NCBI RefSeq assembly: GCF_006345805.1
Contig: NC_043011.1
Span: 56,990,464-57,054,463 of the forward strand
Length of the DNA stretch: 64,000 bases
Origin: Octopus sinensis
Taxonomy: Eukaryota
Direction of reading: 5' to 3'
Part shown: piece by piece, positions 1-64,000 of the stretch
Position numbering within the stretch: position 1 is the first letter of the stretch
How the letters are laid out: every line of letters begins with the position of its first letter
Translations under genes and position numbers: made by a program
The notes under the pieces: generated by a model
What the model was told of the DNA's origin: nothing
The model's input: only the letters and a program-made list of their open reading frames with translations
Database searches by the model: none

Positions 1-649
1 GCGACCATACAGGGGCACCATCTTGAAAGGTTTTAGTCAAACAAATCAATCCCTGTTTTTTTTTCTGTTTTTTTTTTGTTTTGTTTTTAATTTTATTACT
101 TATTCTATGGGTCTCTTTCGCTGAACCACCAAGTTACAGGGACATAAACAAACCAACACTAGTTGTCAGGAGAGGGGTAAGTACAGACACAAAGACACGC
201 GCACGCGCACAAACACAGACATGCACACAACTGACTTCTAGACAGTCTCTGTGTAACAAATCCATTCATAAGCTGCCCCAGGGCTATAGTAGAAGACACA
301 TATCCAAGGTGCCACAGAGTGGGACTGAACCTGAAACCACACAGATGCAAAACAAGCTTCTTAACCACCCAGCTATGCCTGAACTTATTTTAACATTAAA
401 CAGAATTTATTACTCAATACTTTTCAGCAGAGTACAGTAAAACGGTTGACAGTGACTTTGAAGTCCCAGCTTATTCACTGTCACCAGGCTGTGTTTTATT
501 TTTGCTTTTTCTGAGTTTTTGGTTGTTTGTCCTTTGACAGGTGGTGTAATGTAAATGAGAATCAGGTGTGGTGCTGCTAGGACAGGAAAAGTGTTTATCT
601 AGGTATATGCGTATACGTGTGTGTGTGTGTGTATGGATGCACACACACA

Positions 650-692
<43 letters not shown>

Positions 693-810
693 CATGTATA
701 TGCATACCACTGAATACCTCCCTATCAAATAATGGCATATCAGCCTAGTTTGGCTTAACGATCAAAAGTGTGTTTTTGTGCTTGTGTGTGTTTGCATATA
801 TTTGTGTTTT

Positions 811-842
<32 letters not shown>

Positions 843-1522
843 AGCATGTGTGTGTGTGTGTGTGCGTGCATGCATGTGTGTGTGTGTGTGTTAAAGTCTG
901 TCTTAAGCCTACAAACCCATTAGGCCAGAGTGTACCCCGGTGCTCTTAACATCCAAGTGAGTGATAGCACAAGTGTCAGCCCTGAACACAACGTCAGTCT
1001 GTGGCAAAGTTAATTTAGCAAGACAAATTTGTCTAGACAGTTTTCTTATTCAGGCACAATGACATTCTTTTAGAAAAGGGATTGCCATAGACGGGGGGGG
1101 GGGTACTGCAGGGACGGAGCAGAGGATACTGTGTCGTTCCTGACCTATATGAAGACATAACCAACTACGTTGGACCCCCAGCATGTCATTGCTATTTCAC
1201 CAATTAAATTAATGTCATCTGCATTGTTAGATCATTTGATATCAGCTTCTTTTTTTCTCCATGAATATCTGAGCCATTTACGATATTTATTCTTCATGTG
1301 TATTTAATGGATATAAAAGTGAAGGGAAGGCCGCTTCGTTGGGGAATTTCCCTTCCCAGTCACATACTTTCAGGTTCGGTCCTACTTTGTAGCACTTTGG
1401 ACAAGTGTTTTCAACTGTAGCTCCAGGCTGACCAAAGCCATGTGAGTTGATTTAGGAGATGGAAACTAAAAGAAGCCCATCTCATATATATATATATATT
1501 ATATATATATATATATATATAT

Positions 1523-1720
1523 GATAGATCGTTAACCATGATAGGCCGTTAGCCACTACACACATTTTTTTCTCTCCTTGTTTTTTCTGTGTCCCTTTCT
1601 GTAGAAGAGCGTAGGCTCGAAACGTAAAAGACTTTTTCTATTCCTGAGCATTATACTAGTACATCTGTTTGTTTTGTACACCACCTGTCTTTGTCTTTTG
1701 TTTTTTTCGTAAACTCTCCC
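1523..1720 (+). mobile_element. Penelope-like terminal repeat (pLTR) fragment embedded in (TA)n
   Basis: Shares TAGCCACTACAC...CTCTCCTTGTTT with the end of the GIY-YIG fragment at about 16767-16807, contains a hammerhead-like motif, and has (TA)n on both sides. Confidence 0.65.
1595..1630 (+). ncRNA. Minimal type I hammerhead-like motif (core variant CUGUAGA)
   Basis: CUUU-CUGUAGA-A-GAGC-GUAG-GCUC-GAAA-CG-UA-AAAG. Stems I and II pair perfectly and stem III is the palindrome ACGU. Confidence 0.6.
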
Positions 1721-4472
1721 GATATATATGCATATGTATGTAGGTATTTGTGTGTGTATCACTCTCTCCTTGGCTTGACATCATCGCATGATAGTTGTAA
1801 CTGAGTGTCACTGTCAATACAAGGGGTATCCTTTATTTCCAGTCTTTAGAGAGTTATCTGGCCATGGGGGCAATATTACTTGGCTTGGAAACAGGTGAGG
1901 GTTGGTGACAGGAAAGGCATCCAGTCATAGAAAACCTGCCTCAGTAAGCTTTGTTCACCTTATGCAAGCATGGAAAAGTAGACATTAAAATGAAACAACA
2001 ACAATGATGGTGGTGGTCATGGTGGTCATGGTGGTCGTGGTGGCAGTTTATGACACTGCAAAATAAAAGTTAATTTGTGTTATTAATAATTGTAGCATTT
2101 TCAGTTTGCTTACGTAATTAATGCCATTGAGAAAGGGCATCAAAACTCGTATTTTATTGTTCCTTTCTTTGAAGTCAATAAGGCTAAGCACTAATTATTG
2201 GATTCGACTAATTATAAAGAGGCAAATATTTCGTTTTGATGATTTTTTGCAATGTGTTAAATAGATGAATGGTTTTTATATTTCTCACTCTGTTTTCCTC
2301 TCCCCCCCTCTCTCTAATATATATATGTTCGTCTATATGGTGATGGTAGCCTCTTGTAGTCCAAGAAAAACGGTTCTGCAATTCCTTGCTGTACATCAGC
2401 TCACTCCATCCGTCAAGTTGACATTGCCTGGACAGGTGCACAGTGCACCATGCATCAGGTGTCGAAGTAAGTGCAGAGCAATGTAAGGTGAAGTGTTTTG
2501 CTCAAGAACAAAATGTGCCACCTGGTCCAGGAATTGAAACCACGATCTCGCAGTTGTTAGTGCAACAGCCTAACCACTTGCCCATGCACCCTCACAGTGT
2601 GTGTGTGTGTATGAATATGTATATTTATATGTGTGTGAATATGTATATATAACATGTCTGTATGTATATATGTGTGTATATATGTATGTACACACACACT
2701 CATATACAGTTATTTATTCTTGTTCCAAATTAATTTGACAAGAACACAAGTCTGAAACATACTGCTGTTTGTCATTAATCATTAAATTCATTTGAGTGTG
2801 TGTGTAGATGTGTATAAACACGCACACACACACAAGCACACATACACACACAGAGTTTGAAAAGAATTACCATATGTCCTAATCAATTTAATATTGAATT
2901 TTTCTGCTAAAGTTCTCAAATACATGTCTTGATATCTAAATGTAGATTACCAAAATTAGGCTCCCAACACCATCTTTTCAGTCCCCGCTTCACGTACAGT
3001 GTTGACGGACACTCATTTCCAATTATTTATTCAATTTTTTCTCCATATTTCACAAATAAATCTACACTGTGTGTGCAGTTTATTTGTACAATAGATGTCT
3101 CTGCCAAATGTTCACTTGAGTGGGGATGGGTATTCTTTAATTCTCTTCAACTGGTTTCATTCACTGGACTTTGGCCATGCTGGGGCATCAGGCTCAAGGG
3201 TTTTAATCATTAACATTGTCCTTAATATTTAGATTAGTCTGGTTCTTATTTTACCGAGTTCTTTGTTTCTTCTGTTATTGGTTGTCTGTTGATTTTTCAC
3301 ATAAAGGGGTTTACACCATTATACACAAATATACACAAATTCACCTATACATACACACACATGCAAACACATGCAAAGGGCTTCCTCACAGTTTCCACCT
3401 ACCACATTCCACTCCTAAAATCTTTGTCAAACTGAGGCTATAATAGAAGACACTTGCCCAAGGTGCCACTGCAGATTAGGATTGAACCTGGGACCATGTG
3501 GTTGTGAAGTCAACTTCTCACCTGCACAGCTGTGCCCGCATCTAACTTTTTGCTGATATCAAAGAATTCTAAATTTTATGATTACAGTTCCATTTCTTAC
3601 TTTAGGAAATGTCTTTAAGACGATGATGCCATCAATTTAGAGTTCACCAGGCATGGCTGCGTGGTTAAGAAACTCACTTTGCAACCACATGATTTTAGGT
3701 TCAGTCCCATTGTGTGGCACCTTGGGCAAGTGTTGTCTATTATAGTCTTGGGCCAACTGATGCCCTTGTGAATGAATTAAGTGAGTGAAAACTATGGAAG
3801 CCCATCGTGTGTGTGTGCAATGCCATTTGTGAGGTCTCTCATGAGTGCTACTGGTAACATGGAATCCAATACATGTTGCATGGTCAAGTCATTGGCAATT
3901 TAACTGCAGTGCCCCCCCCCTCCCACTAAAGACAAGACTTGTCAAAAGGATGGAAGAGCCCGGCTTCAATGAATATCTTGAAATATCATGGGCCCTCAAA
4001 AATTCTGGGTTAGTGTTTGGGATACTGGAAGACCATTGGGGAGTGAGGCACTCCTCAGCATTTTTTTTTTTTGAAGCATAACTCTAAGAGCTGGTCAGTC
4101 TGATATAAAACTGGACATGCAGGAAATGGCATTGGGCATTTCATGGATAGTTTTGCTTGCATTTGAGATCTCGGTGCTCCCACATTGCTGAGCCTGTGAC
4201 CCATATTGACATTGGACATCTTGCCTTGGTTTGTCTCCGGATTATGTCAATAGGTTGGAGAGGGCCTATGAGGTCGTTGCATTATGCAAGCCTTATCAGA
4301 ACCTAAAATTTTGCCTAGACATTCCTTTGTCAGTGATAGTCATCTTCCTCTGTGAGATGACAGCCATCATCATGTATGTGTCTCTATGTCCCTGCCCCCG
4401 CCACTCAATCAAGTACTGGGGCCAGTGTAATCATACCCCTTTCCTTATCACTGGCCTTGCATCTAAGCTAGA

Positions 4473-4473
4473 A

Positions 4474-4537
<64 letters not shown>

Positions 4538-4551
4538 TATCATTATCATCA

Positions 4552-4597
<46 letters not shown>

Positions 4598-4608
4598 CAT
4601 TATCATCA

Positions 4609-4645
<37 letters not shown>

Positions 4646-4835
4646 TATCATTATCATTATTATCATTATCATCATCATTATTATTATTATATTATTATTA
4701 TTATCATATCATTATCATTATTATCATTATCATCATTATTATATTATTATTATCATTATCATTATCATATCATTATTATCATTATCATTATTATATTATC
4801 ATTATTATATTATCATTATCATATTATCATTATCA

Positions 4836-4892
<57 letters not shown>

Positions 4893-4911
4893 ATCATTAT
4901 CATTATCATCA

Positions 4912-4969
<58 letters not shown>

Positions 4970-5032
4970 TATCATCATCATTATTATTATTAGCCAATAA
5001 AAAAACGAATTATCATCATCATTATTATCATC
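4473..5032. repeat. Compound (ATT/ATC)n microsatellite
   Basis: About 560 bp of ATT/ATC triplets. Confidence 0.97.
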
Positions 5033-5528
5033 ACTTTTTAACTCAGGTTTAATGTAACTCTTGGAGTCTTGGATGCATAATGGGCTTGCTGCCTGCAGCC
5101 TATGGTACCATGCTATCTGTTCCTTTCTATTATCTAATAACTCCTCCTCCTCCTCTTCCTCCTTCTTCTCGTTATTATTTTTATCCTTAGTATAATCATT
5201 TGGAAGTGAGCAATCCCCAATCTTATGTAAATTCCTAAACATTGTCATAGTGATGTATTGTTTAGTGAAGAAATTAATGGACCCGTGAGGGGTGTGTGTG
5301 GGGTGGGATGGAGGGGTGTTTCTATTTTTATTCAATTTTTGAAAAAGTCGTTTATTTTTATTTCATGATTAATTTTGATATCTTGATATTTCTGACATTT
5401 GAATTAATTGCCAGGTTTAGCCATTTGATAATGACACTTGGAAAATGATTACACACACACACACACAACACACACACACACACATGTATATACATATATA
5501 TACCAACATATGTGTATACACACACACA

Positions 5529-5602
<74 letters not shown>

Positions 5603-6055
5603 TATATATAAAAATACATGCGTGCACGTATGTTTCATATTTTTGCATTTGAAACACAGAATTCTAAAGTCTAACGAAGAAATCCGTGAGAAAAATAGAA
5701 GAAAAGTCAAAAGTGAAACTGCGTTAAGATGCTTCCAAATAGATGAGATTTTAATTGGTTAGTACATAACGAGGAAGTTAAGTTTGCTCAGTATGAGGAG
5801 GGTTGGAAATTTCATACACCATACAATAGGAAGACTAAAACACACCTCCCTCACTCTGTCTGTCTGTTTGTCTGTCTGTCTCTCTCTCCACACACACACA
5901 TACACACACACACACACAATTAGCTGGGATAAATTCTACCCATTTTGATGACTCTGTTCATCTACACACACATTTATACACTCACTACTCTGTTCCTTTC
6001 CAGTCTATGCTCATATACATACGTGTGTGTGTCTATATATATATATATACACAGT

Positions 6056-6282
6056 GGCGAGCTGGCAGAAGCGCTAGCGCGCTGGGCGAAATGCTTAGCG
6101 GTATTTCGTCTGTCATTACGTTCTGAGTTCAAATTCTGCCGAGGTCGACTTTGCCTTTCATCCTTTCGGGGTCGATAAATTAAGTACCAGTTACGCACTG
6201 GGGTTGATGTAATCAACTTAATCCCTTTGTCTGTCCTTGTTTGTCCCCTCTATGTTTAGCCCCTTGTGGGCTGTAAAGAAAT
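6056..6282 (+). mobile_element. tRNA-derived SINE family A (central domain resembles the Meta-type domain)
   Basis: GGCGAGCTGGCAGAA...GAGTTCAAATTC...GTCGACTTTGCCTTTCATCCTTTCGGGGTCGATAAATTAAGTACCAG. Many copies in the window. The domain name is assigned from memory. Confidence 0.85.
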
Positions 6283-6318
6283 GTATATATATGCATGTAT
6301 GTATATTTATGTGAACAT

Positions 6319-6514
6319 TCTTTTACTCTTTTACTTGTTTCAGTCATTTGACTGTGGCCATGCTGGAGCACCGCCTTTAGTCGAGCAAATCGACGCCAGC
6401 ACTTATTCTATCGTTCTTTTTTGCTGAACTGCTAAGTTATGTGGACGTAAACACACCAGCATCGGTTCTCATGTGATGCTGGGAGCGGGGGAGGACGAAC
6501 ACAGACACACACAC

Positions 6515-6549
<35 letters not shown>

Positions 6550-6720
6550 CATATATACGATGGGCTTCTTTCAGTTTCCATCTACCAAATCCACTCACAA
6601 GGGTTTGGTCGGCCCAAGGCTATAGTAGAAGACACTTGCCCAAGGTGCCATACAATGGGACTGAACCCGGAACCATGTGGTTGGTAAACAAGCTACTTAC
6701 CACACAGCCACCCCTGCACC
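6319..6720 (-). mobile_element. tRNA-derived SINE family B (CORE-like CCTTGGGCAAGT domain, internal microsatellite)
   Basis: Full-length minus copy. Related copies at about 1-380(-), 3145-3540(-), 3649-3815(+), 20490-20900(-), 31677-31850(+), 47297-47670(+), 54885-55147(-), 59880-60215(-) and 62186-62345(-). Confidence 0.85.
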
Positions 6721-6768
6721 TACATACAGACACACACATTGTATGTGTGTGTTTGTTTGTAATATATA

Positions 6769-6932
6769 AATAGATAGACAGATAGAGATATAGGTAGGTA
6801 GGCAGACAGGTAGGTATGTAGATAGATAGATAGATAAGTAGATAGACAGATAGATAGACAGACAGATATAGATAGATAGACAGATAAGTAGGTAGGTAGG
6901 ATGGATGGCTGGATGGAACGTTAGATAGATAG
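6769..6932. repeat. (GATA/GACA/GGTA)n tetranucleotide satellite
   Basis: Read directly from the sequence. Confidence 0.92.
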
Positions 6933-7868
6933 CTCTATACCATCATCCATCACAGTTTTACATCAACTTTCTATGCGGGCATGGGTTGGATGGATTGTCA
7001 TATTCAGGAGTATTGGTCATCTACGTGGATTGGAGGGATGCATCTCACTCATGTACACGTGCATATCATCATTATCACCATCATTGCTTGCATGGGTCAG
7101 ACAAGTTTCATTGAAGCAGATGTTCTGTGACTGGGTGCTCTTCCTGTTGCCAAACTGCACCTGTTTCTATTCAAGGTAATCTTTTCTCATGGCCAGAAAG
7201 GTTTGTTTTTTTTACAGAAAGCCAGACACACACACATGCACACATATATGTCATCTTCATCATTGTTTTTGCATCCATTTTCCACTCTGGCGTGGGTTGG
7301 ACGGTTTGACTGGAGCTGGTAAGCTGGAGAGCTGTATCAGGCTCCAGTCTCTGATTTTGGCTTCGTTTCTGCAGCTGGATGCCCAAGGTTTTTCTTTTAA
7401 ATTTCAAGGACCACTTTCTATCCTCTAAGGAGATTATAACCTGATTTGCGATCATAAATCAATCAGAACAAGGAAACAGTAAAAACATGTTCAATTGCAG
7501 CAACTGTTTTCGATATCTACATTGTGTTTAATTAAGATTGCATAGAACCAGTTTATCACTGTCACAGATAAGCGTAGTTAGGATTTTAATGAAAAATGAA
7601 AAAAAAATGTTAATGATACATGGTTTTGTATGAGAGGAAATTATGAAACTGTATCATTTTTTTTCTTATCGAATTGTTTGCACATTTAAAAATGTGGTAA
7701 GTAGGAATTTATTTGAGTAATGAACTTCAAATTGTAAATTGGTTTGTCTTAAAGAAGAGGGAAAGCTTGTTTCTTGCTGTGTCTTTTGACAGAGAATTAT
7801 ATTTCCAGATGGAACCCAATAAATAAATTAGGAACCTCTCTGTTGTTCTATCTCTCTGTTTCTGTCTG

Positions 7869-7948
<80 letters not shown>

Positions 7949-9394
7949 TGCTGGTCTGTCTGATTATTTCTCTCCTTCTGTGTCATATTTACAAGTATCA
8001 GCAATCATGGATCTCCGTGCCAGAGTTAGAAGTTAAATATTTTCCCTTGGGAAAGTTACCATAGCGCTTCTCCATTGCTTCTCCTGCCAATTTATTTACC
8101 ATTTACTCTGCTAAACTTCTGCTGCTTCCGCAAGCTTTCCTTTGTGACATGGGGTCTATTTCACCCTTAAGCAGGGTGTTCATATGACATTAGGGCATGA
8201 CTACACATTGTTGGACTTGTGTCATGTATGTCCAAGTACCAGCATTCCACCAAGTGGTGTTTGCCTTAACCACGAGACCATTTCCTACTATCTGACCCAC
8301 AACTGTAGCCCTTGACAGGTACTAATACTCAGAGTCAGAGTAGATCGGAGGGGGGGGGGGTGCTGTGGTGAAAGAATTACTCCATTTTCATCAAAATGTC
8401 TCAACTCCAGACGCAGTTTCGTCTGTTACTCAGGACACAATGACCAAAGAAATCCTTCATGGTTGTTTGCACCTCGATTCAGTTCTTCCAGATTTTTCTA
8501 AAACTCATGACCATAGCGTTTATAATAGAAAGGAACAGATAGCATGGTACCATAGGCTGCAGGCAGGAAGCCCATTATGCATCCAAGACTCCAAGAGTTT
8601 ACCATTCTGCTGCTGGATGGAAGCTACACCATGCCATCATTGCCAGCTCGTCTTTGCTGCCAGTTGCAGATCTGCCCTTTCCATACTGACCAGTGGGTGG
8701 TGGTGGGTTGGGTGGTAGTATTCATCTATGGTCTGGTGGTTAGCCCTGTCTGTCAGCATTAGGGCAGAAGTTCAACTGAAAATGCAAAGTGCAGGAACAA
8801 CTACCACAAGGCACTTTGAGTGATGCTATAACAATTTCCAGAATTGTCAATGGCACGATTTGAACTCAAAGCCAGGAGAAGCACAAGAAAGGTGTTTAAT
8901 CTGATTCTCTTACACGTTGCCAAATAAATAATCAACTAATTAGTCAAAACATAACATTTTACCTCTTCCTCACAGCTAAAGAATTTATTTCATTTTTTAA
9001 ACTATCCCCACTAATTACCAATTCAATCTATCTCTAGTTTACTCAAATCCTGTTTATTTTACCTGTATATGGTGTTGCTGTTGTTGTTTAGCCCCAGGTC
9101 AGCCTTAACTGAGCAGACCTATTCATCACTATTCCGTTTTATTCACCTAAACCAACATTATCCAACCTTCTTTTAGGTAGAAGGATATGATTTAAAGGAG
9201 ATTTGGCTGCTATTTCTAGCAAGTGGAGGAGCAATCACATTCACCTGTGTTTTCAGTGTGGTAGTATCCTTGCGCATTACTACTGTAGGATTCGGTAATT
9301 TTTAGTTGAACAGGGGAAAAGAAAAACACCCAAAACCTACAGAAATGCATTTGCTGTGAACAGCTTCTAAAACTCTCCCTTGCATCTCTCACAC

Positions 9395-9522
9395 ACTCTC
9401 TCTCTCCCTCTTTTTTCCTCTCTCTCTCTCCCTCTTTTTTCCTCTCTCTCTCTCCCTCTTTTTTCCTCTCTCTCTCTCCCTCTTTTTTCCTCTCTCTCTC
9501 TCCCTCTTCCTTCTCTCTCCTT

Positions 9523-9559
<37 letters not shown>

Positions 9560-9578
9560 TAGCTCTCTCTCTCTCTCT
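9395..9578. repeat. Polypyrimidine (CT)n tract with a 24-bp higher-order unit
   Basis: The repeated unit gives EGERERKK four times in the minus-strand ORF. Confidence 0.9.
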
Positions 9579-10117
9579 TGAAACAAAAAGGAACATAAAA
9601 CAGTTTCCGGAAGGTTTATTAGACAGTTTTATGTTGATTTATTTATTAGAAAATATATTTTTCTTGTTAAACTTTGATATGCATTGGAGAATGAATGGAT
9701 TGTTCTAACACAGTTGTACGTCTTATCCTAGGTGTAAAACCATGTTCACCATTGCTGCGATGAGATATTTTTCTTGTTGAACACTTGCTTACAGAATGAG
9801 TCATGATAAATCAGTAGAACTCGGTGATAGTAGATGATATACACACATACATGCATACATACATACATACGTGTGTGTGTAGAGAGAGAGAAGGGGGAGG
9901 AGCAAAATGGTTGATAGCTGGCCAAAGTTGTGTTATCGATCATCATGATAAGATCAGCCATGATGTAAACCGGAATATTGGTGATGGGACTTAGGTCATA
10001 ACTAAACACGGGATTAGTGTTCTCTCATTGTCATTGTCAGTTTATAAATAAAAACTATTTTAAAGCTCATGCATACATAAACACACACACACACGCGTGC
10101 GTGCGTACACACATATA

Positions 10118-10155
<38 letters not shown>

Positions 10156-10875
10156 CTTTTCTGATTTGATCCCACCAACTTATTTAAAAAATAAAAAATA
10201 CTGGTTCAGCTGAAGATAAAAATGCTCCATTCTTATTAATGCTAGAGTTCAGACAAAATCTAATAAATAAACCATTGAACAGATTACTGTCTCATTTTTG
10301 TCTCTCTTTTTCTCTCAAGACACACAGACAGACACCACACACACACACACACACACACACAGAGTGACATTATGTAATATGGACATGCAAATCATCACGG
10401 CGAGAATCATTATCAACGAGAACATTCATTTTTACTTCTTGTTATATACACATGTGGCCATGTAGTATATTTGTAGCATCCACATGCACTTGCTGTGTTG
10501 GCAACATGCCATAGACATGTAGTGTTTTACAACATGCACTTAAACGTGTTTGCAACACTGCATAGCTGTAGTGTGTTTGCAACATCTGCACAAACATGGA
10601 GCGTTGACAAAAATCACATAGGCATGTAGCTTTTGCAGCATCCATGTGTACATGTTGTATGTGCAACACCACATGCATACATGTAGCATTGGCAGCATCA
10701 GACACATGAACACACCCTCACTGCATCTATATAAAAACCCATTTTCTCCCTGCCCACAGGGACACACAGACAGAGGGCAGGTGTGTTGAATGAGAGACCT
10801 GCCAGATAATGTTGAAGGTGACAGGAGGAAGATTTTGGTCCTCATGTAAGAGGAACAGGTGGACCTGTTGGAATG

Positions 10876-11003
10876 AGGTGGGGGTGTGGCGTGGGGGAAG
10901 AAGTGGTGGTGGTGGTGGTGGGGTGGGGGTGTGGGGGAAGAAGTGGTGGTTGTGGTGGTGGGGTGGGGGTGTGGGGGAAGAAGTGGTGGTTGTGGTGGTG
11001 GGG
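10876..11003 (+). repeat. G-rich tandem repeat
   Basis: Three copies of GGGGGAAGAAGTGGTGGT...GGGGTGGGGGTGT. Confidence 0.85.
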
Positions 11004-13420
11004 CTGCATCAATAATGAAGAGGAGGAAGAAGAAGTATAAAAGGAGAAGGAAAATGAAAAAAAAAAACAAATAAAAAATTACTCCGTAAGTCGACCACCA
11101 CTGATGATAGTCAATCTGTTTTCTGCTCTTTGTTCAGGCTGTGTGACTCAACCCAATAAATCATGCTGTCTATCAAACTACAATCTTTCATTGATCATTC
11201 AGAAATCCAACATTTGTTGTTGTTGTAATAACCATTAAGTTTTTTTCTTGGCATTTAATGTGCTTGCACCCTCTCCTCCCCCAGTTATCTAATGAACTGA
11301 CCTAACAAAACCTGATGATGAACCGTTAAAAAAACTTCTCTGTTACCAATTGACCTGCTAGAAATAGTAATCAAATGTCCTTCAAATTGCACTCTTGGAC
11401 AGGGATTTTCAAGTGCTGTGCTGCAGATTTTTAAAAATTTCATTTTAGGCTTTTACGACCATATTTTTTATTAAAAAAACACTGCTTTTGCTTCAGTTAA
11501 TTTTAAAGATAATGAAGAAATTTAGTAAAATAATTGTATGTTTATCAATGCTGGGCCTCACTGAGGAAATGACGAGGGACCGGGAGATGTGGCTGTTTGC
11601 TGTACTTGGTAAGATGCATCAAGCTAAGTAAAAACACTGTCTTGCTCACATACAGGCTTGTGCTTTTCAGGTACTAGTGCCAGGTAAAAAGCACCCAGTG
11701 GAGCACTCTGTTAAGTGGTTGGCATTAGGAAGGGCATCCAGCCATAGAAACCATGCCACGACAGACAATTGCAGTCTGGACAGCTAGCCAGGTTTATGTC
11801 AAACAGTCCAACCCATGCCAGCATAGAAAACGGATGTTAAATGATGATGATGATGATGTTTAGAACATATTCATGAAATTTTGGTGGCAGCTTTTCAGGT
11901 CATTTTAAAACAAAGTATTTGTATTGTAAGAACCAGGGTCACTCTCAGGTGGGTTGGTGTCAAAAGGAATTAAAGCCTTAGAAAATCCATAATAATGTTC
12001 AAGTGTCAACAAAAGACCTTATTTAGAATTTTGTTAAATACCAATAGGATTAATAAAACCAGGCGAATAATTGTTTGCTGTGTTTTTGTTTTTTGTTTTT
12101 TGGTTAATTAAAAATTGTTTTCCTCTTTTGATCCCAACCCACCTGAGACCAGCCCATGTTCTGTGATACAAAATGAAAGCTTTCCTTCAAAAATTAATAC
12201 TGGGGTTGATTTGAGTGACTAATCCCCCCAATCAGGTTAATTTAATCTAGCTTAATGAGGATAAAGTTATGTCGCTAAATTCTTTGTTGCTTTTGAAATT
12301 AATTGAAACAAAGGCAGAGCATTTCAATAGAAATATGGTAAGAAGAGGCTTGAAGCAGATTCAGGAATGGTTGTGGTGGTTCAGTTTTAAGTTCAATCCC
12401 AAGGTTCATCTTTGGGCAGATGTTTTCTGTAAGCCCTGGTCAGTCACTGTTTTGGCAAGAGTGTGTGTGTGTGTTGTGAGTGTGTGCATATCTTTGCTTT
12501 TGTGTTTGCCATTCACCACGTGACAACTGGTGTTGGTTTGTTTATGTCCCTGAAACTTAGCAGTTCAACATAAAGAGACCAATGTATTAAGTACCAGACT
12601 CAAGATAAAAACTGGGTGCTGGGGTCAATTTGAGTGACTAAACCTTTGTCTTGCCACTTGACAACTGGTATTAATTTGTTTATGCCCCAGTAACTTAGAG
12701 GTTCAGCAAAAGAGACCAACAGAATAAGCACCAAGTTTAAAATAAATAGGCAGGTGTTTGATTTGAGGGACTCCACAACATTTCAAGCAAGGTACCCTGC
12801 CTCATCACAGCCATGGCCCCAGTCCAAAGACAGAAAAACTAATTTTTGATTTGCCATGGAAGTGACACCAGTCTTTTGCCTTCTGTTTATCTCCCGTTAT
12901 ATGTGACAATACCAAAAAGGGTCACGAATGGAAAAGACCTTTTTTTTTAGAGTTAAACGGAGCTGAAAAATTAAATTTCTTCCAAGTTCATATCCCAATG
13001 GCCAGATGACTATATCAAGAACCACTTCATTACAAGTTGATTATTTTTCTATCAATCGCAATCAATCATAATCAATCACCAATTGTTACTACTTTTATTT
13101 TCTCTTTTGTCATCTTATGGATTCTTGCACTAAATCCTTCCTTTTGAGCTGCTTTCGTCATTTCTTTTCTCCCATCCTCAGTGGGGGGGGGGTGATGGTT
13201 GGGCAGTGGTGGTGGTGATTCTCTGAAGCATTGAGTCAACAACTGACAAAGTCCATCGTGTCATGATGCATTATTTCCATTTTTCCAATAAAAATAACTT
13301 CTATTTTTTTATCATTTGAGCACTCACAGCCATTCAAGTAATTAATATTTTTAAATAAAAAGTCTTATTTACTTTCTTTCCAATTATATTTTTTTGAAAA
13401 ATATCATTATATTATAGTCA

Positions 13421-13800
13421 CAGGCATGGCTCTGTGTTAAGAAGCTTGCCTTCCGACCAAATGGTTCTTGGTTCAGTCCCACTACATGCCACCTTGGGCA
13501 AGTGTCTTCTATTGTAGCCTCGAGTCAACCAAAGCCTTGTTTAGTGAATTTGGTAGACGGAAACTAAAGAGAAGCCTGTTGTGTGTGTGTGTGTTCCCCA
13601 CCATCACTTGACAACCAGTGTTGGTGTGTTTACATCCCAATAACTTAGTGATTCAGAAAAAGAGGCTAATTGAATATGTACCAGGCTTTATAAGAAAAAA
13701 AATAAGCCTTGGGGGTCGATTCATTCAACTAAAAATTCTTCAGAGCATTGTCCCAGCATGGCCATAGTCTAATGACTGAAATGAGTAAAAGTTAAAAGAT
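13421..13800 (+). mobile_element. SINE family B, full-length plus copy
   Basis: GGCATGGCT...GGTTCAGTCCCAC...CCTTGGGCAAGTGTCTTC...GACTGAAATGAGTAAAAG. Confidence 0.85.
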
Positions 13801-14751
13801 AACATATATTGATTTCTTTTATCAAGGCTCTATACTAAGTTTAGTGAAAAATATAAGCAACTGAATTGACTCCCCCTGGCATATAACTGGTACATATTTT
13901 ATGGACATTAAAAAGACCGAAGGTAAAGTTAACCACCAGTAAGACCTTAACATGCAACAGAAACATCATTGTCGTCACCATCATCATCATCATTGTTTAA
14001 GTGTCCACTTTTCTCTGTTTGCATGGGTTGCACAGATTTTCTACCGCTAGATCCCCTTCTTGTTGTTAACCCTCACCTGTTTCCAAGCAACGAAATATTT
14101 CCCAGTAGCCAGGCATGTTTTCTTGAAAGATTGGAAACGAATGATACTGCTTGTATGATGGTGACACTCGTTTACAGCTGTCACACAATGCCAAGACAAG
14201 GAGACAGTTACACACATGCACACACTTAGATATATACATGGTAGCTGCTTTAAGTTTCCATCTACCAATTCCACTTTCAAGGCTTGGTCAGCTTGTCCAG
14301 CTTGAAACCACTTGTCCAAAGTGCCACACAGAGGGACTGAACCTCAGACCATGAGATTGGGAAAGAGACTTCTTACTACACAGCCACGCCACCACCAGAC
14401 GACTAAATACCATGTTATTACTCCACTAAATCTCTTTTTCTGATTTCAGCAAAGGATTTATCTCATTGGCAGAAGACCACAAATTTTATAGGAAAAAGAT
14501 TTGTACCAGTCATGCACTGGGGGTTGGCTAAGTTGATTGATTAGATTGGCACAAGAGTGTCAGACAAATTGTCTTCAGGTATTATTCAATCAGGACTCTT
14601 TACCTCGTGAGTTCAAATCCAACTAATGTCAACTTTGGCTTTCATCATTCAGGATTTGATAAGACAGTATAGCACTGGTACTGAGGTTGATTTATATTCC
14701 ACTGATGCATCAGAAATGTAAATGGCATTAAAATTGAAAGGAAATAATTAT

Positions 14752-14999
14752 GTCTGTGCCTTCCACTCTATTAAATTGCATCTGCCCCTCCCACTCTACT
14801 AAATTGCATCTGCCCCTCCCACTCTACTAAATTGCATCTTCCCTTCCCACTCTACTAATTTGTATTTGCCCCTCCCACTCTACTGAACTGTATCTGCCCC
14901 GCCCACTTTACTAAATTGTATCTGCCCCTCTCACTATACTAAAGCATATCTGCTCCTCTCTCTCTGTTAAACTGTATCTGCCCCTCCCCCTCTACTAAA
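14752..14999 (+). repeat. 28-bp minisatellite, about 9 copies
   Basis: Unit CCACTCTACTAAATTGCATCTGCCCCTC starts at 14791, 14819 and 14847. Confidence 0.92.
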
Positions 15000-15077
15000 C
15001 CATTGATCCCATTGATCCAATTATCTATTGGCAATTTACTTTACAAGACACTATCAATTTTTTGTTTTGTTTTACAG

Positions 15078-15166
15078 CAAGATGTGAACCAGTTGTCTGA
15101 TGTAGAAAAGTTATTGTTGTACCTCAAACTTCCTACTGGCGCCACCAATGATGACCAACTCACACT
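15078..15166 (+). CDS. RFX7: RFX7/RFX5-like transcription factor, first visible coding exon (upstream exons not found)
   Basis: ttttacAG acceptor and GTATGT donor. Encodes QDVNQLSDVEKLLLYLKLPTG, which resembles the EKLYLYLQLPSG segment N-terminal to the RFX5/7 DNA-binding domain. Ends in phase 2, matching the next exon. Confidence 0.88.
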
Positions 15167-15936
15167 GTATGTACCTGTTTTACCTGTTGCTTCAGTATTT
15201 CATATGTCGCTGTATTTCACTTCACCCCCTGTCAATACAGACAGCGTATTCCATCTTTCTGCTATATTGCATTTACCTGTGTGTATATATGTGTGTTTAC
15301 ATATGTATGTATGTATTATTTGAAACAGATTCGTTCATGTGTGACTTAAAGGTATGTAGGCTTCTTACAGAGACCTAACCCATCGGGCACAGTTAGATGA
15401 ATGGAGAGATGCAGGAAGTTCAAGCTGGCTGCTGGGAACTGGGCTGCTATTGGTTGGTCAAGGTGGGTCACATGGTGTCATTAGGAGTAAGATCAACATT
15501 CCAACGACACCAAATGAATTAAAAAGGAGAATTTCTTGGACCATGTGGCTGGACAGGAAGCTGGTAGCCCCTAGCTGTCTGCTGGATCTTTGAAGGGACT
15601 TGTGGGATATGGGATATATGGCCAGGAAGGATGTATGTATGTGTGTGTGTGTGTGTGTGCATATGAGTGCATTGGTGTGGGTGTCTTCATTTCTCTTTAG
15701 TTATACTTGATTATGGATGTATGTTTTTGTGTATTATATGTGTATGTATATATTATACCTTATTATAGAGTAAAAACACAGGGGTTAGCTGTCTCAATTT
15801 AGTGAGGAAATAGATTTAATACTGTTCACAAGAATGTATGGGACAAAGTTTGAACTTTTCTGCAACGGATCAAAAGGGCCCACCCAATCCTTGACTGTGG
15901 ATTTAGTAGATAGAAACTAAAAGAAATCCATCACGT

Positions 15937-16807
15937 GTCATCTACTGCATCTCCTGCTCTCTCTCTGCCCTTCTCTATACATCGGGCAAATGGGACGCCA
16001 CATGGCTGCCTGGTTCGCGGAATACCTTTGAGACATCTGACTCAGCAATGACACCCCGGTCTCGTGCAATTTCCACTCTACCGGTCACTCTTTGCAACAC
16101 CTGTCTGTGTTTGGATTGTCCTTGAACAGGGGCCATCCGGACACCCATTTGTGCCGTGAACAGGGATTAATCTTCTCTCTTCACTCCTTTGTGCCTCATG
16201 GGCTCAATTCTCCTCCCCTTTTCATCTAACCTCCTCCCCTCTCACACCTACTTCCTCCCATCCACCTTTCCTCTCTTGCTCCGACTCCTACTTCTCTTCA
16301 CTCCTACTCTCCTTCTCTCTTCTCTTCACTCCTACCCACCTTCTCCCTTCCCCCTCCCTTCGTCACCCCTCCCTTGTAACCCCACCCCTACACAATCCAA
16401 CCCACCTTCTCTATCCATCCCATCCCACCCCATCCCTTACACCCACTCCCACATACCCCACCCTTGCTTTCCCCACTCTCACCTCCCCCACATCTCAACA
16501 CCATCAGACCACACATCACTACACCATACACCACCATACCACACCACATCACATCACAACGCAGACACTAGCACTGACCACTTCCCAGCCCCACATCCAC
16601 ACATACACACATGCACATGTCAAGGTCACCAGCCCTCTTCCACGCACATACAAACTCACTTATACATGCGCCTCTTTGTATTGGGATCACCACTACTTTA
16701 TTATCTCCCCTTCTCCCTAGCTCTCCTGTGTGACCCTTCTGTCTGGCATTCGTCGTGATAGATCGCTAGCCACTACACATTCTTTATTTGCTCTCCTTGT
16801 TTCTTTC
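15937..16807 (+). mobile_element. Penelope-like retroelement 3' fragment: GIY-YIG endonuclease pseudogene plus pyrimidine-rich tail
   Basis: 15937-16229 translates, with one frameshift and two stops, to VIYCISC..CPSLYIGQMGR...DTPVSCNFHSTGHSLQHLSVFGL...REQGLIFSLHSFVPHGLN. This is the GIY-YIG pattern typical of PLEs. Confidence 0.85.
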
Positions 16808-19399
16808 ACTATTCATCCTTTCAAAGCCGATTAAATAAATACTAGTTGAGCATTGGGGGTTGATGTAATAGACTTGCCCCACTTCTCTCTGGACTTGCTG
16901 CCCTTGTGCCAAAATTTGAAGCCAATATATTACTGGTACCTGTTTTATTAAGGTTGTGAAAGCAGTTGGAAGACAGTGAACCCAAGACCTATTGTTCTGA
17001 AAGTATATAATGTAACACTGTGTGTGTGTGTGAGTCCTGTCTCGGCTACCCCTCTCTGTTGCTTCTTCTGTGAATTTGAATCAGAATATCATACTAGTTT
17101 GTTAGTCTGACAAGAAATTACATCGTTGCCGTGGAAATTTGTTTTGACTTGTTGCCAGTGTGTTGCCATATTTGTGATCTGTGATAGACTTTACTATTAT
17201 TATTAGAAACACCTTCCTCCACACACACGCACACACACCTTACATCAATTTCACTTCATTCCACAGTTTAAAGGGCCTTTTAAGGGTTGTTTTGTGAATA
17301 TGTTACTTTTCTTTTTTCTTTTCTTTTAACCAACTAAACCAAATCACTTGTGAAAATAGAGTCACTGCTTTCAGCTTGTTATTCTGTAAAAGTTTTGTGA
17401 TTCATTTTTTACTGTATTTATTTATTTTGTATCTTATCATTCTTAGACTACTAGAACTGTTTCAGGAAGGGAATTTAATTCTGTTCTTCTCTTAAAATTC
17501 CATTCAACAGGATTTATTTTTTTTACTTCACTGTAAAAACACTTAGCTATGTGAAAACTAATACATTAAGCAAGTTGTAGAGTATTCAGTTAGCCTCCAA
17601 CATAAATCACTCTTTATTCTCCGGTTCTTTTGATCTTTGAATCAGTGTAAACCATTGTGATTTCCAATCATGAAGAAGCAGGCATCACTGCACCATTATT
17701 ATGAGAAATAGATGGAGAGGCAAAAAAAGAAAAAAAAAAACTGCTTAACCCAAGTGGGATTAGAACCCATATTCCAAGGATTGTGTCCAATTGCTTCTTC
17801 AATAAAGGGTTCTGACGTTAATGTCAAATCTTCTATCTTTTTAATGGCAAACTAACTTATTCTGCCTTGGCAATTATTTTGTATCATTATTTAGCTGAGT
17901 ATGACATTGATTTGCATCCAGTTGTGGGTCCCTGGTTCAGGAGTTTTAGGGTTCTGAGAAATGTGGAACCACATCTTAGCCACTATTGTTCCCAGGTGTA
18001 CTCTACACCTCTTAGGACCCAGCTATTAGTTAAATAGTATGTCATGGAATTGTCCCCAGAAGAAGGTAAGTCACAGACACCCTAAAGAATCCTGGATAGA
18101 TGAGGCTCTTCAGCTCATCAAAGAAAAGGTAATCCCATACACATCCTGCGTCCTCAGAATTGCTGGGCTCATGACGCTTGTTGCAGCAATCCAAACTTGA
18201 AGGACAAAAGAGTGAGACCGGCTCTGCACAAACCATGCCTACCATAATGATAAATCTCTACTGTCTTGTCGGGTACTTAAAAAAAGACTCAGCGAGTAAG
18301 CCCTTAAAGAAAATCTGGAGGGTGGGACCGTAAGGCAGAAATGTGCAGTTTTATTGAAGCAATATCTGCTGTCACCTGTAGCTTTAAGGTTGCTATGAAT
18401 GTATTGACTTGTCTTTCCTTCCTGGCCTATCCATGTGTGAAGCAGTGATTGAATGTTCTTGCTTCTGGACACAGCCCAGGTACAGCAGATGTAGTTCAGC
18501 TGTTTCCTTGATAAACCATAAAAGACCAACCATTTGCTGACATAAACCATCATATGATTGGACAACTAGCTTCTTAACCTTGCAGCCATGCCTGCACCTT
18601 CCTCGATATTGGTTTTCCTTACTCCTCATATTTTTTCCCTGGTATTGTTAACCTACAGCAGTTTTAAACTGAACAGCAACCATTTTTATCCCTGCCTGCC
18701 TCCACCGTGCCTCTGGGATTCTGCCTGCGTAAGTCATGGAACCTGCTCCACCTCCAGATGTAAACATTAAAAAATCAAAAGAATGGTTTATCATCACCAT
18801 CACCATCATCATCATCATCATCATCATCATCATTATCATCTTCATCATCATCAAATGTCTGCTTTCCTTGTTGGCATGGGTTGGACAGGTCAACACAGTC
18901 TGACTCAGTTGTTATTGAAAGTTACTTCCCTCGTAGGCAGGTTAAAGGACCAAATCTTACTTGTGTATTTCATATTTTAGCATGGTTTTTAGAGTTGGTT
19001 ACACAGTGTATTGGGTGGTGCTGGTACCATGGACATTGTCCTGTTCTTTACAAAACTAAAGCGTCTGCTCTACCCTCTGCTGTCCCTGTTCATTTGTCAG
19101 CCACTTTACAGAGTGAAGTGGGTGTATTTCATTATGGCACTGGCGCTAGAAAAGTTACTATGTCTCCTGCAAGGCTAGGAATGCCTCTCTACCTTGTTGT
19201 TAGTCCTTCAAGGCAAACATGAGCAAAAGGTCGAAAGGAGAGAAAGAGAGAGAGAGTATGTGTGTGTGTGTTGAGGGTGAAACAGAATGAGTGGGGGGTG
19301 GAGGAAGAAGTAATAGGAGAGGGAGGCTGGTAGGTGTTTGTTATTGGTAATGACATTGAATAAGAAACAGCATAAGCAGTGAATGTGTGGTGGTAGGGG

Positions 19400-19627
19400 A
19401 GGGACTGGCAGAAACGTTAACGCGCCGGACGAAATGCTTAGCAGTATTTCGTCTGCCGTTACGTTCTGAGTTCAAATTCCGCCAAGGTCGACTTTGCCTT
19501 TCATCCTTTTGGGGTCGATTAAATAAGTACCAGTTACGCACTGGGGTCGGTATAATCGACTTAATCCGTTTGTCTGTCCTTGTTTGTCCTCTCTGTGTTT
19601 AGCCCCTTGTGGGTAGTAAAGAAATAG
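19400..19627 (+). mobile_element. SINE family A copy
   Basis: Near-identical to 6056-6282. Confidence 0.85.
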
Positions 19628-20707
19628 GTTGGGGAGGGACTGTGATGAATGGCAATAGTGACATTGCAAGGATAAGACAGAGTGGTAGATGTGAGTGGAG
19701 AGTCCCGTGGGATGGAAAGTGTGTGAATTTGCTAGAAGTAAAAGAAGGGTGGGAGTACTGGATATGGGCTGATTCAGTGCCTTCATTTATGCAGGCATCA
19801 TGATGGAATTGGAGATCCAGATGGATGATGGTGGAGTGGGGGGTTAAATGCAGACAGTTCTGATGCCATTCCTCGTTCAACAGGTGACATATCACAGGGG
19901 GGGTAAGAGAGATGGTGAGTGATCGATGACAGATTTAGGAATGTTTATAATTTTCCAATTGATTAAAGCTGACAAAGACTCCCAATTTAATTGAATAGTG
20001 GCCTGGTTCAATAAATTTGTATTGGTGAGAGTAATTGATTCCCAGAAGCCAATATTCTAATTTATATAGCCTTTGCTATATAAATGTTTAAAATGTCGTC
20101 TCCAGTGCAGATGACAGGCTTCTCCTCCACCACCACCAAAGGTAATGGAGTGTAATAAGAAATATTTTTCCTGTCATATTAATAATGTTTCTCTTTTCAT
20201 TGTTCAGTTTTTCTGTTTGATTTCTAATTAAATTACTTAAACCATTAACAGTTTCAATAAATCTCTCAAATGTCATGATATATATTTTCTTCTAATACCA
20301 GTTTGTCCTTGTTTGCCTCTCTTGTCTGTCCTGTTTATAAAACAGACTATATTTGAAGGCAAACAAGGTGCCCTTTTTATAAAATGCCTGAAAAACATTC
20401 AGCCCAGCTCCCATATGGGAAGGTTCCATAGACTTTAATTTCATTTCCTAAATATGTGCTTCTGAAATTGGGGTGCATCTGATATGCCCATCTTTTATCT
20501 TTTACTTGTCTCAGTCATTGGACCGTGGCCATGCTGGGGCACTGCATTGAAGAATTTTAGTTGAACAAATCAACCCTAGGACTTGTTTTTCTCCTGTTAA
20601 GCCTGGTACTTATTCTATCATCTCTTTTTGTCAAACTGCCAAGTTATGTGAATATAAACAAACCAACACTGGTTGTCAAGTGGTGGGTGGGGACAAACAC
20701 AGACACC

Positions 20708-20746
<39 letters not shown>

Positions 20747-21666
20747 GATAGGCTTCTTTCAGTTTCTGGCTACCAAATCCCCTCACAAGACTTTGGTCGC
20801 TGTGAGGTGAGAGTAGATGACACTTGTCCAAGGTGCCAAACAATGGGATTGAACTGGGAACATTGTGGTTGGGAAGCAATCTTCTTACCACATAGTCACA
20901 CCTATCCATTCATGTGCATTTTATGCCGTCAGATAAGGTAATTATTTTACAACTTTAATTTGACCACCAAATTGACCTCAATGGCATCATCTTATAGCCA
21001 GGTTCCTGAGGTCCTTGTTTCTGGTACCACTGCTACAGATATTCTCTTTTGACCCTGACCATAAATGTGTGTGTGTATATACACACACATACACTCTCTC
21101 TCTCTCTCTCTCTCTGTCTGGGCTTCCACACAATTTCTGTCTACATAAAAAGCACCATCCGTACAAGGTCGATGCCAGCGCCATCTCGACTGGCTTCCGT
21201 GCCGGTGGCACGTAAAAAGCACCAACCGATCGTGGCCGTTGCCAGCCTCCCCTGGCACGTAAAAAGCACCCACTACACTCACGGAGTGGTTGGCATTAGG
21301 AAGGGCATCCAGCTGTAGAAACACTGCCAGATCAGACTGGAGCCTGGTGCAGCCTCCTGGCTTCCCAGACCCCGGTCGAACCGCCCAACCGATGCTAGCA
21401 TGGAAAACAGACGTTAATCGATGATGATGATGATCCTGAAGGCATTTGTTGGCCTGGGATTGTCACAGAAGGAACTGAACCTAGAACCACATGGATGCAA
21501 AGCAAGCTTCTTAACTGCACTGCTACCCCTGTGTCTGAAAGTGTCTATTGCCGCTCTGGCAGTGAATTGGACCCTGGTATCCTGTGAAACCGTCAGAGAT
21601 ACTTACCACTACACTACCAGTGATGGTGGTGGTGCTGCTGCTGCTGCTGCTGTTGTTGTTGTTATT

Positions 21667-22021
21667 GAGCGAAGCGGTCTTCGTCCTCTTGGGAGAAGTC
21701 CGAAACGTGGTCCTATGCTATTCGTAAGACCCGCAGAAGAGAAAGCAGGTCAACCCCGACACCGAGAGCATCGACGGATGGATGAATGCGCATCCAGGCT
21801 CAGCGGTTGCGTAGGAAGTCGGGGACAAGAAACAGGAAGAAAGAGTGAGAGAAAGTTGGAGCAAAAGTGTACAACAGGGGTCGTCACCACCCCCTGCCGG
21901 AGCCTTGTGGAGCTTTAGGTGTTTTCACTCAATAAACACACACAACGCCCGGTCTGGGAATCAAAATCATGATCCTCCGACCGCGAATCCACTGCCCTAA
22001 CCATTGGGCCATTGCGCCTCC
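21667..22021 (-). mobile_element. tRNA-derived SINE family C
   Basis: Minus strand GGAGGCGCAATGGCCCAATGGTTAGGGCAG...GATTCCCAGAC with an (AAC)n tail. CpG-rich, so probably young. Confidence 0.8.
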
Positions 22022-23642
22022 TGCTGCTGCTGCTGGTTGTGGTGGCAATGGTGATGACGACATTTGTGTAAAATAATAATAGATATCCGAACTCCATTTC
22101 TGTGTGTAGAGAAATAATGAGACTGAGACACTTGTGGTAGATCGTTACTGGCAAATCAGTTCTTATCTCCAAACAGTAAAATACCTCGATGGCATCATAC
22201 TCTAGTCTGGCAAACTATTTTCTAACGTCTAATTTTAGTTCTATTGGTTTGGTCTTTTATTACTTGTCGGTGATTAGATCATTGAAAAATCAATTAAGTT
22301 TGGTCATTAGTATCTCTGAAATAGTATCAAATAAAGTAATTTTATCAATTTATTTTCAAAACTGAAACAGTTTCTGAATATTTTACTTGTGGTATTCTGG
22401 TTAATTTTTTTTTCTTCCCCCACCCCCAGTTCTTTACATTTTGAGTTCAAATCATGCCATGGTCAACTTACCCTTTCTTCCTTTCAAGGCCAGTAAAATA
22501 AAATGCTAATCAAGTCCTGGGTCACAATTAACCACTCCCCTCAAAATTGCTGGCTTTTTGCCTAAATCAGAAACTATTTTTTTTTTGACATTTATTTCTT
22601 CTTAGATAAAATGGTTAATGGGTGGTGATGGATTTTGATTGAGTAATTGTCTTTTTCACACTTCCATGCACCTAACCATTCACCTGTGAAATAGACCTGG
22701 AACCTGTTTGACACTGATAGACTGTGGACAATAGGAGTTGGTGTTTTGTTATTTAGCTACTGGTCAACCCTGACCAAACAAACCCATAATCAATGACATT
22801 TTTTTCCTGACCATTCTGGAGCTTTTTATAGTACTGACCACATTGTCTAATGTGTCTTTCTTTTTTTAAGATTTGGCTACTATTTTTTGCCTGTCTACAA
22901 TCACATACAGCCCCCACCCCTCATTAGTTCATGGCAATCACAGTTTAATCAAGAGAGAGACACTCATACCTTGAGCAAGTCATTCAACCAACTTTATCCA
23001 GTATTGAGGCTCCAGCTCAAGAGTTCATGAGTTTTGGAGAGCATGGTGTCTGCACTACTTCCACGTCTTCTCTGGCCCAGGATGGTAGTATTTGTTCAGG
23101 ACCCTTCTTATAGGTCAAATGGCAGAAGATGGTCTTATGGCTAAGGCACACAGGACTCAGAAGGGGGTTGGTACCTAGACATGGATTATAAGGGGCCACA
23201 AATGTGTAAAGGACATGCACTAATGCCGTATGATCTAGTTCCCCACTCCCCATGCCTAAGGATTAATTAGGCCTTGAGTGAAGAAATTAACAGAGGAAAT
23301 GGTAAATAAATTGGCAGACAGCATTATGAAACCACCGTTGTATCTTTTGCAGGAAGAGTCATAAATCTTTGGAATTTGGCCTGGAAGTCCATGATATATG
23401 GACACCTACAAGGATGGCACATGGGGAGAGAAATAGGGAGTGAGAGACACAAATGCTGAAGTTGTATGGTTTGATTGTAGCAAGAAGTGGAGATCTGTAG
23501 CTTAACCTCATGGCCATTGTGTAACACCTTAAAGTTGACAAAATATCATCAGTATTAATTTGCATTCTGCCATCGTAAATCATAACCCGTCCACTACCAC
23601 CCGTGGTTAAACATCTAATTTTATTGTTTCTCTTTTTTCTAG

Positions 23643-23771
23643 CAGTCCGACCTCATCTCTGCATACAACAAGCCGTGTTGAACAGACTCAGGCATTCACA
23701 TGGATCAAGAGCCACTTGGAAGAGAACTGTGATATCTGTCTACCCAAAAAAGAAGTTTATGAAGAATATAG
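23643..23771 (+). CDS. RFX7: RFX7-like exon, start of the RFX winged-helix DNA-binding domain
   Basis: Polypyrimidine tract plus TAG/CAG acceptor and GTATCA donor. Encodes SPTSSLHTTSRVEQTQAFTWIKSHLEENCDICLPKKEVYEEY; phase 2 in and out. Absent from the ORF track in this frame. Confidence 0.92.
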
Positions 23772-23798
23772 GTATCATCATCATCATCATCATCATCA

Positions 23799-23839
<41 letters not shown>

Positions 23840-23849
23840 GTTGTTGTTC

Positions 23850-24049
23850 ATATACACTCAACAGATTAAACTGTTGGAAAAGAAAAGGATCCTAACATCA
23901 GGCTACAGCAAGTAACCTTAGATGCCAAGAACCCTCCTAAGTATCCTAGCTGTCCCTAATAACACTGTTTTCTGGAGCTGTACTAAACTGGGTTTTACAC
24001 CCATTTCCTGTATCCATCTGTTCAGATCTTTTGGGATAGTTTCCAATGC
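23850..24049 (-). mobile_element. R4/Dong-like (restriction-like endonuclease) non-LTR element, 3' end
   Basis: Minus strand reads ALETIPKDLNRWIQEMGVKPSLVQLQKTVLLGTARILRRVLGI*. Flanked by (ATT)n. Confidence 0.75.
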
Positions 24050-24338
24050 AGTTGTTATTATTATTATTATTATTGTCGGTGGCGGCGGTGTCGTTATTGT
24101 TATTATTATTATTATTAAGGTGATGAGCTGGCAGAATCGTAAGCCTGCTAGATGAAATGCTTACCAGTATTTTGCCTGTAACTACATTCTGAGTTCAAAT
24201 TCCACCTAGGTCAGAGCCGATGAATTAAGTATCAGTGAAATGCTGGGGTTGATGTAATCAACAAGTCCCCACCCCACATATTTGAAGCCATGTGCCTCCA
24301 GTAGAAAGGATTGTTAATATTATTATTATTATTATTAT

Positions 24339-24562
24339 GTGATGAAAACTCTCAGCTTATTTTGCTGGGTATGATGGAAGGTGTCGGCTGTCCACAACCA
24401 ACTGACTAAGGTGACACTTGTTCACTGACCATGCTTCAAGAACCCTGCAGAGAACTTTTACAGTTCCAAGCAATGCTGATGTTTGTACATGTTCTCTCTT
24501 TACATTTGTACCAAGGTTCCTGAGCCACATTGGAAGTTAAGTGCCGATACTTCCAAGCGCAC
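24339..24562 (-). mobile_element. Second, divergent R4/Dong-like 3' end
   Basis: Minus strand reads ALGSIGT*LPMWLRNLGTNVKREHVQTSALLGTVKVLCRVLE. Abuts (ATT)n. Confidence 0.7.
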
Positions 24563-24786
24563 ATTATTAATAACAATTTGTTGAGCTCAGTTAATAATGT
24601 TATTATCCATACGGCAGCACAAAGAAAATTCTTTCGGGAGTCTCAGCCATAATCTTTTTATTGAAGAAAACCGGGTGGCACCGATGTGTGTGTGTGTAAT
24701 ATATTGTTTTCAAGAAATGATATTAATGATGTTGACAATGATGATGATGATACTAATGATTGTGATTTCTTGTTGTTATTTTCCAG

Positions 24787-24903
24787 AAACTATTGCGAAA
24801 GCCTCTCCCTTCGTCCACTCAGCACTGCTGACTTTGGCAAGATTATGAAATGTGTCTTTCCAAACATCAAGCCAAGACGTTTAGGCCAGAGAGGTCAATC
24901 AAA
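24787..24903 (+). CDS. RFX7: RFX7-like exon, core of the DNA-binding domain
   Basis: ttccAG acceptor. Encodes [38 protein letters not shown], with the RFX signature FGK..FP..RRLG.RG.SKY. Followed by a GTATCCTT donor. Confidence 0.95.
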
Positions 24904-25689
24904 GTATCCTTCCATGCTACAAATACCAAAGTTCTTCCTTCTTTCCACTGCTCTGCTGTTTCATTTGTTGTTGTTGTTGTTGTCGTCGATGTCGTTGGCA
25001 TTAAGCATTTCTTCAAGAATCTGTTCTTCTCATTTTCTGTGCCGTCCATTCATTCTGATGCCACCATGAAGCAATGGCCTCGAATGGCCGGAGTGTAGAT
25101 TCGTGGCTGCCCCATGTTGGAAGAGAAAGCTGAGTGTGTTGGAGAGTAGGATCAAGGAAGCACACATGGGTCAGAGAGTAAGGGACAGAGAGTGATAGTG
25201 AGAGAGATGGTGGTGAAGATGTGTTGGGGTACGTACTCGAAGGACATTGGGGGTGGTGAGTATAAGTGATACAGGGGTTTGGGCTGGGAGGGGTTGAGGT
25301 GACTAGTAAATAATGATGGAGAGAAATATAGGAGAGGCCCGGGGTGATGGGGGTTGCAGAGGATATGTGAGGGCGGTGGCAAATAAGGGAGGTGTTAATG
25401 ATGGAGAACGGTACAGTGGAGAGAAGGTGGAGACAGTAAGTGGGTGGGTGGCAGGTGGGGAGATAATAGGAAGTGGTTTCAGGTAGGGGTATGTAGTATG
25501 TGCCTATTCTGCTCTCAGGTGATAGAAAAATTATGGGTGTTAGAGGATAAAATGTTGGGGTAAATGGTTGAAGCAGATGGAGGTGGGGGTGGGGCAGAGC
25601 CCTTCATGGATAAGCATTACCAAGGTGGTTTTAGGATATCAGTTCTGTTGTGGTGGGCAGGTTTGCTTCGTAAGGCTCAGCATCTTGAG

Positions 25690-26245
25690 ATCAGCCTTCC
25701 ATACTTTGTCCCATGTCTTTCTGGATCTCCTTCTTCCACTAGTTCCATCCACTTTAAGTGATTGGCCCTTCTTTATGCAACTCATCCATACACATCACAT
25801 GACCAAACCAGCACTAGCACTCTGTCGCACATGTACACCAACATTGCACATTCAGCAGAGCATACCAGCTTCATTCCTTTCAAATTTCCACATGTCCTCT
25901 GCCTTCACGGCCCACGTCTCACTACCATGTAGTATTGTTGTTCACCCGCATGCGTCGTACAATCTTCCTTTCACTTTAGTTGTCAACTGAGGCAAAATCT
26001 TGCTGAATTTTCTCCATTCTATTTTAATAATTACACCCTCAATACATCTCCCTCTACTATTAGGCCACCCAAGTAACTGGAATTATCCACCACCTCTGGA
26101 GAACCTCTGGGGATATGGAGAAAATCAGTTTCCTTTGTATTTGTAGACTTTATGGCTCCTGTGTGTCTTCCACAGACAAACACTACTTTCTCTGATAGCC
26201 TTCCTGTTATTCCGCTGCACCTCATGTGTGTCCATGGTTTGGACA
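25690..26245 (-). mobile_element. Degraded RTE-like LINE fragment
   Basis: The minus strand gives RT C-terminal-like pieces (EVVDNSSYLGGLI, WFGHVM). Heavily mutated. Confidence 0.5.
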
Positions 26246-26246
26246 T

Positions 26247-26472
26247 GGGCTGGCAGAAACGTTAGCACGCCGGGCGAAATGCGTAGCCGTATTTCGTCAG
26301 CCGTTACGTTCTGAATTCAAATTCCGCTGAGGTTGACTTTACCTTTCATCCTTTTGGGGTCGATAAATTAAGTACCAGTTACGCACTGGGGTCGATGTAA
26401 TTGACTTAATCCATTTGTCTGTCCTTGTTTGTCCCCTCTATGTTTAGCCCCCTTAGGGCAATAAAGAAATAG
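26247..26472 (+). mobile_element. SINE family A copy, interrupting an RTE-like fragment
   Basis: Near-identical to 6056-6282. Confidence 0.85.
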
Positions 26473-26781
26473 GTTTGCACTGTGTAATTACCACCTTGGA
26501 AACGCTTGTCTGTGAGGGGCTGTTCCCTACCCCACCTCCATCCTCTTTGCCCCTTCAACCATTTATCCCCACCTTTCATCCCCTTACACCCATCACTTTT
26601 CTATCACCTGAGAGCAAATTTGGTACATACTAACCCCCTGCTCCCACCCAGCTTTCTCAGTTACCTTATTCCCCCCCCCCCCCACCTCAAACCACTCTGA
26701 CACTAGGCCTGAGGTTAAGGCATCTAATTCTTCTTGTTTCTTGTCTTTGCTTAATTGACCATTCCTTAATTCTAAAACCAG

Positions 26782-26866
26782 ATATGTGTACAGTGGCATA
26801 CGCAAGAAGCTGGAGGTACAGCCACCCGTCTTACCAGAGTTGGAAATCTCTCCAAGAAAACTGAGG
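26782..26866 (+). CDS. RFX7: RFX7-like exon, end of the DNA-binding domain plus PxLPxL motif
   Basis: Encodes (K)YVYSGIRKKLEVQPPVLPELEISPRKLR, comparable to RFX7 KYCYSGLRKK...PTLPNL. GTAATT donor, phase 0. Confidence 0.92.
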
Positions 26867-27431
26867 GTAATTAAATGAAAGAATTTCTTTTCTGTTTCTT
26901 GAAACCTGTCTGGGAATTTCTGTTGATCTGTTTCCAGTGAGATGCCATTTCATTTTACCATCCTTGGTTGGTTTCTCTAGCATTTCAAACCTGTTACACT
27001 AAAATTAAATGTGTGTGTGTGTGTGTGTGTGATTGTTGCTGCTGCTACTGTCATCAAGCAGACTTTCCAGCCATGACCATCCTGTCTTTTTCTTTTTCAG
27101 GCACAGTGTGTCCAGGACTATATTATCCAATGTGTTCTCTGCTTGTAGGGTGGGATTTGAGGGAGATTTGGCAGTTATTTCTAGTAGATTGAATGACCCT
27201 GTAAGGCAGAGCTTTCCAAACTTTTCACAATGGCAACACACTTTCTAAGAACAAAAATTTGTATGACAAATTGATTAAGTTTTGTTAATAATTAAACATC
27301 CCATCATCTCACAAATTGTACACTGAGTTGTTGGATCTCAAATATATTTCACAGCCAACTCATGTCAGCATGGAAAACACGTTAAATAATAATAATAACA
27401 ATGATGACGACAACTAGTTTATTATTATTAT

Positions 27432-27885
27432 TGAGTGAGAGAGCAGTTTATGCCATCAAAGTGACACTGGGGTAAAATATACGATGCCCAATATACCCAT
27501 CATGACTACCCGTCTGATAAGGGTACACCAGGCACATGCATCACAACCATATGTGCGCGATATGGTGATCTCATATCAAGATAAACAGCACATGACCTTG
27601 CAGGTGAGGCCCAGTTAGAATTTTCTTCTGGTCGAGTTGCCCATCCCGCTCAAAAGGTCCCTGAATAAGGGTTGTTTAAGGATGTTGAAAGAACCACCCA
27701 TGTTTCCAGAGGTGAATTATTCAAACCCCAAAGAATCCCTCTCAACACATGGCTATGATACTCCCCCACTACTTCTGCTTGTGATCAGAGATGCACATAT
27801 CGTCAGCCACTAAGGGACATGCTCAACTGGTTACGGTCAAACAACTGACAAGCAAATCTGTGGTATTGAGCAGAATATTTGCTGT
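27432..27885. mobile_element. Unclassified insertion flanked by (ATT)n
   Basis: Compositionally distinct ~450-bp block between TTA repeats. No recognisable ORF. Confidence 0.35.
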
Positions 27886-27940
27886 TTATTATTTATTATT
27901 ATTATTATTATTATCATTAATAATAATAATAAAAATTCAA

Positions 27941-28345
27941 GGTGGCAAGCTGGCAGAATCGTTAGCATGCTGGATGAAATGCTTGGCAGTATTTCATCTG
28001 TTGCTGAGTTCTGAGTTCAAATTCTGCCAAGGTCAACTTTGCCTTTCATCCTTTCGCGGTTGATAAATTAAGTACCAGTTACGCAATGGGATCAATGTAG
28101 TTGACTAGCTCCCTACCCCCAAATTTCAGGCCTTGTGCCTATAGTAGAAAAGGTTATTGTTAATTTAAGGCAGCGAACTGGCAGAATCGTTCTGAATTCA
28201 AATTCCATTGAGGTTGAGTTTACATTTCATCCTTTCGTGTTCGATAAAATAAGTACCAGTTGAACACGAGGGGAGGGGGTCGGAATGCAATCGACACTTC
28301 TCTCCCCAAAATTGCTGCCCTTGTGGCAAAATTTGAAACCATTAT
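27941..28345 (+). mobile_element. Two adjacent SINE family A variants
   Basis: Same head and central domain, with a different 3' part (CCCCAAAATTGCTGCCCTTGTG type). Confidence 0.75.
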
Positions 28346-28658
28346 TATCATTATCAATTTCTTTTTTTTTGTTGTGAAAATCTATTTGTTTTGACTTAAT
28401 TTCATGACACAACTAGAAAGTATCGCTCACCCACCAAAGTGTTGGAACAGTTTGGAAACCTCTGATGCACCAAACTTATATATATTTACACACACACACA
28501 CACACACATGCATGTATATATTGAATGTGATGACACCCCAATTTTTTACTCCTAAAATATAGAACTTTTGTGCCAAGTACCCAGGGTTTACTCTTTGTCT
28601 ATGACACAGCATGTTTCCTAAATAACCTCCAGTTTCTTTTTATCTCGTATTCTTTCAG

Positions 28659-28866
28659 GATGACGACAGCTATGGCCGAGATGAGCTGTTCAATGCTTCC
28701 TGCCAACTGGTTTGTGAGTGGGCGGAGAAGTTGTTGGAACGTGGTTTTACTGGTCTTCGTGATCTATCAGAGTTCCTCGTCAGCAATTCTTATGTGAACA
28801 GCAAATCTATGGCTGCATTTACAGTCAGTGCAGCTATGCAAGAGGCTGGGACTCTTAGTGCAAATG
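28659..28866 (+). CDS. RFX7: RFX7-like exon, conserved domain after the DNA-binding domain
   Basis: ttttcAG-type acceptor. Encodes DDDSYGRDELFNASCQLVCEWAEKLLERGFTGLRDLSEFLVSNSYVNSKSMAAFTV, comparable to RFX7 ACRLVCEWAQKVL...KSMAALTV. The phase-1 GTTGGT donor matches the next exon. Confidence 0.92.
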
Positions 28867-31800
28867 GTTGGTCATATTCAGATTTTACACTCTTCACCAT
28901 CAACCAGTCTTACTTATAGTATTTTTAGTGTGAACTTAGTGTTTTTGAATGGTGCTTGCTTGCTTATGTCGTAGGAGTTCCAAACCATTGACCCTCATCG
29001 TTCTTCGTACAAGAATGAGACAATTTGGTGCAGCTGTTTGGACGTTAGCTATTTGGCATGGCTGATTGGGCATTCAGCCTCTTTGGCAATAGTACGCTTT
29101 GGCATCAGAGGCAGATACATGCACACACACTGCACATAACTCATACATGCAGAAATATACAATTACAAACAGTGAAGAGAGGGAAAAACATTACAATCTA
29201 TTAATTGAACAGGATCAACCTAAACGCTTTGCCTCTCTTTACACACATAAGAGACAAATATACAGACATATATAGACTGAGTGAGAGAGAGAGAGAGCAA
29301 CATTGAATTATCTGATGCCAGATAAGTCGTTGTCGAATCAGAAACAACAAATAAATGGACCCAAAATGGCTGTGCCAAAACGTCTCCTACGCCACCCTCT
29401 CTTACCCTCTATGTGACACACCTTGGTATTTTTCTGATTTTTATTTAGATACGGCTTTAATATATTGAACTAATCCAAACTATGCAGTTTAGACATTCAG
29501 ACGTAGAGAGAGTTAACTCACAACACAGACAAGGCTTTTTATTAATAATTTAAATCTAATAATTGTGAGAACATGGATTGCTACGTTTGTAGAGTCGACA
29601 AGAAGCTGCCAAGGGTCTGGCTGCTTGTTCAGGAGTATCCTATATTTGGTGAATATTTATTGTGCCTGTGGCCAAGACACTTTCACTCTTTGCTCTCCCT
29701 ATCCACCTAGTTGTAAGTAGGTACCACAGTTATGAAACCCCTCAGCCCTATAAGCAGTCTTGTCTGTAAAATTGAGAAATGGTAGCTTGGTAACTCGCAG
29801 TGTTTAGTTCAGGAGAAAGAGTTGGATGTTATGGGTCTCGTCTACAAGTCGGTAGGTTTAGTCACTCATAGGTTTATTCATCTGGTCATGAATATTCAAC
29901 AAATCAACTTGGATCAGAAAGAAGAATAAAGATCTAATGACCAGATAAAAATAATCCCTTCTAGAATGAGGGAAAATCCATGATTTTCAAGTGGTTGTTT
30001 CACAAATATAGAAGAAACATGGATTTAAACAATCTCTTTAAATATCCTTTTAAACTGGCCACATCCAGCCCAAAATGTGTTCTACCTGTTTTATGTCCAA
30101 ACTGACCAGATCCAACCTATCCAACAATGTCATTCTAAAAATAAGCATTATTGAAATCTGAAAGCTACAAGAGATAATGCAGGATTAATTGAAAAGAATG
30201 GGAATCAGTGACCATTAAATTTAATAGGGTAATCTGAATGCTGAAGGGTTAAGCAAGTACATATTGATGCTGGTTGAGCGATTCACTTGGCATTTTGTAA
30301 TTCTGGATGTGGTCTTCTGCAGCATGGGGTACTTCACCTACTTTCGCCTGCCGTTATGTTCTGAGATCAAATTCCACCGAGGTCGACTTTGCCTTTCATC
30401 CTTTTGGGGTTGATAAATTAAGTACCAGTTACGCACTGGAGTCGATCTAAATGACTTAATCCGTTTGTCTGTCTTTGTTTGTCCCTTCTGTGTCTAGCCC
30501 CTTGTGGGTAGTAAAGAAATGAGTACTTCACCCACTTTGGGCAAGTATCTTCTATCACAGCCTTGGGGTAGACCGATGCCTTGTGAAATTCATTGTATAG
30601 AAACTAAAAACTTCATGGACGTCTATGGTGTGTGTGTGTGTGCAAATTGTGTTGGTCATATTTATATCAGTCAAAACCTGTTAAAATTCTGTATTATTGA
30701 TGCTCAAATGAGTTATCTCCCCTCATGTCCACTTTGCAATTTCCTATCTTACAAGAATGTTGAAATAAGTCCCAGACAAAGCACTGAGGTTGATAGCATC
30801 CACTATAAAATCCTTGAAGGTGGTGTCCTAGAATGGTCACAGTCCAGTCTCTGATCCAAATAGCAAAAAAAATAAATGCAACAGAAAAGATTATCCATTC
30901 TCACTTCAAATAGATTTTACTAACAATTTTTCAGTGATATATTTATTGCCATGTCTTGTAAGTAGAGAACCTCAGCTGTGCTGCTAATATCTAAAAATAT
31001 ATTTCTTTTAAACATTATCTTAGCTTTTCCCCAGGTTTGAACTTTGCAATTATTATTATCAAATTGGCAGGTGAAATTTGTGTTAAAAGCATTGACTTAT
31101 GTGTCCTTGGCTGAGCTTAATACTGACAGAACATTTTGGTGCGTTATTTAAAAGTTTTCCTCTTGGCTTTAACCTGAGATAATTCTTGTTACTCAATACT
31201 AATTTCTAACACATTATTAATATAGAAGTTTAACATTCTTTTCTTTTCTAATATTGCAATATTTGTTACTAATTACTCGTTAATATTCATCTATAATGTA
31301 AGGCAGCAAGCTGGCAGAATGGTGAACACACCAGACAAAATGCTAGATGGCACTTCATAGGTCTTTATGTTCTAAGTTCAAATTCTGCTGAGGTCGGTCT
31401 TGCCTTTCATCCTTTTGAGGTCAATAAGCCAAGGACCAGTTGATAATTGTAGTTGATTTAAACGATTTGGCCCCTTCTCAGAAACTGCTGGCCTTTTGTC
31501 AAAATTTGAGACCAATATTTATTTAAAATATCAGCAGTGGATTCATGTAACTGGTGTTGCGACAGACAAACAAAAGCTTTGCAGCGTTTAGTCAGGTCCT
31601 TTTAGGTTTTAAGTTCAAATACCACTGAGATTGGTTTTGCTTTTTACTCTTCCAGGGTCTGTAAAATAAGTACTGGGGCATAGCTGTGTGGTTAAGAAGC
31701 TTCCTTCCCAATCATGTGGTCTCAGGTTCAGTCTTACTGCGTAGCACTTTGAGCAAGTGTCTTCTACTGTTGCCTCACGTCATCCAAAACCTCCTGAGTG

Positions 31801-32721
31801 GATTTGGTAGACAGAAACTGAAAGAAGTCCTGTGTTTGTGTGTGCGCGCATGCATGCATGCGTGTGGGTTACTGTCTCCTTTCCTTGTCTCTGTGCGATC
31901 GTTGTAAATGAGTGTCACTGTCATGCCAGCAGTGTCCTTTTGCTTTCAGTCTTCTGTGAAGGAAACACCTGTGGTCGAGGGAAAATTAATCTTACTTAGA
32001 ACAACTTGAAACAGAGTGTTTTGCTCAAGGACACAACACATTGCCTGCTCTAAGAATTGAAACCACAATCTTGCGATCATGAGTGTAACACCCTAGTCTC
32101 TGAGCCATATACTGCCACATGTACATAGATACATAGGTACGATGGGCTTCTTTTAGTTTCAGACAAGGCTTTGGTTGACCCTGGACTATAGTGGAAGACA
32201 CTTGCCTAAGGGGGCAAGTGGTACTGAACCCAGAACTATGTGGTTGAGAAACAAACTTCTGTTGGGTTAAAATAATTAGGGCAGGTTTAGTGGGGTGGGG
32301 CAAACCATTGGTGGGGTTAGGCATTTTTAAAGTGTCATGGGCTGGGCGGAAGATCTAAACTACCAAAAGTCTGAGAGTCATTGATCCATATCGATGGACC
32401 TGTGAGTTGGTAAAAACAGAAAACTGTCAGGCTTAAATAATTATCTTTCCTCTTTCTCGGGTCTACTGGAGTCAATGCTGACTGCCGTCCTTTCATATTC
32501 TGGTGAAATTTGGTTAATTATTCTCTTACCAAAATTGTTGCTGTTTCTTAGTTTCTTTTATAATTTCAATTAATTAAAAAATAATTTGAAGAATTAACAT
32601 TTATATTTTTGCATTGTTTACAGTTCTATTATAAATGAACGTCTGGTCTATAATGACTTTTAGATCTATTAATGACTCTTAGGTACATGATTAATATTAT
32701 GACTGTCTAAACTAGCATTGT

Positions 32722-33030
32722 GGAGGCACATGGCCTAGTGGTTAGAGCAGCGGACTCGCGGTCGAGGGATCACGGGTTCGAATCTCAGACTGGAAGATGT
32801 GTGTGTTTATGAGCAAAACACCTAAGCTCCATGTGGCTCTGGCAGAAGGTAGTGACGAAACTTCTGCTGACTCTTTCGCCACAACTTTCTCTCACTCTTT
32901 CCTCCTGCATCTTGCAGCTCACCTGCGATGGACCGGCGTCCCATCCAGGTGGGGAACCTATACGCCAAGAAACCGGGAAACCGGCCCTTATGAGCCAGGC
33001 ATGGCTTGAGAAGGAACAAACAACAACAAA
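32722..33030 (+). mobile_element. SINE family C-related copy
   Basis: A box TGGCCTAGTGG and B box GGTTCGAATCTC. Same head and middle as the 21667 copy, but a different 3' half. Confidence 0.8.
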
Positions 33031-33971
33031 ACTAGCATTGCAAAAAATTGTGCAGAGATTAAGCTTTTTTAAATATTTTTTCTTATATATTTACTTTTAT
33101 CTTCATTATGGTAAGTTGGAAGATTAGTTTCACCATTACAAAATGCTTTAATTCACAGAATTAGAGTTTCATAAACACTTATTCCACTCACATGAAAACC
33201 CATATGTTAGTTGCAACATATTTAGTTTAAAGAACAATTCTTCCATGCATAATGGTATTGCTTCTTTGTGGAACATTGGCCATCAATGAATTGTTCTCCT
33301 CTGTTCTTGATTCTGGAGTTGTCTTTCCTTCTTCTTTCCAGTTAGATCCCTCCTTTTTCCTTACAGCTATTTTTCAAAGTTTGCTGCACCATGTCATACA
33401 TTTCTCCAAGGAAAGGCCTTCCTCTCCCAGATCTAAATTGTCATCGGTGCTTCTTTAACATTTCTTTTTCTAAGTAGGTGTATTTGTATTGGCCCTATGC
33501 AAATCCATTTTTACCTGTTGGAAGAGGTGGTCCATATTAGTCTGGCCCCTATCCTTTGAGATGTCCAGCATGAGAGGTCCTTGCAGGGGCTTGTGCTCCT
33601 CTGGCACAGCTCACAATCCCCCACACCACAAGATCTGGACCTTGTGATGGAAGGAACTTTTCAGTGTTCCTCGCTTGTATCAAATATGTTAATATTAATT
33701 GACCTGATATTTAATTAGTCTTTGGTGGTGTCTCTTTCAAAATAATGCACTCATTATAATTCTCTTTCATAAAAAATAAAATGCCAGCCTACTTTAGCTT
33801 CAATTACTGTAAAAGAATCTGTCCATGGGGCTAGAGCTTGACTCGACTTTTGTTGTTTCACTCCGGATGAAACAGGATTAAGCAGACAGAGGCATTCAGC
33901 CATGACTGTCTTCTCTCTTGTTTTTGGTCTATTTGGGGCTGAATTTTATAATGTATCCTTTCTTTCTTTAA

Positions 33972-34193
33972 CCCTTTCGATACTAACCCTGCTGAAACCA
34001 CCTCTGGCTCTGTACTACAAATGTCTCGTTTCCAAAAGTTCTGAATTAAAATCTTCCACCAAACCATAGTCACAATTTATGTTCCTAACACTAACTTAAT
34101 GACAACCAAGCTGTTTTACTAAATTCTTTGTTATTTTTAGAATCAATTGAAAGAAACACAGAGCATCTCAACAGAAATATGGTAACAACAGGG
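33972..34193. mobile_element. piggyBac-type MITE (TTAA target duplication)
   Basis: TTAA|CCCTTTCGATAC...GTAACAACAGGG|TTAA. Degenerate relatives at about 12121-12352 and 30050-30252. Confidence 0.75.
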
Positions 34194-35655
34194 TTAAGGT
34201 GTTAGTGTATGATATTTGGTTGCTATTTCTAGCTGACCAAGAGACCATGTAGAGACTCCTTTGTTTGTTTAATAGGATTGAGTGGACAAGAGTGAAGTGT
34301 ACCTTCTTAATTAGGGTGCTGTGTCCATTGCAGGTAATATTTCCCAGAAATGTTGGCTATCAGTTTCATGAACCACAAGAATCTCAAAAGGGTCAACACT
34401 TAACCCTCTGCTCTGTAGCTATCCTCTCACCTTCACTCACTAATATCAGTACTAGGTACGTTATTCCCCCCCCCCCAACTTTTTATTATAAATTGCCTAG
34501 ATCTTTGAAGAAGTTAACAAGCCAGCAAAGGAGAGTTTATGCTGTCATTCAACCCTGCTGGACATAGCAGCCAAGCCTCTCCTCCAACCACAACCTATCA
34601 GTTTACTGTAATCCTCGGTAGATAATGTGTGAATACATGAAAGGATGATCGTGGTTGGGTTGTCTTAGGTCGCTTCAATCAGGGTTGAACTAAGCCACAA
34701 CACTAATGGAATTAGTGTGTTGTACTGAGCCATGTTGAAATGACTGTCCTCTTAAATCTTGGAGACTTGAGGAGATTTGAAAAGGGCTTTGCTGGTGCAT
34801 TCAGTGGTAAGCGCTGCATCTTGGATGCCAGAAGGTTTCAAGGGTTATCACGAGGGAAAATGGCATCATTTCGTGGCATTCACCTTGACAGCTTTATCGC
34901 TTACCAGCCCCAGTCACTGATGTGAGAATCCCCACCCCACCCACCTACCTTTACGGCTGACTTGTCTTTGACCTCAGGTGCAAAAGAAATGGACTTTGGA
35001 TTAAATTTGTTACTTTTATCTAGTTTCATCTTACCGAGTTGAGTTCACTCCCCTGTCAGGACATAGCTATGGTTACCTACCTCAAAGCTCAGTAAAATAA
35101 GAATCAATAACACACACCAGGTGGCAGCACAACTGATTCCATTACACTCTTCTTCTCTCCCCCTCCACCTTCAAACTGTTGCTCCCTCCCCTTGACCTTT
35201 ATGTAAGAAATCAGTATTGTTGATCTCTGTTTTTGGCAAGCAGTGGGGGGGATGTCTCTCTCCCCCTCCCTCTTTCTCTCTCTATATTTCTCTCATACAT
35301 ATACACTCTTAGATGTCAAGTTTTGTCTTTGAATTCCTGCACACACACACATACACACGCACGCATGCACCTTATTTACTTGTGCATGAGTCACACTATT
35401 TTATACTTGATTTTAACTTAAGATATAAACACCTGGGGGGTGACTTATACTTGGGGTCAAAACTAAAAATGTGAAGGGAAAAGATTTTGTACCAAGACTT
35501 AACATCAAAATTAGGGGTGCAGCATGAGTACCCATGGTACATTAAGTGAGATTACAGTATAAGTAAGAAAGAGCCCAAATATAATATTTTTATCATTGAG
35601 ATAATTACTGAATAACTTATGTTGTTGTTTTTTTTCTCTCTCTCTCTCTGTTTAG

Positions 35656-38600
35656 CTGCAATGTCATCTCTTTTCTCCAATGCTTCTGGTGGAGACAAGC
35701 ATCGGGAAACACAATTACAACTCCAACGTAAGCTGCAAGAACGAGAAATACTGAAGGAGCAGAAACGTCGTCTACATCAACAAAGGCAAGAGAATGAATT
35801 TGATAGCAAATCTCCCCAAAGGACACGAAACGAAACTCACACCCCGGGCCTTCCAAGCCCGAAGACCAAGTTTTTATCACCGTCATCTTGTTTACGATTT
35901 CGATCATCAAGTAGTTTGGAGAACTTACTCATGCCGACTGCGTTATCCGATAGTAAATCTCGCATCAAAGACCAACCTACGAGTTATGCAACAGCTGCTG
36001 CCGCAGCAGACCGGAGATGGCATCAACCAAATTGCCAAGATGTGGCTTCAAGCATTGCTGCACATTCTCTTTCCCAGCCATTAAAACTGTTGTCTGCTCG
36101 ATCTCTTTTCCAAGAGAAAACTCCAGATAAATCATCCAGTATCTGTGATCAATCCGACGAAAGATCTACGTCTCAGCTCTCCAAAAAGGAGGGCAGCCAC
36201 GATTCAGCAGACACAAAGCCCAAAATAGACCAACTGGAAAACTTTCTTTCTGTGAAAAAGCCATCTGTGATCCCAGCTCAAAGTTGGGTTGATGAGAAAG
36301 GATGTAGCAAGCCTAAAAGTAACGCTGGGTCAAGTTTATCAGCCATATTGTCAACCCCTAATGAAGAAAGTGAAGACAACCTGCACAAAAATCAGTCATC
36401 AGCTGATGACAACAACGGCACTGGTGCCGATGCTGGGGATAATCAGACAGACAACAGTGTGAATAGTAACAGTGGTACCTTTTCCCTAAACGTGATTCTT
36501 GATAAAACTTCACGAGTTGGGAGTGGAGTACCCCTTGTTTCGCAGCCTGGTTATGCAAAAAGTGCATTTGTTCCTTTTTCGCAGATGCATTTGCAGAATG
36601 TGGCAGACACAAAGACAACACAATCAACTGATTACGCAGTTCCATCATCACAGAAGACAGCTGAGCATAACTCTGAGCCGAGTATTTTAGCACAAATGTT
36701 AGAATCAAACGAAAACTCATCGTCACCATCTTCTCCTAATTGTGGACAGAGTGGCAACTATGTGCAGGTTCCATCTTCTAGTAAAGCAAGTGGGGAGTCT
36801 GAAAGTGTGCCTGTAAGTTCTGTAGAATTAATCAGTCAAACATCTCCATCTGTTTCCAAACGATCTCGATCCCGCTTTGCACCAATACGTCCCAAGGCCA
36901 TGCAGCCTAAAACAGTATTGTCATTACTACAGGAACCAAGTACAAGTACCTCTGACTTCCCACACTACGATTGTCGGCCAATATCTGCAATTTTAAAAGA
37001 AAAACGTGCTCGAGAACAGGCTGAAGCGCTGAGCCAAAGTAACAGCGTGACATCACTCCCTGCATCCCTCGCATCATCCACTTCTACTGCATCCCCATTC
37101 AATTCTGTTGCAACTGTAACAGAAGTCGTTACTATACCTGTCAACCATGTTAGCAAGTCAAATGAACTTCTCATAATCTTGGGGTCCCCAGCTTCTGGAG
37201 CCATGGGTCATTCCGGTAATGTGTTTCTATCATCTGCTCAGAACACTCCAGCCATTGTTTCAGGAACTAATTTGGATCAGCAATCTGCTGTAACGGCAGC
37301 AACCATTCTCCAAACCATTCCATCAATCACAAGCAATATCGTTCCCAAACCTGATGCCGTCTCCTCCCTTAGCAACAACCCAGGATGTATTACTGCTAAT
37401 AACGAACAGCTGAGTCTGAAAACTATACAATTAAGTGCTACCAACCTTTCAATTCCTACTCAGCAGCTGTTCACCTCCATAAATACTCAACCTGCAATTA
37501 CTACGGAAGAACCACCAAACAACACCATTCAAACTGCTCCAACCATTGGACTTTCTTTGACCGGTGGTCTAACTGGTCTGTCTGATGTACAAGAATGTCC
37601 AATAGAGAACCAGAATCAGTTTATGATCTCTAAAAACATCCAGTTAGAAGGAACTTTGCTTTCAGGTTTCAACTTTAGTTTAGCAGATACTTCGCAGCCA
37701 CAAGTTGGTTCAATTGCAAACATGTTGGCAACAGACGCCTCCATTCCTCAGGTAGCAGTAAAAATGGAACCAGGTAAATTAGATTGCACATCTGCTCAAA
37801 TCCCATTGTCTACCATTGCTTCAGTTGGAAAAACTGCTATGGTTGAATCGTCTGTTGACATTGCGAATTCAAACGAACCCAGTGGGGCAAACAGTGTGAA
37901 CCAACCTCAGTCGATTGCTAAAATATTTCTAAGTGATTTCACTCAATCAATAAATTCCTCTGAATCTTACCCTAGTGATAGCGCCGTCATTGTTTGTAAA
38001 AGGGAGCAGATTGCTGCTGCATCTCAGACCAAACAAGAAACTCCTCAGCAACAACAACAACAACCACCACCACCTCAACAACATCCACCATCTCTTTTGA
38101 GACCTTTACTCAACTCTGATCTGAACTCAAGCGAACTTTCGAAAACTAAAATCTTGAATGAACTGCTGAGTTCTGAAGATTCTCCGGAAACTAAATCAAA
38201 CCCTGACAGTCCTTTGGAGGAAGTGAAATTAGAACCCATCCATGAAAACCTTTTAGACAGCTGCTTGAATTTAAAAAGTTCTCCATCGAGTTCTGAATCT
38301 AATCTAGAAGAAATGTCACTTCAGTCAGAAGTGGCAACGGTGTCGGCTGTGTTACCTGGTTCCATCAACGAAGAAGACATGGTTAATTCTCAGACTGGAG
38401 CAGCATCTGGAGAATCTTTAATTTTTTCAAGACCTCCGTCGTGTGGTCGAACTTTGTCAGGCGACACATTCTTCTCAGTATCTCAGGGTAACATCACAAC
38501 TCCGGTAACAACTGGTTTACTTCATCTTGGTACATTAACGAGCAATGGGACTATTGCTTTTGTCAGTACCGAACCTGTAGCTGTTAGTATGCCTGCTCAG

Positions 38601-41600
38601 CAACAACTACCTGTTCCTCCTCCCCTTCCCCCTCTCAATGACAAGAACACATGTTTGCAAACAGATACGGTTGTCACTTACAGCAATCAGTTAGTCTCCA
38701 GCCATATGTCTTCTGCTTCTTCATCACAGACTATCTTAACTGAAAACAAACCAATTGACTCGACCATCACCTTTCCTGTTGTCCAATCTAACCAGGTGGG
38801 TGCGGATAATTCTGATTCACTGATCATAGATTTCAACCCCCCTTCTAACGAACACTTGCTCAAAGCTCACTCGGACAAACCCTCGAATAACCGCAAACGG
38901 AAAGCCAGCGATAAACCGGTTTGCAACAATTCCAAAAAGAAAACCCAGGTAAACAAACTTGCTGCTGATTTGGCAGAAAAAATTGAAGCGAATGTTTCTT
39001 TGATCTCTGCGGGTCAAGACTGGTCAGACATATTAAGTAATTCTTCAGATACGCTGAACAATTCTGTGAGCAGCAGTGCCATTGTAGAATCTGTTCAAAG
39101 CCCTGACATATCGAGTGTAGAAAAGGATGCTTTGTTGGACAGTACTCCGCAAATGGTCAACCTTGGATTGTCCAGCCCTGGATCGAGTCAATGGCTCTCA
39201 ACCAGCAAGATGAGTTCCCATGCCCAGACCATGTCCACTGGCATTAGTGGTAAAACAGCAAATCTTTCTATAAAGCTGCTCCAGAGGCAGTCATCGCAGC
39301 AAGCTGATAAGCATATTACCGATACTCTGAATATCAACCCGTGTCTGGCCAAAGATGCTGTATCTACTATTAGTCATCATCTGGATGCTGTTAGCAGTGA
39401 TACTAACAATCAGTTATCTGCACAAGGTGTTTCTTATGCAGAGTTATCTCCCCACCAGGTGGCTTCAGAACTTGCTGCTTTCAAGCGATCTGCCTCTGAT
39501 TCTCTCCCTTCCTTCTTACAATCCGTTGAGCAAAATTCCCCCTCAAATAATCTTGGAGATAAAACGGCCAACAAAAGCAGTGCCAAGAGAAAAATGTCTT
39601 CAGATTCTAGTTTACTTCAAAAACATCTCACTGACATATCCCTCCGGCAACAGACACTGCAAGAACATCAGCAACGTATCAAACAAGTGAAGTCAAGCTT
39701 TTTGTCCGACATCTTACAGTCTTCTGGTAGCGAAGGGAAAAAGGATTTTATTGAAGATGAGCTGCCATCTGATGTTGCTGACTTCATTACCGAATCGATG
39801 ACATGTAACAGTCAAAACAACTCTGTATTTCCAACGAGTGGCGCTAACGAACAGCCATTTCCTGATCTTAAGCATGATGTGGAAGATTTATTGAACCAAA
39901 CCAACACGTCCATTCCTTCTGAAGGGCCTGGGTCTGTAACTGTTACCACAGCTCTTAGTACTAATGAGTTTGTCTCTGAAGTTAACTTCAAAGGTGCTAC
40001 AACATCCATTTCACTGTTAAGTGAAGGCAACCATAAAATTAATGTTCATAACAACAACAACAACAGCAACAGTGATGCCTCTAATAACTCAACAATTAAC
40101 CGTCCAATCGGGGATCTTCTCCTCAAAAAAAAAAACACATTTGTGATCCCTGATGCACAAGCTGTAGTTCGGAAAGGGACCGAAGTAAAGCAAACTCGGT
40201 TCCCTGCAGTTGCACTCCTTCACCACAATCAACAACAACAACAACAACAGCAGCAGCAGCAGCAGTTACTGCAGCAACCACAACATGTTTCTTCTGTGCA
40301 ACCTACATCTTTATGTGACATGGCAGCTTTCCAAGTGTCTTCTTCTCAGGCACCAGAATTTGTGGCTCCTAATGTTACTATAACGCAAAGGTGGCACACT
40401 ATGAACTATGACAAAACTGGTTCTCACACCCCAGTGTCAGATAGTGGCTACAGCAGTGCAAGCCCTATACACAGTACTCCACCTGCTGTCTCGAATTCTT
40501 CATCAACTACAACTGACCCTTTGCTTAACAATATTATTACTGGTTTTGAATCTCGATCGTCGAGTTGTGAACCACCAACTCAAAGCCCTGTCACAGACCA
40601 ACTTCTTCAACATTATACACCACTCATTCTTTCTCAGGGCTCAAACGGAAGCTCGGTGCCCAGTCCGACAAATCTCCCACCCTCCCCAAAAACCTTTACT
40701 CCCATCCATGGAAGCTCATTAGGTACTAATACTTATGACCCACCCCCCATTCGTCCTACGGCCACTGTAGCCAGTAAAATTCTATCTCACCAATTACATT
40801 CTGTGACTGGCTCTTCAGCTTCCAAAGTTCAAGCCCCAGGGAGTAGTTCTCAGCAGCCAAATAAATTAAATAAAGAAAACAACAAAGAACTGCTGAATCT
40901 GTTGAAAGCCAAGAATCCCCCTTCCTACGAAAATGCCATTCGAATGCTAAATCAGAAAGCAGCACAAGGAATCGGCTCCTCGTATCAAAACCAAAGTCAT
41001 AGCAGCTTATCCGGAACCAACGCTAGCCATGCGGAACAACAACAGCAGACAGCAGCAATAACTACAACAACATCGACAGCAACAACAACAACTACTGTAA
41101 CACCAACATCAATAGTGGCTGCAACAATGCCGAAAGCAAGAACGAAAACTCGCTCCAAATCCGTATCAAACAGTAACTCTGGCAAGAGCAGAACCAGCCG
41201 AAGGCGTTCGACAAAAGATAGCAACCCAAGCAACAGTGTGGAGTCAGCGAAAAAGGCAAGTGCACCTCATTTAGTGAGATGCTTGTCTGATAACAGTGGT
41301 ACCATGTCTAGCACAAATGAGACACAAGTTGAGGAGAACTTGAATGCAAAACCATCAGAAACAGAGTTGAAATCTTCAGGATCTGAGAACCATGAAGCTG
41401 GAAGTAAAGAACCTTTGGTAATGAAAAAGAGATTAGCTGTGTCAGCAGCATATCCTTTCTCTTATAAACTATCTCTATTGAAAGATCGCAGTGCGGTTGT
41501 CATACCAGTAGCTGCTGGGGACCATCCGACCGTCTCAGTAGAACATCCGGCCACCACCACTCAGGCCGAATTCACTAAAATACCGTCGGTCAAGACAGCA

Positions 41601-42644
41601 AAAAGCAAAAACGAAGAAAGATTAAGCATCAGTCGGTCAAGCAAGTCTGGCCAAATCATCAAAAACTCTAAGTCCATCTCTCGCAGCCAGTCTGTACCAT
41701 TACAGAACGTAGATGCTGGCAAACCGAAACAAGGTGGAACCCACAAAAAGAAATCAACCCACATTTCAGATCTACCAAATGTTAATTATATGGGAAACGC
41801 TCCAAATGTAGATTTGAGTCGGGTATTTTGGGAGAAAGTCCAGCCGACACAGAAGCCTAAAGCTCACAGAAAATGTGTATCAACCAATAGTGAAAGTGGT
41901 AGCAGTAATAGTGAGAGCAGTAGTAGTAGTAGTGGTGGTGGTACTGGCGCCACAAGTGGTGCTGGTGGTAGTGGTGGTAGCAGCACTGGGAAAGGAGGCA
42001 GTATCAGTGGTATGAATGAGAGCAACAACTGCAGTGAGGACAGTAGCAACTTGTTGATGAACGTAAGCACATCTAATAACTTCATAGGTAAAGGGAGCCA
42101 GATCCTCGAGACGGGTTCAACGGAAATAAACGCTGAAGATTTCCGAGCTAACCTCGACGTACTGTTGAACATGCATTGCTTCCGGAGGGACTTCGAGCAA
42201 GGCGGTTCCCTATCGTTGGTCAGTGCAGACAGCCCTGTCACAGACCAACAACAACAGCCCCTGATCGTATCATCTCAGGTTGCCCTTCAACTTGCTGGTT
42301 CAGTGTCGACTGTTATTACTACCACAACTACTACTGCTGCTGCTGCTACTACAACTGCTGCTGCTGCTTCTACTGCTACGACGACTAGTCCTACCGCTTC
42401 TAGTAACAACAACAACAACGGCAGCGGTAGCAGCAGCAGCAGCGACAGTGGCAGCAACGCTATCACTCATAGTACAGTTTCTACGACCAATTCTCCCAGC
42501 ACCATCACTACCACCACCACCACCACCACCACCAACAGTAACAGGAACACTACTATCTTGGAAGAACGACTCAGTTCTGGTGCTTACCAAGATAGGATGT
42601 TACAGTCTCAAACAGTAGCGTACTCTCCACACTCTATGCAGTAA
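35656..42644 (+). CDS. RFX7: RFX7-like giant terminal coding exon (S/T/Q/P/N-rich, probably disordered C-terminus)
   Basis: 6989-nt open frame after a (CT)n tract and tttAG. Phase 1 is compatible with the upstream donor; TAA stop at 42642-42644. The six exons total 7617 nt, i.e. 2538 aa plus stop. Confidence 0.9.
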
Positions 42645-42897
42645 ATTAAACGTTTAAAACAATCATACGACATAAACACAGTTTTTCAACCGGACCCCCG
42701 CCCCCCCAACAACCCCCACCCTCCCCACCCGCAACAAAATAATAATAATAATAATAATAACGATAATAATAATAATCCTGATAACGAGTCCCTGGTCCTT
42801 TCCTTTTCTTTCTTTAAAAAAAAAAAACTGATGTATAAACTCAATATCTCTCCCATTTGTTTCATTCTTTCAACCACAAACACACAAACATTGTGTG

Positions 42898-43057
42898 TAT
42901 GTATATACATGTGTATGTACATATATATATATATATATGTGTGTGTGTGGCTGTGTGTTTATATGTATATATTTATTTATATGTATATGTGTGCGCATTT
43001 ATACATGTATGTGTATATATACACGTGTGTATCTTTGTATATATACATATGTATTTA

Positions 43058-43098
<41 letters not shown>

Positions 43099-43239
43099 TA
43101 TATATATGTATATATATATGTATATATAACTATACACACACCCACACCAAATTTTATTTTTGCTTTCCAGTACACATGGTTAGATGGATATGTTACAGTC
43201 ATATATTTTCCATAGTACCCATAGAGCTATGTGCAAAAA

Positions 43240-43274
<35 letters not shown>

Positions 43275-43379
43275 TCTGATTTATACACTTGATTAGGTAC
43301 ATGTGTATATGTGTGTACATATATGCACATATATATATATATGCACACTTACACACACCACACTGTCTCTCTCTCTCTT

Positions 43380-43429
<50 letters not shown>

Positions 43430-43470
43430 TATGTATATATGTATATATATGTATATGTATATATATATAT

Positions 43471-43544
<74 letters not shown>

Positions 43545-43600
43545 GTATATATTATATATGTATATATATATATGTATATATATATATGTATATATATATG

Positions 43601-43638
<38 letters not shown>

Positions 43639-43641
43639 ATG

Positions 43642-43677
<36 letters not shown>

Positions 43678-43875
43678 ATGTATATTATATATATATATGT
43701 ATATTATATATATGTATTATATATATATATATGTATATATTATATATGTATATATATGTATATATATATATGTATATATACGTATATATATATGTATATA
43801 TACGTATATATATGTGTATATATATATAGTATATATATGTATATATACGTATATATATATGTATATATAGTATAT

Positions 43876-43954
<79 letters not shown>

Positions 43955-44015
43955 ATGTATCTATGTATACATATTTTTATACACATGTATGCATATGTGT
44001 ATATATATATATATG
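42898..44015. repeat. (TA)n/(TG)n low-complexity tract just 3' of the RFX7-like stop codon
   Basis: Alternating purine-pyrimidine runs; about 630 bp of nearly pure TA from 43380 to 44015. Confidence 0.97.
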
Positions 44016-45405
44016 TAAATAAATGCAATTACACATGTATAAGCATATACATAGATATGTGCAAACACACACATTTACACGTCTGTGTTTCTTTTTCTTT
44101 TTTTTTTTTTTGTTTTTGGTGGGGGATATCTTTTCTTTTTCGATAAAATTACTGCTGAATTACAATTTCTAAAATAACACACATACATATACACACACAC
44201 ACATATGTATGCATATATATATATAAATACACATATATATATATATATGAAAAGATGAAAGAAATAGCAAAAAGAAAGAAAAGTGAACTGAAACCCAAAA
44301 GAAATTCCAAAGGACTAAAGAAAAGAAAAAAAGAAAAAAGAAAGAGCTCATCCCTCCTTTATTTGTTGTGTAAAAAAAAAGATAAAAGAAAAGAAAAGAA
44401 AAAAAACGGTCAACGATGAAATCTAGAATATATTGCAGCAACAGTGTGTATTGAACCTGCAATTGCTAAATAGTGACTGCTTCATTCTGTGGTTTGTACG
44501 TGCTTCCTTGTGCAGTCGCTAATTTTTTTTTTTTTATTTAAATTAACTCTTCTCTTTTTTTTCTTCCCCAAATGCAAATAATAAATACTACTCTGATTAT
44601 TATTAATACTACTACTTCTACTACTACTACTACTACTATTACTATTATTATAAGCAAAGTGTCCCAGAGTCCTCCCTCCTTCACCTTCCTTCCCATCCTC
44701 TTCCCCATCTGTTTTTTTTTTTTTTGGCTTTGTTTTTAATTATATTCTAGTCATGTTTTGGAATCTTTTTTTTTTTACCACATGGCTCTTGTTTTGTTTT
44801 TTAATTTTCATTTTAATCTTTTATTTTTTTTTTGTGTTTTTATTTTTGGAAACTTTACTTTTCTTTTAGCTCTCCCCCGCCCCCCACAAACACCACCACT
44901 TTTTCCTGCCTCACCCCCCACTCTGTCCCCTAACACTACCTGTCCACCCTTCCCAAATCTCAGCAATCAATCTTTTCCTTCGGCTTCTAGAAAAATGTTT
45001 CTCATTTCTGTCTGAAAAAAAAACAAAAAAACTGTGATAACTTTTTATCTTTTAAAAAGAAGAAGAAACAAAGAAAAGAAACCTTAAACTTTTTCTAGCC
45101 AACTTCGACCAACTTTGAAAATCTCTGGAAGAAGAAGAAGAAGAAGAAACAACCCCAAAATATGAATAACAAAAAACACCACCCCTTCTTTGCTACTGCT
45201 GATGATAATATTGATGACGATGACGATGATGATGATGATGGAGACATGAAATGTTTGTATTTTTTGTGTGTGTTTTTTTTCCTCTCGACAAACCACAACA
45301 AAACTCATCGATGGTGTATATTACTTTATTTTTTGTTACGTTTAATTTTTGTGTTTTTTTTTTTATGATATTTGTTTCGAAGAAATAATAACAATAATAA
45401 TGATG

Positions 45406-45437
<32 letters not shown>

Positions 45438-45582
45438 TAGCATTTATTTATTTATGCAAAAATTCAGATCCCTTTGAAAGAAAGTTCAACTTTGCCTTCC
45501 ATCTCTCTCTCTCTCCCTTTCTGTTTTTTTTTTTTTTTTTTTATATTATATTTTTGCAAGGAAATTATTGATATTCTTAAAG

Positions 45583-45982
45583 ATGGCAAACTTACGGAAT
45601 CATTGGGATGCCGGACAAGATGCTTGCAAGCATTTCAACCAGCTTCACATCCCAGGTTCAAATTCCACCGAGGTCGACTTTACCTTTTCTTCTTTCAGGG
45701 TCGATGAAATTAGTACCAGTTCCGTATTGGGGTCAATGTAATCGACTTCTCCCTTCTGCTAAAATGGCTGACCCCCAGCAGTTTTAGCAAAGGCGGGGTT
45801 TAAGTCGATTACATTGACCCCCCCCCCACCTACTGTTCCGTTGGGAGTTTATTTTATTGACCCAGAAAGGGGACAAAAGGCAAAGTCCAACTCAGCAGAA
45901 TTTGAACTCAGAACGCAAGCCTGGAGAAAATGCCTCTAAGCATTTTGTTTGACGCGCGAATGATTCTGGCTGCTAGCCACCC
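45583..45982. mobile_element. Tail-to-tail inverted pair of SINE family A copies
   Basis: Plus copy about 45583-45775 and minus copy about 45776-45982. Exact 20-nt complement GGGGTCAATGTAATCGACTT / AAGTCGATTACATTGACCCC. Confidence 0.8.
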
Positions 45983-45983
45983 A

Positions 45984-46015
<32 letters not shown>

Positions 46016-46126
46016 TAATAATAATAACATATATTTATTTATGCGAAAATACAGATCCCATTGGAACAAAGGCTGACTTTGACTTCCATATCACCCTGCC
46101 ACCACCACCACCACCACCACCACGGT

Positions 46127-46164
<38 letters not shown>

Positions 46165-46877
46165 AGAAAAAGAGAGACAAAGAGAGATTGATGGAATAAA
46201 TATCCCAGATACGTAGGAGAGAGGGAGAGAGACCAGGAGTCTTTTTTTTTTTTTTATATCAATCAAGTTGAAACCCACTTTCCTCCCCTCCTCAACCCCC
46301 TATCTGACCCCTTACAAATTCCTGTGGCCCTCTGTGCCAATGTGAGATATCGCTATTTATTTATTTAAGAATCCAATTTTTTTCTCTTCCCTCCCCATCC
46401 CTCCCCCTCTCCCTCATCTCATTTTATTTTTTTCTTAGTTTTTTTTTATACTTTTAAATGTGTTGCTTCTTTTTTTCTCTTTTTTTGTTTGTTTTCTTGT
46501 TTTTGATTTATTTTACTTTTTTCTGTAAATACAAGAACATTTCAATGAATTTTTACTACAGCTATTTTGTTGTGTTTTCGTTGTTTTTTTTTATGTTTTC
46601 TTTTGTCTGCTCTTATTTTCTCTGCTGCTTTACTTTTTTACTTAGGTGTTGGTATGTTTTTGGTTTTTTTTTTTACTTATCTATTTGTCATTGTTTTGTT
46701 TTTCTTCTTTTCTAACTTTTATTATTTTTTACTCAGCCTTCATCTCTTTTTTAAAACTTTGGAAAGTGCGGAAAGTGTTCCGTACCAATCTGATCATAAT
46801 TTTTAGCTGCTAACCATTCTTGTTTACAAGCTTTTGACAAAGAGAAAGAACATGGATAGAAAACTTTAAAATCTTTT

Positions 46878-46883
46878 AATAAA
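46878..46883 (+). terminator. Candidate polyadenylation signal of the RFX7-like gene
   Basis: AATAAA at the end of a long T-rich, 3'UTR-like tract. Earlier AATAAA hexamers also exist, so the choice is uncertain. Confidence 0.35.
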
Positions 46884-47870
46884 CTGTTATTTCACAGTTA
46901 CATTTGGCATTTCATTCCTTCTGTTAACCATTCCGCCAAGGGACCACCCATCACAGCCATAAGGATCAATGACTACATCTCTCCAAAACAAAGATGGAGA
47001 TTATCAGTTGAATTGAATCTGAAGACATCATGGACTACAAATATATTCATGGTCTTGGCTTATGGCCAGAAATTCCCACAAAATGTCTTCTTTGATCAAC
47101 TGTCTCTGAACTCACTTTGCCTTTTGGAACCAACCTGGAAACTCAAGAACCATAAGAGAAGCAAGAGGGGAGGTAACTGACTCTATCCACTTCACTAAAC
47201 TTGTCCCTTGAGCCAATGTTACAAAAGTGTAGAGTCAAATGGAGACTCTCCAACGACAACAACAGCCTCTCTTAATTGAGAAATATCACAGGTGTTGGGC
47301 ATGGGTGTGTAGTTAAGAAGCTTGATTAGCAAGCACATGGTTTCAGGTTCAATCTCACTGTGTGCCACTTTGGATGTTTTTCTATAATGGCTCCATGCTG
47401 ACCAATGTCTTGCTTGTGAGTGAATTTCCTAGACGGAAACTGTGTGGAAGTTTGTCATACATGTGCGTTGTGTTTGTCTCCCACCACCACTTCACAACCG
47501 GTGTTGGTTTGTTTACATCTTCAGAATTTTGCAGTTGGGCAAAAAAGACCAATAGAACAAATACCAGATTTTAAAATGAAACCAGTAAGTACCGGGGGTC
47601 GATTTATTCAATGGGACCCTCAGAGGTTGTACTCCAGTATGGCCACAGTCCAGTGAGTGAAATAAGTAAAAAAAAAATCATTCATCATCATTTGTTGTCA
47701 TCATTATTTTATGTTTTCTGTTCCATCTTGGCAACTGTTGGCCAGGTTTCATGGCCAGGCACCCTTCCAGTCACCGGCCGCTTTAGGAATCCAGTCTCCC
47801 GATTCTAAAGCCAAGACATACCAGCAACTTTGACTTCACACGAAGAAGCATCTCCATTGTTACACACTTT

Positions 47871-47908
<38 letters not shown>

Positions 47909-48215
47909 TCCCACTTTACTCTCCCTCTCTCTCTCTTTCTCTCTCTCTCTTTCTCTCTCCCCCTCTCCCTCTCCTTCAACATTTGATGCACAAACACAGA
48001 AATCTTTTATTCTTTTACTTGTTTCAGTCATTAGACTGTGGCCATGCTGGGGTAGCACTTTGAAGGATTTTTAGTCAAATGAATCGACCCCAGGACTTAT
48101 TTTTGATAAAGCCTGCTACTTATTCTATCGTTCTCTTTTGCCGAACCACTAAGTTACAGAGACGTAAGCACACCAACACCATATATACATACATAAATAT
48201 ATAGACATACACACA

Positions 48216-48257
<42 letters not shown>

Positions 48258-49844
48258 ATGGTCATTACGTGTTTCTCTTTATTGTGGTACATTTGACTTA
48301 CAGCTGTTTCCATTTGTCATTATAGGTTCACTCAATTGGCCCATTGATCGGTTGAGAAGAATCAAACAACCTAGAAAATTAGTGTGTGTGTGTGTGTGTG
48401 TGTGCATGTCTCCCACCACTACTTAACAATTGGTGTTGGTTTGTTTATGTCCTTTTAACTTGGCGGGTTGGCAAATGAGACTGATAGATTAAGTACCAGG
48501 CTTAAAGTACCAGACATGCCGATTGCTAAATGAAGACGGAACTTGTGAAAGTGGAAGATGTGGGATGAAGTGGTGAAGGATGACCTTCAGGTGTTGCGTC
48601 TCATTCAGGAGATGACAAAGGAGATGAGAAGTTTGAGAATTTGTTCTTGTTGAGAAAACCTGTCCACTTTGCAAAAACGAGGCCTTACAAGCATGTCACC
48701 TATGCCTATAGCCCTGCACTCAATCTGTCCCTAAAGAACTGCCTCCTCTCCCATCATAAAATTCATTCTCCTATCCTCCATCCCTGCCACAATTTATTTT
48801 TCTATCAACCACCCGTCAATTACTCTTCTAACTCTACAGCAACCCACTCAGCTGCTGAGAGTGGAATGCCCCATATTTCACTCCCTATTGCTCACCCTCC
48901 TTCAAACCCCTTTTTATGCCTGCTTCTTATCATCCCCTACTTTTTATCTCAGCTGAATGCTCCTTTTACCTCCCTTTCCCCTGTACACCCCCTCATTGTT
49001 CCAGTGGTAGCCCTCCTCCTCCTCTACTACCTCTGTCCACCACCCTCACTTCCCTCTGACTTCACCCCAGCACTGTACATCTCTCTCACTTTGCTGCTAC
49101 CTATTGCCTCCCGACTTCCTCTCCAACACATACTCATCATTGATCTTGCCTCCACCCATATTAATTCCTCACTGCATCTCCCTCTATCCCCATCCATCTG
49201 CCACTCACTCACCCACCCATACCACTTCCCTTTATTCACCTTCTGGTAATTTGAGGGAATACCTAAACACGTCTGCACCACCATCCTCTCTCTCTCTCTC
49301 TCTCCAGCTGGGGTAACCACCAGGTACCTCCTCTACTGCAAGACACCTGTTTCTGTCCCTTTATTCATGATTCAACCTCTCATCACCTGGTACAAAGCCA
49401 CCTTCCCCAATATTCCTCCCTGTGCCCTCTTGAAGGGTCTTGTCATGCAGGCTACTTGGTGGCCTCACTTGTCCCTGGTTTGGTTAGGCTTGCTTCCCAA
49501 CCACTTGGCTGGGTTCAGCCTCACCATGTGGCACCTTGGCCAAGCATCATCTGTTATAGCCCCCAATCAATCAAAGCCTTGCAAGTCAGTTTAGTTACTG
49601 GAAACTGAACGAAAACCATTCTGTGTGTGTGTGTTAAGTATCTTCTTGTTTTGACATCATGTGATTGTTGTCAAATGAGTGTTACAATAACACAAGCAAT
49701 GTCCTTCCTTTCTAATCTTCCATGGAAAACATGTTTGCTCATCAGGAAATATCGCCTTGTTTGGAAGCAGGCGAGGGTTGATGACAGGAGGAGCATCCAG
49801 CTGTAGAAAATCTAACGATTTCCCTTCATAGCTGCACCACATCT

Positions 49845-50214
49845 GCAATGTTTTTCTTCAGTTCTGCAAGTTATGGGTCTCCCAGAACGTTCATCAATAT
49901 CAACATTTTTTAGGCCATCTTGGATACACCTGAACCACTCATACACTCCTCTCCATACACTTTCTGCAACTTTGTGTCCAGTCTCTGAGCAAGTATCGCC
50001 ATGACAACTTCCTCTGTCTTGGTCAATGCGACGATCACACACTACACACCTTCCTACCAAGCACTGCTGTAAACAGCAGAAGTGAGCTAGAATGTTGAAA
50101 CTTAGTGTTCATGCACAGCAGAGTCCAAGGTCAATCTTTGCTAAGCATCTTCACTCTGTGTCCTTTAGCTTCATTACTATGGCAACTGTTCAGATACTTA
50201 TTGATCAGATCTTG
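49845..50214 (-). mobile_element. Mariner-type DNA transposon, 5' remnant
   Basis: VYEWFRCIQDGLKNVDIDERSGRP resembles the mariner HTH and SGRP linker. The terminus TA|CAAGATCTGATCAATAAGT is TIR-like. Confidence 0.75.
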
Positions 50215-50245
50215 TATGTATATATGTATACATACATACATATAA

Positions 50246-50456
50246 GGGCGGCGAGCTGGCAGAAACATTAGCGCGCTGGGCGATATTTCGTCTGTCATTA
50301 TGTTCTGAATTCAAATTCTGCTGAGGTTGACTTTGCCTTTCATCCTTTCGGGGTCGATAAATTAAGTACCAGTTACGTACTGGAGTCGATCTAAACAACT
50401 TAATCCCTTTGTTTGTCTCCTCTATGTTTAGCCCCTTGTGGGCAATAAAGAAATAA
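50246..50456 (+). mobile_element. SINE family A copy
   Basis: Near-identical to 6056-6282, with a small internal deletion. Confidence 0.85.
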
Positions 50457-50730
50457 GATTCAGAGTAGATTTGCGGAGAGAGGACAAACCACTGAAGAGG
50501 TCAAGAGTAGCAACAAAAGGACTTTGATTAACAAACAACCGACTGATTGTTTTATCATTAAACATTAAACAAATGATCGATTAGTCAGTTATATATTTAA
50601 AAGTCAGATAACCAATCATAAGCATCTTGAAAAATGGAGTCACTAATTCTAGAAAACCAGAGAAACAAAAACTGTAGATAAAACAAGGATATCTCTCTAT
50701 ATATACACATATATATATATATATATATAT

Positions 50731-51380
50731 AAATTTAAAATGAGGGTGAGAAATTAGATGTTAATTTAATTAACATCGATTTCACACCAGTGGTCTAGCA
50801 TAAAAAAACCCAAAGGTTCAGTAAAATTGTATTATATATATATGTATATAAAATTTAAATAAGCAGAAAATGAAGAAATTCTTGATCAACAACAGATTGA
50901 CTACCATCGATTATTATTTTTAAATACAAAACTTTATCCCATCTAACAGCTTCCAATACCCTGCTGCACTGCCAAAAGAAATTTGCTTTGGCAGCGCTGT
51001 AGGACATTGGAAGCAGAAATGGCTGTTAGATGGGGTAAAGTTTTGAATTAAAAAATAATCGATGGTAGTCAGTTTTGTTGATCAAGAATTTCTCCATTTA
51101 CTGCTTAATTTAAATTTGATTCCTGATAAACTCTTGTCTATTTTTGTTACCGCCTGTATCCTATGAGCATAGTGGACAGCTTATATGCTAATCATAGACG
51201 TCAAATCGCCATTAAATGGCGATTGGACGTCTGATTAGCATATAGGCTGTCCACTTTTAGTGGTCAGTCCTCTAAATTTTGTATGTAACACAATTTTTAA
51301 TCTTCGAATTTTTTAAAATATGCTAAGCCACTGGTTTTAATTGATTAATATCAGTTTCTACCCTTATTTAATTATATAAA
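50731..51380. mobile_element. Foldback element in (TA)n with outer inverted arms and two internal hairpins
   Basis: Hairpins at 50851-51117 and 51171-51255. Outer inverted match between 50787-50802 and 51319-51334. Confidence 0.75.
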
Positions 51381-51701
51381 TATATATATATATATGTACA
51401 TGAGGCTGCATGGCCCAATGCCCAGGATGTTACAATCATGGTGTAGTGATCATGGGTTTGATTCCAGGACCAAGCAGTATGTTCTGTTCTTGAGCAAAAT
51501 ACTTAAATTCAGTCCACTCAGCTGTAAACAGATCACCCTGCAATAGACTGGCCCTTCCGACCAGGAGCAATGTAGGCCTGCTTGCCTAGCCAGTGGGCCG
51601 GGGGGGGGGGGTGTCATTTGAAAGCTAAAAATGATGCAAAAGTGCATTGTGACCAGTGATGTATAACAGCACCCAATTATCTAGTCAACCATATGATCAT
51701 G

Positions 51702-51737
<36 letters not shown>

Positions 51738-52529
51738 TTTTAACTGTTATCCCTATAGAATTCAGAGGCCAGCACTGCAAGTTACAATGTTTCATAAATG
51801 AATACATCTATGTAAACAATGTGATCGAAGATAGAAAAAGTAAGTAACAGGTGTATATGCATTTTTCAAGAGTTATTGTCCTTTCATCAGTGCTACATCC
51901 AACCATTAACTATCCACGTACACATTGTCTAAACAATCACCAAATTTAGCAGTGTAACACAACTGGATTGACCAGTCTACAAATTAAACACATTACTGGC
52001 AACTTGTATGTACATATCATTTGTATTCGTTTATGAAATGTCACAACTTGCAATATTGGCTTTGAATTCTATGGAAAATCTACAGAGGTAAACTTAGAAA
52101 TGAGAATATCACACTGCTAACACAAAATGAAAACACAATATTGACTTATTAACTTGTAATATACTCAGTAGTATATTATTATGCTTGCAAAAGCACCTAT
52201 ATGGAGGTGGGGGTCTCTCAAGAGTAATAATGCAGTATTTGGTGTTCTAACAAGACATCCATATTAAGTTGAATACAAAGATTACCTTCACTGTTTACAT
52301 TTGACGGTTCTTTGTCCTCATCCTGTTTGTTGTTAACAAAATGTTTCGGCTGATATACCCTCCAGCCTTCATCAAGTGACTTGGGGGAAATTTCAAACCT
52401 GGGTTCTCATTTCTAAGGTATTTTTTAATGTAATTATCATTATTATTATTATTATTATTCAGGTCACTGCCTGGAATCGATCTTTGAATCTTGGGCTTAG
52501 TAGCCCATGCTCTTAACCCCTATGCCCAC

Positions 52530-52602
52530 GGGCATATGGCATAGTGGTTAAGAGCGCGGGCTACTAACCCCAAGATTCCGAGATCGATTCCAGGCAGTGA
52601 CC
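52530..52602 (+). pseudogene. tRNA-like sequence (SINE-type head, anticodon loop CT-ACT-AA), with a mirror copy on the minus strand at about 52452-52527
   Basis: A box TGGCATAGTGG, B box GATCGATTCC, GGG/CCC anticodon stem. Acceptor and T stems are imperfect. Confidence 0.7.
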
Positions 52603-52671
52603 TGAAAAATAATAATAATAATATCAAAAAAATACTTTAGGAATCAGAACCCAGGTTCAAAATTTCCTCAA

Positions 52672-52717
52672 GACACCTGATGAAGGCTGGAGGGTATATC
52701 AGCCAAAACATTATGTT
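52672..52717 (+). ncRNA. Degenerate minimal type I hammerhead ribozyme motif
   Basis: GACAC-CTGATGA-A-GGCTG-loop-CAGCC-AAAAC-ATT-ATGTT. The mirror copy at 52335-52380 (-) keeps GAAAC but has TTGATGA. Confidence 0.6.
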
Positions 52718-52807
52718 AACAACAAACAAGATGAGGACAAATATCCATCAAATGTAAATAACGTACATAATTCCTCATCTTTTGAATATAGAACTGGAAA
52801 GATTACC

Positions 52808-52843
<36 letters not shown>

Positions 52844-53165
52844 CATGTACACACACATACATTACCTGTTTATTCCCTGGATGCCAACAAAAAATAGACC
52901 TCTTCTGCTCTTGTTGGTTTAATAATATAATTATTAATTGCATATGATGTAGATGGGAATACAATTTTGAGATTGGACTTAATTTGATATGAATATATTT
53001 GATCTTAATTTACTAAGTCAATCAAAGCAAAGTTAAGAAATATTTTTGTGAGGATGTGCATTGTTACCTCTGTGTTTCACACAGTTGATTGGATAATATG
53101 TTATAGAACTTAAAATATACATTTTCTCATTTTACATTGTCAATGATGACATTGTCTTTATATAA

Positions 53166-53743
53166 ATAATAATAATAATGAAATTACTGTATACAGTGCT
53201 CAGGTGCACCACAACTTGTCAAAAGTGCGTATAAAGTATATGCAGTAATGTACAAATGTCTGGAAAGCGAACAGTGTATGAGTCAGATACATGCTTGCGT
53301 GTGTATGAAGTGGAGAAAATCAAGTGTAGTGTTGGCGAATCTCAGGAAGCATGGAAGTTTTGAAGGATGCAGTGCTCCGACAACTAACAACTGATGCTGG
53401 CAGTTTGTTCCATGCTTCAGCAACTCTTAGCGTGAAAAAAATGTTTCCTGAAGTCATGGGAGCTGTGCTGTTTTCTGACTTTGTAAACATGTCCACGGGT
53501 GTTAGACAGGTGGAGTTTGAAAAGGTGCTTAGAGTTATTGTTAGTAAGATGGTTAATAATTTTATGGGTGTCTGCCAAGTCAGCTGCCAGACGTCGGAGT
53601 TTCAGTGTATCCATTCCCAGAGAAGTAAGGCGTTCAGAATATGGCAAATGCCTGATGGAGGGTATTCTCTTGGCTGCACGTTGCTGAACAGTTTTCAGAC
53701 GATTAATATCCTGGGCAAGATAGGGGTTCCAGACCGGTGATGC
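53166..53743 (-). mobile_element. CR1-clade LINE, 5'-truncated ORF2 C-terminus and 3'UTR
   Basis: SPVWNPYLAQDINRLKTVQQRAAK...YSERL..L..L..RR...TRGH..K...FF. Frameshift in an A run; (TTA)n tail. Confidence 0.88.
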
Positions 53744-55675
53744 TTTATCCATAACCATCCACAACCAAATGCCATCCATTTGCAACCTAAATTCCTTTTA
53801 CCAAACCTGTAGCTCAAAGACTCAATCACCTCACATATCAAGGAAATATGAAACTCCACCCATTCTGGCCCTGGATGGAAAGCTAGTGTTTCTAATGCAG
53901 TCGTGGATATGTAGAGCTTATGAGATCACTAAGGGAGATAAGCCAAACACAGACCTGAAGATAAATGCTTATCAATGAGTAAAGAGGAGAAGAAACTGCA
54001 GATGTTTTTGGATTTAAATTGATATAAATATGTTAATGTTAGACCATGGCTAAAATCCAGCTGGGAGAGAGAGAACCAAATCAGGAGACATTCTACCATT
54101 GGTTGTTAATAACTGCTTCAGACTAAGGAACTGAGGCATTCACTAGTTTTCTTTTCAAATTACCGAAAAGTGACTGGCAGACCATCAATTTCTAAATGGC
54201 TAAAGTTCTTGGTCAGACAAAATGTCTGATTGGCTAAACACACAGAGTAAAAGGAAAACCGTTCCTCAGCCAGTAAATGAACAAATGTTTAAAGTTGTAG
54301 AATTTAAAAAACCAAGTTTCAAATTTCATCTTAGAAGAAAGACTTCAGAGAAACTGCTACATGATTCTTCATTCATTCTGCGAAAATAGCAGCCAGATCT
54401 CCCTCAAGTCACAGCACTGTCTTTAACAAAAGAATATTTTGAATAAAACAGTTTGAACATTCACTATTCTTGATAAAAGGATAGATGGTCATGGTTAGAA
54501 TGCCAATGACCATGAGTCAAAAGTGAGTTAAAAGAGATATCGTTTGTGGTGTTTTAATTAAATTGAATCCACATTATCAACGCCTTCCCAAGGATAACAG
54601 GAAGATACAATTGATGAGCTTTTCATCCTGGACCTGATTACATGTACTTTGGTACTTCATGCCAAATAAATTGGTTAAATAATTCCATTGTGTCTCAAGG
54701 GTTTCAATTTTTTTTCTTTAATCAACGGTTGTTCTTGGATCGTTAATCTCTTGGACTAAGTGGAAATTGGTTTTACTTCAAAACCCAGATAACTGATTTA
54801 AAAAAAAAAACATTTTCCCATTTTAAAAGATGGTATATTGATTATTGATCAGATTTCCATCAGATTCATTGAACTTGTGAAGAACTTTTGCTGAACTGCT
54901 AAGTTACAGGGATGTAAACACACCAACATCAGTCATCAAGCGATGGTGGGGTGGAAACAAACACACACACACACACACATATATATGATGGACTTCTTTC
55001 AGTTTCCATTTACTAAATTCACTCACAAGGCTTTGGTCGACATGAGGCTATAGTAGAAGACATTTGCCCGAGGTGCCATTCAGTGGGACTGAACCTGGAA
55101 CCATGTGGTTGGGAAGCAAGCTTCTTACCACACAGCCACGCCTGCACCTATATGTATGCTTAATGTAAGACTGAGTCACTCCAGTGTCAATAACAGAAGC
55201 TGGTTTTAGTTTGCCATTAGTTATTGTTCCCGTTGTATGATTATATCCATCATTCATCAAGGGTATAACTTTTGGTAAAAAATTCTCAGTATTAGTGGAT
55301 GGATGCCTGGAAACTACATAAATCCTTGTGAAAAATTCTTGCTTTTTTTAGACTTTGCAATAACTATCTTCATTGATTGGATTGACAAATGCCTTAAACA
55401 TGTCCCTTTTAATACTGACGTTCAGCTAATTAGATAAGAGGGCTAATTATACTCAAATTGTACAAATTTTGGTGAAAAAACTAAGTCCTGGGATCAATGC
55501 ATTCCACTGAAGCCTTTTAAAGGTGTGCCCCAGAATGTTTTACATGAAAGCGAAATTTCTTGTCAGAAACAGCCACATAAATGGTGTAAGGAAATTGAAG
55601 GAAGATGTTGAAACTTTCCCTCTGCAAGCTTATTTTATTCAACAGCAAAGGGAGCTATTTTTTCAGAAAGAAGTA

Positions 55676-56140
55676 TAATAATAATGAAATTAATTGTATA
55701 CAGTGCTCAGGTGCACCACAACTTGTCAGAGTATATGCAGTAATGTAGAAATATCTGGAAAGCGAACAATGTATGAGTCAGATACATGCTTGCGTGTGTA
55801 TGGAGGGGAGAAAATCAGGTGTAGTGTTGGCGAATCTCAGGAAGCATGGAAGTTTTGAAGGATGCAGTGCTCCGACAACTAACAACTGATGCCGGCAGTT
55901 TGTTCCATGCTTCAGCAACTCTTAGCGTGAAAAAATGTTTCCTGAAGTCATGGGAGCTGTGCTGTTTTCTGACTTTGTAAATATGTCCACGGGTGTTAGA
56001 CAGGTGGAGTTTGAAAAGGTGCTCAGAGTTATTGTTTGTAAGATGGTTAATAATTTTATGGGTGTCTGCCAAGTCAGCTGCCAGACGTCGGAGTTTCAAT
56101 GTGTCCATGCCCAGGGAAGTAAGGCGTTCAGGATATGGCA
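55676..56140 (-). mobile_element. CR1-clade LINE, second 5'-truncated copy
   Basis: YPERLTSLGMDTLKLRRLAADL...HFFTLRVAEAWNKLP. Near-identical to the 53166 copy. Confidence 0.88.
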
Positions 56141-56589
56141 TGATTGGTATATTTAAAAATGGCAATGTAATACCTACTTGAAAAAGTAGAGTTAAAGGAA
56201 TGTATTTGCTATGTGCTTACAGTGTACGACCACTCTGAAATGGACTCCAGGTAACAAAAAAGGAAGACCTGAAGAGTTTCACTTCTGTTCACAAATACTG
56301 CTTTGAATCTTTAGCAGTTCGCAGTGAAAAAATGAAATATCATAATGGATGGGTAAATAAGCATCCTTAACGTGGAATCACGCATTGGTAGGTAAACAAA
56401 GGTATCAACAAATAAAAGAGAGGGAAGGGAACATCACCTTTCAGGTAACTCGGAATAGGTAAAGGTAAGCTTGCCAAAGTTTAATGCAGTTTAAATATGG
56501 AGATTAAGATTGTTTGGTGTGGGATATTCATTGCATACAGTGTTCCTAGTCAATTCAATCAACGTTGCAGGTGGACAGTCTGAATAAAT

Positions 56590-57138
56590 CATCATCATCA
56601 TCATCGTTTAACGTCCGCTTTCCATGCTAGCATGGGTTGGACGATTTGACTGTGGGCTGGCGAACCAGATGGCTGCACCAGGCTTCAATCTTGATCTGGC
56701 AGAGTTTCTACAGCTGGATGCCCTTCCTAACGCCAACCACTCCGAGAGTGTAGTGGGTGCTTTTATGTGCCACCGGCACGGGGCCAGTCAGATGGTACTG
56801 GCAACGACCTCACTCGAATCTTTTACACATGCCACTGGCACAGGTGCCAGTAAGGCGACATTGGTAACGATCACGCTTGAATTGTGTCTTTTACGTGCCA
56901 CCGGCACGGAGGCCAGATAGCTGCTCTGGCAACGATCATGCTCGGATGGTGCTCTTAATACCCTACTAGCATGGGTTCGAGTGCCAGTAACGCTATGCTG
57001 GTAACGATCACGCTCGAAGGGTGCCTTTTAAGTTCCACTGGCACTGAAGCCGGTTAGCCGCTCTGTCAATGATCACACTCGTATGGTGCTCTTTGCACCC
57101 CGCTAGCACGGACGCCAGTCATCGAATTTGATTTTGAT
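56590..57138 (-). mobile_element. (GAT)n-tailed retroposon family D with internal ~60-70 bp tandem subrepeats
   Basis: CATCATCATCGTTTAACGTCCGCTTTCCATGCTAGCATGGG end plus about six TGCCAC.GGCAC...GGCAACGATCAC units. Relatives at about 11670-11858, 21145-21434 and 60470-60780. Confidence 0.75.
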
Positions 57139-58126
57139 TAAATAAACAAAATCCTTTCGCTTTTATAATATTACCTGACCAAGTAATAATACACAATTAC
57201 AACATATAAATAAATAATAAATCAAAAAATATGAAAACCAGTAAAAAATTTATTTTCTTTAATGCCAACATACAACCATAGATTAAAAAAGTATAGAAGA
57301 CCCTACATACAACAAACTATGTATATACAATGAATTAGAGAAAAGCCCATGTAAACCACTGTTCTTTCTGATTTGTCCATTTATGCAGGAGTTCTAGGTA
57401 AAATGTTATATGAGCATGCTTGGGACATAAGTAATGTGTGTGTAAAGTTTGGTGAAAATCGACTGAGAAGTTTGGAAATGTATGCGTTCGTCAATATACA
57501 CACACATACTGTGATTTTTATATACTAGATAATAAAGTAGCTGCTAGCATTCTTTATTAAAATTACAATTTTAGTGATGGGAACAAAATCATAAAACCAC
57601 AAACTTTAAATTAGAATAAAAATGCCAGGGGAGACTACTCTGAAATTTAATTAAAATTGATTTAATAATAAAATGCAGAGGTGGAAGGGTTCGTCTAATG
57701 ATTGGCTGTTCGGTGATTACTGAGTTTCAGCACTATAATCTGTCACTGTAACAAATTGAAACTCGAGTCAACAAAAGAACCTCTTAGTAATAGCAATGGA
57801 ATCTTCAATTCACAAACAAGTGCTTTTTTTAAAATAAAGGTGGCAACGGATAAATGTAGTCTTACATTGTTGAATGATAAAGAAGAAGGCCATGGTTGAA
57901 GCGCCTTTATCATTGCTCACAAGGTGCTAAAGTAACAACAACATAAATAAAACATCTAATACAATGAAACGAAATGAAATCGAATTTGTAAATTAAAAAA
58001 ACATTTCTGCTATCGTTCTGGTTTAAGAGTATGTGGTGGGGGTGCTTATACACTGGCTATTATGTAGAACATGGTTTAGTGTAAGATCCAACCGGCTTCG
58101 ACGTTGAACGTTGTTAGCCTCGTTCT

Positions 58127-58138
58127 CAAAATGGCGGC
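58127..58138 (+). promoter_or_regulatory. YY1-like motif overlapping the THOC3 start codon, within a locally CpG-retaining 5' region
   Basis: CAAAATGGCGGC matches the YY1 consensus. CpGs look more frequent from about 58000 to 59800 than elsewhere in the window. Confidence 0.4.
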
Positions 58139-58307
58139 TTACATTGAAAACCTTCAAGATGTGTTTAAGAACTGCGACAAAATTAAAGACATTTTGGCTC
58201 ATTCTGCCAAAGTTCACTCCGTGGCCTGGAGTTGTGATGGTCGGAAGTTAGCGTCGGGATCATTTGATAAGACTGTTAGTATATTCAGCTTGGACAGAGA
58301 TCGTTTG
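58131..58307 (+). CDS. THOC3: THO complex subunit 3 (Tex1, WD40 protein), exon 1
   Basis: AAAATGG start context. Encodes MAAYIEN...AHSAKVHSVAWSCDGRKLASGSFDKTV. GTAAGT donor, phase 0. Confidence 0.95.
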
Positions 58308-59549
58308 GTAAGTTAGAACCGGCTTTGAATAATACGAATCGTTCCTCCATCGTCACATGTCGGATCCGCTTTCAGGTTTGGGAAGTTTATTCGAAAAATT
58401 GAAGTAATTTGAGGCAATACAAATAATTATTTCACTGAAAATTGTTTATATTAGATATTCCAACAAAAGTCCTTGAAATGTTTCTTAATTCTTGCTAATT
58501 TAAACAATTATTTTTCCCAATCGCAAACAACATTTCTAAAGCCGCCTTTTCACATGCAAAACTATTAACATTTATTTCTGGTTAACCTAAAACATAAAAC
58601 CGTTTATTTTCAGTGAAATAGAATGGTAACATATCATAGTTAAAGCTTTGTCATAAATATAAACAGCATAAGTGTATAAGTCTTTAAGTAGGAATCGAAC
58701 CGGCAGACGAGTCAATTCGCCGCATGTTTATTTCTTTCCAGATTCTCATTTTCTCAATATTAAACAATAACAGAGGATATCCAGGGAAACTTTGTCAGCG
58801 ACCAAATTGTAATTGGTGCCACGAAATTTTTGACACCAAATAATAAATGTCTAAGTGAAGTTAACCGTCTTTGCGCATCGTTTTGCGTGTCTGTGTCGCT
58901 TTCCATTCCGTGTTTTAGTTTCAAGCGACGGTCGTGAGTTCGAATCGCTTGTCCGACAAGCTTATCTTCGGAACAATATTCAGGTTTCTTAATTATGTGT
59001 GAAGGCTCTGACAAAGATATTTCTTAGATGCGTGTTATTGTTAATTTAATGAATGATTTTGAGTCCTGTAATGTGTGGCACCGAATAATAATGATTCGAA
59101 ATAGAAATAGTAGCAGTAGTAATAGTAGTCGTTTTGGTAAATTTTTGTTCTTAGGCACAAGGCCAGTAATTTGTTGATGTGGGACACCACTGCTCGACTT
59201 GTTTTTCATTGACTCCCGACAAGATGAGAGGCAAAGTCGACCTCGGTGGAGTTTGAACTCAAAATATAAAGACAGACGAATCGTTAACATACCGGACCAA
59301 AATGCTTAGCAGCATTTCGTCTGTCTAATAATTTGGTTCTGGACACTTCGTGCAAATCTTTTTGGTTGATACAAATTTAATTCGGTGGACCGTGTCATTA
59401 GCTTAATTGCAATTAAAAATTATGGAACGTTAGAGACAACATAAAGCGACTATTTTAACTGGTTTTAGACTCAGTATTAGAAATTTCGAAGATAATGTAT
59501 AAAACATCCACAAACACACACATACGTGTGTTTGTCTATAAAACCGGTA

Positions 59550-59781
59550 CTACTTGAGAACAGTGGTCCCGGTGCGCGCACTCGCGTAGTCGCGCATCCG
59601 CGCTAGCTAGTCGTGACTAGTCGATCCTACGACTACCTAGCAAAGTAAATAAAACACAAAATAAATAATTTTTTAAACAAAATAACACAAAAACACAAAG
59701 TAAGGATCGACTTGTCATGACTAGCTTGCGCGGATGTGTGAGTACGCGAGTGCGCGCACCAGCACCACTGTTCTCAAGTAG
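59550..59781. mobile_element. MITE with ~80-bp terminal inverted repeats and TA flanks, in THOC3 intron 1
   Basis: CTACTTGAGAACAGTGGT... / ...ACCACTGTTCTCAAGTAG, with an A-rich spacer and TA on both sides. Confidence 0.85.
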
Positions 59782-61298
59782 TACTTATAAAACGTGGATA
59801 AACCTCGCCAGGCGTTTATTGAAGGGAAATAACTCGTGGAGGCTCTTATTAACAATGTAACAGAATTTCCTCATTACACTGCGGCCACGCTGGGGCAGCA
59901 CCAGCATAAATGGTTTTAGTCAAACAGATCAACCCCAGTTCTTACTTTTTTAAAAATCTGTTACTTATTCTATAACTCTCTTCTGTCGAACCGCTAAGTT
60001 ACGGGGGTAAAGACAAAGCAACACCAGTAGTCAAGTGGCAGGGTGGGGACAGACGCCCCCCCCCGCCACACACATAATGGGCTTCCACACAGTTTCGTCT
60101 CTGAAATTTACTCACTGGGCTTTAGTCGGTCTGGAACCTACCCAAGGTGTTGCCCAGTAGGACTGAACCTGAAAAAAACATGGTTGTAAAACGAGCTTCT
60201 TAACCACACACCCACGTATGTATGTGTATGTGTGTTCGTATCTGTATGTGATTATCATCATCATCATACGTCTGTTTTCCATGCTGGCATGGGTCGGACA
60301 GTTTGACAGGAGCTGGCAAACTGAAGTGCGGCACCAGTTCTCAATTCTCTCTTTTGGCATGGATGCCTTTCCTAATGCCAACCAGTTCACAGAGTATACT
60401 AGGTGCTTTCTAAGTGGCACCAACGCAGGTGCTTTTTACATGGCATACTGTATTATATTATATATATATATCATCATCATCGTTTAACGTCCGCTTTCCA
60501 TGTTAGCATGGGTTGGACGGTTTGACTGAGGTCCAGTCAGGCGGTACTGGCAACGACCTCACTCGAATCTTTTTACACATGCCAACGGCACAGGTGCCAA
60601 TAAGGCAATGCTGGCAACGATCCTGCTCGAATGGTGCCTCTACATGCCACCGGCATGGAGCCAGTTAGCTGCTCTGGCAATGATCATGCTCAGATGGTGC
60701 TCTTAATACTCTACTAGCACAGGGCACAAGTGCCAGTAAGGCGAAGCTGGTAATGATCACACTCGAATGGTGCCTTTTATATCGTTATCATCATCATTTA
60801 ATGTCTGTTGTCCATGCTGGCATGGGTTGGATGGTTTGACCAGGGCTGGTAAGGAGGAAGGCTGCACCAGACTCCAGTCTGATTTGGCAACCTCTCTGAG
60901 AGTGTAATGTGTGCTTCTATGCATACACATGCATTCACACATATAGTAAGTCTCCTACACTGATTTAATTTATGAATCTCACTCAGAAGGCATTGATCCG
61001 CCTGGTCCACATTGCAAACAACATTTTCTGAAGGTGCCACGAGTTGGACAGAATATGTTGAGGTAGATTTTTTATAGCTGGATGTCCTTCCTCTTTCCAG
61101 CCTTCACCCTTTTCCAAGTAAGGTTATATTTCCCCATGACCAGACATGTTTTCGTGGAAGATAGGAAATGAACAACATATGTGGCAGGGATGCTCTTTTA
61201 CAGCTATCATGTGATTCCAAAGCAGGGAAACAGTAACCTTATATATCTGTATGTGCATGTTCACAAACACAGTAAATTTTCTGTTATATTTATTTTAG

Positions 61299-61455
61299 AA
61301 TAAAGACTTCACGTTCCGTGGCCATGGAGACAGCGTTGATCAGTTGTGTTGGCATCCAAGTAATCCAGACCATCTCGTTACAGCCAGTGGGGATAAAACC
61401 GTTCGCATCTGGGATGCTCGTATCAATAAATCTGTTGCCACCGTCAACACCAGAG
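61299..61455 (+). CDS. THOC3: THOC3 exon 2
   Basis: ttttAG acceptor and GTAGGT donor. Encodes NKDFTFRGHGDSVDQLCWHPSNPDHLVTASGDKTVRIWDARINKSVATVNTR; ends in phase 1. Confidence 0.95.
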
Positions 61456-62696
61456 GTAGGTTCATAAACATATCCCATCCATCAAATGCAGCATGACTTA
61501 TTTTATATCTGTCTGGTTTAGAAGTTCACTTTGCAACCGTGTGATTTCGGGTTCAATCTTTCTGCATAGCATTCTGGAGTAAGCATCTTCTATTAAAGCT
61601 TTTTTGGCTTGACCAAGCTGAGTAAACGCTAAAGGAAGCCTGATGCACACACACACACACACACACACACATGTGCATATGTCTGTGTCTTTCCATTGAA
61701 ACTATTTGACAGTGGTGGTGGTGTTTATCCTGCACAACCAACAAGTGCAGCAGCCCAGTGGTTTTGTCATGTGAAGATGTGGAACGGAGTTGTTTACCTG
61801 TTAGGCTTAGGGCATCTGGCTGTAGAATACTGCTTCAATAAATCTAATAGAAACCATGCTGATATAACAATAATAATGATGATGATAATGACTTAGCTTT
61901 AAAATGTTTGATTTTGATTTAAAAGTTTCTTAGTCAACTTTCATATTTACATCAAAGTCTCAGCTGTTAAATTTGTCATTATGCTGGCATGGGTCAGGCA
62001 GATTTTCTGCAGCTGGATGCTCTTCCTCTCACCAACCTTTACCTGTTTCAAAACAAGGGGAATATTTCCCATGGCCAAATGTTCTTCATGGATGACTGGA
62101 AACAAACAGCATCGCATGTATGATGCTGATGCTTGTTTGCATGGATGCACACAAGCACAGCCACACACATGTGTGCACATATATGTTGGGCTTCTTTTAG
62201 TTTCCATCTACCAAATCCACTCACAGCGCTTTGGCCAGTTCAGGGCTATAGTAGTAGGCATTTGCTCAAGGTGCCAAGCAGTGGGACTGAACCCAAAACC
62301 ACATGGTTGGGAAGCAAGCTTGTTTATCACACAGCCACACCTACACCTAAATAAAAAAAAAGTAAGATACAGTGGAACCTTGGTTCACGAATCTAGTTTG
62401 TTCTTGAAGGCTGTTTGCAAACAAAAACTAGGAAATTCAAGAGAATGCATAGTGAGTTCAAGCAGGGATGTGCACTGAGTAGAAGCTTGACAGCAACTGA
62501 CTTTCTCCTGCTGATACTCCCAGTTTGTTGTGAACCACTGTTACCTGCCTGCATGTTCATTATTGAATAAACTGTTCATCACCTGAGATGTTTTACGTTT
62601 GAAAAATTGTTCATAGGAGTCGTTTGCCAACTAAGGTTTCTTGTGTTGTTTTCAATATTGCAGCAGATTATTTAGATGATAACAAATATGTTTCAG

Positions 62697-62901
62697 GTGA
62701 GAATATAAACATCTGCTGGTCACCAGATGGCAGCACTATCGCCGTCGGAAACAAAGAGGATCTCGTCACATTTATCGATGCCCGTACACACCGCTCTCGA
62801 GCTGAAGAGCAATTCAAGTTTGAAGTGAATGAAATCTCGTGGAACAATGAAGGAGATTTATTCTTCTTAACCAGTGGTCAAGGAAGCATCCACATTCTCA
62901 G
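62697..62901 (+). CDS. THOC3: THOC3 exon 3
   Basis: Encodes GENINICWSPDGSTIAVGNKEDLVTFID...FKFEVNEISWN...IHIL. tttcAG acceptor and GTAATC donor; ends in phase 2. Confidence 0.93.
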
Positions 62902-63428
62902 GTAATCATTGTTATTCTTTAAATATCTGCCCTGGTAGTTTTAAAGATGGAAGTTACAGGTGACTTGGTCAATAGGCTGTTGTTGTTTAGCTACAGTTCA
63001 TCTTTTGACCATTTTTCAAAGGTGTTCCCACCATGACCATCTTGTCTTTTTACATAATAGACTACCTTGTCCAGTGTGTATTTCCAGTCTTCAGGATACT
63101 ATGGTATAATTTGCGAAAATTTGGAGTTAAGAAAATTCAATAAACTTCAGAAATCGAAATTATAGGAAATTTCTTAGAACCTTAAATTTATAAAAATATT
63201 TCCTGACGTTCAAGCTTTTTAATATTGCTTTCTTTTAGTAGTTTTAGCAATTGTTACATACCTAATGAATAAGCAGCTTTCTCTGTTTTAGTATAGATGT
63301 GGTGTAAACAATATCAAAAGCTCAGAATGTTACCGTTCCATGCTTGTGTAGAAAAGAGATGTTATTAAAAATCAAAATATTTTCAATTTCTTTATATGTG
63401 ATGAATTGTTTTTCTTTTACTTTTTCAG

Positions 63429-63590
63429 CTATCCTGATTTAAAATTGCAGTATGTCTTAAACGCCCACCCAGCTAATTGTATTTGCATTGAGTTTGACCC
63501 CACGGGATCATATTTTGCTACTGGAAGTGCAGACGCTTTGGTTAGTCTTTGGGACGTTGACCAGTTAGTGTGTGTCCGAACATTTGCTAG
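63429..63590 (+). CDS. THOC3: THOC3 exon 4 (gene continues beyond the window)
   Basis: Encodes YPDLKLQYVLNAHPANCICIEFDPTGSYFATGSADALVSLWDVDQLVCVRTFA. GTGAGT donor. Confidence 0.95.
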
Positions 63591-64000
63591 GTGAGTGTCT
63601 ATAAAAACCAACTTTAACTAATGTATTGTTGTTCCCTCCACTCGGGGCTATACAGATTAAGGTTTTCAAAGTGTTATTCATCATCATTTTAACGTCCAGT
63701 TTTCCATGTTTGCAAGGATATTGGAGTTTGTTGTGGCAGATTTTCTACAGCCAGACACTCTTTCTGTTACCTTGCATCCAGCCATGGAAATCCTGCCTCA
63801 ACAAATTCTATTTGACCCATGCCAGCATGGAAAAGTGGACATTGATCAATGATAATGATGTATTAATGAATTTTATGAATTTACTCAACTTGTCTGAACA
63901 TACATTTCCAAGGTTTAACTGAAGGTGATTCTGATAACATAGTAAAAGATCGAGAATTATCTTCTGTAAAATATTGGATTATGTTTGCTTAATGGAATAA

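Follow-up and report, generated by a model that had tools for sequence, protein, structure and literature searches.

The window, a stretch of 64,000 nucleotides of octopus DNA, carries a 509-bp insert bracketed by the TSD, an exact 12-bp direct repeat found at 52277-52288 and 52798-52809 of the forward strand, where the original prediction had placed insert and repeats. Upstream, a single stop-free frame of 2342 codons (35616-42644, + strand), rich in Ser and Gln, has the appearance of an exceptionally long terminal exon belonging to a regulatory gene of the host, possibly an RFX7-like one, and the insert lies 10 kb downstream of it. A Pfam search with the 2342-codon frame gave no significant match.

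The insert consists of two inverted arms that are 84, 88 and 92% complementary where they pair. Positions within them are counted from +1, window position 52530, a numbering that coincides with standard tRNA numbering. The inversion of the arms had been correctly predicted, but not their equal length of about 230 bp: the right arm reaches +266, the 3′ end of the family with its tail, whereas the left ends at about +233. The right arm opens with a tRNA-like head (52530-52602, + strand), in which the invariant tRNA residues stand at their canonical numbers and the stems are eroded, and which contains an A box at 52537-52547 and a B box at 52582-52591. It continues with the (AAT)n tract of the pLTR (52605-52624) and the first 51 codons of a Penelope ORF (52643-52796), whose ATG at +113 is here ATC. 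Within these codons lies a minimal type I hammerhead (52672-52717, + strand), inactivated by G12>A, a CG>CA change and loss of the closing pair of stem I, with the predicted cut between 52712 and 52713 according to the motif as defined in PMC4209133. The A box, the B box, the (AAT)n tract and the hammerhead-like motifs were thus found where they had been predicted. A supposed second B box is instead coding sequence a small number of codons past the ATG of the element, and misses the final C of a B box. The arm ends with the PLE “tail” (about +241 to +266, 52771-52797, + strand), present on this side only.

The left arm (52289-52527, − strand) is an inverted, untailed pLTR copy covering about +8 to +233, as judged by comparison of the arms and in line with the inverted arms of the family, which stop at about +231 to +243. 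Its hammerhead (52335-52380, − strand) is inactivated by C3>U, by loss of the stem I closing pair and by CG>CA in stem III, the lesions of both window copies being scored against family column counts. The arms join within a natural hairpin of small size (−6 to +7, 52523-52536), which overlaps the modal 5′ end of the family; the junction interrupts the left A box, and T54>A is common to both true B boxes of the window.

The predicted TTTT near 52780 is indeed present, but it is private to the window copy, the family majority having no TTTT, and a role as terminator was rejected. Neither ARAGORN nor Rfam called a tRNA or a hammerhead in the window insert or in five other copies, and the matches of the insert to miRNAs reflect its hairpin only. 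The window insert is a solo pLTR, arranged head-to-head and no longer alive, that belongs to a Penelope-like element (PLE) of the Poseidon type. A MITE or foldback DNA transposon was ruled out by the unequal ends, the variable length of the TSDs and the link to an ORF. An inversion produced by assembly, or a palindrome formed only once, was also ruled out: 47 of 90 loci are head-to-head and opposite-strand joints are present in raw RNA reads.

Abundance and age of the repeat family

A search of the 2.72-Gb genome (G000) with the right arm returned copies that are 89-94% identical, and a 27-mer taken from the hammerhead has 3752 exact occurrences, against 0 for its reversed control, which rules out a chance motif. 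Since the 27-mer is kept by 10 of 55 unselected units, the family comprises about 20,000 units; an alternative estimate, from five insertions in 400 kb of arbitrary sequence, gives 11,000-79,000. Units diverge on average by 6.5% from the family majority and, because no near-identical match to it was seen among the copies, the family looks inactive. Short copies are about five- to tenfold more common than those linked to an ORF.

The arm is the pLTR of an autonomous element

The connection of the arm with a Penelope element first appears in a copy (L022) that extends upstream into a reading frame. When G000 was searched with the end of the ORF, all 30 loci examined ran on into at least part of the arm, and in a near-full copy (L061) the order is inverted pLTR, pLTR remnant, ORF, pLTR. 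The majority ORF opens at +113 in the arm, takes in both the “second B box” and the hammerhead as it continues, and keeps one frameshift near codon 190; two natural copies (L210 and L218) are stop-free for about 390 codons from the ORF start towards the RT, and a relative that is 49% identical (P0001) has the same PDxG...PKRCV start. A natural piece of the ORF is matched by Pfam RVT_1 (E 1e-9), with the RT motifs present, and the thumb and GIY-YIG region is 32% identical to an Anolis protein (P0019), likely the studied PAc element to judge from its length and N-terminus. Among 107 homologues of 697-1326 aa, 106 have RT and/or PF26215 domains. Pfam did not recognize the EN and N-terminal pieces, and the EN assignment is based on alignment and motifs.

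The parent element, of which the window copy contributes just the first 51 codons, has therefore the single ORF of a PLE, with a PLE-type RT followed by a C-terminal GIY-YIG, and the arm supplies both its 3′ UTR and the beginning of its ORF. In the aligned region its RT-EN linker is free of the Zn-finger that is a feature of Neptune and Nematis, and the element also shows tandem and inverted 5′-truncated pLTRs, an optional tail and a minimal hammerhead in the pLTR. That the arm belongs to a Penelope-like element is practically certain, and the suggested involvement of Penelope machinery proved right.

Two features of the assembly and of the pLTR were noted along the way. The same 8-kb locus is present on contig C1 and on unplaced contigs (L061, L063, L064 and L049; 97.8-99.8% identity), L063 and L064 being the same locus as L061, and represents either haplotypes that were not collapsed on assembly or a duplicated segment. 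A 9-nt unit of three codons in the ORF start, at pLTR +220 to +240 and adjoining the untailed 3′ end, varies in copy number (L200, L208, L218).

The hammerhead

The majority hammerhead, built from 56 units unselected for the motif, is of the PLE minimal type I form, with a 5-bp stem I, CUGANGA followed by one A, a 5-bp stem II, GAAA and a palindromic ACGU, and with a predicted cut after GUU. The ancestral core proposed from the window copies agrees with this majority (CUGANGA...GAAA-CG-UU|GUGUU), which has both the intact core and stem I. Erosion by CpG decay is likewise borne out, the free N7 being the sole common non-CpG variant of the core. The core is intact in 24 of 40 unselected units and mutated in both hammerheads of the window. 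These lie on opposite strands, so that one RNA has only one in sense and a dimeric ribozyme is impossible in cis. An RNA read through both arms is predicted to form a single long hairpin (−312 kcal/mol). In the minimum-energy fold of the monomer stems I and II form with the core paired, and co-folding did not produce the catalytic dimer. The hammerhead is thus the usual one of PLEs, and the palindrome can be accounted for without it.

Head-to-head pairs and the mode of insertion

The arrangement of the units was surveyed at the first 93 of the 3752 places of the 27-mer, corresponding to 90 loci on contig C1 selected on the 27-mer alone. Head-to-head pairs account for 47 loci, solo units for 37 and long unpaired copies for six, with one complex locus (L066) among the 90; head-to-tail tandem units, each with a hammerhead, as in retrozymes, are not the arrangement of these loci. 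The pLTR 3′ ends cluster at about +241 or +266, the difference being a tail of about 25-30 nt where the optional tail of PLEs measures 30-40 bp, and of the 47 pairs 32 have one tailed and one untailed arm, one has both tailed, three have none and 11 include a broken arm. TSDs, mostly of 11-14 bp, were found at 25 of 45 head-to-head loci against 1/45 in a shifted control, in agreement with the target priming foreseen for the window insert, and at 5/37 solo loci (control 1/37). Inverted truncated copies, tails and palindromes at junctions have been described for PLEs (PMC8557442, PMC3846280), and the anole Poseidon protein is reported to nick both strands in vitro, its RT starting at two internal sites, between which the tail lies, and requiring ORF sequence past the tail, not hammerhead cleavage (PMC11167929). 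A head-to-head pair with one tailed arm and TSDs is the known insertion form of Penelope, and the inverted architecture, for which no precedent had been named, was already described for PLEs (PMC8557442, PMC3846280, PMC4209133).

These data bear on the proposal that the insert is an independent Pol III SINE/retrozyme, self-cleaving as a dimer and moved in trans as a palindromic unit. The excess of short copies would suit such a family, Schistosoma offers SINEs with Pol III-type heads and hammerheads (PMC6765202), and paired arms share rare variants (19 vs 4.9 expected in 58 pairs). This sharing indicates that some templates differed from the majority; the arms also disagree at subfamily markers beyond the expectation from mutation (4/54 at +151, 6/32 at +64) and, taken together, most pairs would come from one source or have been converted, and some perhaps from two templates. 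Against a separate lineage, 184 short and 51 ORF-linked units have no fixed difference, with two minor sites at P<0.01 and the same subfamily markers. A tRNA-SINE is distinct from its partner except at the 3′ end, whereas this unit is the pLTR of its partner and has no terminator and no sequence lineage of its own. The anole RT, as described, needs ORF sequence beyond the tail that is missing in short copies (PMC11167929). Junction position and arm lengths vary from locus to locus, 43 of the 90 loci are unpaired and the hammerheads are on opposite strands, so that the preformed head-to-head dimer is largely refuted, and the proposal as a whole is very improbable.

The tRNA-like head and the 5′ boundary of the copies

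The part of the insert that is unusual is the tRNA-like head; the palindrome, the hammerhead and the TSD are ordinary PLE biology. In the family majority the A and B boxes match the consensus perfectly, and the acceptor (2/7), anticodon (3/5) and T (3/5) stems are eroded, confirming a tRNA-like head with a decayed cloverleaf. Like a SINE, the unit carries at its 5′ end a head related to tRNA, complete with A and B boxes, with ARAGORN and Rfam negative; the box pattern arose by chance twice in ten shuffles of 400 kb.

Short copies preferentially begin between −9 and +1, with a mode at −6. Among 102 heads in 130 loci, 54 are without fold-back at the head and, once 13 ending downstream of +1 were set aside, the 5′ ends of the remaining 41 fall in −10..+1 in 24 cases (a few of which are probably missed fold-backs), in the next 108 nt in eight and beyond in nine, an approximately tenfold hazard at the head. 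On the genome scale, matches number 4062 at the head, where pairs count twice, 743 just upstream and 60 at the ORF start, over the next 2.3 kb, and of the seven full-length elements with a 5′ pLTR extending as far as the head, three begin between −6 and +4. Since no fixed difference separates short from ORF-linked units, the most suitable interpretation of the short copies is that they represent the 5′ leader of the RNA of the element.

Many of the apparent 5′ ends at +76 have a different origin: the (AAT)n tract, variable in length, is interrupted by inserted foreign sequence at no fewer than seven of 90 loci (L079, L143, L144, L159, L176, L188 and L195). The insertion in L188 includes a LINE-like ORF piece with zf-RVT, and these events suggest a microsatellite-targeting LINE, presumably R4/Dong-like.

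The boundary might instead be mechanical, with the RT stopping or snapping back at the structure of the head on ordinary long RNAs that have no start site there. An imperfect hairpin at −16..+10 includes the junction of many pairs, and self-priming at pLTR palindromes has been proposed for rotifer Penelope (PMC3846280); even the smaller hairpin at −6..+7 might fold back and so bring cDNA synthesis to an end, which counts against a start site set by the head. Conversely, unpaired copies also end at −9..+1, several of them inside the hairpin, and so do pairs whose partner starts at +45 to +224, and an RT would be expected to stall at the 3′ foot of the hairpin (+10) rather than past it. We regard a purely mechanical boundary as unlikely, and the head as probably the transcription start of the element.

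Which polymerase starts at the head

Pol III terminates at runs of four T (T4), and a Pol III promoter in the head thus predicts that the sense strand is free of them. The 2862-nt majority unit contains 0 T4 on this strand. Synonymous shuffling of two stop-free ORF segments (800 codons) gives 2.63 expected (P=0.04), or 4.43 (P=0.005) if the Phe codons are given another, unbiased T/C ratio, and all five TTT codons of the majority ORF are flanked by non-T; natural copies carry 0.22 T4/kb over 53 kb. The ORF of a head-less Neptune-like PLE of the same genome has four to six T4 runs (11 copies, the frames being long enough in 11/30 loci) and five other control ORFs have one to five each. The absence of T4 is a single observation on a single master sequence; control ORFs are also somewhat below their own shuffle means, and G4 is likewise absent from the majority element (1.1 expected).

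When the anole EN domain was used to search G000, the 30 loci examined of 150 matches all belonged to the present family and no sister Poseidon family was found among them; the Neptune-like family (L256-L285) served as control instead. It is younger, with a Neptune-like Cys linker, a C/T-rich coding strand, frames of up to 1009 codons and 92-99% protein identity among 150 matches of its own, and is possibly still active; no A/B boxes or hammerhead pattern were found within the 30 of its loci examined. At least two further tRNA-SINE families with different heads and bodies are present, seen at about 32730 (+) of the window and at L099, L123 and L126.

Transcripts were sought in about 6% of each of three RNA-seq runs of one organism, whose species may differ from that of G000. 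Reads fall equally on both strands of the unit and 82-85% continue into unlike flanks; no position where many molecules begin or end and no pile-up at the predicted cut were seen in the three runs, and the A-to-I hyper-editing sought as a check gave no signal in them, A>G, T>C, G>A and C>T being alike. These mostly read-through reads give no direct sign of transcription by Pol III; such libraries would miss short uncapped RNA.

The same element might be transcribed by Pol II, from the TATA-like box or a LINE-type internal promoter, with the head as a passive SINE remnant in the 3′ UTR of the master. A TATA-like sequence, overlapping the ORF stop, lies 33 nt before +1, a distance that would suit initiation by Pol II at that very point; the heads of other tRNA-SINEs in G000 show 66-69% similarity, and the ORF needs translation. 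The Drosophila Penelope promoter is described as internal and LINE-like (PMC2377424), and TATA/Inr-like motifs are reported in rotifer pLTRs (PMC3846280). The boxes are nevertheless intact though the stems are eroded, the start falls exactly on tRNA +1, the TATA is missing from copies that begin at −6 although full-length elements are among them, and T4 is absent. A Pol II origin of the start is thus a minority reading, and Pol III is, by a modest margin of belief, the polymerase predicted to transcribe from the head. A stronger version, in which the full 2.9-kb template RNA of an autonomous PLE is made by Pol III from a captured tRNA promoter, with an ORF purged of T4 and with the SINE-sized derivatives, about 20,000 units in all, arising from the 5′ leader of the element itself, is tentative and rather doubtful.

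We thus favour, with a probability of about 0.6, the reading in which the insert is a short copy of a Penelope/Poseidon-type element, made of a pLTR and an inverted pLTR, and in which the RNA start is set by the head, probably a Pol III promoter that the element has captured. The RNA would begin at the tRNA-like head of the pLTR; the element protein would nick both target strands and reverse transcription would begin at two internal sites near the ORF start, as extrapolated from what is reported for anole Poseidon (PMC11167929). cDNA copied back to the RNA start would yield SINE-sized solo pLTRs, and priming at both nicks, or fold-back, would account for head-to-head pairs in which the tail is present on one arm and missing from the other. 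Besides the RNA reads, the TATA-like box and the short hairpin, two points weigh against this reading: T54>A in both arms of the window would, if the template already carried it, indicate that the Pol III promoter of the source was weak, and Pol III RNA is uncapped and, in the account of PMC10886601, thought too short-ranged for autonomous elements.

If the favoured reading is correct, a Pol III-promoted PLE would blur the divide between autonomous Pol II and short non-autonomous Pol III elements drawn in PMC10886601, a SINE-like family could arise in cis from its own PLE, and the misannotation of such pLTR copies as tRNA-SINEs would be explained. Separately, the short copies, which number in the thousands and share one fixed start and a choice of two fixed ends, are an in vivo record on which the model of PLE insertion by internal initiation and priming on two strands, as given in PMC11167929, can be tested. 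In a search of open-access PMC and bioRxiv no paper was found that describes a tRNA-derived promoter in a PLE pLTR or a Penelope-mobilised tRNA-SINE; set against this literature alone, the novelty of a tRNA-like start site in a PLE pLTR is credible.

Comparison with known systems

Octopus tRNA-SINEs named OK, OR1 and OR2 were reportedly described by Ohshima and Okada in 1994 and are said to have tRNA-derived heads. The unit studied here, set beside them by description and not by sequence, may be the same as OK or OR1. OR2 is given as a CORE-SINE in PMC4758252.

A close likeness is with anole PAc as described in PMC11167929, which shares with the octopus family the single ORF with RT then GIY-YIG, the linker without Zn-finger, an ORF start that overlaps a hammerhead, a pair of 3′ ends separated by about 25-30 nt and AT-rich targets; tandem and inverted pLTRs are likewise a trait of described Penelope/Poseidon PLEs (PMC8557442, PMC3846280). 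The hammerhead does not differ in motif, on comparison of sequence, from the minimal type I PLE hammerheads of PMC4209133, with which it shares CUGANGAH, the extra base before stem II, the G-C closing pair, the palindromic 15.2-16.2 and the short stem I, and opposite-strand PLE hammerhead pairs 100-700 bp apart were noted earlier (PMC4209133, Cervera and de la Pena 2014). Unlike PAc in that description, the octopus family has a tRNA-like A/B-box head at the pLTR start, copies that start there and no T4.

A small-RNA-derived Pol III promoter in a terminal repeat, with the boxes kept and the cloverleaf lost, is reported in the TRIMp3 elements Cassandra, Helenus and Ajax (Kojima 2024, PMC10886601); these are presented as non-autonomous LTR elements of 0.3-1.3 kb, whereas the octopus repeat is in a coding PLE of 2.6-2.9 kb. 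The Schistosoma SM-alpha/Sj-alpha SINEs resemble it in combining a Pol III-type head with a hammerhead (PMC6765202), and animal non-LTR retrozymes in being proposed pLTR derivatives (bioRxiv 10.64898/2026.07.22.740005). As described, these SINEs and retrozymes are head-to-tail tandems without an ORF, whereas the octopus unit occurs scattered through the genome, singly or in head-to-head pairs, and does not differ from the pLTR of the autonomous element that is its parent.
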